Origin: Bispira polyomma | Lineage: Eukaryota | Direction of reading: 5' to 3' | Assembly (NCBI GenBank): GCA_965649765.1 | Contig: OZ287749.1 | Coordinates: forward strand, 12,710,001 to 12,774,000 | Length of the DNA stretch: 64,000 nt | Part shown: one piece after another, positions 1 to 64,000 of the stretch | Numbering within the stretch: position 1 is the first letter of the stretch | Layout: every line of letters starts with the position of its first letter | Program-made: the position numbers and the translations under genes | Notes under the pieces: generated by a model | What the model was told of the DNA's origin: nothing | Seen by the model: only the letters and a program-made list of their open reading frames with translations | The model's database searches: none

Positions 1-680
1 GGACACCACTGTCCCCTAGACTCAAGATAGCTATCACTTTGAGACATTTAGCAACTGGGTCATACACATCACTGCAGTACTCTTTTGTACTGGGCAGGTC
101 AAGCATCATCAAGTTTGTGCCACAGGTTTGTCAGGCCATCATAGATGAGCTCTGGGAGGAATTTATGTCTTGCCCCACCAGCCCAGAGGACTGGAAGAAG
201 GTTGAGTCTGTCTTCAGGAACACATGGAATGTATCAAATGCCCTGGAGGTTATAGATAGGAAATATATTGCCATTCAACGTCAAAGAAAAGGGGGCAGTG
301 AATATTTCAACTAAAATGGCTTCCACTCCATAGTGATGCTGGCCTTGGTGGATGCAGAGTACAAGTTCCTGTGGGTCGACCTGGGATCTAGTGGGACCAG
401 CTCAGATTCCCAGATATTCAGTAGGTCAGAACTGAAGGAGAAGACAGAAAATCAGTCCATCAACTTTCCCCTCCTAAAGCCATAAGCCATAAGCCCTTTT
501 AGGCACCCCATTCCCTACTTTATCTTTGAGGGATGGATCTGAATGAGAGGATTTACAACTATGGGATTTCCCAGATGAGAAGGGTGGTAGAGAATTCCTT
601 TGGGATTCTAGAACAGAGGTTCAGGGTTCTACTCTCTACCATGCAGCAAGAACCACCAGTGGTAGCCACCGTCACCACAA
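1..680 (+). pseudogene. PIF/Harbinger (HARBI1-like) DDE transposase, decayed fragment
   Basis: LRHLATGSYTSLQYSF, ALEVIDRKYIAI (GAIDGKHI-like), GSEYFN*NGFHSIVMLALVDAEYKFLWVDLGSSG.SSDSQIF, ERIYNYGISQMRRVVENSFGILEQRFRVL; internal stop at 312-314 and deletions; 5' end lies outside the window. Confidence 0.85.
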
Positions 681-685
681 ATGAC

Positions 686-1100
686 TTAACTCACGTACAC
701 GGAGAAACTAAAACTACTTGCCCCTACACACATAAATTAAAATATATTGTTAACTTTTAAACTAAATTTCCCTGTTATGTGGAGACCCCTTAAAGTAGAA
801 CTTTGTTAACTCAATTTCCCTGTTATGTGGAGTCCCCTTTTAGTAGAACTCTCTTAACTAAATTTCCCTGGTATTTGAGAGAGCAGCATTTTTCTTTTAA
901 AATGTACCTTGTTTAGTGGAAATATTTTGGTGGTGGGGATAATGTTATTTACTTGAATTTTTACAGTTTTTGACAGTTTTGACTTTGACAGTTATCTTTT
1001 GTAGCCATTATTTCTTACAATTTTCAAAATATTTACAATTTATTTTCATTTATGTGTGTAGGGGGCAAGTAGTTTTTGTTACTGTGTGTAAGTGAGTTTA
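686..1100. mobile_element. MITE-like insertion with ~55-bp TIRs and internal ~52-bp tandem repeats
   Basis: aactcacgtacac...aaaactacttgcccctacacacataaat (~688-736) is the inverted repeat of atttatgtgtgtagggggcaagtagttttt...gtgagttt (~1048-1099); 2.5 copies of aactaaatttccctgttatgtggagacccctt at 760-870; truncates the transposase. Confidence 0.6.
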
Positions 1101-3232
1101 GTTTTTTATGGGGGCAGTTTTCTTCTTGTCATGGTTTTTAAAATTTTTTTAGGGATGAACAACCAAAGCTTAGATATTGTTGCATGATTATACCAATGCT
1201 TATTGGCATAATCATGCTTTCCTGGAGAAAGAGGAGAGGAGAGATAGTGGAAGAACCATAGTTATGCATGGTTACATCCTGTTCACAGGGTAATCTCTGA
1301 ATCTGTAGGGAGCTGTGCTCTTATATTTGAAATATATACACTCTCTGGTCTCTAGTTGGTCCAAAATTAATTTGGCTTGATTATATGGGTTATAGTATAA
1401 GTTATTCAAATTTTATATATTGAGATCGTCAGATTTGATTGAAGGGTCCTGTAACGCCCATTTCAGGTTTTTCAATCTCATCAGAAGTATCATTGTAAAG
1501 ATATTTTTGTGTAGATATTTTTGTGAATGAAAGTAGAGTACTGAGTAATACAGGATATTCCGAGCATGCACAGTGACACAATCAACACCCTCTTGATAAT
1601 TTATTCCCAAGAAGTCACAAAAGACTTGGTTCATTTTTGGTTAATCAATACACAAAACATTGCTAGAACCTTCTATTGATCGAGAACTTTTCTTTGATAT
1701 TTCCAGAAACAGTTTCGTCACTTGTCTGGGTTTGCAGTGAAAATACCGTGAAAACCATAAAAAAATTAAATAAAATTAGAAATAAAATACGTTATTTAAG
1801 GATATCTCTCCAAAAGTTCCTCTTTATAGATATAAGTGATTGTTTGAAATCCATTTTTAAAATAATTCTCAACATCGAAGTGAAATTTAATCACAGTTTC
1901 TAACAGATCTTGGCTCATTTATATGTCTGGACAGGGGCCTGTTTTCGACAGTATAATCAGTTCCGGATCAAGGTTCTAAGAGTAGAGGTATATGTACAAT
2001 AATGTAAGATATTTTTTTATTAAAATCGAATATTAAACAAATATAAGGGTACTTGCTTCTACTTGGTGTTTTTGTCTTCTTCTTTTAATGAATATTAATA
2101 GATTTGTTTATAGACATTTGCCATAACATAGTAAAATTAGGCATAAAGGCATAATCTTCATGTGCAGTCATTTTTTTCATCAAAATCCGTTGAGAAATGC
2201 TTCAGTTTAAATACAGGTAGCAAATTTGGCAATCCCAGAAAGCGCCCCAAAGCTCCAACTTTCATATAAGGATATTTAACTGCCTTTCACTCGGCAATAA
2301 TTGTCACATCTAGGGAGTCAAGGGTCAAAGTTCAAACTTCATTATCGCTCACACACACATGCTTTACTTCCGAGATATACATCGGCTATGGACTTAATAA
2401 AAAACAAGGTCTGCAAATTTAAAAATATTAACTTATATATTAGTGATGATCAATGTCCCGTATTTGATTTAATATATATCTTACAATATATATCTTATAT
2501 CACATATGCATCCCGGTATGTGCTTGCCAAAGTCTATGAATGAATTAATTACTTCACGACTTCCCGGCCTATATCATTTCCGCTGTATTCTGGGAAAGTT
2601 ATCGCTGCATACAACCACTACGTTGTTTTTATTGTCGGTCAATGAAAATGATCCCGAGATCTGTTACAGTAATTAAACTTCAAAATATATTTATAAAAAT
2701 GGGAAATATTTAACAAAGCATGCTACATGGAAGGTTTGGAGCAATTTCCTTAAATAACTGATTTTATTTCCAATTTTGCAAAAGTTTCTGGTTAGGGTAA
2801 GATTTTCGACGCCGTAGCAAAGGTGTGAGCGAAAATAGAAGATACTAGACACTGTGCCTATTTTGACACCCCTTTGAAAAAAATCCATCTTCGTCTGGTT
2901 TACTATTTCCATACTTGTACGTAACTTGCTTTGTAGTGGCATCATCATGATATGGCCACCAGGCCATTCTCCTCTTGTTTTTGAAAGTTTGGGTGGCCCT
3001 GAAAAGGGCCTTTATGGTTGCTGAGGAGAAGAATGGAGGCTGTCTACTGGTCTGTGGTGGCGGTGCTGGTGCTGGCTGGTGACAAAGTGATTGTGATGGT
3101 TGCGGTGGATGTTGTGTCTGTGTATGTCTGTGTGTTGTATGTCTGTCTGATTGTCCGGCTCCAGAGGCTTAAAAGGATTATTAGTGTCAATGTTCTGGTA
3201 GCTAATGTCCCCCGTGGCCATTTCAAAACCTC

Positions 3233-4033
3233 TTACAAGTGATGATACAGATGATGTGTTGAAGACTTCAGCCTCCGATGTGGGTGTGGGTGCCTAGTAG
3301 TACTGAACAACACTGGTGCTGCCATCGAACTTCCAGCTAGGATCTTTGATGTGACGACCTGAATGGACTGCTGGGGCAACTTGACCAGGGAGTGCTGAGG
3401 AGGCCATGGTGGCTGTTGTCTAATCAGTGGGTGGTAGACAAAGTGTTGTTGCTGTGGTTGCTGTGGGATGAAGGAAGGTGGCGCCATCTGATATGAGGGA
3501 ATAGGCTGTTGAAACTGTTGTGGTTGGAAGTGTGAAATGACTTGTTCAGAAGTATAAACCCTCTCTTGCATATTGCTGACCAATATTGAATTGAGGTTGA
3601 ATGCTTCTCTCCTGAATTGCGTGAAGTACTGGTCGAGCAGTTTCTCTGCTTCAAGAGTCAACCAGTTCTGGAAAGCACTTCGGGGTCCCTCTGTCTTCGT
3701 CTTGATGGCCGTCTTCAAAAACCCTGCGTCCAATACGCTTGTGAAGCAGAAATCTTGCCAATGGATGTCCTTCTTCTGTGTGTCCTTATACAGTGCATGG
3801 CTCTTGTAATATAGCCACTCATGATCCTTGAGGAAATCCACCACGGCCTCCTCCTGGTCATTCGTAGAACTGTCCTCATTTTTAAACTTTTTCTTCCTAA
3901 TGATACCAGCCACTTCACTGTCCGCAGTGGTGTCCTGTGTTCCCTGTGTCTCATCCTGGGTCAGCAAATCCATCTGACAGCTGTGTCTCTGGCATGCTTT
4001 CTCCCCGAAGTGTTTTCTACACATGAAACTCAA
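3233..4033 (-). pseudogene. Harbinger ORF2-like MADF/Myb-SANT DNA-binding protein, decayed
   Basis: QEEAVVDFLKDHEWLYYKSHALYKDTQKKDIHW (MADF helix motif), AFQNWL...F.QFRREAF C-terminal motif, Q/P-rich tail; convergent with the transposase at 1-680, as in two-ORF Harbingers. Confidence 0.7.
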
Positions 4034-6079
4034 CGTACTCCTTCTCCTCCACTGTCTCTATCCTCCTTTTCTTTGATTTTTTTTTTTTTTGGTGGCATTG
4101 TAATATTTTATTTCATCTCAAAGAAAAAATTAACACCCTGTCTCAGTAAAACAAATTTTTTTGCCAACAGATGTGTACCCTCTGAAAGCTGGAACTGAAT
4201 GTGATGAAGATGACTGTCACGGCCCCCTTTTATATCTTCTGCAACCCCCTAAAGACTTGTTGGCCAATAAGATTTCATGCCAGAGTTATCGCTGTCAACC
4301 CGTATTATCTGTTGTCTCTCCCAAGTTATCTTTTCACTTGATCCTTGTTGAGGACCTATCTTTTGTCTTCCTTTTTTAAAAAAGTTATCTTTTCAATTGG
4401 GGCGTTTCTAATTACCTATCTATTGCTAAGCCCAAGTTATCCTTTCACTCGGGCCATTTCTAACTACCTATCGTTGGCACATGACTCGATAACTCAGGGA
4501 TGTGTGACGATAAGTCGGTATGATCCCGACCTATCGCTACAGATGGGAAGAGAAGCCGGGATGTTGATAGATGAATTTTTCCAGAACATTCTTATCCTCC
4601 AAGAACCCTACCTATAGTAAAGGAGGGTGAGCAGTGTCTTGATGTCACAAAGTTTATTGCCCAGGTTGCAAATTATTAATTTAGAACAAATTGGGGTGTT
4701 ACATACATTTCCTGAATATCTGCTTCAATCATCCATCTGTCCAATCTGCCTACGTCAGTACTAGAGCAACTGAAGTTTTTGTGAGTCATCTGTTCATCTC
4801 TTTTTGGAGATATCTAGCGAAATAAAGAAGATTGGCCATCAACTAGCGTTGTAGACTGTAATTTTGGAGATTACATCAATCACCTCAAAGACCCTTCCCT
4901 AGGATTTCTTATCTTTCCTATTGACTATTTTGATACTTCCATCAAACCCATAACATCCTGCATCAACTCTTCACTATGCAGGTTTTTTCTATCAGCTTAA
5001 CCGTTGCCCATGATGTTACTCTGGATAAGAAATTGCCTTGATAATGAAATATTTAAAAACTATAAAGAGCATGTTTCCATACTTATTTCCTGGATCCTTC
5101 AGTGGGCCTCCATACTTGTAATGATTTATTCAAATGGTTCAGCTTGTATGTAACATGCCAGTTACCTTGTGATAGGCTGTTTAGCTTTGGAGTTCCACAA
5201 GGATTTTTAAGGTACACTACTCCCATTCTAGTTCCATAATAAGTAGCCACAAAACGTCATCGAGTATCAGCAAAAACGATTAATAACACTTTGAGCCTAA
5301 TAGAGTCTAATAAAGTCTAATAGAGTAAGAATATTCTTTTGACAGAATGATCATGTAGACATGTATGTCTTCATTCGTTGGTAGCTCTGTTCCACTACCT
5401 ATTATATAAAATTATCCTGAAATTAATTTGAGTAGATGTAACCATTTTGTTTTTTTAGTTACAGGTACTTTCTTCTTCTTTTCCTAAGTTAATATGTTTT
5501 TCCTCATTCATGATTGCTCGTTATAATGTGTATCTGTGCATACTAGTGAATATACACATGCTGACATATTTTGGTACAAGATGCTACAGTAATAAATGCT
5601 TATTGAGTGTATGCCTTTTACTGTGCTATGACTCAAAAGTAAAAAAAAAATGGATAAATTCCCTTCTACAGTCACGTCAATATTTTATGGATTGTTTTCT
5701 CTCACATGCCTCATCTTAAAGTTCAGGTAAATTGCTTCCTTAGTTTTTATGTCAAAATACGGGATGACTTGTATTATCTGATTGTAATCTTGTGAAAAGC
5801 TGAAACAAATTTAGCAATAAGTTTTTTTTTTTATGATTCTCCAATTTTACACAGCATATAATGTATCATGTAATTACAAGTACATAAATAGAAATATATA
5901 TAAATGTTCGTACATGCATGATTTAGTACATAAAAAAAATAGAGTAAAACAATTATATTTGTAAATACATAATAGTCAAACAATAGTACATGTACTAGAA
6001 AAATAAGAATAAATATGGAAATACACTCAAATACATACCAATACTATCAATCACAATTATACATCTTCTATATATTTAC

Positions 6080-9000
6080 ATTAAAGAGCGTCTTCATGTT
6101 GACCAAATTTCTTTAAATGTGTCTTCCCTTCCTTTTTCTTTATTTACATAATATTCATTTTGGTAGATATGTTCAAGTTTTTGTTAAGGTATGGAAGTTT
6201 AATTTTTCTTTGTTTATATCACATGAGAAAATATAATGTTTAGTTGCTATTATAATAAGGTTGATTGGAAGGAATTTATTTCTATCATTGCTAATGGTGC
6301 CCAATATAATTTGCTTTGGATCAAAATTAACCTCAGTAGTGAAATAGTTTTTCAACCACTGCTTTAAATCACTCCATAGTTGTTGCACTGGTTGACAAAA
6401 GACAAATAAGTGCAATATTGTTTCACAGTCAGTATTGCACAATCTACAAATTTCTGATTCAGTAATGGACATTTTAAACAGTAAACTCCTTGTGCCAAGT
6501 ACAAAATGCAATATTCTATACTGAAACCAAATGAAATGATTATGTGTTATTGAATAAAGCATATATGAAATATATTTTTCCATGTCAATGCATCTATTTC
6601 TAAATTTAAATTTCCTTGCCATTTTTGCCTATACTTGGAAGAACTTTCTTTTTTATTGATTTCATTGTAAATATTTTGCAACCACTTTTACCTTGGATAA
6701 CCAGGGACAGATTAGGTATACAGTTGAACCTCTTATTATCCGACCCTCTATTATTCAAATATTTGATTTTACGGATTCAATTTCACTCTCCCAAACTTAT
6801 TTTTTATACTAAAATACCTCTTCTATTCTATGGACCTTCTATTATCCAAACAAATTCTCACTCTCCAAAAATGTCCGTAAAATAGAGGTTCTACTGTATA
6901 TGGTCTTTCTAACCTTGGCAAAACAGGTCTATTATTTTTCTTCAAAAATTTAGTAATATCTGTTTTTACTTGATAATACTCCAAAAAATTTATGTTGGAT
7001 ACATTATACATAGACTCGATTGTTTGTTTGCTTAACAGTACACCATTACTTTGTAGAATGTCACCTAGAACTGCTATACCTGTCTCATGCCATTTTCGTT
7101 TGTAAAAATTTGTTTTTGTAATCCTTTTGTTGTTCCATAAAGGTGTATTCAAGATTGTATCCTTATTACTTTCCATTGTGTGGTCAAATAAAGATGCACA
7201 AATTTGTAATATGTTTTTCCAAACTTCATTACTTACTTTTGATTGTAACAGTGTACACCAATATGAACCAAAGTCTGTTATATTTTTTATTGGACATTGT
7301 GTTAATTCAAAAGTTTTGACCATTGTGATTCCTGTGACTTCAGCAGTTTTCTGATCCAAGTGCTTTTTAAGCTTTGGCAAAGTTTTCAATGTTAACATTT
7401 TCAGTCCACCATTACAGTAATCATGACTAATTTGGATACGGTTAATTTTATCAGGTTTGCCATCCCACAAAAAACCATATAATATATCATTAAACTCTTT
7501 ATAGAATTGTCTACTTGACAGAGGAATTGACATGAATAAATGGTTCAACTTTGCAAGAATCAGTGTTTTTATTATTGTAATTTTACCAAGTGGAGTTAAT
7601 GGTCTGGTTTTCCAACTAAAATTAATTTTCTTTATTTAGTCAATAGCTTTTGAATAGTTCACACTAGGTATTTTTTTCAAATTAATATCAAAATCCAGTG
7701 CTAATAAGGTAAATTCTTCAGTGCTTCAATCAAAACTATAGTTGCATTTAAATTTATCTTTCGAATGTTTTTTCCTTCCAATCCAGACAAGTTTTGTTTT
7801 ACTAAAATTCATTTTCAGTCCCGATATTGTTCCAAATTTTTTTAATTAATTTAGTACTGCAGTTAAGAAGCTCTCTGAACCATCAAGAATTAGCGTGGTA
7901 TCATCGGCAAATTGTGTTACTTTAAATTCAGTTTGTTTTATGGTTAAGCCTTTGATCTCTTTATTATTTTCAAGTAACAGATATAAAATTTGACATAGTA
8001 TAAATAAATATGGGCCAATGTATCACCTTGTTTGCAACCTCTTTCTATGTTAAAAAAAGTCCTGAGGCTTTAAATGCCGTGTTAAACAGTGTTACCCATT
8101 TGATAAATTTTTCAGTAAATCTATTTTTCAGTAAAAGTATTTCAGAACACTACCCAAACATTTACATGAAATCGAATCCAAGGCCTTCTCGAAATCTATA
8201 AGCATTAGTAGTCCATCAATGTTATTATTTTCTGTGTATTCATAATGTCATATATTGAACGAATGCTATCACCTATAAATCTACCTTCTAAAAAACCTGT
8301 TTGAGCCATTGAAATTAATTTTGGTAAAACAGTTTTCATGCGAGACGCTATAACACTTGACAATTGCTCAAAAATGTTAATGTTTCCCATTAAGTTATCG
8401 CTTTTTGAGAACAACTTTGCATAAAAACGCTTAACTTCATTGAGAATATCTTTTTGACATGTTAAGAAACCACCATTATCTACACGGAGTCTTCTCATAG
8501 TTTTGTCAATAAAATGTTTTCTTCTTAAGCCACAAAATATTTTGTTGGTTATTCTTTGGGCAAGAGGTGTTTTGCCAGAGAGCGTATCATGTAACCAGTT
8601 ATATTTATTTCTCTAATTGTTTTTAATTCTTTTTTCATTTGATCAAGTTCATCTAAATGGGTATTATTATTTTCTATTTGCCTTTTAAGTTTTTCCTCTT
8701 GTAAATGTTTTTTTTCTTTAAAATACTCGCAAACTTAATTGATTCTCCCCGAATTTTTAACAGTATCATTTCTAAGAAGGTGCTTTCAGAAACAGTAAAT
8801 CCAATTTTTGAGTCCTCCATATTATTCAGATACTCTGTGTTATAAACAGGTAATGCATACTGATGTTTTACTTTCTTTATGGCTGTGTTAATAATGTCTA
8901 TATAGTCTGAGTTTCTTAAGAGGCTGCAATTAAGGTGCCAAATTCCTTTACCCTCTCAAATTTGTTTATCAGTGAAGTTAACTCAACCGACGAGTGGTCA

Positions 9001-9670
9001 CTCCTATAACTTGATTTTATTACACAATTGTTTATGAAATCGGTCAATTTATTGGAAGTTATAAAGTAATCTTGCTTTACAGGATTGCGACGACACCAGG
9101 AGTATCTTTTTAAAAGTGGATTCCGATGTCTGAAAGTATCTATTAAGTCATGTGTTTTCATAAGGTCAAGCAAGGTTTTTCTTGACTGTGGGTTATTAAT
9201 ATTCACATAGTTACAACTATCTAACGAAGGGTTCAAAACTAGATTGAGATCACTACATATAAAGATATAAGTTTCATCCGATTTTTCAATATAGTCTCCG
9301 ATTGTTTTGAAAAATTGTGGACTATCCTTATTTGGTGCATATACATTGATGAGTCTTAGTGATATATCTTGTAATTGTATATCTACTAAGAGAAGGTTAC
9401 CTTCCAAATCTTTATCAATATTTTAAAATTTTGTATTCAAAGTTTTTCTTAATCAGAACTAGCACACCACGTGAATTTGTCTTGACACCATGGATTATTA
9501 TATCACAGTCATGGTGCGTTGTAATATCATTTCCATCCGATTCCAAGAGTGTCTTGTAGACATAAGATATTTGTAGCATTACTAAGAGAATAATTTATCA
9601 CATCAAATTTTTTTTTTATCTCTAATCCCTTGGAGATTTGCCGATGATACCTTAATCTTGTTATTCAGAT
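6080..9670 (-). pseudogene. L1/Tx1 ORF2: APE endonuclease, reverse transcriptase, C-terminal zf-RVT
   Basis: IKVSSANLQGIRD (APE start), LINVYAPN, SDLNLVL, DYF...SDHS (APE); QTGFLEGRFIGDSIR, QFADDTTLILDG at ~7880-7915 (RT); FLWDGKPDKI, GGLKM, CRLC..ETILHLFVFC (Zn finger); many frameshifts and stops. Confidence 0.9.
6721..6896. mobile_element. Tc1/mariner(pogo)-type MITE inserted in the LINE ORF2
   Basis: TA|cagttgaacctct ... agaggttctactg|TA: 13-bp TIR (1 mismatch) with TA duplication. Confidence 0.8.
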
Positions 9671-10738
9671 AAATACCGATAATTTTCTTTTGACAGTGCC
9701 AAACAAAGATTATAATAACATTTTCTAAATTCCACTTTAGCTTTGATAACCCTATCTCTAAATAGTAGGCACTATGTAATGTGTTGTATATACAAATAAT
9801 ATATATTATATCTACCACATACAAATTTAAGATTTTTCAGCCAAACTATGCTCTTTGTACAATAAATCTACCACTGTAAATTAAATTGGAAAATATAAAA
9901 TCAACATTGAAATAATAAGAATTAATAATTTTAAATAATAAATAAATTATAAATAGTAAAAAATATGAACATAACGAAGAAGAAAAAAAAGTAAAAAAAT
10001 ATTGGTTAATATAACACACAAGTAGGCTGTATAGAATTTTTATGGAACAAGGACAGTCTGCTGTTTGATGTAATTTTGATTTTAATATATAATCTAAATT
10101 TGATGTAATTTTGATTTTAATACATAATATAATAGACAATATTGTTTTACTAATAACACAACTATATCATACCAAGTAATCTCTCAATATATATCTGTAT
10201 ATAATACAACATCTATATACATGCTGTTCCATAACCGTGGAGCTGTTATATAATCTAATTGTTAAGTTACTTATTAGATTTAACCTTTCTTATGCCACAA
10301 CATGTTTATATAATCTAATTGTTAAGTTACTTGTTAGGTTTCAAACACAATTAGTCTGACAAACACAATAGTCACTGTATATAATACCCATAGTAGTTGT
10401 CTAATTAGAACGTAAAATTATTGGCACATGAGAGGGGATTCCACTTAATAGAGTCACATGTAAAGGGGCTCAACTATGTTTAAAACAGATTACTATATAT
10501 CTATTTTGTAATGATAGTTTAAAAACCAAAACAAAAAACAGTCTTTTTTACTTGTGATATAAATGTTAATATCAATGATTCTTTAAAGTAATAATTAATC
10601 ATATATATATATATACATATGTGAGCATAGATATACAAATTAGTAATTAGTTTGGAAATATTGCAAATGAGTTATTTCAACATTTAAAATTTACTGAGAA
10701 GAATAGAATTTATTATAGAGTACAGGTAATATACTTGA

Positions 10739-11970
10739 TTACAATGTATTTCTAACTTGTTGCAAATGTTGGCCAAGAGTTTTTTTACCTCTCCATTTCT
10801 GTGGGTTCCAGATATCTTCATTTGATAGCAACAGTCCGACCCCCAGTATGTGTCATATGGATTAGCTTCCACTAACACAGTATCTCCAGTGTCCTTCAAG
10901 AATCTTCCAAGTGCACGATTTTGACTGAATTTTGCAGATAGTCCCTCTTTTATGTGGTCATCACAGACTGAGCACCACATAGAGTTGTCAAAATTGTTCA
11001 CTTGGTGACCAAAGTATTTGGCTGTACTTGGTGACCAAAGTATTTGGCTGTTTTTGGATCAGATGTTTGTAGAATTTCCTGGGCTCTGACATTGTCCCTA
11101 AAGTATGTAGCCTTGCTGTACATGAAGATCTGTTCAGATGATTGGAACTGTTGATTCTCCAGGGTGATGGGAGAAGGGTGATGATTGGATAGTGGTGATT
11201 GGTCAGTGAAGAATGCTGTAATGTTTTGTTTAGCCACGGTAGATAAGGTCCTGGGTTGCAGATCTAAGGATAACTTATCCAAATCATTGACATCATAATA
11301 AGTTTATCCACTACCAATTTTGTACTTCCCATTAGAATTAAAAGCTGCTTGCAGAACCGGGTTCAGTGTTTTTCGTCGATTCAAAACTTCAGCAGGAAAG
11401 TCTTCTACAACCCATATTCCTGTCTCACAAAAGTTTGATTTTGACTTCAAGATCTTTAACTTGTCTTTGAAATGCAGGAGCTTCTCTATAATCGCTCTTT
11501 TGTTTTCTCTGGTAGGTCCGGTGCGATGGGCTCGGACGATATCTCTGGTATCTAGAGTTATTCCTTGATGTCGGCATAAATCAATCACTATTGCCTCACA
11601 GTCTTCCTTATGATCTGATCTTTCATAAATCTCAATACTCAAGAATTTTAGGTTATCCCTTCTTGAATGAGTCTCCAAATTTATCAATCGATCAGTCAAA
11701 ACATGCTACTGTTTTTCCATGTTTAATTGTTTGGTATTGCACTGTTTTTGTTCATTTTCTAGTTTATCATACTTTTCGGTGAATGACTTCTTTACTGACT
11801 CTAATGATTTATTGATGTTGTTTACAGAACTTTTGATATTATCTTAAGTCACTATCTACTTTGTCCTGTAGGGTTTTAACTGATTGTCTAATAGTGTCCA
11901 AATCCTCTTAGATTGGGTTCAATTTATCATCTAAAATTTCCCCAAGATCAGCAGCTGTAAATTTAGGTGA
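10739..11970 (-). pseudogene. LINE ORF1 (coiled coil + L1-type RRM/CTD) fused to a C-terminal NADAR/YbiA-like domain
   Basis: Coiled coil LDDKLNPI..LDTIRQSVKTLQDKV; LETHSRRDNLKF..., IVRAHRTG, IWVVEDFPAEVLNRRKTL, KLVVDKLI (L1 ORF1). Then FFTDQSPLSNHHPSPI..F.SSEQIFMYSKA..F.D...A.EIL...DPKTAKYFGHQV.NFD...W.......GLSAKFSQN..L...L..TG...LVEANPYDTYWGVGL...W.G...LG..L..VR..L* (NADAR) after removing a 26-bp duplication (11000-11051) and restoring one G at ~10840. Confidence 0.85.
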
Positions 11971-12939
11971 TTTTTATATATTTCAAATATTTATGCAATT
12001 TTTATTTCATAATTTATTCCTTTTAATAGTTGTCTAATAGTCTGAAAGTTTATTACATGATGCTACATTGTTTAAACTATATTCTCGTACCTTTTTAAAT
12101 CTGTTACTTTAGAATATCCTCTTTAAATCTAGAAAAATTCCAAAGCACATAAAAAGCTTGTCCACACACCTCTACATCTAATTACTCAGCTAATAGATAA
12201 GTCTCAAGTTGAACAGCAAGTTGTGCACTAAAAGCTGTGCTTTCATATTTGTTACATATAGAGTGGCAGTGATGATCTAAATTTTCTGAAATTGAGATGG
12301 TTACAGTCAGAAATAATCAGGTTTTTACTGTAAGTTGAATTTTGCACACAACAATGGAGTTGTAAATGTATGCATGTGAATATAGTTGACATTGTCAGAC
12401 TGGAACCAGTTTAGATAGCACACCAGAATGAAGAGTATCATTTAGTCTTTCATGTTTTTGTTTCTATTCATTTTTGCATTGTTTTAACTTTTTCTGTTTT
12501 CTTCAATGCCATCATCATTATTGTTACAAAGAGATGGTATTACCTTTTTTCTTTCTCTTGGACCCATTCATTTGAAGGAAAAATCTCCAGGATTTGGGGT
12601 CATTTTTTTTATTGTTTTGTAGTAATGTAAACCTGCAGATGAACTGGGATGGTGCTTCTGATTCAGTAAGTGTTTTTAATTTTCTCATCTTACAGAGTAG
12701 CAATTATATTTGTAGTCACCTTTTCTGCTGCTGTGTGGCATATCATAATTGCCCCAAATCAGGCCTTTGTCTAAAACTTTTCAGACAACAACTCAGGTTC
12801 TCAGGAATGTACTGCAAGCTGTCCTTTCGTATATAGTCGCAATAATGATCTAAATTTTCTTAAATATAGAGATCGTTACAGTTAGAAATAAATATGTTTT
12901 GACTATAACTTGAATTTTGCACAGATCAATGGAGTTATG

Positions 12940-13460
12940 AACGGGAATACCATCGACCATTATCTACTTTTCAACACCTTGAAACAGTGGTTTGGACTAA
13001 ATGGCACAGTCCCAGATTGGATTAGATCCTATCTGACCTCTAGAGCCCCCAAACTCAAACTGGATGATCAGTTTTCATCCTCTTTCCGTCTATCCTTTGG
13101 AGTGCCCCACGGGTTGGTGTCCGGACCTCTAATGTTTACATTCCACACACATTCCCCAGTACAGTTATCAATAATCACAACATTAAACACCACCTATATG
13201 CTGATGACACTGAAATCTATCTCCCTCTTAATCCAAAATGCCCACAAAAATCTGGGTTTACTTGCTGACTGTCTTTGAATTGAATTGCTCCAAATAAAAT
13301 TAAATCCGGACAAAACTGAATTTCTTCTTATTGGAAGTAATAAACATTGTGAGTACCTCAGATCATTATTCCTCCATCACACTACCGGGCAATGATATAC
13401 AGCCCCCTGATAATATTAAGAACCTTGGTGTCACCATTGACTCCACTTTCTCATTTGATA
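12940..13460 (+). mobile_element. L2/CR1-group LINE RT fragment
   Basis: TIDH.LL..LKQWFGLNGTV.DWIRSYL, FGVPHG.V.GPLMF, HHLYADDTEIY, LNPDKTEFLLIG, NLGVT.DS. Confidence 0.8.
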
Positions 13461-14108
13461 AACACCATGGGGATCCATAGTGATCTTAATATTTACACAT
13501 GTCAAAAGTCCAAGTATTTTGTAAGATGAATTCTTGAACTAAAGGAAACTTCTTGAATTTGACTGACAATGGAGTTTTCCATCAACATACTATTTTGCTA
13601 CATTTTAGGCAGTCAGTTTTGTATTTGGTACATAGATTATATCATTTCTCATATTGGTTAGCTGTAATCTTACTGTGTGTGCTCTCTCACCTGTGACTGT
13701 AAAGTGTATACACAAAGTGTGCTGTGTAGCTTCCCGCTTGCACAGTCCTCATCAATGTCATCTTCCCGTTGGATGTTCACATTAACCTTTTTTGAATGGC
13801 CAGTTGACTTGTTTTGGCGTCATTGGAATTTTTACGGTTGTTATCCCTCCTGGGATATCTGCCTGCAACATTTTAACTATAAGTTTTATGGTAGTATCTG
13901 CACCCCATATTTCAACATGAGCATTAGACAGTCTACAATATTCTGAATCTCAGAGACATTTTTTAGTGGAAAGAATCCGGTGCAACAGTTATATTGAAGC
14001 CAGATAATGTTATGATCGGTTACAGAATATTAACAAATTTTAAAATTTTCTTTCAAGTTCAGATCGTCAATGACTATATTTAAGTCCATGTTTCACTTTT
14101 GTCGTGAT

Positions 14109-14371
14109 GGGGCCGCGGTGGCCTAGTGGTTAGCAAGCATTGCGCTTCACAATCACTGGTCTCTCACTTTTGGGCGGCGTGAGTTCGAATCCCGTCGATG
14201 CCTATGTGGGAAAGGTGGTAGTTCTTTACTGTGGGCTACTGGTTTCAGTGCAGAACCTTGATCAACTGTATGCAGTGTTTCCTCCAGCATTTCCAACTAC
14301 CCGTCCCAATATAACCTAAACAGGTACTAGAGTGGACGTTAAATATCCAAAATAAAAAAAAAGCAAAAAAA
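14109..14371 (+). mobile_element. tRNA-derived SINE with TSD
   Basis: ggggccgcggTGGCCTAGTGGttag (A box), gaGTTCGAATCcc (B box), A-rich tail, TSD act(t/a)ttgtcgtgat at 14095-14108 and 14372-14385; second copy at 41716. Confidence 0.9.
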
Positions 14372-15049
14372 ACTATTGTCGTGATATGTTAAGTGGAGGT
14401 GGTTTAGATGGCAAGTTGATGTTTCTTGAATATGCTATACTTAGGTTTCGTTCTCTGGGTTGTACACTTGACAATTGCTTGTGTTGAATAAAAGTTTAAT
14501 CTTTGTTTTCTTCTTTTATTTCAACATTAATTACAATACTATAATAATATATAAAAGTTTTGAAGTTCTTTTTTGATGGTACTTCTCTGTGGAGCTTGAT
14601 GTAACTGATTCCATATTACAGACTCTGGACACAAGACCCAGAATGCTGTGCTTAAAACTATATAATCTGATCTCTCTCTCTTAGTCTCATCTCTTCTCTG
14701 GTGCTCCTTAATTATATACAGAACATTGGCATGCATACCATCCGTCACAGATATTACAGTCTCTGGAATTCTACAGTAAATACTGGTCACATGATTGTAG
14801 AACATAAGTAAAATGGCCAAATATCACATGATTAGGGATTTAATAAGTTTAGTAAACTTAATACATTGAATGGTCATGGGATCAAAACATTGCCTATTAT
14901 GGTATTGGGAAGGGTCGTGTGACTTGGTGTGCATCAAAATGTTGATTGTCATGTGACTTGCAATGTTTGTCATTTGTTTTCTGTGAATCAGACATGTCTG
15001 TACTGGATTATGAGAAAGCAATACATCTTTTCAGTGCATGTGGTTTGAA

Positions 15050-16230
15050 AGTTCTTTCTCATAGAATCCCCGAAATGTTTACAAAATCTTAAACACAAAT
15101 GAGAACTTGGGCCATATTTGAAGGACAAATAACATAACACCTGATTAATAAAATCATATGTAAAACATCTAGCTCTTGTTGTAAACCTAGATGTATAATC
15201 TATTTACAGGTTCAGTAATTTCTCAAATATATATTAGGATAGACAATAATAAACATTGTTTAACATAATTAGGATTAATTGAATAATTACTGAAAAAATG
15301 AAACTTTTATTAATTCTACCATTTTCTTCCGTAATAACACACTTAAACAATAACATATGTTTTTATCAGCTTAATATGATGGTGACCCTTAGAAACAAAA
15401 TTCTCTAAGTCACTATCCCATTTGATCACTTGACTCTTGTCCCATTTTTGACGTTTAGCTGGAAATAAATGTTTTAATTGACAAGAATATTTATTATTCC
15501 ATATAGATAAAACAGCATTTAAATTCTGTTTATTCATTTTACAATACAAGTCATCTCACGCTGTTTTATTCTTTAAAAGTACTTTCAGAAGACAAGGAAT
15601 GTAGGGCCTTTTGAGATCAACTAAGTCATTTAGTGTGTTAATTTTCAGAAAATTAATTGCGTCTGTCTTTACTTGGGAGTATTTCAAGAAATTAATATCA
15701 GGAAAGTCATATAATACCTCTGTCGTTTCCTGGCTTAGAAAGTTGCATTTTGAAATAATGTCGCCAACAACAATACCTTTTCATACCATTTAGGCTAGAA
15801 GAAATTATAGATATTCTTCTTGTGCCATAATGGAGTACAAAGTAAGTAATCTTTTGTTGTTTTGTCTAGATCATTTGGGATAGAAAAAGTGTTGGCCAAA
15901 ATCTGTTATTTTTTCGATCGGTGAAAGATTCAATTTAAATAATTTGCACCAGTGATAACCTTGTCTTGTTCTAAGTCTTCTAATTCGTCTTAGCTTCAAG
16001 GCTTTAACAAATAGTTCAGTGTTTATAATTTGGAAAAATCTGGGGCCTGCTAATTTTAGCTGGCTGTCCGTCCCACAGAAAATTGTATTTTAAATTATAA
16101 ATTTTTTACAGAACTGGTAATGAGGTAAAGGAATAGATATAAACAAGTTATTTAATTAAGACAAGTTAAGAGTTTATATGATAGTAATTTTTCCTCAGGC
16201 AATCAATGACGTTTTTCTTCGGAAGTCTTT
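15050..16230 (-). mobile_element. L1/Tx1 ORF2 3'-half remnant
   Basis: Minus-strand FLWDGQPAKI (~16055-16085), KALKL.RIRRL, GIVVGDII; parallels the 6080-7620 segment; heavily degraded. Confidence 0.65.
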
Positions 16231-16647
16231 CACATTTTTTATTTTAGTGCTTGCTCAGTTGTAATTCAATTCGGGTATTTGATCTAATGAATGGCGCAAT
16301 CTAACGCAATCTAACGCAATGAATGGCAAACATACGTGCTTTGAAGGAATTTGCAAATCTGTGGAGAAGAAATTCCAATATAGATATATGACATAATATA
16401 TATTGCAAAATATATTACTTCTTTTCAGATTTCCATCCATCTTGCATAAAGCATTTTTCAATTTTCTCTACATAGTAAAAGTCCATGTGGTTTCCAACAA
16501 ATGACACAAATATCATACACCTTTATGAAGCGGACTATATATACAAGGGTAACAAGTGCGTTTAAAAAAAAAGGCAAGCCCATTTTCTGAGCCCAACATT
16601 TCGAAACACCAAAAAATAATGTAAACTCTTTATTTTATCATACAAAT

Positions 16648-17430
16648 ACAATAACATTTCTAAAATATACCTTGTGTCCATTATTTTCTTCAATTTGCTT
16701 TCCAAATGTCCATGTGCTTCCCCAACTATGCAATGTTTATTTTTAAGATTTGTCACGCATGTAGGTTAACAAATAAGGTAGACAGATCATTTATTTTAAG
16801 TTATAAGTTGTCGGGGCCCGTATTCACTAAAGTTCTTACAATAACATTTCTAAAATATACCTTGTGTCCATTATTTTCTTCAATTTGCTTTCCAAATGTC
16901 CATGTGCTTCCCCAACTATGCAATGTTTATTTTTAAGATTTGTCACGCATGTATGGTCAGCCAATCAGAATCCTTGATACAGTAAACAATGCAATCGCTT
17001 CATACTAACAGACATTGACCCTCAACAATGCAAGATGAAGTTGTAAACAAAGCAACTTCTGTGAGATATAAAATATGTTGGGCATTCTGTTTCAATTTGA
17101 CTTTTATATAGACAGGTTAACAAATAAGGTAGACAGATCATTTTTTTTAAGTTATAAGTTGTCAGGGCCCGTATTCACTAAAGTTCTTACAATAACATTT
17201 CTAAAATATACCTTGTGTCCATTATTTTCTTCAATTTGCTTTCCAAATGTCCATGTGCTTCCCCAACTATGCAATGTTTATTTTTAAGATTTGTCATGCA
17301 TGTATGGTCAGCCAATCAGAATCCTTGATACAGTAAACAATGCAATCGCTTCATACTAACAGACATTGACCCTCAACAATGCAAGATGAAGTTGTAAACA
17401 AAGCAACTTCTGTGAGATATAAAATATGTT
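16648..17430. repeat. Complex near-identical local triplication
   Basis: acaataacatttctaaaatataccttgtgtcc... starts at 16648, 16838 and 17189; copies are separated by copies of the flank plus TIR start of the element at 17845; diverged relative at ~22780-23010. Confidence 0.85.
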
Positions 17431-17844
17431 ATTTCGCTGTTATTATTTTAAATAATGGCCTCACATTTTGATAGAAGATGCAAAAGTATTTATTCTATGT
17501 AAAAATATTTACTTTGTTGTTAAAGGTTGACATTTCCATTGAACTTTTGTAAAACTTCCAGCTTGAGAGATCTGCGAAATAATGTGACCAAAATATTGCA
17601 CCACAAGACTATACGCTAGCTTAATGGTGGACTGTAATAAAATTGTCAAAATACGAAATAAAATGGCGTTTGTAAAAGTACTGTTCAATTAGGGTAATGT
17701 AATATGTTATGAAGTAAAAGCTGTGAGAAAAATATAAGATGTATTGTATAAACAAGTTGGGCATTCTGTTTCAATTTGACTTTTAGGTAGACAGGTTAAC
17801 AAATAAGGTAGACAGATCATTTTTTTTAAGTTATAAGTTGTCAG

Positions 17845-18439
17845 GGCCCGTATTCACTAAAGTTCTTATACTTAGAATAATTGTTATACTTAAAATAAGA
17901 ATTATTCTTATACTTAGAATAAGAATCATTATTAACTTAAGAAAATTTACTATTCTAAGAATTGTGAAAAGCAATACATAAGAACGCCAGGGGCCGTATT
18001 TACTAAAGTTCTTATAATTAGAATAAGAACTTTTGGTATTCACTGAAGTTCTTATACTGAGAATAATTCTTATACTTAGAATTATTCTTAGAAAAATTCT
18101 TATACTTAGAATTATTCTAAGTAAAATCCTTACACTTAAAATTTAAGTTAAGAAAAAGACATGGCATTCTTTTGTGCAAGCCTTAGTTAAGAAAATTCTT
18201 GTTCTAAGTATAAGAATAAAAAATTCTTAGAATAGAAAATTTTCTACGTATAAGAATGATTCTTATTCTAAGTATAAGAATGATTCTTATTCTAATATAA
18301 CAACTTTAGTGCATACGGCCCTATGTCTTTTTCTTAACTTAAGTAAGGTCTTGACCATTCTTAGAATCAAAGCTCATTCTAAGAATAATTCCAAGTATAA
18401 GAATTATTCTAAGTATAAGAACTTTAGTGAATACAGGCC
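17845..18439. mobile_element. Foldback-like Harbinger/PIF-type MITE with a nested inner TIR pair
   Basis: CAG|ggcccgtattcactaaagttcttatacttagaataat ... attattctaagtataagaactttagtgaatacaggcc|CAG (3-bp TSD); inner pair gggccgtatttactaaagtt (17991) / aactttagtgcatacggccc (18321); many ttcttatacttagaat subrepeats in both orientations. Confidence 0.8.
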
Positions 18440-18676
18440 CAGGTCGATAGACAATTTTTTTTGTAAGTTATAAGTTGACAGGTCGAGATAATATTTGTAG
18501 TAGGTTATTGGTAAACTGGTCGACAGATAGAGAATTGGTTTATGGGTTATAGATAGACAGGTTAACAGATAGACAGATAATATTGGTTTATTTTACTTTT
18601 AGGTAGACAGGTCGACACATAGATACATGTCTCCACTGCCCTCTTGTTGATAATGATCTCTTTAATAATTTTATTA

Positions 18677-19918
18677 TTGTATCCACCGATCCGGAGATCA
18701 GTGGATACTTTAGTTAGCATTTGCTACGCTGCCGCCGCCGCCACCCCCGCCGCCGCAGAGAGATTTTTGCCGTTTACACTCTCAGCGGAAAACTAAACCA
18801 GCTAGCTTCACCAAATTTGCAGGATATCTTCATTAAGAGGTAAGCTCCTCTGTGACTGAAATTAGCCTCATTCGGACAAACAAGATGGCCGCCATCAGCA
18901 TTTCTTTAAAAATTATCCAACTTTTAGAGAGATTTTCGCTGTTAACACTCTCAGCGGAAAACTAGACTAGCTAGCTTCACCAAATTTGCAGGATATCTTC
19001 ATTGGGAGGTAAGCTTCTCTGCGACTAAAATAAGCCACATTCTGAAAAAGAAGATGGCCGCCATCAGCATTTCTTCGAAAATCATTTACCTTTTTCTACT
19101 GGCTGGTTCTCATAACTAGAAGGTTAAATCTCTTCATAAGTGATATGTATAACAGATATATATGTTCTCTACAAGCATGCAGACATTTGACCTTGAAGCT
19201 TTTCATTCAAGGTCATCCACATAGTGCCAAAGTACCCCACATAGCAAACTTTAAAAGTGCCTACATCTCCCTTATTATTGGTCCTAGAGGTTTGGAATGT
19301 GAAGCCTACCTATTGGAAATCATGAGCTAGGAATCTTCTGATGTGGTCAGGTTTGACCTTGAATCCCTCATTCAAAGTCAAAAAGGGTATCAAAACTTAA
19401 AAGTGCTTCTAACTCACTTATTATTGGTCCTAGAGGTTTACCATGTGAAGCCTACCTATAGGAAATCATAGGTTAGGAATCTTTTGGTGTGGTCAGGTTT
19501 GACCTTGGATCCCTCATTCAAGGTCAGACGAGGGTAGTTAAACTTAAAAGTGCTTATAACTCGCTTAATATTGGTCCTACAGTTTGGAGATGTAAAAGCA
19601 ACCCATAGGAAATCATGGGCTGGGAGTCTTCTGATGTGGTCAGGTTTGACCTTAGACCCCTCCTTCAAGGTCAAATGACAATAGCCAAAGTTAAAAGTGA
19701 TTATAACTCACTTATTATTGGTCCTACAGGTTTCCAATGTGAAACCAACTTATAGGTAATCATGGGCTGGGAATCTTCTGGTGTCTTCAAATTTAACCTT
19801 GGGCACCTCCTTCAAGGTCAGACGAGGGTAGCCATATCTTGGGTGCTTCCTACCTAGGGTGCTCTGTCTTTCTGGTGGATACAAATATGCATCGGTTCTC
19901 CGATGCGCTCGGTCTAGT
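18677..19918 (+). mobile_element. Non-autonomous Helentron-type element (HINE, DINE-1/pearl-like) with internal tandem repeats
   Basis: 5' subTIR ttgtatccacc with adjacent IR gtggatac (18701); (GCC)n microsatellite; 2 x ~170-bp and ~4 x 147-bp internal repeats (aaaagtg at 19253, 19399, 19546, 19693); 3' subTIR ggtggatacaa (19874); hairpin gcatcgg-ttct-ccgatgc; ctagt end. Confidence 0.8.
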
Positions 19919-20329
19919 TTATAATTGGTAGATAAAAGATTTGCCCACAAAGTAGGAATAGATTTCGGTAAAGGATCACCTTGCAACCTCTTTGTATATT
20001 ACAAAATTTAGATAAAACACCAAATTGAAGAACTGAAGCTTTTATATCAGTGTAAAAAAGCTTGACCCATTTTAATAATTCATTTTCAAACTTTTAAAGA
20101 ACACAATACATGACTTTCCAAGATATAGAGTTAAAGGTTTTTCAAAGTCTATTAAGATCAATAATCCATCAATTTTGTTATTTTCGATGTGGTTCATTTA
20201 GTCATATATTAAACAAGTAGTGTCACTAATAAATCTGCGATGTGTGGTTGATATCAGCTTAGAGTGACCTTTGGCCATTCTGATATTGTTACCACTACTC
20301 CCAATTTTTTTTTGTGGACAGCACTATCA

Positions 20330-21190
20330 TTTATGAGACATCTCGCCCCGTGAAACAACTTGCCCTGTGAATTTTGGGACAGCTCACCTCCTATAACAAA
20401 GCGCCCTCTAAGAAAACTCGCCCCGCAAAAGGTATAGGGGAATATAGCAGTGAAAAGATGTATCATTTTTGTATCACCAGAAAGCTTGTATAATGTGCAT
20501 TTATTAAAACAAATATTAATTTAATTGGTGAAATACGTGGATATATTTCATCAACGCATGTAATATATACACATATTTTTTAGAGATAAATATAGCTACT
20601 GTCGGGGACTTCTGTTAATTGCTTCCTTGCAAGTTATATAGGTGTAGATATAAAATGTTAGCGATTCTTGCAGAGTCAAAGGTCAGAGACAGTTTAATAT
20701 CCTTATATGGAAGTTGGTAGTTCTGGTGCTCTCCACGATGATTGCCTAATTCTCATAAATTCTTCCATTGTCATTCATATAAACATGCTTTTCTTCCGAG
20801 GTATATATAAACCACGGATTTAATAAAAAACAAGGTCTGCCGATTTAACATTTCATTTATCTATTAATAGCTGAAACTTTATTAAAGAGTAATAAAATTT
20901 ATTAAAATATGAACTTATAATAAATATCTTTTAATTTATAGCAAAATATTGTTGGCCGTGACTTAAATTTATTTTCGATGCTGTGGAAGAAAGATAATAC
21001 TTTAATCCATGCTGCCGTGATATAAAGCTCTTTGTAAAAAATATTGTAAGAAAGGCAATTGATTTTATTAATAATTTAAATTTAATTATAAAAAGGGGAG
21101 AGTCCATATATCAATTTAATAAAATAGGAGGCGATCTGTCTTTTTCATAAAAGGGGTGAGTTGTTGTCGAGGGCGAAATGTCTTGATACC
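20330..21190. mobile_element. Old MITE with degenerate TIRs
   Basis: agacatctcgcccc..aacaact (20336) vs agttgtt..gggcgaaatgtct (21159-21183); repeated ctcgcccc / ggggcgag-like subterminal motifs. Confidence 0.55.
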
Positions 21191-23329
21191 ACACTATCGA
21201 CCAGTTCCGTTCATTATTTGAACTTAATTTTCGAGAGTTAGGTGATGTTGGTACTGAGGATGTGTCACATGCTTTATTATATTTTTTTTCTTATTTTATT
21301 TTGTTTGTAAAATACGATTTACCTTTTGACCTACTAATTACTGCATATTTTGCGATGTTCTTCTTCCGTGGAGCCAATCCCTGTTCAAGCCTTAACAAGA
21401 CATATATATATATATATATATGTATGACAAACATTCAGTTTGGGGATATATATAACATACATATGTACACGTTTGTGCTTTTCCGACAAGTAATGAAGAC
21501 ATTAAACAAAAGATCAATTAAATTTTTTTAAATCATGGACGAGGAGTAGCGAATATAGAATAAAGTATTTTTTAAGTCCTTTCGAATTTCTAAATACACA
21601 CTCATACTAAACTACAATACCCCCATAATTATAGTAGCATAACATTTTCATTTTTTTACCTTCGAGTGTGCTACTACCGAGTATCTAAAATACCTACAGG
21701 CCCGGATGTTGTTGGTCTATCAGATGTGAAGTTCGGCCTCGTTTTAGAAGAAGTGTCGTTTACTAAATTATGTCATTCTTTTGTTATGTCTGAGATTTTT
21801 ATGAATGGCAAACGTAAACGACCTCCCCGTTATGCAATGTATATCAGCATCTGTATATATATTTGTTTTTATTGCTACATTTGACAATATTTAAACAAGA
21901 AGTTTACGGAAAATGCCGAAGACGTTCTTTTTTTTAATAGCTTATTATACTGGCCTGTCATTGCTGTCAAGCAGTTTCCGGAAATATCAAAGTACCCGTC
22001 TTGTTTTACTTATTTTATGACAAAGCGTTTTTATTTTTTTTACACATCGTTGACTGTTCGTGCCAAGTCAAAGGTCAGCTTACGTTTGAATCCATATTTG
22101 GTTCCCTGATTGCCGATTAAAAAATATGCATATAGAATAAAACTAGTCTGTCTTTGAACCGCTCAGAATATCATCTGTTCATCCAAAACGAGTTGTAACC
22201 TGGAACTTGTGTTTGCTTGGTATGTAGAAGTTTATGGAAAATGCCGAATACATCTTTTTTATTATGATGGTTAACAATTTTTCCTCCTATTAAGCAAATA
22301 ATTAAAATTTATGGTTTTAATTGCTTTGTGGGCTATTTGTGGGCTATATACTGGTTCACTCTAATAAGTCCAACATTGACAAAGCATATGTTCATTTACA
22401 GGCAATAATTAAATTTCTATTTAAGACCAAAAAACGTGATAGAAGCCGAAAATAGGAGGTAGGCCAAAAATATAAGGATTGACCATAATAGCTTTTGATA
22501 CTGGCCTAAATAATGATGTGTATACCAATAAAACGAAAATAGAGGTATACCAAAATATAACGGATATTAATGGCGAAATGCTTCATTATTATTAGGAAAA
22601 CAAGATGGACTTTTAAATGGTGAAATATATTGTAGTTTGAATATGCGATTGAGATATATCTGTGTGCTTTCCTGGTGACAATATTTGTTGTTGATCAGCT
22701 GTTATTTTTTTCCAAGTTCATTGTTATATAAGTCCGTTTATTAATTTAACTTCATTGCCGAATCGATCTTGTCATACAAACACAATAACATTTTATAAAA
22801 TATGAACATTTAATCAAATTTGACCTTATAAATCTGTTTCAAAATAAATATTCTACTTTCGTAGACCATGTGCTTTCCAAACTAGGCAATATTTATTGTT
22901 AAGATACTTTGAAACGTCACAGCTGTGTGTCTGGTCAGCCAATCAAAATCGTTGACACAGTAACCAATAAAATCGCTTCATACTAACAAACCTTGACCCT
23001 CAACAATAACATGGAACGGCAATCCAAACTAGTTGTCAAAATAAGAAGAGATTCTATTGTACTAGTACCCTAAAAATTAAATAAAAAGTGTTTTTTTGAG
23101 ATGCCAGCTTTTATCTCTTAAAAGGTAGTAAGATCAGCTTTTATTAATTAATCGGCCTTCAGAAGTTTTGTTGGGAGAAAATATAAGCCGGTTATACTAT
23201 GTTTACTACGAGTAGCAGTGCTGCGATAGCTTTTAAAAATAATTTTTAGAAATTTATCAAAATATTATATTTTACTGAGCGATAATAAAAGACTTTATCT
23301 TACCCACAGTATGTTATGTTATGTTATGT

Positions 23330-25285
23330 AGATGGTTCTCTGTTCATGATAAAATCTGTCCATGTCTTGTTGGTGCATGTGCAGTAACTTGCTTCCTTGT
23401 TAGAATAATGGCAGCTGGGATGTCTGTTGGTTTGTTCTCTCGGCCAGCTAGCTGTCACTGAATGCTTGTTCAGTTTATCTCTGGGTTTATCACCTTTTTG
23501 GAATGCAGCTAATTTAAAGCCGTCGCATACTTCTAGGTAAACACCCTATAGCATAGTTCTCATTCAAAGCCTGTATAGTATACAAATTCTTAATTAGCAC
23601 CAAAAAACTGGGAAGCCATCCATACCAGGTGTTTTGTTATTTTTCATTTTTTCAAGTGCATCATTTCTTTGATAGTTATTTAGTTCTCCAATGCACAAGC
23701 CTCACTATTTTTCATACTGTTAATTTTATTGTTTTCAATTACAGTATCTAAAGTTATGTCTTCAGTGAAATTGTCAGCATTGGAGAATATATTCTCACAA
23801 AAATTCTTAACCTGATTTAGTATATATTTTTAAGCTGTTAACAGAGAAGCACTTTGTAATGTAAGTTTTCTTATTGTTTTATCAATATAATATATTTTCC
23901 ACAAAAATATTTTGTTGCAAGAGGATGTCGATCGGGTCCCTGATTGATATGGGAAAGGGTAATATATCGGGTCCCCGATCGTTGAGTAACAATCTTATAG
24001 ATCAGGTCCCATTAAAATTATATATATATGGTTGTTTGAGTAAAATATGATCTTATATCTACAAATTTGAAGGAAGCAATTAACGGAATAAGGTAAATAA
24101 CAATCCACGTGTATATGACTGATAATAAATATAATTTATGTAAATATACCTGAGAAGGAAGCAATTATCGGTACTTCACAAACGCCCCCAAAAATAGCAA
24201 TTATTGACACAAATGTCTTTTATTTCACGTTATATATTATTCAAGTTTTATTATATGTATATATTAACTTATAGCTACACCCATAACTTGGTAGAACTTT
24301 TTATTTACAGCCTGATCGATAAGGTTAGTTTTAATGTATCAGGGACCCAATCGTTAAGCACATTTCTTATATATCAGGGACCACTTCTATAGCCACTTCG
24401 TATTTTGTTGGTTTTTCATAAAGCAATATATTTTGGACTCAAGAACATATCATAATAAGGCAAATTTTTGTCTCTCTCTTTCTCTAAGATTATTAATTTC
24501 TTTGAGATTGCAAACACTGTTTTGAGTACTTTCGATAATTTTAATTTCTCATTTAAGCTTTTCTTAATCAAAATATTTTTGGGCTTAAAAGCTTTAGAAA
24601 ATTTATTAGTTTCGTCTATAAAGTTGTTTGTTTCCATTGAACCTAGTAACATTATGTTCTTGATTGTTGATTATTGATGTTAACATAGTTATATGAGTTC
24701 TAAATTTAAGTTCGTGTCTCCACATATTTCACTAATTCATTTAATTTCTGAAGTTTTCTAAATGATAAATTGGAAGCATGTATTGCTTTTTCACTATATC
24801 AGACAATTTGTCGAATTAAGATATTTCAAATCTTTGAAGAATCAACAGTTAAATCACAATAAACCTTTACCTGTTTCAAATTTATCGAGACTAAGTTTTC
24901 AGTTCAATTACTAAGTGATCACTTATAAAACTGGGTTGCCTATATTTTGTGCATATACATTTATGATTCTCAGAGATCAAATAAATCTCATTTAACTGTA
25001 AGACAATCTAGAGTATATTTCCCTCTTTATCCATGATAAAGGTTTTAATTTGATATTCAAAATCATTTTTAAGCAGAATAGCTACACTCTGTGAAGCTGT
25101 GTTTACTCCATGGAGTATAATGTCATAATCTAGTTTCTGTCATCTGTCATCTGGTCACATATGTGTATCTTGTAAGCACATCATTTATGTGTTATCATTT
25201 AGAAAGTAATTCATTACATCAATCTTTAATTAACTTGATCTCTTAATCCTTGTACATTTGCTGATGATACCTTAATGGTGTTACC
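23330..25285 (-). mobile_element. Further L1/Tx1 ORF2 5' remnant (APE to start of RT)
   Basis: IKVSSANVQGLRD at ~25240-25280 (homologous to 9620-9660), PGMDGF at ~23612-23630, 'QTSQLPLF' block homologous to RPISLL; very decayed. Confidence 0.65.
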
Positions 25286-26928
25286 TAATACCATTTTTAA
25301 CCATAGAAGAGACATTTCCTTGACAGCTACACAATAATACAAATAACTTGTTATTACCCATAACAGTTCCATCGAAGAAGCTTAAGAAGTATACACTGTA
25401 ACTAAATATAAATTTTTTATTAAATGACATACAATTTGCATTAACATCAATATTTTTCTTCCCAATAAGAATATACATAAAAAAAAATATGTATATTTGT
25501 ACAAAATATGAAGTGCATAATAGGATTGCAAAGGGAAAAAAAAATAACAAAAAAGAAATAACAAAAACTAGAAGCGACTACAGAACTGTACAACATTACA
25601 GTAATTGCCATATTTTAAAGGTTGGAACAATAAGTATCTGATATGATAATATTATTCAAAAAGTAAATTCTCAATACAGGGAAGTATTTAGAGAAAAGTA
25701 ACAGAAAAAACATTGTTACTAGTTAACTCTCTGCACTGACAGTAAGGCTGGATATATTGTCATCTCTGTCAAAGACTTTACTAAAATCAAACAACAAACA
25801 CATTAAAAAGGTGATTTACTTGTGCATAATCTAAAACTATGGATTATAAAGCAAGGTTCATTTGTGGAATATGCCAGAAGGGTGGACACATACTCTAGCA
25901 ATATTATGATGAGCAAACCACACCTAGAGACCCCACCAGAACCCACAACCCAGATAGGTCTCCTTAAGATACAAACATCCACCTCAAGGGTAGTACAAAC
26001 TACAAAAAATGATGCTACCCCCAAAGAGGATGACCAGGAATCATTGATGTGTATTAGGAAACCCACCAGACCAAGTCTGGTGATCCCCAAACACATCAGG
26101 GCCAGGCTTGTGATCCCAGACAGTCTCAAGCAGGATAATTCAAAAGACACCAATTGAATAAAAACACAATAAACAGTCTTTTGTATTTTATTATTTTTTA
26201 AGAAAGTCAAAGACAGTCTATATAAAATGAAATTATTTTATATACACCCATCAGTACATTATATACAAATAGTATAATTAACCTTTTAAATAAAAAAAAA
26301 CCTGTATAAATCAAACAGTGTTTATAATTTACCTTAGTATATATATAAAAAAAAAAAATAACTAGTCATAGTATACATATTCACAAGGTTAAAAAAATAC
26401 ACTTTAACCTAGATATATGTACACTTATGTGTACACCTATTTAGTTACCCAAATTGCTGTATTATCTTATGGACTGCAAGGGACCCCACAAAAGAAAGGG
26501 GACCACTTACCTATATCTTTACAAGAATAAAATAAAAATATATTTCCATGAATAACAGAACTTTCATTACCTGTGTCTATTATAATGTCTGTAAGGGGTG
26601 TAAATAACACCAGGACTCCCACTTCAATAATAGACTACATTTTCAAGTAACACTTGTAACCAGAAGTGAACATATATTCCAATGATACCCAACCTTCCTA
26701 AGTCATTAGGAGGCAATAGGTCTGAATGCAATGTGAATCAAATATGAAATATCATCCCCAAAAAAACTTTAAAATCATTAAAATCGATTTTAAACAATAC
26801 AAAAACTGACTTACCTACTAAATTAAAATTTCACCAACACCAACTTTTCGGGTGAAAAACCGGTGCATACACCAGGTGCAATAAACCGGTGCAATTGCAC
26901 TTCTCAAAAGGTACTTCAGGGGATAAGT

Positions 26929-27025
26929 TACCACTAATCTCCAGCCTCTGATGAGAAAGTCAAAATCACTTTCGAAATACAAGTTGTATTAATAAAATAT
27001 AACAGTATCAGGCCAACACATGGTA
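26929..27025 (+). ncRNA. Type I hammerhead ribozyme (Penelope-associated)
   Basis: Stem I gcct(26944)/aggc(27010), core CTGATGA (26948-26954), stem II gaaagt-caaaatc-actttc, GAAA (26974-26977), stem III tac/gta extended by gttgtatt/aatataac, cleavage triplet ATC (C27009); distal stem I tacca(26929)/tggta(27021). Confidence 0.85.
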
Positions 27026-27074
27026 TACAGAGAGAACTATCTTACCTGTGACTATCTACACTTCACTTATTTTC

Positions 27075-27702
27075 TGTTATTTCACAATGAGTGTGGCCTC
27101 AGAAAGTGTAAGTCACAGTACCCTGTTAACAGCCGTCTCCAAGATGGAACTACAGTCTGGAATCAAGGACATTAGAGCTTCTGATACACCAATGCCTAAA
27201 GACAAATTGTCTGATGAAACTCTGGATCTCCTGATGGCAGCCAGCAACAAACTGACCAGCCAGTTCACTGCACAAGACTTGGCAAGTGTACCTATTGCCC
27301 TCTGATCAAAAATAAGACAGAAGTAATAGAAAAATATCCAATGAAAGGATATTTATCACTGATCTCCCCAAACATGTTACTTGTGAACTAAGTGACATAG
27401 TATACTTAATCACATGTAGCAAGTGTGATAAGTACTTTGTTGGAGAAACAGGACACCCATTTAGGGCTAAGATTTATGAAGACAGACTATCTGTCTCTAA
27501 ACCAAAGGATAACAGAATCACCCCTGTATCTAGACATTTTACTAGTAAGGGACATTCTGTAAATAATATGCAATTCTCTATATTGGAATGGTGCTCCCTA
27601 AAATATAACACTGCCAAATCTGATCATATAAAAATGATAGAGAAATGGTGGATGTGGAAAATTGAGGCTATCCATCCAGTCGGAATTAACCAATTTATTT
27701 AA
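27075..27702 (+). mobile_element. Penelope-like element remnant: Zn-knuckle linker + GIY-YIG endonuclease, RT deleted
   Basis: CTRLGKCTYCPLI at ~27269-27307; frame from 27361: HVTCELSDIVYLITCSKCDKYFVGETGHPFRAKIYEDRLSV...PVSRHF...GHS...FSILE...EKWWMWKIEAIHPVGIN* (missing from the ORF track). Confidence 0.85.
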
Positions 27703-29568
27703 CTGGAGAGCCCATTTTGTCATTCTTTCACACTCAGAATGCACCCATGTATTATTATTATTTACAGAAAAGTAGTTAGAATGAGATTTATGTTTTTTTG
27801 CATATACTACCAGTGTGATGCACACTAAAGGACCTTGTAAAATGGTAGAACACCATGGCATTAAAAGTTTTGTTCATATTAAGAGTTATATTTAGAAGAC
27901 ACTTAAAAGGTTTACTTTGGAGACATTTAATATTTTCTAGGTTACATGATGCCAAATTTAGTACTATCAAAAACAGTTTTGAAAAAATAATAGTACCAGT
28001 GCATATTAAAAGCAATGTTATTATACAATGGATGTCTATTCCACTTAGTGTGTTAAATTGAACCAATTATCTCATGGTAAAATTTTAAGGATTTGAAGGA
28101 ATGTAACCTTCCTCAATCAAATATATTATTCAGATCTCCATGTGTCCGTGAACCATGAATTACCAAATTTAACCAATTATCTCATGGTAACAATTTAAGG
28201 ATTACAAGGAATGTAACCTTCCTCAATTAAATATATTATTCAGATCTGCATGAATACCATCTGTGTCCGTGAACCATGAATTGCCAAATATATCTGTCCA
28301 TCACAAATAACATGCTTACACTTTTTACAGAATTATATAATTTTATTATATTAAATATTATATTACACAACATTAACATATAATATAAACTTATATTTCA
28401 CAGTATTACATTAGTAAATCATATGCATAAATAACGTTTGACATTATTGAGGCTTTAATTAGGTTTACGGAATAGTTTTAGTGTGACAATTGTAAACCAG
28501 ACAACATTGTAAGTCTCTATATACACCTTGGCCAATCTCAGTTCATCATCTAATTTTAACATGTAAACATTAACTATATTAAAATGTAGAATTTAAAATA
28601 TTTTCACATAAGAAGTTACCATAAAATATGTGGTTACAACTCATGTACGGCCACTACAACCATAAGACTTAATACTACAACCCTAAAAATTACAGAAATT
28701 TACTTTACATTTTAACACTTTCACCGATAGTCTCTATCAACATGCTTCTCACACATATCATATACTTTCCCATCTGTTCATACAGCACCTTACAACATCT
28801 CAATACACTAATACACATCAATCCCCTAGGCATATCTGACACTCAGAGTTTATAATAGTCCAGCAAACCTGGCATGGACGAGATTGGAAACCGGGACCTA
28901 ACGGCTCCTATCGCCGTGCTGAGGGGTCCAGCCTTTCAACCTTTGTTCAGGGAAAGGTTTAAGTCCGACAAGACATACCCTCCACACGATTTTGTGTTCG
29001 AATCCTCACATGCCAGATAGAAAACCATAAAAGCATCAGAGAATCTCTGTCAAATTCTGATACTTTAAAAACATATGATAATTCCTGCATAAATGGCACA
29101 TAGCCAAACTTACAATTTGTCTGTCAAAACAACATAAATATATCATAAATTCAAGAAAACCCTTGCATTTTTTTAAAGCTAATAAAATGTTGTGATAAAA
29201 GGGAGGTGGTGGGATACACTAAATAGTTTACTTTAAAAGTTGACGGTAAAACTAAATAAAAAAACAGGTGTGTGATCCTCTGCTATTGTAGTACAGTATC
29301 AAAAACAGGTTGACAGGCAAGGATCTAGAGACAAATCAGATGATGTTTCATGGACAGGTATGTGCGCCCTGTAAGTGCATATTAATGGAATACACTATAT
29401 ACGATATGGTAGAAATGTGAAGGCCAAGGGAAAAAATGATTTAAAAATTCCTAGTACATTTTTAAACCTAGTTTTATCTATTTAAATCAGGTTTAAAGGT
29501 GAACAATATTATGGATGATGAATAGATAGTGACACAACTAAAGAAAGAAACTAACCAATTGTTCAGCA

Positions 29569-32500
29569 ATGAGTGATTTGTGTTCAAAGCAGTCTCATGG
29601 TGGAGATGAACAGGAATATATTTTAATACAACAGACTGATACACAAAGGTTGGACACTGATGACACCACCGTGTTTATGGGAGCCAGTGGTTCTGGTGAC
29701 TACGACATAGTAAAGGCTCTTATACAGCAAGGTGTGGATGTGAACCATTGTGACACAGATGGTGATACTGCTGTTCATCGTGCAGCTCAGAAAGGCCACT
29801 TAGATATCTTAAAACTGTTACAGGAAAATGGAGCAAACATAAAAGTACTAAACAATAATGGTCTTAATACCATAATCTTAGCATCATTTGATTCAGGAGA
29901 CAGTGAAACTCTGAAGTAGTTGATAGAACAAGGTGTTGACGTAAACCAGTGTGCCACAGATGGTTGTACTGCTGTTCATTATGCAGCTCAGAAGGGTCAC
30001 AAGGATGTCTTAAAACTCTTACAGGAAAATGGAGCAAACGTAAAAGTACTAAGCAATGATGGTGATAATCCCATAATGTCAACATCACTGGGTTCAGGAG
30101 ACTGTGAAACTCTGAAGTGGTTGATAGAACAAGGTGTTGACGTAAACCAGTGTGACACAGACGGTTGTACTGCTGTTCATTATGCAGCTCAGAAGGGTCA
30201 CAAGGATGTCTTAAAACTCTTACAGGAAAATGGAGCAAACGTAAAGGTACTAAAACATAATGGTGAAAATCCCATCATGTCAGCATCATGGGATTCAGGA
30301 GACTGTGAAACTCTGAAGTGGTTGATAGAACAAGGTGTTGACGTAAACCAGTGTGACACAGACGGTTGTACTGCTGTTCATTATGCAGCTCAGAAGGGTC
30401 ACAAGGATGTCTTAAAACTCTTACAGGAAAATGGAGCAAACGTAAAGGTACTAAGCAATAATGGTGAAAATCCCATCATGTCAGCATCATGGGATTCAGG
30501 AGAGTGTGAAACTCTGAAGTGGTTGATAGAACAAGGTGTTGACGTAAACCAGTGTGACACAGACGGTTGTACTGCTGTTCATTATGCAGCTCAGAAGGGT
30601 CACAAGGATGTCTTAAAACTCTTACAGGAAAATGGAGCAAACGTAAAGGTACTAAAACATAATGGTGAAAATCCCATCATGTCAGCATCATGGGATTCAG
30701 GAGACTGTGAAACTCTGAAGTGGTTGATAGAACAAGGTGTTGACGTAAACCAGTGTAACACAGATGGTTGTACTGCTGTTCATTATGCAGCTCAGAAGGG
30801 TCACAAGGATGTCTTAAAACTCTTACAGGAAAATGGAGCAAACGTAAAGGTACTAAAACATAATGGTGAAAATCCCATCATGTCAGCATCATGGGATTCA
30901 GGAGACTGTGAAACTCTGAAGTGGTTGATAGAACAAGGTGTTGACGTAAACCAGTGTAACACAGATGGTTGTACTGCTGTTCATTATGCAGCTCAGAAGG
31001 GTCACAAGGATGTCTTAAAACTCTTACAGGAAAATGGAGCAAACGTAAAAGTACTAAGCAATGATGGTGATAATCCCATAATGTCAACATCACTGGGTTC
31101 AGGAGACTGTGAAACTCTGAAGTGGTTGATAGAACAAGGTGTTGACGTAAACCAGTGTGACACAGACGGTTGTACTGCTGTTCATTATGCAGCTCAGAAG
31201 GGTCACAAGGATGTCTTAAAACTCTTACAGGAAAATGGAGCAAACGTAAAAGTACTAAGCAATGATGGTGATAATCCCATAATGTCAACATCACTGGGTT
31301 CAGGAGACTGTGAAACTCTGAAGTGGTTGATAGAACAAGGTGTTGACGTAAACCAGTGTGACACAGACGGTTGTACTGCTGTTCATTATGCAGCTCAGAA
31401 GGGTCACAAGGATGTCTTAAAACTCTTACAGGAAAATGGAGCAAACGTAAAGGTACTAAAACATAATGGTGAAAATCCCATCATGTCAGCATCATGGGAT
31501 TCAGGAGACTGTGAAACTCTGAAGTGGTTGATAGAACAAGGTGTTGACGTAAACCAGTGTGACACAGACGGTTGTACTGCTGTTCATTATGCAGCTCAGA
31601 AGGGTCACAAGGATGTCTTAAAACTCTTACAGGAAAATGGAGCAAACGTAAAGGTACTAAGCAATAATGGTGAAAATCCCATCATGTCAGCATCATGGGA
31701 TTCAGGAGAGTGTGAAACTCTGAAGTGGTTGATAGAACAAGGTGTTGACGTAAACCAGTGTAACACAGATGGTTGTACTGCTGTTCATTATGCAGCTCAG
31801 AAGGGTCACAAGGATGTCTTAAAACTCTTACAGGAAAATGGAGCAAACGTAAAGGTACTAAGCAATAATGGTGTTAATCCCATCATGTCAGCATCATGGG
31901 ATTCAGGAGAGTGTGAAACTCTGAAGTGGTTGATAGAACAAGGTGTTGACGTAAACCAGTGTAACACAGATGGTTGTACTGCTGTTCATTATGCAGCTCA
32001 GAAGGGTCACAAGGATGTCTTAAAACTCTTACAGGAAAATGGAGCAAACGTAAAGGTACTAAAACATAATGGTGTTAATCCCATAATGTCAACATCACTG
32101 GGTTCAGGAGACTGTGAAACTCTGAAGTGGTTGATAGAACAAGGTGTTGACGTAAACCAGTGTAACACAGATGGTTGTACTGCTGTTCATTATGCAGCTC
32201 AGAAGGGTCACAAGGATGTCTTAAAACTCTTACAGGAAAATGGAGCAAACGTAAAAGTACTAAGCAATGATGGTGATAATCCCATAATGTCAACATCACT
32301 GGGTTCAGGAGACTGTGAAACTCTGAAGTGGTTGATAGAACAAGGTGTTGACGTAAACCAGTGTGACACAGACGGTTGTACTGCTGTTCATTATGCAGCT
32401 CAGAAGGGTCACAAGGATGTCTTAAAACTCTTACAGGAAAATGGAGCAAACGTAAAGGTACTAAAACATAATGGTGAAAATCCCATCATGTCAGCATCAT

Positions 32501-34886
32501 GGGATTCAGGAGACTGTGAAACTCTGAAGTGGTTGATAGAACAAGGTGTTGACGTAAACCAGTGTGACACAGACGGTTGTACTGCTGTTCATTATGCAGC
32601 TCAGAAGGGTCACAAGGATGTCTTAAAACTCTTACAGGAAAATGGAGCAAACGTAAAGGTACTAAGCAATAATGGTGAAAATCCCATCATGTCAGCATCA
32701 TGGGATTCAGGAGAGTGTGAAACTCTGAAGTGGTTGATAGAACAAGGTGTTGACGTAAACCAGTGTAACACAGATGGTTGTACTGCTGTTCATTATGCAG
32801 CTCAGAAGGGTCACAAGGATGTCTTAAAACTCTTACAGGAAAATGGAGCAAACGTAAAGGTACTAAAACATAATGGTGTTAATCCCATAATGTCAACATC
32901 ACTGGGTTCAGGAGACTGTGAAACTCTGAAGTGGTTGATAGAACAAGGTGTTGACGTAAACCAGTGTAACACATATGGTCGTACTGCTGTTCATTATGCA
33001 GCTCAGAAGGGTCACAAGGATGTCTTAAAACTCTTACAGGAAAATGGAGCAAACGTAAAGGTACTAAGCAATAATGGTGAAAATCCCATCATGTCAGCAT
33101 CATGGGATTCAGGAGAGTGTGAAACTCTGAAGTGGTTGATAGAACAAGGTGTTGACGTAAACCAGTGTAACACAGATGGTTGTACTGCTGTTCATTATGC
33201 AGCTCAGAAGGGTCACAAGGATGTCTTAAAACTCTTACAGGAAAATGGAGCAAACGTAAAGGTACTAAAACATAATGGTGAAAATCCCATCATGTCAGCA
33301 TCATGGGATTCAGGAGACTGTGAAACTCTGAAGTGGTTGATAGAACACGGTGTTGACGTAAACCAGTGTAACACAGATGGTTGTACTGCTGTTCATTATG
33401 CAGCTCATAAGGGTCACAAGGATGTCTTAAAACTCTTACAGGAAAATGGAGCAAACGTAAAGGTACTAAGCAATAATGGTGAAAATCCCATCATGTCAGC
33501 ATCATGGTATTCAGGAGACTGTGAAACTCTGAAGTGGTTGATAGAACAAGGTGTTGACGTAAACCAGTGTAACACAGATGGTTGTACTGCTGTTCATTAT
33601 GCAGCTCATAAGGGTCACAAGGATGTCTTAAAACTCTTACAGGAAAATGGAGCAAACGTAAAGGTACTAAGCAATAATGGTGAAAATCCCATCATGTCAG
33701 CATCATGGTATTCAGGAGACTGTGAAACTCTGAAGTGGTTGATAGAACAAGGTGTTGACGTAAACCAGTGTAACACAGATGGTTGTACTGCTGTTCATTA
33801 TGCAGCTCAGAAGGGTCACAAGGATGTCTTAAAACTCTTACAGGAAAATGGAGCAAACGTAAAGGTACTAAGCAATAATGGTGAAAATCCCATCATGTCA
33901 GCATCATGGGATTCAGGAGAGTGTGAAACTCTGAAGTGGTTGATAGAACAAGGTGTTGACGTAAACCAGTGTAACACAGATGGTTGTACTGCTGTTCATT
34001 ATGCAGCTCAGAAGGGTCACAAGGATGTCTTAAAACTCTTACAGGAAAATGGAGCAAACGTAAAGGTACTAAAACATAATGGTGTTAATCCCATAATGTC
34101 AACATCACTGGGTTCAGGAGACTGTGAAACTCTGAAGTGGTTGATAGAACAAGGTGTTGACGTAAACCAGTGTAACACATATGGTCGTACTGCTGTTCAT
34201 TATGCAGCTCAGAAGGGTCACAAGGATGTCTTAAAACTCTTACAGGAAAATGGAGCAAACGTAAAGGTACTAAAACATAATGGTGTTAATCCCATAATGT
34301 CAACATCACTGGGTTCAGGAGACTGTGAAACTCTGAAGTGGTTGATAGAACAAGGTGTTGACGTAAACCAGTGTGACACAGATGGTCATACTGCTGTTCA
34401 TTATGCAGCTCAGAAGGGTCACAAGGATGTCTTAAAACTCTTACAGGAAAATGGAGCAAACGTAAAGGTACTAAGCAATGATGGTAATAATCCCATCATG
34501 TCAGCATCACTGGGTTCAGGAGACCGAGAGACTCTCAAGTGGTTGATGGAGCAAGGTGTTGATGTGAACCATTGTGATTCATATGGATGTAGCGCCATCC
34601 ATTTAGCAACATATAAAGGCAAAGTACAGGTTTTAAAAATGTTACAAAAATATGGAGCTGATCTTAATGCACAAACAATTGATAAAAACAATGCCCTAGT
34701 TTTTTCAGTTCAGGGCCACAGCAATATAGAAACTGTGAAGTGGCTCATTGAGAATGAGATAGATGTTTTAAACAGGAATGACGAAGGTTTTAGTGCATTA
34801 CACTATGCAGCTGCCTGTGGACAAGATAACCTTCTGAAGCACATTGCGTCATATGACAGGAATGTTTCAGCTGAATCTAAGTTTAA
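29569..34886 (+). CDS. Roco gene coding exon 1: giant ankyrin-repeat exon
   Basis: ORFs 29569-29919 and 29920-34890 share a frame and are separated only by TAG; DG.TAVHYAAQKGH.DVLKLL.ENGANV ankyrin consensus; donor AA|GTAAGT at 34887. Confidence 0.85.
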
Positions 34887-37800
34887 GTAAGTTTTCTGAC
34901 CGATGCAATACATTTTATTTACCTTCTCAACAAATCTTCTTTAAAAGTGACTTAATAAAAATTGATTTTGAAAGCATTTTATTTAAATTTAAATTTATTT
35001 GTGTGATTATTTGTACTATTATTTGTGAAATCAAAATATTTTTTTAAATTAATATTTTGTATAAAAATCATCACTCTATTTTATTGATTATCAAGTAATT
35101 AGTTCTCTGTTTATATTTTCTAAAATTATCAAAATTTTTATGCTATGTTTTTGAATATTTATACTTCAGCTTAACCCCTTTGATGCTTGCCTCAGTCAAC
35201 AATCACAGTGACACTGTATCTCTTCTCCTGAAATGTGGAGCAGAAATAGGCAGAAAGGATGCCCAAGGGAAAAGTGCATTGGATTTTGCAGTAGAAAATG
35301 GGTGTAAGGATATTGTAGAAATACTGCAAACCCATGAACGTAAGTTTTAAGTTAAACCACTTACGTTACATCACATTTGAAGCCTTAAACTGGTTTTATC
35401 TTTATATCTAAACTAACAAAAAGAAGGCTATATCATTGTTTTATATGTCTCTTAAACACTTGATTTAGTTAAGAACGTTATAGTACTGTTAGAATTATAG
35501 TACGTTGTGATTACATTTATGGACGTATATTATACTATAACCATAAGACAAAAGTTCTAAATATTTCTAATGTTAATTAGTCATTATACTGACTTCATGT
35601 TTACAGCTGCATTGACTTTTGTATTGTGGGAGATACACATAGTAAAATCTCAATATGGTTGGTAATTGTTCTGTTACTGTTTGCAGTTTGTTCAAATAAT
35701 AAAAATTGAAGAAGAAATTCAACCAAAGATAATGTTATCGATCAGAATGCAGATCAATGCAGTTTCAATGTTTAATAGTTGCATCCTATCATTTCAGGTA
35801 CTGATGACAGTAAGGTCAAATGGACTGAAAACCAACGCCAACAACTTGTCACACTGTGTATATTAAGAATTTTGACCATTGGTGACCAAGGCATTGGTAA
35901 AACATCATTAGTGAAGACGATAATACTTGGAAAGATTCATAGAACAGGAGCAAATGATAGAACAGTAGTGTTTGATATATGGAGCTGGATACTAAAGAAT
36001 GGAAAGGTCATACTTGCATTTGACCTTGGAGGTCACCCTGGCTATTTTTATACCAGCCATTTTCTTCACTACAACTCTTCTCAGAATGTAGCACTGTTTT
36101 GCCAGGCAGTAACCTCTGATAATTACAACATATCTTTCCAGTGGCTGCAGGCAACACTTACCAGATCTCCAAAGTGCATGGTTATCCCAGTGTTAACCAA
36201 AGCAGATGAAGTTTCACTTGGCCAAATACCACAAAGAGTGGACAAATTCACTGAGGAGATAAAAGCAAAATTGAAACATGAAATAGATGTTTTGGAAAAG
36301 GTCATTACTGATATTTGTGATGATGATGATGATGATGAGAAATTTACCAGAAGCAAGATGGAAACTTATCAATCTTTGTATGATAACTTTGAAAGAAGAT
36401 TATTTGTTACATCAATGCAAGAAGATAATCCATTCAGTGAGAACCTAATAAAATTAAGCCAGTACATAGAAGATCTCAGTGTAAAGGACATGTATCAGGT
36501 TGAAATGCCGAAAGTCTATGTGGACTTTTATTCTCAATTTGGCAAAATGGGTACAATAGCAGATGTTGCAAAGAAGGTGAAACAAAGTGCAACAGCGGAT
36601 AAGAGAAGACCAGAAATAAATCTCAATCTTAAGACAACATTAGAAGTAAAGAAAACAGAAATAGCATCCACAGGTAATCAGATCCTCATTGAAGAGGATG
36701 CAAATGCCCACAATAAAACAGATGAAACTCGAAACATGGCTTCTGATAATACATGTGTATCAAACTACTCTTCAACCAGTCAGCAAATATCTGAAATCCA
36801 GATAAAAAAGTCACCTAAATATGCAGAACCGTTTGTTTCGGATAGCATACCCATGTTAATTAAAGAAGGAAAGATTGTTTCATTCACTGATGCTGCTGAG
36901 TTATATACAAAATTATCTAAGCAATATCCAGGATCTTGTGCTGATATGAAAACTTGTTTACAGCAATTGCACAGCTATGGCATGGCTCTTTGGTTTCAAG
37001 GGAATCCACATATTGAAAAATACATTTTTTTCGACTTTGACTTTTTTAAAGGTCTCTTGAGTACTTTGTTTCACCATGAAGCACTGGACGTTCCTTTCAA
37101 CAAAATAGGGAAGATATTACGAAGGGAGCTTTTTGGCGATGAGGAAGATATCTACAAGTTGTCTATAGAAAGAGTGAGAAGGACAGGTCTGGTCAGCAAG
37201 TCTTTACTGAAGGTGTTTCTGCACAATAGGGACTTTGATGAAGAGGCAGAAACTGTTGCACAGTTGCTTCAACACTTGAATATTGCATATGACTTTGGTC
37301 ATCCAGCTGGCATGGAGTCATCATTGTTTATTCCTTGGTTTGTTGATCACAAAGACATTCCAACTGACATTAGAGACAATATTCCACACCTGGGTGTCTG
37401 TAGCCAAGATGAATTGGCTCTGACCTTTCAACTCAAAGGAAGCATTCCAAGCACTTATTGGCACCAATTTTGTGTGGAGGTTATGTGTAAACTCTATGAT
37501 GTATCAGAGACACAACAACGAATCGTGTTCAGAAATGGTTTGTGGGCAATGGTGGACAACTTGTCTCTTTTTGTACATTTGATGGAGAATTCCTTGAAGG
37601 TCAACATCAGAGGAAAGGTAGAAACTGATACAGTCCACCGAGTGTGGGAATTAGCAGATACCATTTGCAACATAATGCTCAAACTGATAAAGACCTGGTG
37701 GCCTGGGCTAATACCTAGTATAACAGTAGACTGCTCACATTGTCACCTGAGAAACCTTCGTCCATCAGATGTTGATCAAATCCATCAGTGGCTACTACGT

Positions 37801-40562
37801 AAGATGCTAGGAGTAGAAAATAATGTTATTGAAGCTAGATGTCCCTTGGCATCAGCCACCATGGCTGTTCCATCTTTGTTTGTCAGACCTCCGTCAAAAG
37901 GTATTTGATATATCTATAGAGATGTGTATATGTATCTAAATAGTCAAAAAGTATAGGTTTTCAGGTAATAAGGTATAGATTTAGAATAGACTGAGTTATT
38001 AGCTTTACATTTGGTGTTGATTATTCATAAAATAATCTCACATGCAGTATAATAAAGTACTGTATAAGCAACTATTTTCATATATAAGTATTTAAATGTG
38101 TTACTGTTAGCATATAACAATAAATATTGTATATAAAATGTTGTGTATGCTAGTGACATTTGCACCAGTGTGAAATGAATTTCAGATCGAGCAGTTGCAA
38201 AGAAACAGGTTGCCTACTTAAGGAAGTACTTGAAGTCCAATGCTCAGAATGTAAGAATTTTAGCAAACTTTTACTCGAAAAATTATAATCGGTTTAATAT
38301 ACCAAATTTTTAAATAAAGTTAGTTCAACATATTGTAATTATACTGGCTTTATTGTTTACTTTTAAAGTTGATTTCAAAATAGGAAAAATTGGAAAGTTT
38401 TGATATGTCTCTTGTTGTGTTGTTTGTTTGGATAAAATTGTGGAAACTTCAGTCGTTCACAGCCATTGAAAAGTTTGGCCCTGGGACAGTTTTTCCGGGT
38501 TTTTTTTAACCCCTTTTTGTCTGTTATTAGGTATAAGGTTGCTAAAAGCTTTGTTAATTACAGAAAGTCATGTGCTTAGTTTACAAGAAATAATACAATA
38601 ATATGAAAAGTTTAAATTAATGTTTATTTTACATTTTACTTCAATCTGTCGTTTGGGTTTTAGCCATAGAAAATGTAAGTCTATAAAACATTGTTACAGA
38701 TAAAAGTCTCTGTGTAAAATAGAATTTAAAACATGCAAACGCATTGTTATCATCATTAAATACCTATAAATAAAAACGTATATCCATCAACCATAACAAC
38801 AAGCATTATTATGAATAGGCTTACAATTGATGTAACAAATTTATTTAAGAAACACATGACTTATTAGTGTGCAAATATTAAAGGTGTCTGCAGCAACGCA
38901 ATGAATGCAGCCGTTGCTTCGAAAATCACAAAATTTTTAACTCCTGTAATAATGCAGATACCAGATTAATAACAGTAATTTGACAGAATACTTGCAATCT
39001 TTATAAAGCTTTATAGTGTCATTATGTTTTCACAGGTGCATTTAATGAGCAGCAACATGGACCTGGGAGGACGCAATGAGTTGGCCAACTTTGAGAGTAT
39101 GCAATATTATATTTATTTTGAAAATTCTCTTCCAGGCTCATTGATTAAGGTAGTCTTAAATACGAGATATAGCTAATTGTGCTGGCTAGGGTATATTTCT
39201 TTTTGTATAAATAATACTACAATTGCCGATATGTGAAATATAAAAAAATCATTCCAGTACAAACTTTGCATCCTGGTCTAAATATATGCACCCTAATATT
39301 TGCTCTCTTTATCCTGGGATATTGTTGACCCAAGATGTATTATATTGATATTCCATTTTTCAAACTCACAGTGTCTCAAGAAATTTTTTTTTTCTGTATC
39401 ATGTGTAGGCAACTATGTCTCTTTTTTTTCTTTTTTGAGGTGTTCTTTGGTATTGTTTATTGTTTTATCTCTATTGAGTAATTGTGTAATGTTTTTTGTT
39501 TGTGTATTGTCATGTATTTTTTTGTGAAAAATTGTTTTAAAAAAAAAAAAAAAAATATATATATATTGATATTCCAGCTCTGTTGTTTTAATTAGCCATT
39601 CAGCAGACTGTGTTGTGTGAACTGGCCGACAGTATTGGTGTACGTTGGAAGAAAGTTGGTCGACGTCTGGGAATTCCTGAAGGCCACATTGATCAAATTG
39701 TGATGGACAATCCACATCATTCCTGGGACAGGATCTACTGCATGCTCGACAAATGGCAGACAGGACAACCCTGTGATGCTGAAGCAAAGGCAGCCATCTT
39801 GAAGAAAGCTTTGATTGCCAGCGGCTTCAGATTCAAAGATCCACAACCAGTGTCTGTGGAGGTAAAAGGGGTTGAACTTATATTGTATGAAAAGTATAGA
39901 ATGAAATTAAAATGATTGTTTCCTATATTACACATTTTTACAGCTTATAACTCTTTGACGATTGTGCCATTGAAGAAATGACTCATTTTTGCATCTAAAA
40001 TTATTATATTACTTCCCCGTTTTTTATCAATGTTAAGTTGTTTTGTGAGAAATCTGTCACATTGTGTTATCGATCCAATATTAAATAAAGATAGCTTATA
40101 TTCCCATTGCCAAAAACGTCATAAGCATCTACAATTAAAACAGAACCTCCTTTCGTAGTTTATATTATTATTACTGTGAAAATGACAAAACTTAGTAAGT
40201 GAAAATAAAAACCATTTTGAACAAATAATATCCAAATCTGTACTTACGAGATGGGTTCTAGAATGTGAAGCATGTCTATAAAGATCGCAAATTAAATTTC
40301 CCTTTTTATCAGATTTATTGCTATCTCTAACTAGGAAATGTCTTCAGTTACAAATAAAAACAGACATGCATGAAATCTTTTTTGTAATGTAACAAATCGG
40401 TCAAACATTTTGTATTTTATTATACTTTTCTTGTTTTTTTTTGAAAACCAGGGTTCATCAGACGTTTCTGAATACCCTGTAGGACCCAATCCAGCTGCAC
40501 ACAGACTTGTTCTACCTGCACGACTGGATGATAAAGTAAAAGAAGAGGGTACACCTGTCTAA
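29569..40562 (+). CDS. Ankyrin-ROC-COR-death domain (Roco family, DAPK-like order without kinase) gene; 7 coding exons; one in-frame TAG at 29917
   Basis: Exons 29569-34886, 35170-35339, 35798-37900, 38186-38250, 39036-39096, 39596-39861, 40452-40562 join in frame through GT-AG introns (phases 2,1,1,0,1,0); total 8094 nt; start codon and the small linker exons are predictions. Confidence 0.8.
29911..34533 (+). repeat. 23 x 201-bp coding tandem array (67 aa = two ankyrin repeats per unit)
   Basis: ctgaagt(g/a)g recurs every 201 bp from 29911 to 34333, then diverged ctcaagtgg at 34534; no indels between units. Confidence 0.97.
35170..35339 (+). CDS. Roco gene exon 2: last two ankyrin repeats
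   Basis: ttcAG|c...gaac|GTAAGT; LTPLMLASVNNHSDTVSLLLKCGAEIGRKDAQGKSALDFAVENGCKDIVEIL. Confidence 0.9.
35798..37900 (+). CDS. Roco gene exon 3: ROC GTPase + COR domain
   Basis: G1 GDQGIGKTS, G2 DRTVVFDI, G3 FDLGGH, G4 LTKAD, G5 FVTS; COR motifs LQQLHSYGMALWF, LLSTLFHH, LFIPWF, IPSTYWHQFCV, FRNG, CSHC; tttcAG| acceptor and G|GTATTT donor. Confidence 0.9.
38186..38250 (+). CDS. Roco gene exon 4 (linker)
   Basis: tttcAG|at...aat|GTAAGA; DRAVAKKQVAYLRKYLKSNAQN; phase-compatible. Confidence 0.7.
39036..39096 (+). CDS. Roco gene exon 5 (linker)
   Basis: ttttcacAG|gtg...gaga|GTATGC; VHLMSSNMDLGGRNELANFE; phase-compatible. Confidence 0.65.
39596..39861 (+). CDS. Roco gene exon 6: death domain
   Basis: VLCELADSIGVRWKKVGRRLGIPEGHIDQIVMDNP...DRIYCMLDKWQ...AILKKAL matches the death-domain pattern; donor gag|GTAAAA. 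Confidence 0.85.
40452..40562 (+). CDS. Roco gene terminal coding exon
   Basis: Pyrimidine tract + ccAG|ggt; GSSDVSEYPVGPNPAAHRLVLPARLDDKVKEEGTPV*. Confidence 0.65.
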   Translation, partial: GSSDVSEYPVGPNPAAHRLVLPARLDDKVKEEGTPV

Positions 40563-41715
40563 AAAATTGTGGTCGGATGGTTTGTGAAGCTGATGTTTAT
40601 TCTTTGGTGAATGTCAAAATTTTAATTACTCGTATTGGTTTAACTGTGTCACCTTTTTATATTTGGTGAAGTTTGTTTTACTATAACTCCAAAATAGTGT
40701 TTGTGATATTTAATTTTAAGAATAACTAAAGACCCAGATTTAATAGTGCACCAAAACACACAATTTAGAGATTACCCAGTAGCCTGAGCTAAACTCTTTC
40801 GGCATTATTACTTCAAAACTTTTAGTTTTATGTTACACGTGTGCCACACCTCAGATTAAGTGTGCAATTTTTTTCTTTTGGGCCAGGTTCATCTGTGACA
40901 GATAATCTTATTCTGGTGCTATTCTGTAGCTATTATCTTCAGCTATGTATAGTGTGCTATGATTTTTTTCTTGGACAATGGTGCTACATGATGGTAGAAA
41001 GTAATTGCAGTAATATAAAATTTGATCAATCAGATGTATTTTTAGATTTTCAGCTGCAATTATATTACTTTATTACTTTTTTTAACGTGCTTTATTGATA
41101 GGCATTTTCTAAAAGCGCAACAGCAGAATCATTGATCCAATCGTAAAGTCCATTGGCATAGCAAAGTTTTTGGCACATTATATTATGACAGTTTTTTTAG
41201 TTTAGTTATAGTGGTTAAATACTGTAGTATATATTGATAAATACATGATGTATCGTAAATGCTGCTTATTTTGTGAGCTGTTATTGTGTGATACCAAGAT
41301 ATACCAAGAACTACTTCTCTATGTATTTCTATTGTTTAGTAATAATTAACCGAGTGACATCAGTCAAGTTGTATCTAAGTTGTAAAAATTTACATCTTTG
41401 ATACAAGTTTAGTACTGCCTTCCAGTGGTTTATAGACATTTATAAAAGGTACAATTTTAACCCCAATTTTACCAGTACAATGATTATAAAAAGTTATAAT
41501 CTCATTCTGTGGTTTGCAGTGATAATTATTTTAATATAATAATTATAATAATTATTGTTATTACCTTTCATTTAAATGTGCAGCTATATGGTCATGGCTC
41601 TTTTAAATTTAGTTTTTAAAAATAAGCAACTAGAATAGCCATACTTAATGAAATGGATCTAGAAATTAACTAGCAATAATCAAGGTTTCTTCATGTACAT
41701 TACATCGTGTACATA

Positions 41716-41973
41716 GGGGCCGCAGTGGCCTAGTGGTTAGCAAGCATTGCGCTTCACAATCACTGGTCTCTCACCTCTGGGCGGCGTGAGTTCGACTCCG
41801 GTCGATGCCTCTGTGGGAAAGATGGTTGTTCCTAACTGTGGGCCGCTGGTTTCAGTGCAGAACCTTGATGAACTGTGTGCAGTGTTTCCTCCAGCGTTTC
41901 CAACTACCCGTCCCAATATAACCTAAACAGGTACTAGAGTAGACGTTAAATATCCCAATTAAAAAAAAACAAA
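41716..41973 (+). mobile_element. tRNA-derived SINE (same family as 14109)
   Basis: Near-identical to the 14109 copy; TSD acat(c/t)gtgtacat at 41702-41714 and 41974-41986. Confidence 0.9.
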
Positions 41974-43622
41974 ACATTGTGTACATTAAAAAGTTACACA
42001 TTGGTATCAACAACTACAAATGTAACAAAAAATACTATGTAAAATATATATTCTAACATGACACGGCTATGTCCGCAATTTTGATTGACCGAGAGCCTCA
42101 GTAAAATTTTGCATATACCCATGGCGGTTTCATTAGTTCCACTGCAAACGTAATTACGATGGAACAGCTTATGTTTATTTATGTTTATCACCAAAATATA
42201 TGGTTTTTTTAAAAAAAAGTTTTATTTTGTTTATTATTTTGTCATGTTAGAATAGGAATAACACACTCCAAAACTTCGCCTACGTGGGCCTAAACCTTGA
42301 ATCATGGTAAAATTCTGCGTGTACCTTGCTTTGTTGGGTGTTATTCCTATAGTATCCTATGTTTTATGTGTTACGGTATTATAGCAAACACAGTGATGTC
42401 AGTTGTTCGGGTCTGCAGTAGCAATTTTACTTTAGGGAAGTGTAAGATACACTGTATCAGTGAAAATTGTAACTGGAATAAATTTTCTCTAATTACTGGT
42501 TTTTTAGAAAATCACTGGAATTAACTTTCACTATTGAACATGTTTAAAAAGGGAATTTTCAACAGGGAATTACTGTTCACTACTCAAACTAATTAGCAAA
42601 ATTAGATAAAATTTATTCCCAGTGAATACTTCCACTTATACAACATTAAATGTATGTTTTTTTAAAACCTAGACAACCATATTTATGTGTAAATGGAAGA
42701 ATATAATTTGTACAGCTGTAAAAAAAAAGTTTGTAAACTCTGTAATCTTTAGGTATCTATTGTATAAGTTAAACTGTAAATGGTAATGTGTCATTGATAT
42801 TGCATACACTGTAGAGTATATGTTATATTTTTTATTATTATATTTTTATTATTTAGCCAAACTGATGTTGCCTTTGTTGTAAATATATGAAATGTATTTT
42901 AAACAATATGTTATTGTAAAATATGTAAAAATATTAAAATTTGTACAACCTGTAACAAGTATGGACAACTCTGTGTAATGTATAGGTATATATATTGTAT
43001 AGGTTCAATTGTAAACAATGTATGTAAATATATTATCTGAATTGCCCAGAAAAATAATCTAATCATTCATTTATCATTAATACAGTATAATACATATTAT
43101 ATCCTTGCAAGAATTTAAATATAATTAAATGTATGTAATTCATGTTTAGATTTTGGCCAAAATGTAAAAATAGTTAATGTATGTATATTAAAAAACGTGT
43201 AATTATATGTGCTTATATGCACATATATTTGTATAAAAGAAGAAACTGTCTGCAACTGTATCATGTATGTAATATATAACTAGCCTTAACTTTGTCTTAA
43301 CCTTAACATTTATGTTTAAAATATTTAAAACTGCCTGCTGCCAGTCTTGGTGTTAATAGCAAGGTTAGCACGAACCAAAGATACATTCTTGCTGTCACTG
43401 GGACTAAGACCAGAGTGAAAACCTTTTGGGCAAAAATCACAGAGCAAAATCTTATGCTTAGGACTAAGTTAAGACAAAAAGCTTTTGTGAAAACATCCCC
43501 AGATTTAACTGTAAATAATATGTGTAAGTATTGTCTATCTTGCAGAGATATATATCTATCATATGTATTCTTTAAATGACATACATTGTATGATAAATGA
43601 CATATTTATTATTATTATATTA

Positions 43623-44147
43623 CCGGTTCCGCTGTCGGAAGAGCCCAGGGGCGAAAACGACGAAATTTCTAAGAAGTTGGGGGTGGGCGTTTGCGAGAAT
43701 GGGCTGTTACGCGAACTAATTTTTTGCTTCAATTCGTATAAACACTATAAAATGACATAAAGTACATAAACCTCACCTAATTGATCTGTGAAATAGAATA
43801 ATCAACAAATCCATACAATTCCTTGCGAAAAGCAGCCCCATTTTTGTTATTTTTATCTCCTGTACTGTGTACCAAAAATTACAGGTGCTGCCAGGTGAGA
43901 AAACGTCACCATTCTTAGTGTATAAACAGGAAGCGCAAGTGATGGTTGGTTATATGACCAAGTTACCTTAAACTGGTGTGTTTTGCAAAGTTTCGCATAT
44001 AAAAACATTGATTTTTGATACTTTGTTTATGATATTTGTTGTTATATGATACGTTTTCTGCAAAATTAATTGGCCGTTTTCCGTAATATTTGAAAAATTG
44101 GGGATGGGCGTTTAGGGGAACATGGGCGAGATAGAGAGCGGAACCAG
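43623..44147. mobile_element. Tc1/mariner-type MITE
   Basis: TA|ccggttccgctgtc ... gagagcggaaccag|TA; internal repeated ttggggrtgggcgttt motif (43677, 44097). Confidence 0.75.
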
Positions 44148-45062
44148 TATTTATCATTCTCTCACAATCAGCTAAATCCAAACTTACTTTGTCTTTGTTG
44201 TCAATGAATTTAATGTAACCTTATTTTTGTTGATATGCTATTAGATGTACATATGTAAAACAAAACATTTTAATTTGTAAAACCTGTAAGAAGCATGTAC
44301 ATCTCTGTAATGTATAAATATTTGTGTATTGGTTCAGTTTTCAATGAATTTAATGTAACATTCTTCTTGTTAATATGTTATTAGATGTACATATGTAAAA
44401 AAATATATTTTAATTTGTAAAATCTATAACAACAATATACAACTCTGTAATGTATAGATATTTGTGTATTGGTTCAGTTGTAAATACTATGTGTAAATAT
44501 GGTCTACGTTGTACATATAAATATTTACATACAGTTATCATATACATTGTATATACTGTATAATACATCAGGTGATTTGTTTTTATTATAAATAATTATG
44601 ATTCAGTTACAGTGAGCTTAATTTGCAAGATTTTGCCTTCGTTTTCAATATATTTAATGTATCATATTTTAATAGCATGTAATCATATGTACTTGTGTAA
44701 ACAATATTAAATTTGTACAGCTGTAAAACGTATGTAAAATCTGTAATGTATACGTATATTGTGAATAATATGTGCAAATATTAGCTTGGTTGCAGAGCTA
44801 ATTAAAGTCTTATGTTTGGTATTTTTAACTAAAGTATATATTCACTCACAGTAACATTTGCCACAATACATGTAAATATAAATTTGTTTCATTGTCTCAA
44901 AATTTATGAATTTATGTATACTTGTTACAAGGTATGTATGCTTTTCCTTAAATAGTTAAATATTATTTAAAACCATATCTTAACAAAATAAGATGGGTAA
45001 TTCCTCCCTTCATGTATCGGTTCTGACCTGTTCATGCTGTGATTTGTAATGATTAGAACCAA

Positions 45063-45063
<1 letters not shown>

Positions 45064-45116
<53 letters not shown>
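45064..45116. repeat. (TA)n microsatellite
   Basis: About 26 perfect TA units. Confidence 0.95.
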
Positions 45117-45121
<5 letters not shown>

Positions 45122-45899
45122 ATTTACTGTTGATATTTTGTGTCTGAGTGACAACTGACAACATAAATTTACCTGAGGAGGCAATAAATACAATGCTATA
45201 CAAGAAAAGATTAGTTAATGATAACCGTTATAGGTGGAAGATAGTTTATAGAGGATCAATTTCATGTGTAATTTTTCTTTATGTAAATAATTATTTGTAG
45301 TTATTTTTCCCTTTCCATTTACTCTCTTTTGTAACTTTTTAATACTATTGTAATGTGCTTACATACTTTGACTGCAATGGATAAACTTAGTATTATGAAT
45401 TTGTTTTAAATTAGATGATTCCAGAATAGTTCAAATGATCAACACCAAACACATGGTATTTTGGTGCAAGTATTGTAATGCATGTTATTGCGATGCAATT
45501 ATTATAATTTTGTATGGTGACAGGTAATGTCTCAATTGATGTTGTCTTGTTTTTTATTTACTTGTCAACTTCACTAAGTAAATAAGTTATGTGTAATTAT
45601 GTATATCAAACGTTTGTGAGTATTGTGACTCAATTTTTAAATACAAAAATGGTGTTGCCATGGTGAACTACAATATAAAAATTTGAATATATAAAACGTT
45701 GTTGTCTACAAAGGAACTGTATCAGTGTAATTGTAAAAGTTAATTACTATATAATCAGCACAATCTTATTTTTGCAATAAAATTTATGACTACATTACCA
45801 CTTCTTTGTTTAATAGGAAATTGATATCCAATTAAAATTCTATGGAATTGGTATAGCAGTGATAATTTTAAGATACTGACCTATTTCCACCATGTTTTA

Positions 45900-46250
45900 G
45901 AGGTTTAGTGGTTAGAAGTGCTTCCTAATAAACACTGGTCTCTCACCGATGTGGGTTCAAATCCCGTCATGTGGGAAAGTTTGTCAGGTACTTGACGTGC
46001 ATTGGCAGTTGACAGTGTTTCAGCACTGGTTTCCTCTACCAGCTGTTGAAAGCAAGTAAAACCCAACAAAATTCCAAATAGACCAAGTTTTCTCTTTGTT
46101 CCTTTATGTGAGACAGTTTTTCAGGTACTTGCTGCATGTTGGTCGTTTATAGTGATTCAGCACTGGTTTTTTTTAACATTTAATCTGGCCATTTCAAAAT
46201 GAACTAAGCTGTTGAAATTGATGCAAACCCAACAAAATTCAAAATAAACC
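45900..46250 (+). mobile_element. Older tRNA-derived SINE remnants (two partial copies); relatives at ~57760-57960 and ~62183-62370
   Basis: tagtggttag...cactggtctctcacc..gtgggttcaaatccc, followed by tcaggtacttg and gctgttgaaa blocks shared among the copies. Confidence 0.65.
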
Positions 46251-46319
46251 AAATGATTGTTCACATGGAACAGTTCATAGATTGAATAAAAAGTTAAATT
46301 AGGAAATTTTAATTAGTAA

Positions 46320-47330
46320 ATAAATTTTTAATAACTAATATACTTACTTGATAGACAATAGCTATATGCTAAGGTCCATGCCAAACACTAGACAAAAGTG
46401 TTTCTTAGCTATGACGCTGCAGACTGGACCAGCACTGATTTCGAAATCGTGTGAAAGGTGGTGGTATGTGCACTTGCAGTCACTTGTGCCTTATCTTATT
46501 GCTTTGGCCCACCTAACGTACTACGTACTTCCCCTAAGCATACCGTCACAAAGAGGGGAAGTCTGATGGGCTCCATGTCTATCAATTAAGTATATTAGCT
46601 AATTAAAGGAGGTAGCATACAGAGGACCCAAAACCAACCAGTGGATGAAACCTTATGTGAAGTGACTTTTTGAGGAGAATAAGGACTAAAGTGAGAGATA
46701 AGGAAAGGCATCCAATGAGAATGGGATCGCTACCGTCTAACAAAAGTTATGGAAAAATTAATTACTGTGTATCCATCCCACTGTACAGTTACAGAATTGG
46801 AGAGACCAAGGGAAGGGCATTGCACAGGAATAAGAGACCTTCCTAAAGGAAATGCATGAATTGGAATGTGAAAGTATGCATCGCCAAAATTGATGGATCT
46901 TACCCATTTGCCTTTATAAAGTGACAACCTTACTGACTCTGGGGGTTCCATTTTGAACTGTCAAACTTTTATGTTCTTAGGTTCAGTATGTGTCACCACT
47001 TTTTTTTTTTCTTTTTTTTTGTGGGGTCGCCAAAAACGATTGTCGAAAGCTAGGGGTTTAGGGAGGCAACCCCATATATTGCTTGCTTTTTGACTAAACA
47101 CTGGATGCTCTCTCTTAAGGCTGCATTTCTTAAATGTTTAACATCCCCGCTTGTAACTATGAACAATCTGGTTTATTCAGAAATGGGGGAGGATATCCCA
47201 CTCTTGCCAGAAAACCTGAAGGTGACGTCTACAAGGGGGTCAAGGCAATACTGGGGCATTTAAGAGAAGATGGGCCAGGTTTGATTGAGCAACAAAAGAA
47301 ACCTGATTTAAAGGTTTTATTTTGATCTTT
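46320..47330 (-). mobile_element. DIRS-like retroelement fragment (RT piece plus ITR/half-ICR)
   Basis: FKMEPPESVRLSLYKGKWVRSINFGDAYFHIPIH (DIRS RT motif) at 46850-46960; ctaatatacttacttgatagaca (46335) is inverted to tgtctatcaattaagtatattag (46576). Confidence 0.7.
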
Positions 47331-47715
47331 CCTGACATTATCTTGATTGTTTCCTGAACAGCAAAAGGTACAGAGGAACAACATCTGTTAAGGATACATT
47401 GCCTATGCTTAGAGTCATGGGAAAATCCACTGCACTGCTTACAGAATGTACATACATAAAGTTGGTTAATTTTATTGTGATTAGAATTTTTATAAATACA
47501 AATACTGACCTCTTCCTAACCGACGTCATAGTTGATGGCCGTCAACTAAACCATGGTCAATAGCAGAAAAGCTATCACCCTACCTTAAACCTGTGGTTCA
47601 GTGGTGTACCTGTTAAATAAACCATGACTAGGTCATGTGATCTCGTTTGCATCCTCCCAATATTTTTGACATACTCCCTAGAGGAGTCCAGAGCGGGGAG
47701 GCGGGATGAGACTGC

Positions 47716-47815
47716 TAGGACGACGTAAGTATTTTTATTTATAAAAATTCTAATTACAATAAAACTGACCAATTTTATTGCATAAAAATACACTTACCTT
47801 GTCCTAACAGACGCT
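47716..47815. other. DIRS internal complementary region (ICR)
   Basis: 47716-47770 is the reverse complement of the left terminus (47464-47519) and 47771-47815 is the reverse complement of the right terminus (52965-53010), abutting at actgacc|aattttattgc. Confidence 0.9.
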
Positions 47816-49064
47816 AAATCCAACAGCTTGGTTGGTTGGGTAAGAATCTTCTGAACCACTGAAGCACAGTAAGGTCGAGGAAAAATACAGGAAAACATCA
47901 TCTATGAATCAACAGAAAATGGAACCTATAAGCACATAGCAACACCCATACCAATGACATATATAAACATATATGAATCACTGAAGAATAACACGACATA
48001 ACACAAAACTACTGACCTGAGTAGATAACAGAAATGCCAATATATTCACTTACCAAACAAAATAAGATGTCTAATGGTAAATATATTAAACGTCAATACA
48101 ATCCCATCACCAAGCAACAGTATGATTAGTTAAGTGTTAGTATACTCTGTCAGGGACATGAAGATCCTGTCATCTGTACAACCACATATACCCAATAACA
48201 GATGTATATACAAACTGCTATCTACACTTCCATTTACACAAAGGAGGAATGTACAAAAGAACAAAATAGACATAAGATTTGTTATATAGAATATTGAGAT
48301 AACATAAACAAAACAGTATGATTACAAAAATTGAAACCCACTATCATTAATAACAGCCTGAGCTAACACAATAGGACCCAGCTTAAAAATGTCCTGGTAA
48401 TCCTGAGGAACAAGTTTAAGACAGAATCAGAGGATATGTCAAGAGATTTCCAGAAACAAGCTCCCAAGACTTGATGAAGAAACATAAACCTTCAAAGACC
48501 AAACAACTGGCCATAACCCTCACATCATGGGCCTTCCCTTGGGAGACTTGTTGGACCTGATCAAAATATCTGTAAGAATACAAAATAGAGTGATCCAGGA
48601 GCCAAAGAAACATCTTTTAAATGATCCTGGTTCATAGAAGCAAGCAAAAGATTTAAGAAAACTGTTGTTAAGTTCTTTGTTATGCTAGGCCAAACATCGA
48701 GACTCTCAAAGAAATCCGCAACTAAAGCATCCATACAATAGATTTCCAAAAAGCTGGGAAGATTACAGGTCTAAGAGAATCAGGCCAAACAGAAGGCAAC
48801 TGATTCTGAGACAAAAATGCAGGTGAACAGTAACCCAAGAACAATAAGATTGAGACTTGGGAGAAGAATGAGTCCATGCCTGAATCTCATTCCTCCTTCA
48901 GACCTAGACTAAAGTCATGAAGAAAGAATAGTCCTATAGAATAGGCTTATATCTGTGAAAGCCACAAGCCTAATAAACCCTAAACCTCAACTATACTATC
49001 ACATTGACACCAGCTTTTAATCTTGTGTGAAACAAAATCTAAAATTTTGTCACAAGACAAAGAA

Positions 49065-49845
49065 TTATTTTAATTATTATTATAAATTTTTAATGCACTT
49101 TATTGATGCTAGGCATCTTATAACACGCAACAGCAGAATTATTGGTCCAAACATTAAGTCCATAGACATTTCAAAGTTGCACGAGGGAAGCTAAGGTGGG
49201 TAGGCAAGATTAAAAAGATAGGTTTTAAGCTTTTCCCTAAAACCGATAAGTGTGTCAACTGATTTGAGGTCGAATGGGAGACTGTTCCATAAACGTGGAG
49301 CTGCAGTGGAGAACGCTCAGAATCCCGCCTTCCTGATTGGTCTGACTGAAGTGACAGAGAATCTGTTGCATCTCTTGCGGTTACTGAAGGAAAGAAGGGA
49401 GGCAAGGTAGGGGAGCTGTTGAGTGACTACAGCCTTAAAAGTAGTAACGTAAATCTTGAACAAAATGCGAGAATGAATGGGCAGCCAGTGTAATTTTTTG
49501 AGGTAAGGAGTGACGTCTGTGCGACAACCCAGGCGAAAAATGACCCTATATATGTAGTTTTGGATGGACTGGAGCTTTTTAATGTGTGACTTGTTTGCTC
49601 TATACAAGAGAGAGTTGCAGTAGTCGAGCCGGCTAATCACAAGGGCATTTGCCACAGTTATCGGTGTGTCCATGGACAGGTGGTTTCTGATTCTTTTGAT
49701 GTCACGTATATGGTAATAGCAGGAGCGACAGATGTTGGCAATATAAGTGTCGAACGAAAAGGCTGAATCAAAAGTGACACCCAGGTTTTTGGCATTTTCG
49801 GAAGGTAGTATGTCTTTTCCCAGCAAGGAGATGAGAAACATTGCT
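49065..49845 (-). mobile_element. L2-clade LINE 3' fragment inserted in the DIRS element
   Basis: AKNLGVTFDS, CYYHIRDIKRIR, LVISRLDYCNSLL, LKKLHWLPI; (AAT)n-like tail at ~49065-49083; the same 3' end recurs at ~41060-41170 and ~58580-58765. Confidence 0.9.
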
Positions 49846-52800
49846 AGTGAAAAAGTTCTAGAATATTTACAACAAACAATTCTAGTGAAAATATTCAAAA
49901 TTGTGATCTGAACTAGAGATACTACCTAAAGGCTCAGGTATTCCAGACTGTTGTGGAATCTATTGTTGAATGACTAGTTCAACAAGCTGACCCACCATGA
50001 TAGTACTATTAGAGACCTGGTAGAAAAATCTACTAGAACCCAGAAGCATGGCATCCCTGGTCACCCTGGAGCCATGAAAACCATCTGGCAATTGTAAGTT
50101 ACAAGCTTGACTGAAAAGTACAGAGGAAGCTTCATCAGTCTGCTTGCAAATCTGTGTATGTGTGGCCTATGGCCACATTGCAGGTTGCAGTGAACACCTC
50201 TTAATGGAGTAAACACCCTGTCTGAACATTCTTGTACCTCCTGGAAAGGAAGTAAACAATAAAATCAGAATACTAGTAAGCAAGGAATGAGTGTGGCTGT
50301 ATGTGCAACAAACCTAAGTATTTGTCCATACCATAACCCCCACCAGGGATACATATTCCTAGAATATGTATGACTCCTCCTAGCATACCAACTCTGGGGA
50401 AACCGTGAAAAGCACATTGTGTTCTTCCTGGTACAGAGGAAAACCAATAAGCAAACTGAGAATTTTTCCATCATTCCAGATGAGAGAACAAGATAGAATC
50501 AAGTAGAATGCTCAGATCAAGAGACTGATGATAATTCTATAAACATCAGAGATACCATTGGACAGGCCTGAAGTTACTCGTCGACAAAGGTATTTTCCAC
50601 CCCATGGAAGGCCAAATGGAAATACTGAATTCTATGGAAAGGGTCCCCCCTTGTTTGTTGACATCAGAACACAACCACGGTGTTGTCTGAGAAAAGAAGA
50701 ACACTATTGTTCTGAACTTGAAAACTCTTTAGAGCCAGTAACACAGACTTTATCTCCAACATAACTATGTGAAGATGTGCTTCCAAGGAGCTTCATAGAC
50801 CAATTACACTGATATTTTCTATGTGAGCTCCCCACCCCTTCTCCGAAGAATCCGAGAACAACAGGACATTGTCTTCTTGTGGATGAAATGGAACTCCTTT
50901 CAAAAACTGAGGATTGGAGATGCAACCTTTGAATGGAAATAATGTGATCCTTTTGTATGTGACATTACTCTTTTGTTGGGTATACGAATCTGTTTCCAAC
51001 GTCAAAATGGTAACCCCTCCCCCCCAAAAAAAAAAAACAAAAAAAAAATAAATAAAAACAAAACAAAAAACAAACAAAGGAACAAAGTAAGCGATTGTTG
51101 AAGCAACCTATTTCGAGAATTCATCCCGAGGTCCAAATCTTTGAGAAATCTTTCAAAAATATCAACCATTCACCTTTGATAAGAAACTTTCAGATCGACT
51201 CTGCTGTCTCTATTCTGAAGTTGGGTAAATTCCGAAAATTGTTGACCAAACTGTTATTGATCACTGAACTACACCTGATAAAGTTTTGAAACTATAGAAA
51301 CCTAGTGAAGTTATGCTTACAACAATACTATTGCCTTTGCTTTGTCAACACATGTGATACAGAATTCAGGTGAATCTGAAGATTTGTGGAATTAGCTCGA
51401 AATCCTTAAATAAACACGAATATCCACTTAAAATGTTTTCCATACCTAAAAGAATCATCATCCAGTTCCTTAAACTTTATGTATCCTTCTTTCACCCACA
51501 TCCACATGAAGAAGCAAACCTGAACTCGAAACTTGGCTGTCCTCCACTCCCGCAAAGAGAACATGAAAAGGAAGGAAGCAGCATTCGTTTGGTACATTCT
51601 ACTCTGTGAACTGTCAAAAGCCCCCAAAACCCTGAAAAATCCTCGACTACGGAAACTGCCGACTGTCAATATTGAAGTAGGACATCTTCTAAATCAGAAG
51701 CTGGAGAAAAATTTGAAGTTTTAATGAAGTTTCCTGGCAAACTGTGGGACGAACAGGAAAACTGGAACTGCTGACCAAAAGTCTAAAAGCTATATAAAGG
51801 AAGAGAATATTCCAGTCATGAGGCTCTGAAAATCTTAAAGCTGTGTTCCTGCTTCCTGAAGCCAGCATGGCCTGAAACTGAGGATCTACAGCTGTGAAAG
51901 GACAAGACAGGGTCTTTCCTGAAGCCAGCATGGCCTGAAACTGTGAATATATGGCTGTGAAAGGAAAAGACAGGGTCTTTCCTGGAAGCAACATGGCCTG
52001 GAACTGTGGATCTATGGTTGTGAAAGGACAAGACAGTGGAGTCAGCTACCTTGTGGAACCAGCATAGCATTCTGAAGAAGCTTTAGACCTGCCCTGGCAT
52101 CCATAGAGTCATAGACCTGCCATGGACTCAATGCAGCCATGGACCTGCCCTGGCTACCATGTAGTCGTGGAAACTGGCAAGTACCCCATGGAGTTGTTCT
52201 TGGCCTTTGTGATGATATTCACGGCTGTGTGGACCTTAAGAATCCTTGCCAGTAAGATCTACTGACCCACCATGGCCTCCTGACAAACTATAGCCCCTTG
52301 CAACCTCATGGTCTCCAGCAAAATTATGGGTTCCAGCCAAATCATGGTCTTCAGCCAAATACTTTCCCCCTCAGAATCCTGAAGAACCCTTAGATGAAGA
52401 GGTGTGGGTACTGGGCCCAGTAGTAGTAGTTGATTTGCCATGACTACAAAACATCTCCATCACTAAACAAGCCATAAGAAGCCTTTGCCCACAAAAATGT
52501 GACAGCAAAACATAAGCTTCAAAACATAAGCTTAAAAAAAAAAAAACCAACAGGGACTAGGCCCAAAAGTTGTAGATTTTCCATGGCTAAGTGATTTGGA
52601 ATAAGTGCTAGTCACCTACGACTGCAAAACATCTCCATCACTAAACAAGCCATAAGTAACCGACTCTGTTTGAAGGCGAAAACGTCGCCAACTTAATCTC
52701 TGATGAAGTGCTAGTACTGTAGCGATTAGTATGAAGACCACCTTAATCCAGAATGTTTCGACTAGGCAAAGATCACTTTTTGTCAACATCAACTGAACGC

Positions 52801-53010
52801 TCCCATATTCGTTGCTAAGCAATGCAGAAAATGTAAACAACAATAATGGAGATCACATGACCTAGTCATGGTTTATTTAACAGGTACACCACTGAACCAC
52901 AGGTTTAAGGTAGGGTGATAGCTTTTCGGCTATTGACCGTGGTTTAGTTGACGGCCATCGACTATAGCGTCTGTTAGGACAAGGGAAGTGTATTTTTATG
53001 CAATGAAAGT

Positions 53011-55325
53011 TCATGTTACATTTGTTACAACACTTTGACTTATTAAACTGATCACAAGCTCATCTGGTAGTGGGGGAAAGCCTGCTGCTGTGGCGGAAAA
53101 GCTGCTGTTGGAACTGTTGGAGTTGCTGCCCTTTCCTGGACCGTTGTTATTAGTTTGAACCACTCCTCCTTGAACTGCAGGAAGGAACGTTCTGGCAGTT
53201 TCTTCGTCTCCATGCTTAACCAGTTCATATAGGCTCCTCATATTCCCTTATCTTTGGGTTTCTTTGCCTCTGTCAGGATCCCTGTTATAGTCTGTTCCAT
53301 CCTCCCAATGGAATCGGCCAATTCAATACTGAACTGCCTCTCCTGTGTGTTTAGAGGATTCAAAAGCTGTTGATGACTTTGGTGAGGCCAAGTTGGATGA
53401 CTCCATGTCACCCTGATCTGTATCAGAGTGGGACAACACATCAGGACAACCACGAGGGGCGGCCCAATGTGAGGCTGATGCGATAGGCTTGAAGCCCGCA
53501 GACTTGTTGAGTTCGCGTCTGATGTGTGGCTTGAGGAACGAGAAGTTAGTCTTCACTAACTAGTCTGATATGTCGCTCGATCAATTCTGGGGCAGCAAAC
53601 TTGAGAAAATGTTCTTTAACTTTATATGGGATAAAAAACCGGATAAAATTAAAAGGTTAACACTAAAAAAGAGTTATCTCAAAGGTGGACTTAACATGAT
53701 TGATATTAATAGTTATATAAGTGCTCTAAAATCAACTTGGATACGTAGAGCGAACTCAGATATGGATGCACCTTGGGTAAAGGCAGCAGAATCCTATATT
53801 CAATCGCCTCTTAGTCTTGTAATGTTAGGATCTGGTTATGCAATAAATATTTCAAAGAAATGCAAGAACAAATTTTGGTCAGAGGTCTTAAGTGCATGGA
53901 GTAATGTACAAGCAAATATAAAGATTAAGGACATCACCGCAGCTTTAGCGAATCCTCTTTGGTATAACCTGAATATTTCAAAGGCCGAACTTTATTTACC
54001 ACATTGGTATAAAAGGGGCATTTTAACCCCTAGTGATCTGATGTATAATAATGGCGACTTTATTTCACAGGAAATAATACAGAGTGTATATGGCATTAAA
54101 ACTAACTTCTTAGAATATCATAGAGTGATAACATGTATACAAGGTTATCTAGAAAAACTGAAGCTACTGCGTTCAGAAAACGTAAAACCCAACTTTCCCA
54201 ATAACTTTAGACTTCTGTACAAGTCAAACAGTGGCAGTAAGGATTTCTACAAAATTCTGATAGATGCAAAGAGTCCTGATGAGTTATTCTACTCATACTG
54301 GGAGGACAATCTTGGAATAATTTTAACTAGTGCAGACTGGAAAAATATATATAAAATCTGCTTTAAAACAGTTAAAGACAACTACCTCATATGGTCACAA
54401 TATCGCACTTTGTATAGAATTTTAGGAACTAAGGGTCATCTGTGCAAAGTAAAAATTGCAACAGATGGAACTTGCAGCTTTTGTGGAACAGGCATAGAAA
54501 CAGTTCTGCATCTTTTTGTCCAATGTGAAAAGGTTAAAAAATTTTGGGGAGATATTGAAACTTTAATAAAGGTCAATCTTGAAATTGATTTCCCAATAAA
54601 TGGAAAATATATCATTTTTGGGATGTTTTCACAAAGTTCAAACATTGTAGTAAACATAGTTTATATTACGGCAAAAGTTTACATATTTTGGACGTCAAAG
54701 TCTACAAGCCAATTAAGCGTACAAAATTTCAGTAAATACTTACCTAAAATTGATTTAGAACAGGAATGTGTTGCCAGACTAGAACAAAGGTATGAAATAT
54801 TCCATAAGCAATGGAATCTGATTAATAAATTATTTTAGACACTAGGAAAATTATGTACGGAAAGGAAAAAAGAAAAGAAGATAAATAATTTTGGATCAAG
54901 AAATTTAAAGCTTGAAATAATAATGATAAAAAAAAAAGAAGCAAAAAAAAAAAAAAAAAAAAAAAAATATCATTTCAAGATAGCCACAAATAACACATGG
55001 TAATTTTGATTTATATATTGTGAAAGAGAAAATACCGTGTGCATAATAACTAAAAAAAAAGAAGAAATACATCAGTGTATAAAGTTTCTCATAAAACAAA
55101 ACAAAAAATCAGTATAAGCTAATATGAAAATATAGTTACTATAAAGCAAATACAATTTGTTGGTAAATGTGAATTTGCTGGTTATTGTTTTCTTCAGAGT
55201 AATGCTCACCCATTTTGCTGATAAATAATATTAGATTGAAAGATTGTAAATGTCTTCTATCTTTGTTTGGATTATTTATTATGGCTGTGGAGTTAGCTAA
55301 ATTAAATTTACACATAAATAAACAG

Positions 55326-55362
<37 letters not shown>

Positions 55363-56000
55363 CTGGGGCAGCATGCCCAGACTTGGGCACACTCAGCTTG
55401 CCGAAGATAGTCCTCTGGATTGGAACCACTTCATAACTACTGTGTAATCCAATCACCTTGTTGAGCAGTACGACTCCCACATCATCAGGATCATGCTTAT
55501 TGTAGAGCCACTCATGGTCCTTCAGGAAGTCCACCACAGCCTCCCCCTGCTCATTGGTTAACAACATAGTCCTCATGTTTCCCTTCTACACTGCCTGGTG
55601 TATCCCACAAATGCTGGGTATCCTGAGTATCCTGGGTCTGATGGGTGTCCTAGATCTGCGAAATATTTAGGGTAGGCCGGTTCAAGTGTTATCTTTACCA
55701 TCAGGGGATTTCTTAAGACCTATCCTTAACATTTGACAGGATAACTCGGAAGAAATAGACAATAACTCGTAATGCTCCCGACCAATCGGGATGGATGGGA
55801 TGATTATTCTTTTTCAAAATGGCAAAATTTACTCCCGATTTAGATGCCCATCAGAAAAATAGGTCGTTATAAGGTAACAATAGCTTCCAATTGACGCCGA
55901 TTGGCCCCAACCTATCGGTCGCAAGTCTCAATTATTGTCCCGATTGGCTCCCAATTGTACAATCAGTCGGGAGCTAAGATCAGGATAGTGAGACAGCCCC
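53011..56000 (-). mobile_element. Second Harbinger remnant (MADF ORF2) split by a LINE insertion
   Basis: TNEQGEAVVDFLKDHEWLYNK (55500-55563; matches 3805-3865), QRTIFGKLSVPKSGHAAPE | LINE | KTNFSFLKPHIR; putative terminus gtgagacagcccc|TTA at ~55988-56003. Confidence 0.7.
53598..55360 (+). mobile_element. 5'-truncated L1/Tx1 LINE with poly-A and 15-bp TSD (young insertion)
   Basis: Uninterrupted ORF2 C-terminal ~410 aa (FIWDKKPDKI, GGLNM, CSFC..ETVLHLFVQC) to the stop at 54838; A-run 55330-55360; TSD aattctggggcagca at 53583-53597 and 55359-55373. Confidence 0.93.
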
Positions 56001-56029
56001 TTAAGCAATGCGTGTTTTGATATGAGCCA

Positions 56030-56650
56030 TGACTTGAGAGTTGTAATCATGCAACTTTGTAATGCACCATTTGTGGCATGTTGTTGCAGATAAAAGTTCC
56101 TTTTTTAGTGATTTTTGCCACTTCTTAACAGTTTATTGAGCAAAAAGTCTGGTAGGAGGGGTGTAGCAGAAGCTCTAGTGCAACCAACCCTATCAAAAAG
56201 TGTTTATCTTTACAAACTACGACCACCAGACGAGATTTTGGAAGAATTGGGCTGGAGATTTAAGTGAAAAGACCTTGGCGACAGAATCCCGGAGAAGAAA
56301 GCAGCTAATCTCAGTGATGTCAAAACAATAAGGGTTCGCTACAGTAACCCTTGGAACAGTCACTTGGCGATGTTGACATTACACCAAGAACGGACCTACT
56401 GTAGGACCGGCTTGGGCACCAGTGTGGTACCAGGAGAAACCACCGAGCCAACTTTAGTTTGCTAGCTTTTCCAGTGAGGGGTACATTTCTTTCCACCTAG
56501 GAATCACAAAGGAATCAAGACACTCGCAGAGAGATATATATTTGAGTGTCATCAGCATACATGTGATGTTTTATATTATAGTTATTGATGATAGTGCTGA
56601 GTGGATGTGTATAGAAGGTAAAAAATAGAGGCCCAAGGACAGACCCCTCC
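56030..56650 (-). mobile_element. L2/CR1-group LINE RT fragment
   Basis: GSVLGPLFFTFYT...HHMYADDTQIYISL at ~56530-56647. Confidence 0.75.
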
Positions 56651-56759
56651 AAATTGTAGTTTAATGGAAGATAATAAAAGACAAAAATAGCTCACATCCC
56701 CTAAGATTTTTTTCAAAAGGGCCATGAAACACAAAAACACAATAGACTAATGAATAATT

Positions 56760-57310
56760 GACACATATTAAATAATAAAAGTGTACAAAAGAATATAAAT
56801 TACTTAACTAGAATTTAAAAACAAAAAGTTTCTTTTAAAAACTTGATAACATTAAAAACATTTTGACTAAATAAATCTTTAATATTAATTACATTTAAAT
56901 AATTAAAAGGAACATGACTCAAATAAATGCAATCTACTAAAATATGATGCTCAGTGTAAGGGAATGCCAAAGAATGCACCAGGGTATTTTTTTTAATAAA
57001 TACTGTTGAGTAAAATAAGGGAGTCCTACTCTTGTTCCTGTGAAAACAGTTACTTCCCTACGAGACAAATCCGTCCAAAAAATAAAAGTCTCCAACAATA
57101 ATAAAAATTTGATTGAGCTGATTTTATTTTTAGGGCAAGTATTCCATTGAGCTTGCCACTTTTGTCTAAAAACATTATTTACATTGACTTTCAAGTCTGT
57201 AAAAGGGACTTTCATGTCTAAAATATTTTAATTTAAAGCTTGTTTGACAAGCTCATCTGACTTTCGTTGCCCTTAATACCAAAATGGCTTGGAACCCATG
57301 GTAAAGCTAC
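56760..57310 (-). mobile_element. I/Nimb-group LINE 3' fragment (RNase H end + C-terminal domain)
   Basis: WVPSHFGIKGNE (RNase H C-terminal motif), KWQAQWN, SRREVTVFTGTRVG..FTQQYLL. Confidence 0.75.
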
Positions 57311-60300
57311 TTTTTTCCTCGTTGTTTATGAATATGCATCAAAATGTTTTTATTCCTTTCTTCAGCTAGTCATTGCTCTTTTTGTTTTGGTCTTTTGTTT
57401 TCTAATTTTGATGTTCCGTGACAGCATTTTGTCAAATTTTTTTTCAGAAATCCATTTTTGTACTATTTTGTCCCATTTCCCATGTCACATGACAGAGCAG
57501 TTGTTCACAAAAGTAGCTTGCATCCCTCAAGACTTCATTCAATGACTCTCTCTTTTCTATTTTTTTCTTTCGTACAAATGGGAAAGGAATCAAACAAAGT
57601 AAGATGGATTTTGTTTTGGTGCAATGCAGAATTTTTTAACCAATATTATTCTTGCTATTTTCCATTTAAGCACTACCAACAAAGTTTATTTTTACAGACA
57701 TTGTACATGACATAATATGCACACTAATGATTAGATTTAAAAAAATCTTACATCCCACTTAGGTGCCTATAGTTGTTAGAAGCGCCTGCTTCACAATCAC
57801 TCACCAATGTGGGTTTTAATCCTGTTCATCCATTCATGTGGGAAGTTTGTCAGGTACTTGCCATATGTCAATGATTTCGAGTGCTTCAGCACGGGTTTCT
57901 TCCACCATTAAATCTGGCCGTTGTAATATGATCTAACCTGTTGAAAAGCAATGCCAACACACACTAACCAACTTACATGCAACCTCTGCAGTCATGGGAT
58001 TGAAACTTGTTTGTTGTAAATTTGACAATAAACTTGCTTTAGGTCAAAGATCTTGCTCAACTACCCTGTTCTGATTTCCGCCACCAATAAACTGCACATC
58101 ACCAAGTAATACACAGATGTTGAAAGTGACGTCAAACACGAATTAAAAGTAAATCAAAAACTATCAATCTCAATTCAAGCAGATTATTTTACAGTTGGTT
58201 GCAATATTGCTTCTAGTTCATGTTTTGGAAAACACAGTGAAACATGAGTCCGCTTATCCATATGATTAAGTATGATCCGATTACATGTTACTATTTTTTT
58301 CTAGTGTAACAAACTTGTATTGTAAGACAGTGTAGTTGTTTCATGATAATATTGTATGATATTTTAGAATTACTGAATAGTGTGGTAAGTTACCACATCA
58401 CACACAAATTGCAAATATATTTTTGATGATAGCATCTGTTTCTGTCAGTTTTGAAACATTTTGCTTTCAAAAGCATTTTTTAACATTTTGTGTTTCTGCT
58501 AAGGTTTTTAATCGGTTTATCAAACTTGTTAACAGCTAATTTTAACTGTACTTAGTTCTTTGTTACAGGATCTCCAAGCTATTATTATTATGAATAACGC
58601 GCTTTAATGATGCTAGGCATCTTCTAAAAGTGCAACAGTAGCATTAGTAGCATCATTGATCCAATCGTAAAGTCCATGGACATAGCAAAGTCGTAAGGAA
58701 AGAAGTGGGAGCATGTACAAGGGAAGCTAAAGTGGGTAGTCCAGTTAAAAAGATAGGTTTTAAAAAATTGTATTTTTATTGCACCTGTGACTGTATTTTA
58801 GGTAATTAGTAGACTTAATTTATGATAATATATTTTTGTGATATAAATTAACTATTTCATAATTAGGTTAAGGTTATGTAGTAATTCTTATATGTTAAAA
58901 AGTTAACAATATGCACCAACTAAGCTAACAAGCCCAGATTTATCATTCTCAATTACTTCTCTTAGTCACACATTGTCAACACTGTCTGATACACTAATGC
59001 AAAATATGCTATAAATAAGCCCCACTTGAACAGTTCTTCACTGGGATTAATAATCAGCAATTTAGCTATAAAATGGGCTAAAAGACTATACCCTCTGCCA
59101 AACAAATGCATAATCTTTCGAAATGTGTCTTATCACCAAGGATCTGTTATTAATTTCTGATACAGAACAAGTATCAGCAAGAGGAAAATTCTTACAGATA
59201 CAGTTCTGTCAGTAATTATATGATGTCTAAAAAGCTGCAAATTGCAGTCTATTTTTATGAGCCACATTTATTTTTATATCATACCCCTTGCACTTACTTT
59301 GTAGATGTTCAAATAGGTTGTAGCTGTATAAACAATGTGACTGTATTATCACGCAATATAAATGAAAAAAGCAGAGTAACGGAGACAGTCTAAATGCATT
59401 CATTAACACCATTTTATACATAGAAACCAATTGTGAATTAATGGGAGTGAGTATCACAAATACTCAACATAGGATTTTCTGTAATGTATGTGTGCATGGA
59501 ATGTAATCATTGGAAGAAAGGTTTAATAATGCTTTTTGCATACATTTTGACTTTATCAGGTATACCCTGACGTTGTTTTCATTCTGATAAGGGTGTCACC
59601 ATTTAAAAGGGCGCCACCATCTTAGAAATAATATGTAACACCTTCATGAATTGGTTGGAAGCCATCGACCTGGCCAAAGTGAGGGGTGTCGGATTTTCCT
59701 GAGTAGCCATATTAACTTTAGTGTATTTCAGACTGTGAGCTTGTGTTTTTTTAAACGACAACTCTTGCTATTACCTTTAACCAAGGAGGTTATGTTTTAC
59801 ACACATGTCCATTTGTTTGTCTGTCACTCAGTTTACACAAAACTATTAAATGTTGGAGATGATATTAGTAGTATGTCTAGACATTTTTTTATTCACTTTC
59901 TGGTACTGTTAACCATAATAAGAAATGTTTCTGGAATAATATGTGGTCAGTGACCATATCCTTGACTTCGGTTGATATCATACCCTCATTGTTTGAGGAA
60001 TAATATATAATCATAATATAAAGGGAGATAAGGCTCTGTTATATGTCAATACCATATAATAAGAACTACTACTACTCTCTTTTGAGAAGTGTGATGTGAC
60101 ATTTTTTAAGTGTTATCATAGCATGTCATTTGCCACTGTCATGTAAGCAGTGATACACGTATTCTCTTTTGCTGTAGAGTAAAAATGTAATTACTACTAC
60201 CCTCCTTTAAGAAGTGCGATGTCACGTTTTTTAAGTAAAATCATAGCATGTCATTTGTCACTGTCATGTATTCTCTTTAGCTTTGTGGTAAGAAGGTCAT

Positions 60301-62620
60301 TTCCTTATGATGTGAAAAATTACTTTTTAACATTATCTATAAAGGAAAGTAATGAAGTTTCAATTTTCCTCATGCAATTTTGTAACACTAATAGTACTTT
60401 TATCACAATTGTTGAAGTATCATATTTGACACTAGTTAAATGCACCTCACTTCAACTTTCGACTCAACATATCTTTAAAATGGAGAATCAAACACATAAC
60501 TAAGTAAAACATGGGTTGTATACAGTGTAATGTAAGTAGACATAGGGATGGTTAGTTGGAAAAGACAGGTCAGTGTTGCGATGTCTGGTGTCTGGCTGTT
60601 GGGAGTTTCTACTTGTGACAGGAAGGCGCAGAATAGCGAAATGTTTTTTACATTAGGTGATTACCTTATATCTGACATATTCCCAGCATTTCAGGTGGAA
60701 TCTACAATAAGTTTCTGCATGAAACAACTTCTATCCAGTATACCCATTGTTACAATAGTTGTGCAGTAAAACCAACTTGACTAAAGTAAACTCATTGCTA
60801 CAATAGCTAGCTACACTGAAACACTAGCTACACTATTTGTCTAAAATAGATCCATCACTGCAACATATATCTACACTAAAACACATATGCATCAATTGGA
60901 TTCATTGTCAAAAAAGGTATCTGCACTGACACAGGTTTTTCTAAATATACTCATTGCTACACAATGTGTGCATTGAAAGAAACTTCTCCAAATGTACAGG
61001 TGCAGATACCTATTGTATTGTTACTCCTGTTTTAAGAAATCTCCACTGGTTACCCATTGAGTTTAGATGTATGTTCAAAACAGCTACCTTAGTCTACAAA
61101 TTTTTAAATTATGGCCTTCCAGCATACTGGAATCCATACCTCACACTTTACACATGCAGTCATAATACCAGAAGGAGCAGACAGGAAAAAAGTTACCTGA
61201 CCGTTCCAAGATTTATCTTATATTTAGCAGTACACAAATCTAAACGTCAGTTTAACAATAGCTTTGCCCATTATTCTCCAACACTTTGGAATGAATTACC
61301 TGTCGAAATTCGTTGTGCAACCTAACTCACATCCTTTAGAAAAAACTTAAAACCTACCTACTTTTCCATTTTGTCACATATCTCGTCATTCACCTTTTGT
61401 TAAGTAGACTATAAATATCTCCCACTCAACTTATTTTAGGGGCACACATTCCATTGCTATTACCATTTTTGTCTAAAAACATTATTTGCATTAACTTTCA
61501 AGTCTGAGGAAGGGACTTTTGTGTCTAAAACATTAAAATTCATAGCTTGTTTGGCAGGCTCATTTGCCTTTTCATTACCCTAATACCAACATGCCTTGGA
61601 AACCCATGCTAAAACGACTACTGTTTATGAAGATGCATCAAAACATTTCCATTACTGTAATAAAATGTTTTTAGTCCCTTTCTTCAGCTAGTCATTGCTT
61701 TGACGTGGGCTTCTTTTTTTTTGTCTTGTTTCTAATTTTGATGTTTCGTGATAACATTTTGTCCAATTTATTCAGAAATGTTAGAGATCCATTTTTGTAC
61801 TATTTTTATCCATTCACATGACATACACTCACACAAATAGCAGTTGTTGTTATCAGTGGAATTATTACTTTTAGAACAAGTCCACAAAAAAAGCTCACAT
61901 CCCCCATGATAGCTTTCAATCTCTTTCCCCAGTTTCTTTTTCGTAGAAGTGGCAAATATGGCAATCAAACAAAGTGAGATGGATTTAGCTTTGGTGCAAT
62001 GCAGTAATTTTTTAACCCATCTTATTCTTTCTATTTTCCACTTAAGCAGAACCAGTATCTTTTATTTTTGTAGACTTTTTCCCTTGGTATTGTTGTCACT
62101 TTTGAATATCATCTTACATAGAATAATGATTGTATTCTCCAAAAATATGGTGATTTTAGAGGTATCACTTTCATATCCCGACTGGGTGGCCAGTGGTTAG
62201 AAGCTCCTGCTTCACAATCACTGGCATCTCACCAATGTGGGTTTGAATCCTGTTCATTCCTTCATGTGCGAAAGTTTGTGAGGTACTTGTCAAAGTTTGG
62301 TAGTTTCTTCCACCATTGAATCTGGCCATTGTGATATGATCTAAAATGTTGAAAGCAATGTAAATCAAAACTAACTAACTCACATGCCACCTGTGTCATT
62401 GAATCTTGTTTGTTGTAAAGTTTGCAGTAGAATTGCTGATAGACAGTTCAAAGGTCTTGGTTAACTACACTGTTTAGATTTCCACCCCCAATAAATAGCG
62501 CATCACCAATTAATACACAGATGTTGAAAATGACGTCAAACCCGAATGAATTCTAAACCTAAAACTATCAAGCTCAATTCGAAAGATGCATGCATATTTT
62601 GTTACAGCTGGCTGCAACAT
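57140..62620. repeat. Old ~1.1-kb direct segmental duplication (57140-58205 and 61440-62620)
   Basis: Same order of RNase H fragment, ttcttcagctagtcattgct, SINE and aatacacagatgttgaaa.tgacgtcaaac in both copies, with clear divergence. Confidence 0.8.
61010..61360 (+). mobile_element. L2-clade LINE 3' fragment
   Basis: VTPVLRNLHWLPIEFRCMFK..LVYK, SFAHYSPTLWNELP.EIR. Confidence 0.85.

Positions 62621-64000: not shown

Follow-up and report, generated by a model that had tools for sequence, protein, structure and literature searches.

A kinase-less ankyrin-ROC-COR-death gene family of Bispira polyomma as likely intracellular sensors of LRR-ROCO origin, with a probably inactivated copy

Repeat-bearing ROCO proteins and related receptors

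ROCO expansions have already been published as candidate receptors, and for kinase-less ROCO proteins a role as immune receptors is so far a proposal in brown algae, placozoans, and bacteria. The expanded ROCO repertoire of brown algae, in which the LRRs are diversified by exon shuffling, has been proposed to supply immune receptors (PMC11378527), and the sections of that article used here name ANK-ROCO proteins in oomycetes and Gonium only, next to about forty combinations in animals. In Trichoplax, an expanded set of ROCO proteins with TPR or LRR and with CARD or death domains has been described as candidate receptors (PMC4104024), and the bacterial AP-GTPase systems comprise ROCO-type candidate immune receptors (PMC8195603). 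ROCO-TIR and ROCO-death genes are mentioned for Aplysia (PMC9334734), and a ROC-caspase for Owenia (PMC11463336). The closest named ROC-COR relatives of the gene described here are the invertebrate LRR-ROC-COR-effector proteins annotated as "MFHAS1 homolog", which are kinase-less, form lineage-specific expansions, and likewise carry the repeat sensor first and a Death, CARD, or caspase domain or an enzyme last. Examples are XP_066297267.1 and XP_019643705.1 of Branchiostoma, KAL3854054.1 of Sinanodonta, and KAK3732553.1 of Actinostola.

Fungal NLRs carry ankyrin repeats that are homogenised and at the same time diversify, a regime seen in few (0.8%) of the repeats of animals at large (PMC4986451). 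In the excerpted account, the fungal proteins have their effector first, a NACHT or NB-ARC ATPase, and about 7–16 ankyrin repeats that are more than 85% identical, and polymorphism among individuals has been shown for them (PMC4986451).

The gene presented here, from a 64,000-nucleotide window of the Bispira polyomma genome, combines features of these systems. It differs from the MFHAS1 homologs in having a homogenised ankyrin array and no N-terminal LRRs. With the ROCO proteins of brown algae, Trichoplax, and bacteria, for which an immune role is proposed, it shares the combination of repeats, ROC-COR, and a variable effector in many paralogues; unlike in brown algae and Trichoplax, the Bispira family diversifies inside one 5-kb exon of ankyrin units. 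Concerted evolution, variation in repeat number, variable sites on the binding face, and a similar identity between units are shared with the fungal NLRs as far as the excerpts of PMC4986451 describe them, whereas the Bispira proteins contain a Roco GTPase, have their effector last, and comprise 21–66 repeats, with array variation known between paralogues and within arrays rather than among individuals. Compared with a strict NLR, there is no STAND NTPase (NACHT or NB-ARC), ROC-COR is central, the repeats are N-terminal, and the domains run in reversed order with the effector last; the missing STAND NTPase and the reversed order speak against an NLR-like role. DAPK1 has the same ANK-ROC-COR-death string, but DAPK belongs to a clade of its own, is encoded by a separate gene in the same genome, and carries a kinase, a few divergent ankyrins on separate exons, and a ROC-COR region spread over many exons. 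Judged from its sequence, the gene is a member of the ROCO family, neither a DAPK nor an NLR, which likely works like an NLR.

No report of an animal ankyrin-array ROCO-death family, or of a homogenised ankyrin array joined to a ROCO protein in an animal, was found in the literature searched; Marin's ROCO surveys, as well as Figure 2 and the supplements of PMC11378527, may list the architecture. The family offers an animal example of the evolutionary pattern that marks fungal NLRs; with two intact members that differ greatly in array length and with a simple output domain, it makes the idea directly testable.

Gene structure and the stop at codon 117

The gene extends over positions 29569–40562 of the window on the plus strand and consists of seven exons (Table 1). 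Its six introns are all of the GT-AG type, the exons join in phase, and the six junctions lie at identical places in three paralogues. The joined coding sequence comprises 2,698 codons, and the ATG and leader of exon 1 are kept in the paralogues C11:34.19, C11:54.26, and C11:55.58. A further coding exon upstream, spliced through the AG directly preceding the ATG, was considered and rejected: the phase varies between paralogues, and the AG is absent in one of them.

Table 1. Features of the ankyrin-ROC-COR-death gene (window positions)
Feature	Position	Strand	Basis
Exon 1: ATG, short leader, N-cap and 52 ankyrin repeats in a single exon	29569..34886	+	Open reading frame and paralogue comparison
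Homogenised array of 201-bp double-ankyrin units (33+34 aa)	29728..34575	+	Tandem-repeat detection
In-frame TAG, codon 117, Trp position of the repeat	29917..29919	+	Joined coding sequence, paralogue comparison
Exon 2: final two ankyrin repeats	35170..35339	+	Pfam Ank E=2e-10; conserved junctions
Exon 3: ROC GTPase and COR	35798..37900	+	Pfam, motifs, structure model
ROC motifs	G1 35881-35904, G3 36022, G4 36196, G5 near 36412	+	Within exon 3
ROC/COR insert, predicted disordered, fast-evolving	36550..36825	+	pLDDT <50 at residues 251-342; dN/dS 0.44-0.86
Exon 4: short helical linker, kept throughout the ankyrin clade	38186..38250	+	Clade comparison
Exon 5: linker	39036..39096	+	Conserved junctions
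Exon 6: death domain	39596..39861	+	Pfam Death E=6e-9
Exon 7: 36-aa tail and stop, kept in close paralogues	40452..40562	+	Paralogue comparison

The domains named in the original prediction are recovered. The array of double repeats, its caps, and exon 2 together give 54 ankyrin repeats, in accordance with the roughly 54 predicted. Pfam detects Roc (E=3e-7) and the C-terminal death domain above its cut-offs, while COR-B (1.6e-4) and COR-A (2.7e-3) fall below theirs. The G1–G5 motifs of the ROC domain, following the definitions that we assume for them, read GDQGIGKT (G1), T (G2), DLGG (G3), TKAD (G4), and TSM (G5). The 52-row alignment yielded an AlphaFold model (pLDDT 81.6, pTM 0.82) that matches LRRK1 (E=1e-16), LRRK2, and the C. 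tepidum RocCOR tandem over 670–760 columns, which bears out the presence of COR despite its weak profile scores. The best PDB sequence match of ROC is the ROC of LRRK2; among PDB entries, the death domain matches ankyrin-3 best (E=9e-5). The ROC-COR region evolves under purifying selection (dN/dS 0.22–0.38). Three cysteines at the end of COR (Cys645, Cys648, and Cys681; window 37730–37845) are more than 90% conserved in the 52-row alignment and are a possible metal site.

The single spliced frame of the original prediction does not hold, as the TAG at codon 117 was overlooked. It lies in the first double unit, at a position occupied by Trp in every other unit and in close paralogues, and the 2,580 codons downstream of it are open. 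No strong splice donor upstream of the stop that would skip it was found; the best candidate has 5 of 8 consensus letters, compared with 4–7 in the real donors, on a crude score. The dN/dS of the gene's own ROC-COR branch is still 0.33 (15 silent and 18 replacement changes), like the 0.28 of its sister branch, and therefore the stop is young. It may mark recent pseudogenisation or a null allele that still segregates, or be an error of the assembly. Stops ahead of introns are the usual trigger of nonsense-mediated decay, and the transcript would either enter that pathway or yield a 116-aa stub.

As assembled, the window copy is probably a recent null, although the assembly may be wrong at the TAG, or a single allele may carry it. 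Short-read contigs of three public runs (one study, two samples) match positions 29000–29836 or 29000–29780 exactly and leave 29917 uncovered in its first-unit context, and the assembly contains no duplicate of the 5' end above 85% identity. It is rather unlikely that the locus is functional in the species, with protein made in at least some animals, either through an assembly error or a segregating null or through a restart at the ATG at 30076, which would leave about 50 repeats. The long open frame and the low dN/dS of the terminal branch would fit such a locus, as would the paralogue C5:81.96, which likewise has a 5' lesion only, followed by a long open frame. Against it stand the chromosome-scale assembly in 75 contigs, the 15 ATGs, the start itself included, that precede 30076, and the position of all six introns downstream of the stop. 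With the copy in the window probably dead and unsuited for study, interest rests in the family.

Relationship to LRR-ROCO proteins and DAPK

The domain string of the gene equals the C-terminal part of DAPK, and 42 of 61 DAPK-like database proteins likewise have no kinase (as isoforms, partial models, or true losses), so that the gene might have come from a DAPK duplication followed by loss of the kinase and amplification of the ankyrins, or might be a normal DAPK whose kinase exon lies far away. Several lines of evidence make this extremely unlikely. The genome contains a true DAPK elsewhere: the basic-loop motif, which we take as a mark of DAPK, was found at a single site, C2:72.13 Mb, 59 Mb from the window gene, and the locus there (C2:72.13–72.22 Mb; L173-L183) consists of kinase, ankyrin, and ROC exons and then COR-death exons. 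Its last exon is 44–50% identical to the DAPKs of annelids and molluscs, with the annelid closest. Short tandem partial copies precede an ankyrin exon of this locus (L181:97-729).

As the original prediction had it, there is no kinase exon in the 49.7 kb upstream of the window gene. A DAPK-kinase profile that detected seven exons at the DAPK locus, used as a control, matched none of the 938 frames over 49.7 kb upstream of the gene and no exon upstream of nine paralogues, and Pfam returned no kinase match in the 142 upstream frames scanned of 229.

The phylogeny of the shared domains points away from DAPK as well. Trees took in 83 and 53 profile rows, from which near-duplicate and badly broken loci were excluded and among which vertebrate MFHAS1 is absent. 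In the 53-row tree of ROC-COR sequences, the ankyrin group is recovered with 100/100 support inside a clade of 25 rows, which joins the LRR-ROCO genes of the same genome (100/99), and DAPK stands apart (100/99). A topology forcing the ankyrin group together with DAPK was rejected by the AU test (p=5.9e-7), with the limit that the DAPK rows fill only about 270–290 of the 644 profile columns (~45%). The death domain, in turn, matches those of the LRR-ROCO genes and none of six DAPK death domains in BLASTP, and in the death-domain tree the latter form their own clade (100/99), so that the two are unrelated apart from their fold.

Searches outside the species gave 226 relatives at E <=0.001, 150 of which were listed. 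Among the matches listed, together with two added cluster members, all 60 proteins of at least 800 aa contain LRRs and none of the 60 contains a kinase; their tails are Death, CARD, caspase, OTU, GT4, or trypsin domains. Those with names are mostly called "MFHAS1 homolog", and identity to them is 24–26% along the aligned portions. Long homologues were also sought by word-based searches, which are weak evidence and found nothing, and no relatives were found in a metagenome scan.

The likeness to DAPK1, the comparison chosen in the original prediction, is thus convergent, with ROC-COR and death domain both coming from the LRR-ROCO side. To judge by these sequence comparisons, the ANK-ROC-COR-death string arose here separately from DAPK; a DAPK-like string that arose twice calls for caution in annotating such genes as DAPK.

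Ankyrin arrays, the gene family, and its possible function

The tandem array of exon 1 has a period of 201 bp, each unit encoding two ankyrin repeats, and contains 24.1 copies with 96% matches. Its 23 core units, 14 of them distinct, have a mean DNA identity of 95.6%, and exact matches of 600–700 bases recur at shifts of 5, 6, and 11 units, which indicates block duplication of several units. Units are 90–96% identical inside one gene and 80–87% identical across genes, and the framework residues are gene-specific; the arrays therefore evolve in concert, each gene homogenising its own.

The variation that persists is concentrated at few sites. Aligned DARPin modules vary at positions 2, 3, 5, 13, 14, and 33 of the ankyrin repeat, which we take to be the positions randomised in DARPins. 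The randomised DARPin positions lie on the concave binding face, according to the excerpted source (PMC8229355). In the window array, 7 of the 11 recurrently variable residues fall on the 12 DARPin positions among the 67 of a unit (p=2e-4), and four paralogues show the same enrichment (6/11, 7/17, 7/13, and 7/15; p=0.001–0.008), giving five arrays out of five. Pooled over the arrays, 78 replacement changes at DARPin positions compare with 52 silent changes overall, about twice the rate (p=2e-5), in counts that ignore recombination. At the DARPin positions alone, replacement changes (78 over 30 sites) and silent changes (13 over 5.7 sites) stand at a ratio of about 1.1, and pairwise pN/pS is 1.0–2.4. 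Positive selection on the predicted binding face is suggested and no more, because the silent rate at the same codons is equally high and recombination is ignored in the counts; relaxed constraint can explain part of the surface-residue pattern. The variable ankyrin sensor of the original prediction draws support from this concentration of changes at binding positions; the window copy itself has a premature stop.

A search with the ROC-COR exon matched 75 places in the genome, grouped into at least 54 related loci; this is a lower bound, as 64 of 197 candidates were scored and further searches show additional loci. The ankyrin clade comprises 12 of them, and P0001 was grouped with this clade as a putative member; ankyrin sequence lies upstream in 11 of the 12 and a death domain is present in 11. 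Two are intact over their whole length, C11:34.19 with 66 repeats (3,104 aa) and C11:54.26 with 21 repeats (1,590 aa). Eight are damaged: the window copy, C5:81.96, which has lost its start codon and has a 4-base gap, and six loci in which ROC-COR is broken; the other two are counted neither as intact nor as damaged. The expectation of a multi-copy gene with a changing repeat number is borne out, as the five loci counted range from 21 to 66 repeats. Many sister loci show no repeats within 10 kb upstream. Behind COR, related genes of this genome have exons for Death, CARD, caspase, or kinase domains, and the C-terminal tail is hence interchangeable.

On balance, the sequence evidence favours reading the window locus as one member, likely inactivated not long ago, of a family of 12 genes that evolves by birth and death, is derived from LRR-ROCO genes, and whose intact members would be NLR-like intracellular sensors. 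The family as a whole likely consists of variable intracellular immune or danger sensors. The array would keep changing in length, and its concave binding solenoid in surface, through unequal crossing-over and conversion of the 201-bp units. Clustered death domains recruit death-domain adaptors towards caspase or NF-kB signalling. In the Bispira proteins, ligand binding would shift the GTP-dependent monomer-dimer state of ROC-COR, this shift would cluster the death domains, and the adaptors thus recruited would start one of these outputs; every step past architecture and sequence evolution is inference. The excerpted literature on other Roco proteins describes a change of the ROC-COR monomer-dimer state with the GTP cycle (PMC6337361).

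The same arrays could belong to a non-immune scaffold, expanded by slippage, in which unconstrained surface residues drift and which serves as a membrane or cytoskeletal adaptor, like ankyrins, or has little function. The replacement/silent ratio near 1 at the binding positions, the damage in 8 of 12 copies, and the match of the death domain to ankyrin-3 would all be in line with this, as would the trafficking and cytoskeleton roles noted for other Roco proteins in the sections used of PMC4104024. The same few positions vary, however, in all five separately homogenised arrays, ROC-COR is under purifying selection, and CARD, caspase, and kinase tails are swapped among sister genes, and the scaffold is accordingly judged unlikely. 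Allorecognition in place of anti-microbial sensing, with arrays that read polymorphic self proteins as in fungal het NLRs, is judged very improbable; in its favour, the repeat regime is that of fungal NLRs, some of which control allorecognition in the excerpted account (PMC4986451).

A broader and more tentative idea, which we hold possible though doubtful, is that LRR-ROCO GTPases gave rise in one animal lineage to a hypervariable receptor class that reaches its diversity as fungal NLRs do, with natural DARPin-like libraries of 20–90 repeats reshuffled in single exons, a GTPase switch, a death-fold output, and an array cassette that also moves to other genes (C10:56.05 Mb). Invertebrates would then have a second system of hypervariable receptors inside the cell, one independent of NACHT proteins.

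Several further loci were noted in the genome. At C10:56.049–56.058 Mb (L189-L190), a 3,108-aa frame holds about 44 of these double-ankyrin units and an unrelated end; no ROC or death-domain exon was found in about 19 kb downstream, where exon-like frames have no Pfam match, and the guess of a ZU5 domain after the array was dropped, as it got no Pfam match either. Near-identical inverted remnants at C9:43.65 and 43.68 Mb retain the final ankyrins together with exon 2 and a death domain disrupted by a frameshift, with no ROC-COR exon in between, and another ankyrin fragment lies at C11:54.24 Mb (all L192-L197). The paralogue C11:34.20 (L013; the intact 66-repeat copy) starts with MGNCC, which the other copies do not, and which in our view resembles a myristoylation and palmitoylation signal.

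Caspase exons follow ROC-COR at C6:79.48, C7:53.55, C14:25.06, and C2:8.16 Mb (L072, L086, L100, and L108), and no N-terminal parts of these four loci were identified within 10 kb. In the clustered ROCO genes at C14:26.05, 26.62, 27.48, and 27.89 Mb (L042, L064, L070, and L046), a kinase exon directly follows COR and an exon with one ankyrin lies upstream, an LRRK-like order arisen within this clade. Many single-exon kinase frames of 411–418 aa are dispersed in the genome, with a tandem cluster at C4:97.6–99.1 Mb, suggesting a further expanded or mobile kinase family. Within the window itself, a frame with a NADAR domain (11001–11705, minus strand; Pfam E=8e-11) adjoins a LINE ORF1-like frame, and LINE-type retroelement fragments (endonuclease, zf-RVT) occur at 6176–9422 and 49320–49925 on the minus strand and at 53564–54835 on the plus strand.

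What the first reader, a model, noticed from the sequence alone, without database searches (positions are those of the whole stretch)
29911..34533. Homogenised ankyrin array whose variation targets the binding face (natural DARPin-like library)
The 23 units are almost identical at DNA level, yet the differences are mostly non-synonymous and clustered: C[D/N/A]T[D/Y]G[C/R/H]TAVHYAA[Q/H]KG in repeat a and L[S/K][N/H][D/N]G[D/E/V/N]NPIMS[T/A]S[L/W][G/D/Y]SG[D/E] in repeat b. These are beta-turn and inner-helix positions, largely those randomised in DARPins. The outer helices are essentially invariant, and I see only about three synonymous variants (aaa/aag, ata/atc, gac/gat). This parallels the high-internal-conservation repeats of fungal NLR/HET proteins, where concerted evolution plus diversifying selection generates new specificities. 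I am not aware of it being described for an animal Roco-DD gene.
Basis: partly seen in the sequence, partly recalled or inferred. Interest (0 to 1): 0.85.

Follow-up and report, generated by a model that had tools for sequence, protein, structure and literature searches.

The report
Shuffled ankyrin array in Roco gene
An invertebrate gene family builds long ankyrin arrays whose copies are kept nearly identical except at the ligand-contacting face, as in fungal and brown-algal candidate immune receptors, but this particular copy has a premature stop codon just before the array, and no ligand or expression is known.

Summary
The array is real: 23 units of 201 bp (96% identical, 14 distinct) in a seven-exon ankyrin-Roc-COR-death-domain gene. 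Nine of 13 variable residues sit at DARPin-randomised hairpin/inner-helix positions (p=2e-5), and units are recombinant mosaics. But 'mostly non-synonymous' is what neutrality gives: in this array alone dN/dS is 1.3 (not significant), and the variation is a few linked blocks, not a library. The case for selection comes from relatives. Four sister genes, and three genes of another species, carry their own homogenised arrays. Pooled over eight arrays, dN/dS is about 2 at binding-face positions, 0.6 on the convex face and 0.4 elsewhere; two held-out arrays give only 1.2. An in-frame TAG at 29917-29919 cuts the frame before the array; the rest of the gene is intact and was under purifying selection. 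This is probably a recent null allele; public contigs could not confirm the stop. It works like fungal NLR ankyrin arrays and brown-algal LRR-ROCO genes; I found no paper on it in animals. The receptor role is inferred. The scan found this design before in a sister gene of this genome (s1-596209).

The parts
29569..34886 (+). Coding exon 1: start ATG, N-terminal cap, whole ankyrin array and C-terminal cap repeats
   Evidence: ATG aligns with the start of three sister genes; GT donor and phase check; Pfam Ank
29728..29928 (+). Diverged 5' unit (unit 0), outside the homogenised core
   Evidence: sister to the 14 distinct core/edge units
29917..29919 (+). In-frame TAG (Trp codon in all other units and all paralogs); ends the frame after 116 codons; next in-frame ATG at 30076
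   Evidence: not verifiable in public contigs
29929..34551 (+). 23 homogenised 201-bp units, each two ankyrin repeats (33 + 34 aa); the last one is a hybrid with the C-terminal cap
34552..34886 (+). Diverged C-terminal ankyrin repeats, orthologous among sister genes (dS 0.12 to the closest)
35170..35339 (+). Exon 2: two last ankyrin repeats
   Evidence: Pfam Ank; AG/GT and phase
35798..37900 (+). Exon 3: Roc GTPase (P-loop, switch I Thr, DxxG and TKxD motifs present) plus COR; open frame
   Evidence: Pfam Roc above cut-off, COR-B below cut-off; alignment; Atlas Roc-COR clusters
38186..38250 (+). Exon 4, linker (predicted)
   Evidence: AG/GT and phase only
39036..39096 (+). Exon 5, linker (predicted)
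   Evidence: AG/GT and phase only
39596..39861 (+). Exon 6: death domain
   Evidence: Pfam Death E=3.7e-9, above cut-off
40452..40562 (+). Exon 7, C-terminal tail and stop (predicted)
   Evidence: AG acceptor, phase and TAA

Best explanation
This is one member of a birth-and-death family of kinase-less ankyrin-Roc-COR-death-domain genes. In each member a two-repeat 201-bp unit inside a single exon is amplified and homogenised by unequal exchange or gene conversion (shown by sequence). The same exchanges recombine variant blocks between units (shown). Selection keeps the scaffold constant and favours amino-acid differences on the concave binding face (shown statistically at family level, weakly for this array). 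The most likely use is a variable intracellular recognition receptor: the ankyrin solenoid binds non-self or altered-self ligands, Roc-COR acts as the GTP/dimer switch and the death domain recruits an adaptor (inferred from architecture and analogy; untested). This particular allele is most likely a recent null because of the TAG at codon 117 (about 60%), carrying an array that was shaped while the gene was working.
For: Clustering 9/13, p=2e-5. Four-gamete failures 74/171 and repeated multi-unit blocks. Identity within arrays 0.91-0.96 versus 0.80-0.87 between sister genes; every array is one supported clade. Binding-face dN/dS 2.5 in the four sister arrays without the window (p=4e-5; 2.1, p=0.004 against local synonymous rate), 1.7 in another species (p=0.03), 2.2 over all eight (p=7e-7), versus 0.57 on the convex exposed face and 0.37 elsewhere; unit position 46 has 20 non-synonymous versus 3 synonymous changes. 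Many paralogs, several broken. Same architecture with own arrays in another assembly. Roc-COR exon open, dN/dS 0.44 on this gene's own branch. Same regime in fungal NLR ANK repeats (PMC4986451) and brown-algal LRR-ROCO genes (PMC3341825, PMC11378527).
Against: No RNA run holds the gene; no ligand, phenotype or population data. Whole-unit dN/dS in this array is 1.3, not significant. Two held-out arrays give only 1.2 at the binding face. The counts treat variants as independent although they travel in conversion blocks, and synonymous variation is also somewhat higher in the same segments. Only position 46 clearly passes a per-site correction (position 13 is marginal). The stop could not be checked in reads.
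Confidence: 0.55

Rival explanations
1. Neutral concerted evolution with relaxed constraint: the tandem exon amplifies by itself, purifying selection removes scaffold changes, and variants survive where ankyrin repeats tolerate them. No diversifying selection and no variable recognition.
For: Whole-unit dN/dS 0.5-1.6 in the six homogenised arrays; held-out arrays 1.2 at the binding face; young repeat copies generally evolve under relaxed purifying selection plus some positive selection (PMC5120217); this copy has a stop.
Against: Equally exposed convex-face positions are constrained (0.57) while concave ones exceed 1 in pooled data, also against the local synonymous rate (1.9, p=2e-4); the same positions (9, 11, 13, 21, 46, 54) vary independently in separate arrays.
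Confidence: 0.22
2. The diversifying pressure is real but the partner is the animal's own: a polymorphic self ligand (allorecognition, gamete or selfish-element conflict), or the array is a multivalent scaffold for repetitive cytoskeletal or membrane partners.
For: DAPK1, the known ANK-Roc-COR-DD protein, acts in autophagy, cell death and wound closure rather than pathogen sensing (PMC4104024); fungal counterparts include allorecognition genes (PMC12222747); one sister gene starts with a lipidation-like MGNCC motif.
Against: Rapid birth and death of many unlinked paralogs, and other Roco genes with variable repeats in this genome (other readers' unchecked notes), fit host-microbe conflict better; no direct evidence either way.
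Confidence: 0.15
3. This allele is functional in spite of the TAG (re-initiation at the ATG at 30076 giving about 2,500 residues), or the TAG is one allele of a heterozygote or a consensus error.
For: All six downstream exons are in frame with canonical splice sites, and Roc-COR shows purifying selection.
Against: The conserved start lies 116 codons upstream; re-initiation would drop the N-cap; no good donor site exists to splice the stop out; a stop this far above six junctions is a standard nonsense-mediated-decay substrate (established knowledge).
Confidence: 0.35
4. The array or its mosaic pattern is an assembly artefact.
For: Public contigs do not reproduce the internal order or the rarer variants.
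Against: No indels in 4.8 kb; the longest exact repeat is 694 bp, short against long reads; the 5' flank and the 3' terminal unit match public contigs at single-copy depth while consensus-unit contigs are roughly 11-18 times deeper; independent arrays of the same kind occur at other loci and in another species.
Confidence: 0.04

Closest known systems
Fungal NLRs with high-internal-conservation ANK repeats (Podospora Pa_3_8560, Pa_2_8180; Dyrka et al. 2014, PMC4986451; HNWD WD40 repeats, PMC2873952)
   Same: Repeats over 85% identical, concerted evolution, variable and selected sites on inner helices and beta-hairpins, nucleotide-switch domain plus death-signalling effector.
   Different: Switch is Roc-COR, not NACHT/NB-ARC; repeats are N-terminal; effector is a death domain; unit is a two-repeat 67-mer, 23 copies; animal host; repeat-number polymorphism among individuals not shown here.
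Brown-algal LRR-ROCO candidate immune receptors (Zambounis et al. 2012, PMC3341825; Teng et al. 2024, PMC11378527)
   Same: Roco GTPase with an N-terminal repeat sensor under shuffling and diversifying selection; high gene birth and death.
   Different: There each LRR is its own exon (exon shuffling, alternative splicing); here an ankyrin array lies in one exon and mixes by intra-exon recombination, and there is a C-terminal death domain.
DAPK1 (kinase-ANK-Roc-COR-death domain; PMC4104024 and established knowledge)
   Same: Order ANK, Roc, COR, death domain.
   Different: No kinase found upstream; about 54 mostly homogenised repeats instead of a few divergent ones; multi-copy fast-evolving family. 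Orthology to DAPK1 not tested.
DARPins (designed ankyrin repeat proteins; library positions from established knowledge, Binz et al. 2003)
   Same: Constant scaffold, capping repeats, variation at hairpin and inner-helix positions; best PDB matches are DARPins.
   Different: One natural polypeptide with about 54 repeats and few, linked alternatives per site; natural variation also uses positions that DARPins fix (the hairpin Asp, the residue after the conserved His).

Membership tests
Roco proteins | Roc GTPase domain with G1-G4 motifs | tested here: met
   Pfam Roc 31 bits, cut-off 27; motifs seen in alignment
Roco proteins | COR domain directly after Roc | tested here: met
   COR-B E=1.6e-4, below cut-off; 28 bits, above cut-off, in homolog L047; Atlas neighbours are Roc-COR clusters at 0.92-0.96
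DAPK1 family | N-terminal Ser/Thr kinase domain | tested here: not met
   No kinase hit among the window ORFs scanned; conserved ATG lies 53 codons before the first array-type unit in this and sister genes. A distant, finely split upstream kinase is not fully excluded.
DAPK1 family | ANK-Roc-COR-death domain order | tested here: met
NLR / STAND receptors | NACHT or NB-ARC ATPase | tested here: not met
   Central domain is a Roc GTPase
High-internal-conservation (HiC) repeat regime | Over 85% internal identity across at least 100 residues | tested here: met
   96% DNA identity over 23 units; at most 13 of 67 residues vary in the core
High-internal-conservation (HiC) repeat regime | Concerted evolution and recombination between units | tested here: met
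High-internal-conservation (HiC) repeat regime | Positive selection on the concave face | tested here: inconclusive
   Met when pooled (2.2, p=7e-7); weak in this array; 1.2 in two held-out arrays; counting method only
High-internal-conservation (HiC) repeat regime | Repeat-number polymorphism among individuals | tested here: inconclusive
   Unit/flank depth ratio about 11 in one sample and 16-18 in another, but contig depth is no copy number
Brown-algal exon-shuffling ROCO | One exon per repeat | tested here: not met
   Whole array is one open exon
Immune or non-self receptor (function) | Ligand binding triggers signalling or cell death | not testable with these tools
   No expression or functional data

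The most novel reading that the evidence does not exclude
The family is an animal repertoire of Roco-type intracellular receptors whose ankyrin arrays are reshuffled fast enough that unit number and order differ between individuals (possibly between cells), creating new specificities that signal through the death domain: an animal counterpart of fungal HET/NLR diversification on a GTPase switch.
Probability: 0.3. Interest if true: 0.82.

Novelty: new variant of a known kind. Interest (0 to 1): 0.55.

Why it matters
How invertebrates widen recognition without antibodies is an open question, and the function of kinase-less Roco proteins is largely unknown. Homogenised repeats are rare in animals (0.8% of ANK/TPR/WD repeats, PMC4986451). 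A family in which several unlinked genes independently show the fungal-type regime gives a concrete, cheap test (long amplicons across individuals and tissues) and a natural comparison for DARPin design. This copy is the weaker entry point because of its stop; the sister at C11:34.19 Mb is open in all parts seen.

Tried and rejected
Whole-unit dN/dS as evidence of selection: not significant, rejected. Array swap between paralogs: Roc and cap regions pair this gene with C11:34.19 Mb, whose array groups instead with C11:55.57 Mb; the AU test did not reject the flank-like grouping for arrays (p=0.13), so it stays a hint. An intron that removes the stop: no convincing donor. An upstream coding exon: stops in frame. 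Checking the TAG in public runs: contigs omit that segment and also an 8-copy variant, so uninformative. The spliced model was searched exon by exon by reference; the joined protein was not built for any search. Counting each distinct codon once across all paralogs saturates synonymous sites and has no power. Four literature searches found no description of an animal ANK-Roc-COR-DD family with homogenised arrays; the library lacks most subscription papers. The organism was not identified; 'worm' comes from another agent's note and was not tested.

Full report
Observation. The window holds one tandem array of period 201 at 29728-34575. Cut at the start of the ankyrin pair, there are 23 homogenised units (29929-34551) between a diverged 5' unit and diverged C-terminal repeats; 14 units are distinct. 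Each unit encodes two ankyrin repeats; the best sequence and fold matches are DARPins and ankyrin-B/R. A single-sequence model (mean pLDDT 62, so moderate) puts helices at about unit residues 15-22, 25-33, 48-54 and 59-67. The variable residues 9, 11, 13, 42-46 are therefore hairpin/loop, and 21, 52, 54, 55 are inner helix or its end.

What is and is not beyond chance. Using the DARPin library positions (established knowledge; register from the alignments), 9 of 13 variable residues fall among 14 of 67 positions (p=2.4e-5; simulation 0.0002). The excess of non-synonymous changes is not beyond chance: about 79% of sites are non-synonymous, dN/dS is 1.31 (p=0.34), and neutral simulations give three or fewer synonymous changes in 10-29% of runs. 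The variation is also modest. Common variants form a few linked blocks, mostly in repeat b, which have been recombined: 74 of 171 informative site pairs show all four gametes, and blocks of about three units recur at lags of 5, 6 and 11 units.

The gene. Seven coding exons with canonical splice sites and matching phases give 2,698 codons including the final stop: about 54 ankyrin repeats, Roc, COR, linker, death domain. I searched the exons one by one and left the joined protein out. The only interruption is TAG at 29917-29919, after 116 codons, where all other units and all paralogs have Trp. The start codon is conserved in three sister genes, no good donor lets the stop be spliced out, and the next in-frame ATG is at 30076. 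The Roc-COR exon is open, keeps its GTPase motifs, and has dN/dS 0.44 on its own branch since the split from its closest paralog (dS 0.17). So the gene was under purifying selection for most of that time, and the stop is recent, polymorphic or an error. Three public runs (two samples, contigs only) match the 5' flank exactly, and two of them show the 3' terminal unit at single-copy depth; consensus-unit contigs are roughly 11-18 times deeper. They do not show the segment with the stop, and they also drop an 8-copy variant, so they cannot settle it. No RNA run is on record.

The family. The genome has dozens of Roc-COR matches, several with stops or frameshifts, and at least five other loci with runs of the same 201-bp unit, from about 8 to about 43 units by match extent. 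Another assembly (ENA ERZ22147071, about 50% protein identity in Roc-COR) has the same exon layout and its own arrays, three homogenised and one divergent. Units are 91-96% identical within arrays, 80-87% between sister genes, and each array is one supported clade: concerted evolution, repeated independently in each gene.

Selection. Counting distinct codon changes within arrays, DARPin-type concave positions have dN/dS 2.5 in the four sister arrays without the window (p=4e-5; 2.1 and p=0.004 against the synonymous rate of the same segments), 1.7 in the other species (p=0.03; 0.07 locally) and 2.2 over all eight (p=7e-7). Exposed convex positions give 0.57 and the rest 0.37. Position 46 has 20 non-synonymous against 3 synonymous changes. 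The convex control matters: it argues against mere surface tolerance. Limits: variants move in blocks, so the p-values are optimistic; the two arrays analysed last as a hold-out gave 1.24 and 1.20 (not significant), although their framework contrast held (0.36, 0.28); the extra class 'other concave' was chosen partly after seeing data and is not needed for the result.

Mechanism. Shown: amplification, homogenisation and mixing of units inside one exon; constrained scaffold; family-level excess of amino-acid change on the binding face. Inferred: the solenoid is the sensor, Roc-COR the GTP/dimer switch (PMC4104024 for the general model), the death domain the output, and the driver is conflict with microbes. 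I put the evolutionary regime at about 0.75, the recognition-receptor role at about 0.5-0.55, and a null state of this allele at about 0.6.

Comparison. It is a Roco protein. It is not an NLR (no NACHT/NB-ARC), not DAPK1 as defined (no kinase found), and not an exon-shuffling ROCO of the brown-algal type (one exon). It works like the fungal high-internal-conservation ANK repeats, where selected sites also map to inner helices and hairpins (PMC4986451), and it joins that regime to the Roco switch known from brown algae (PMC3341825, PMC11378527). Concerted evolution of metazoan domain repeats is known, rare and linked to host-parasite conflict (PMC5100051). I found no paper on this family. The scan's notes record the same design in a sister gene of this genome (s1-596209), and the architecture and the stop on this window (s1-697653, s1-697752); these are unchecked notes and add no independent support.

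Verdict. Real, and a new variant of a known kind. Interest 0.55.

Noticed in passing
L034 (G000:C11, about 34.2006 Mb, minus strand): The closest sister gene starts MGNCC, a myristoylation/palmitoylation-like motif absent from the window's copy and the other sisters; its array ends in a three-unit higher-order repeat.
   Followed up: no
L034/L045 versus L043: The array of the C11:34.19 Mb gene groups with that of C11:55.57 Mb although its Roc exon and caps are closest to the window's gene; possible array exchange between loci (AU p=0.13, not proven).
   Followed up: partly
window 29929-34551, unit position 8: A cysteine at a DARPin-randomised position is nearly invariant in all nine arrays of two species; it may be structural, redox-sensitive or lipidated.
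   Followed up: no
L044 (G000:C11, about 54.27 Mb): This sister gene has lost its N-terminal cap repeat (leader fused into a unit) and has the short, most diverse array (7-8 units); its Roc G4 motif has Arg for Lys.
   Followed up: no
G000:C10:56048848-56057644: A longer array of the same unit (about 43 units by match extent) with no nearby Roc match among the scored hits; could not be fetched.
   Followed up: no
window 27331-27702 (+): An open stretch that looks by eye like a GIY-YIG endonuclease of a Penelope-like element, 2 kb upstream of the gene; no Pfam hit.
   Followed up: partly
window 6173-9407 (-), 49317-49898 (-), 53570-54838 (+): LINE retrotransposon remnants (zf-RVT and endonuclease Pfam hits; the 49.3-49.9 kb piece looks like a LINE C-terminus by eye).
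   Followed up: partly
ENA ERZ22147071 (L046-L051): At least six contigs of this assembly, filed as a metagenome assembly, carry intron-containing genes of the same family; they are probably DNA of a related host animal.
   Followed up: partly
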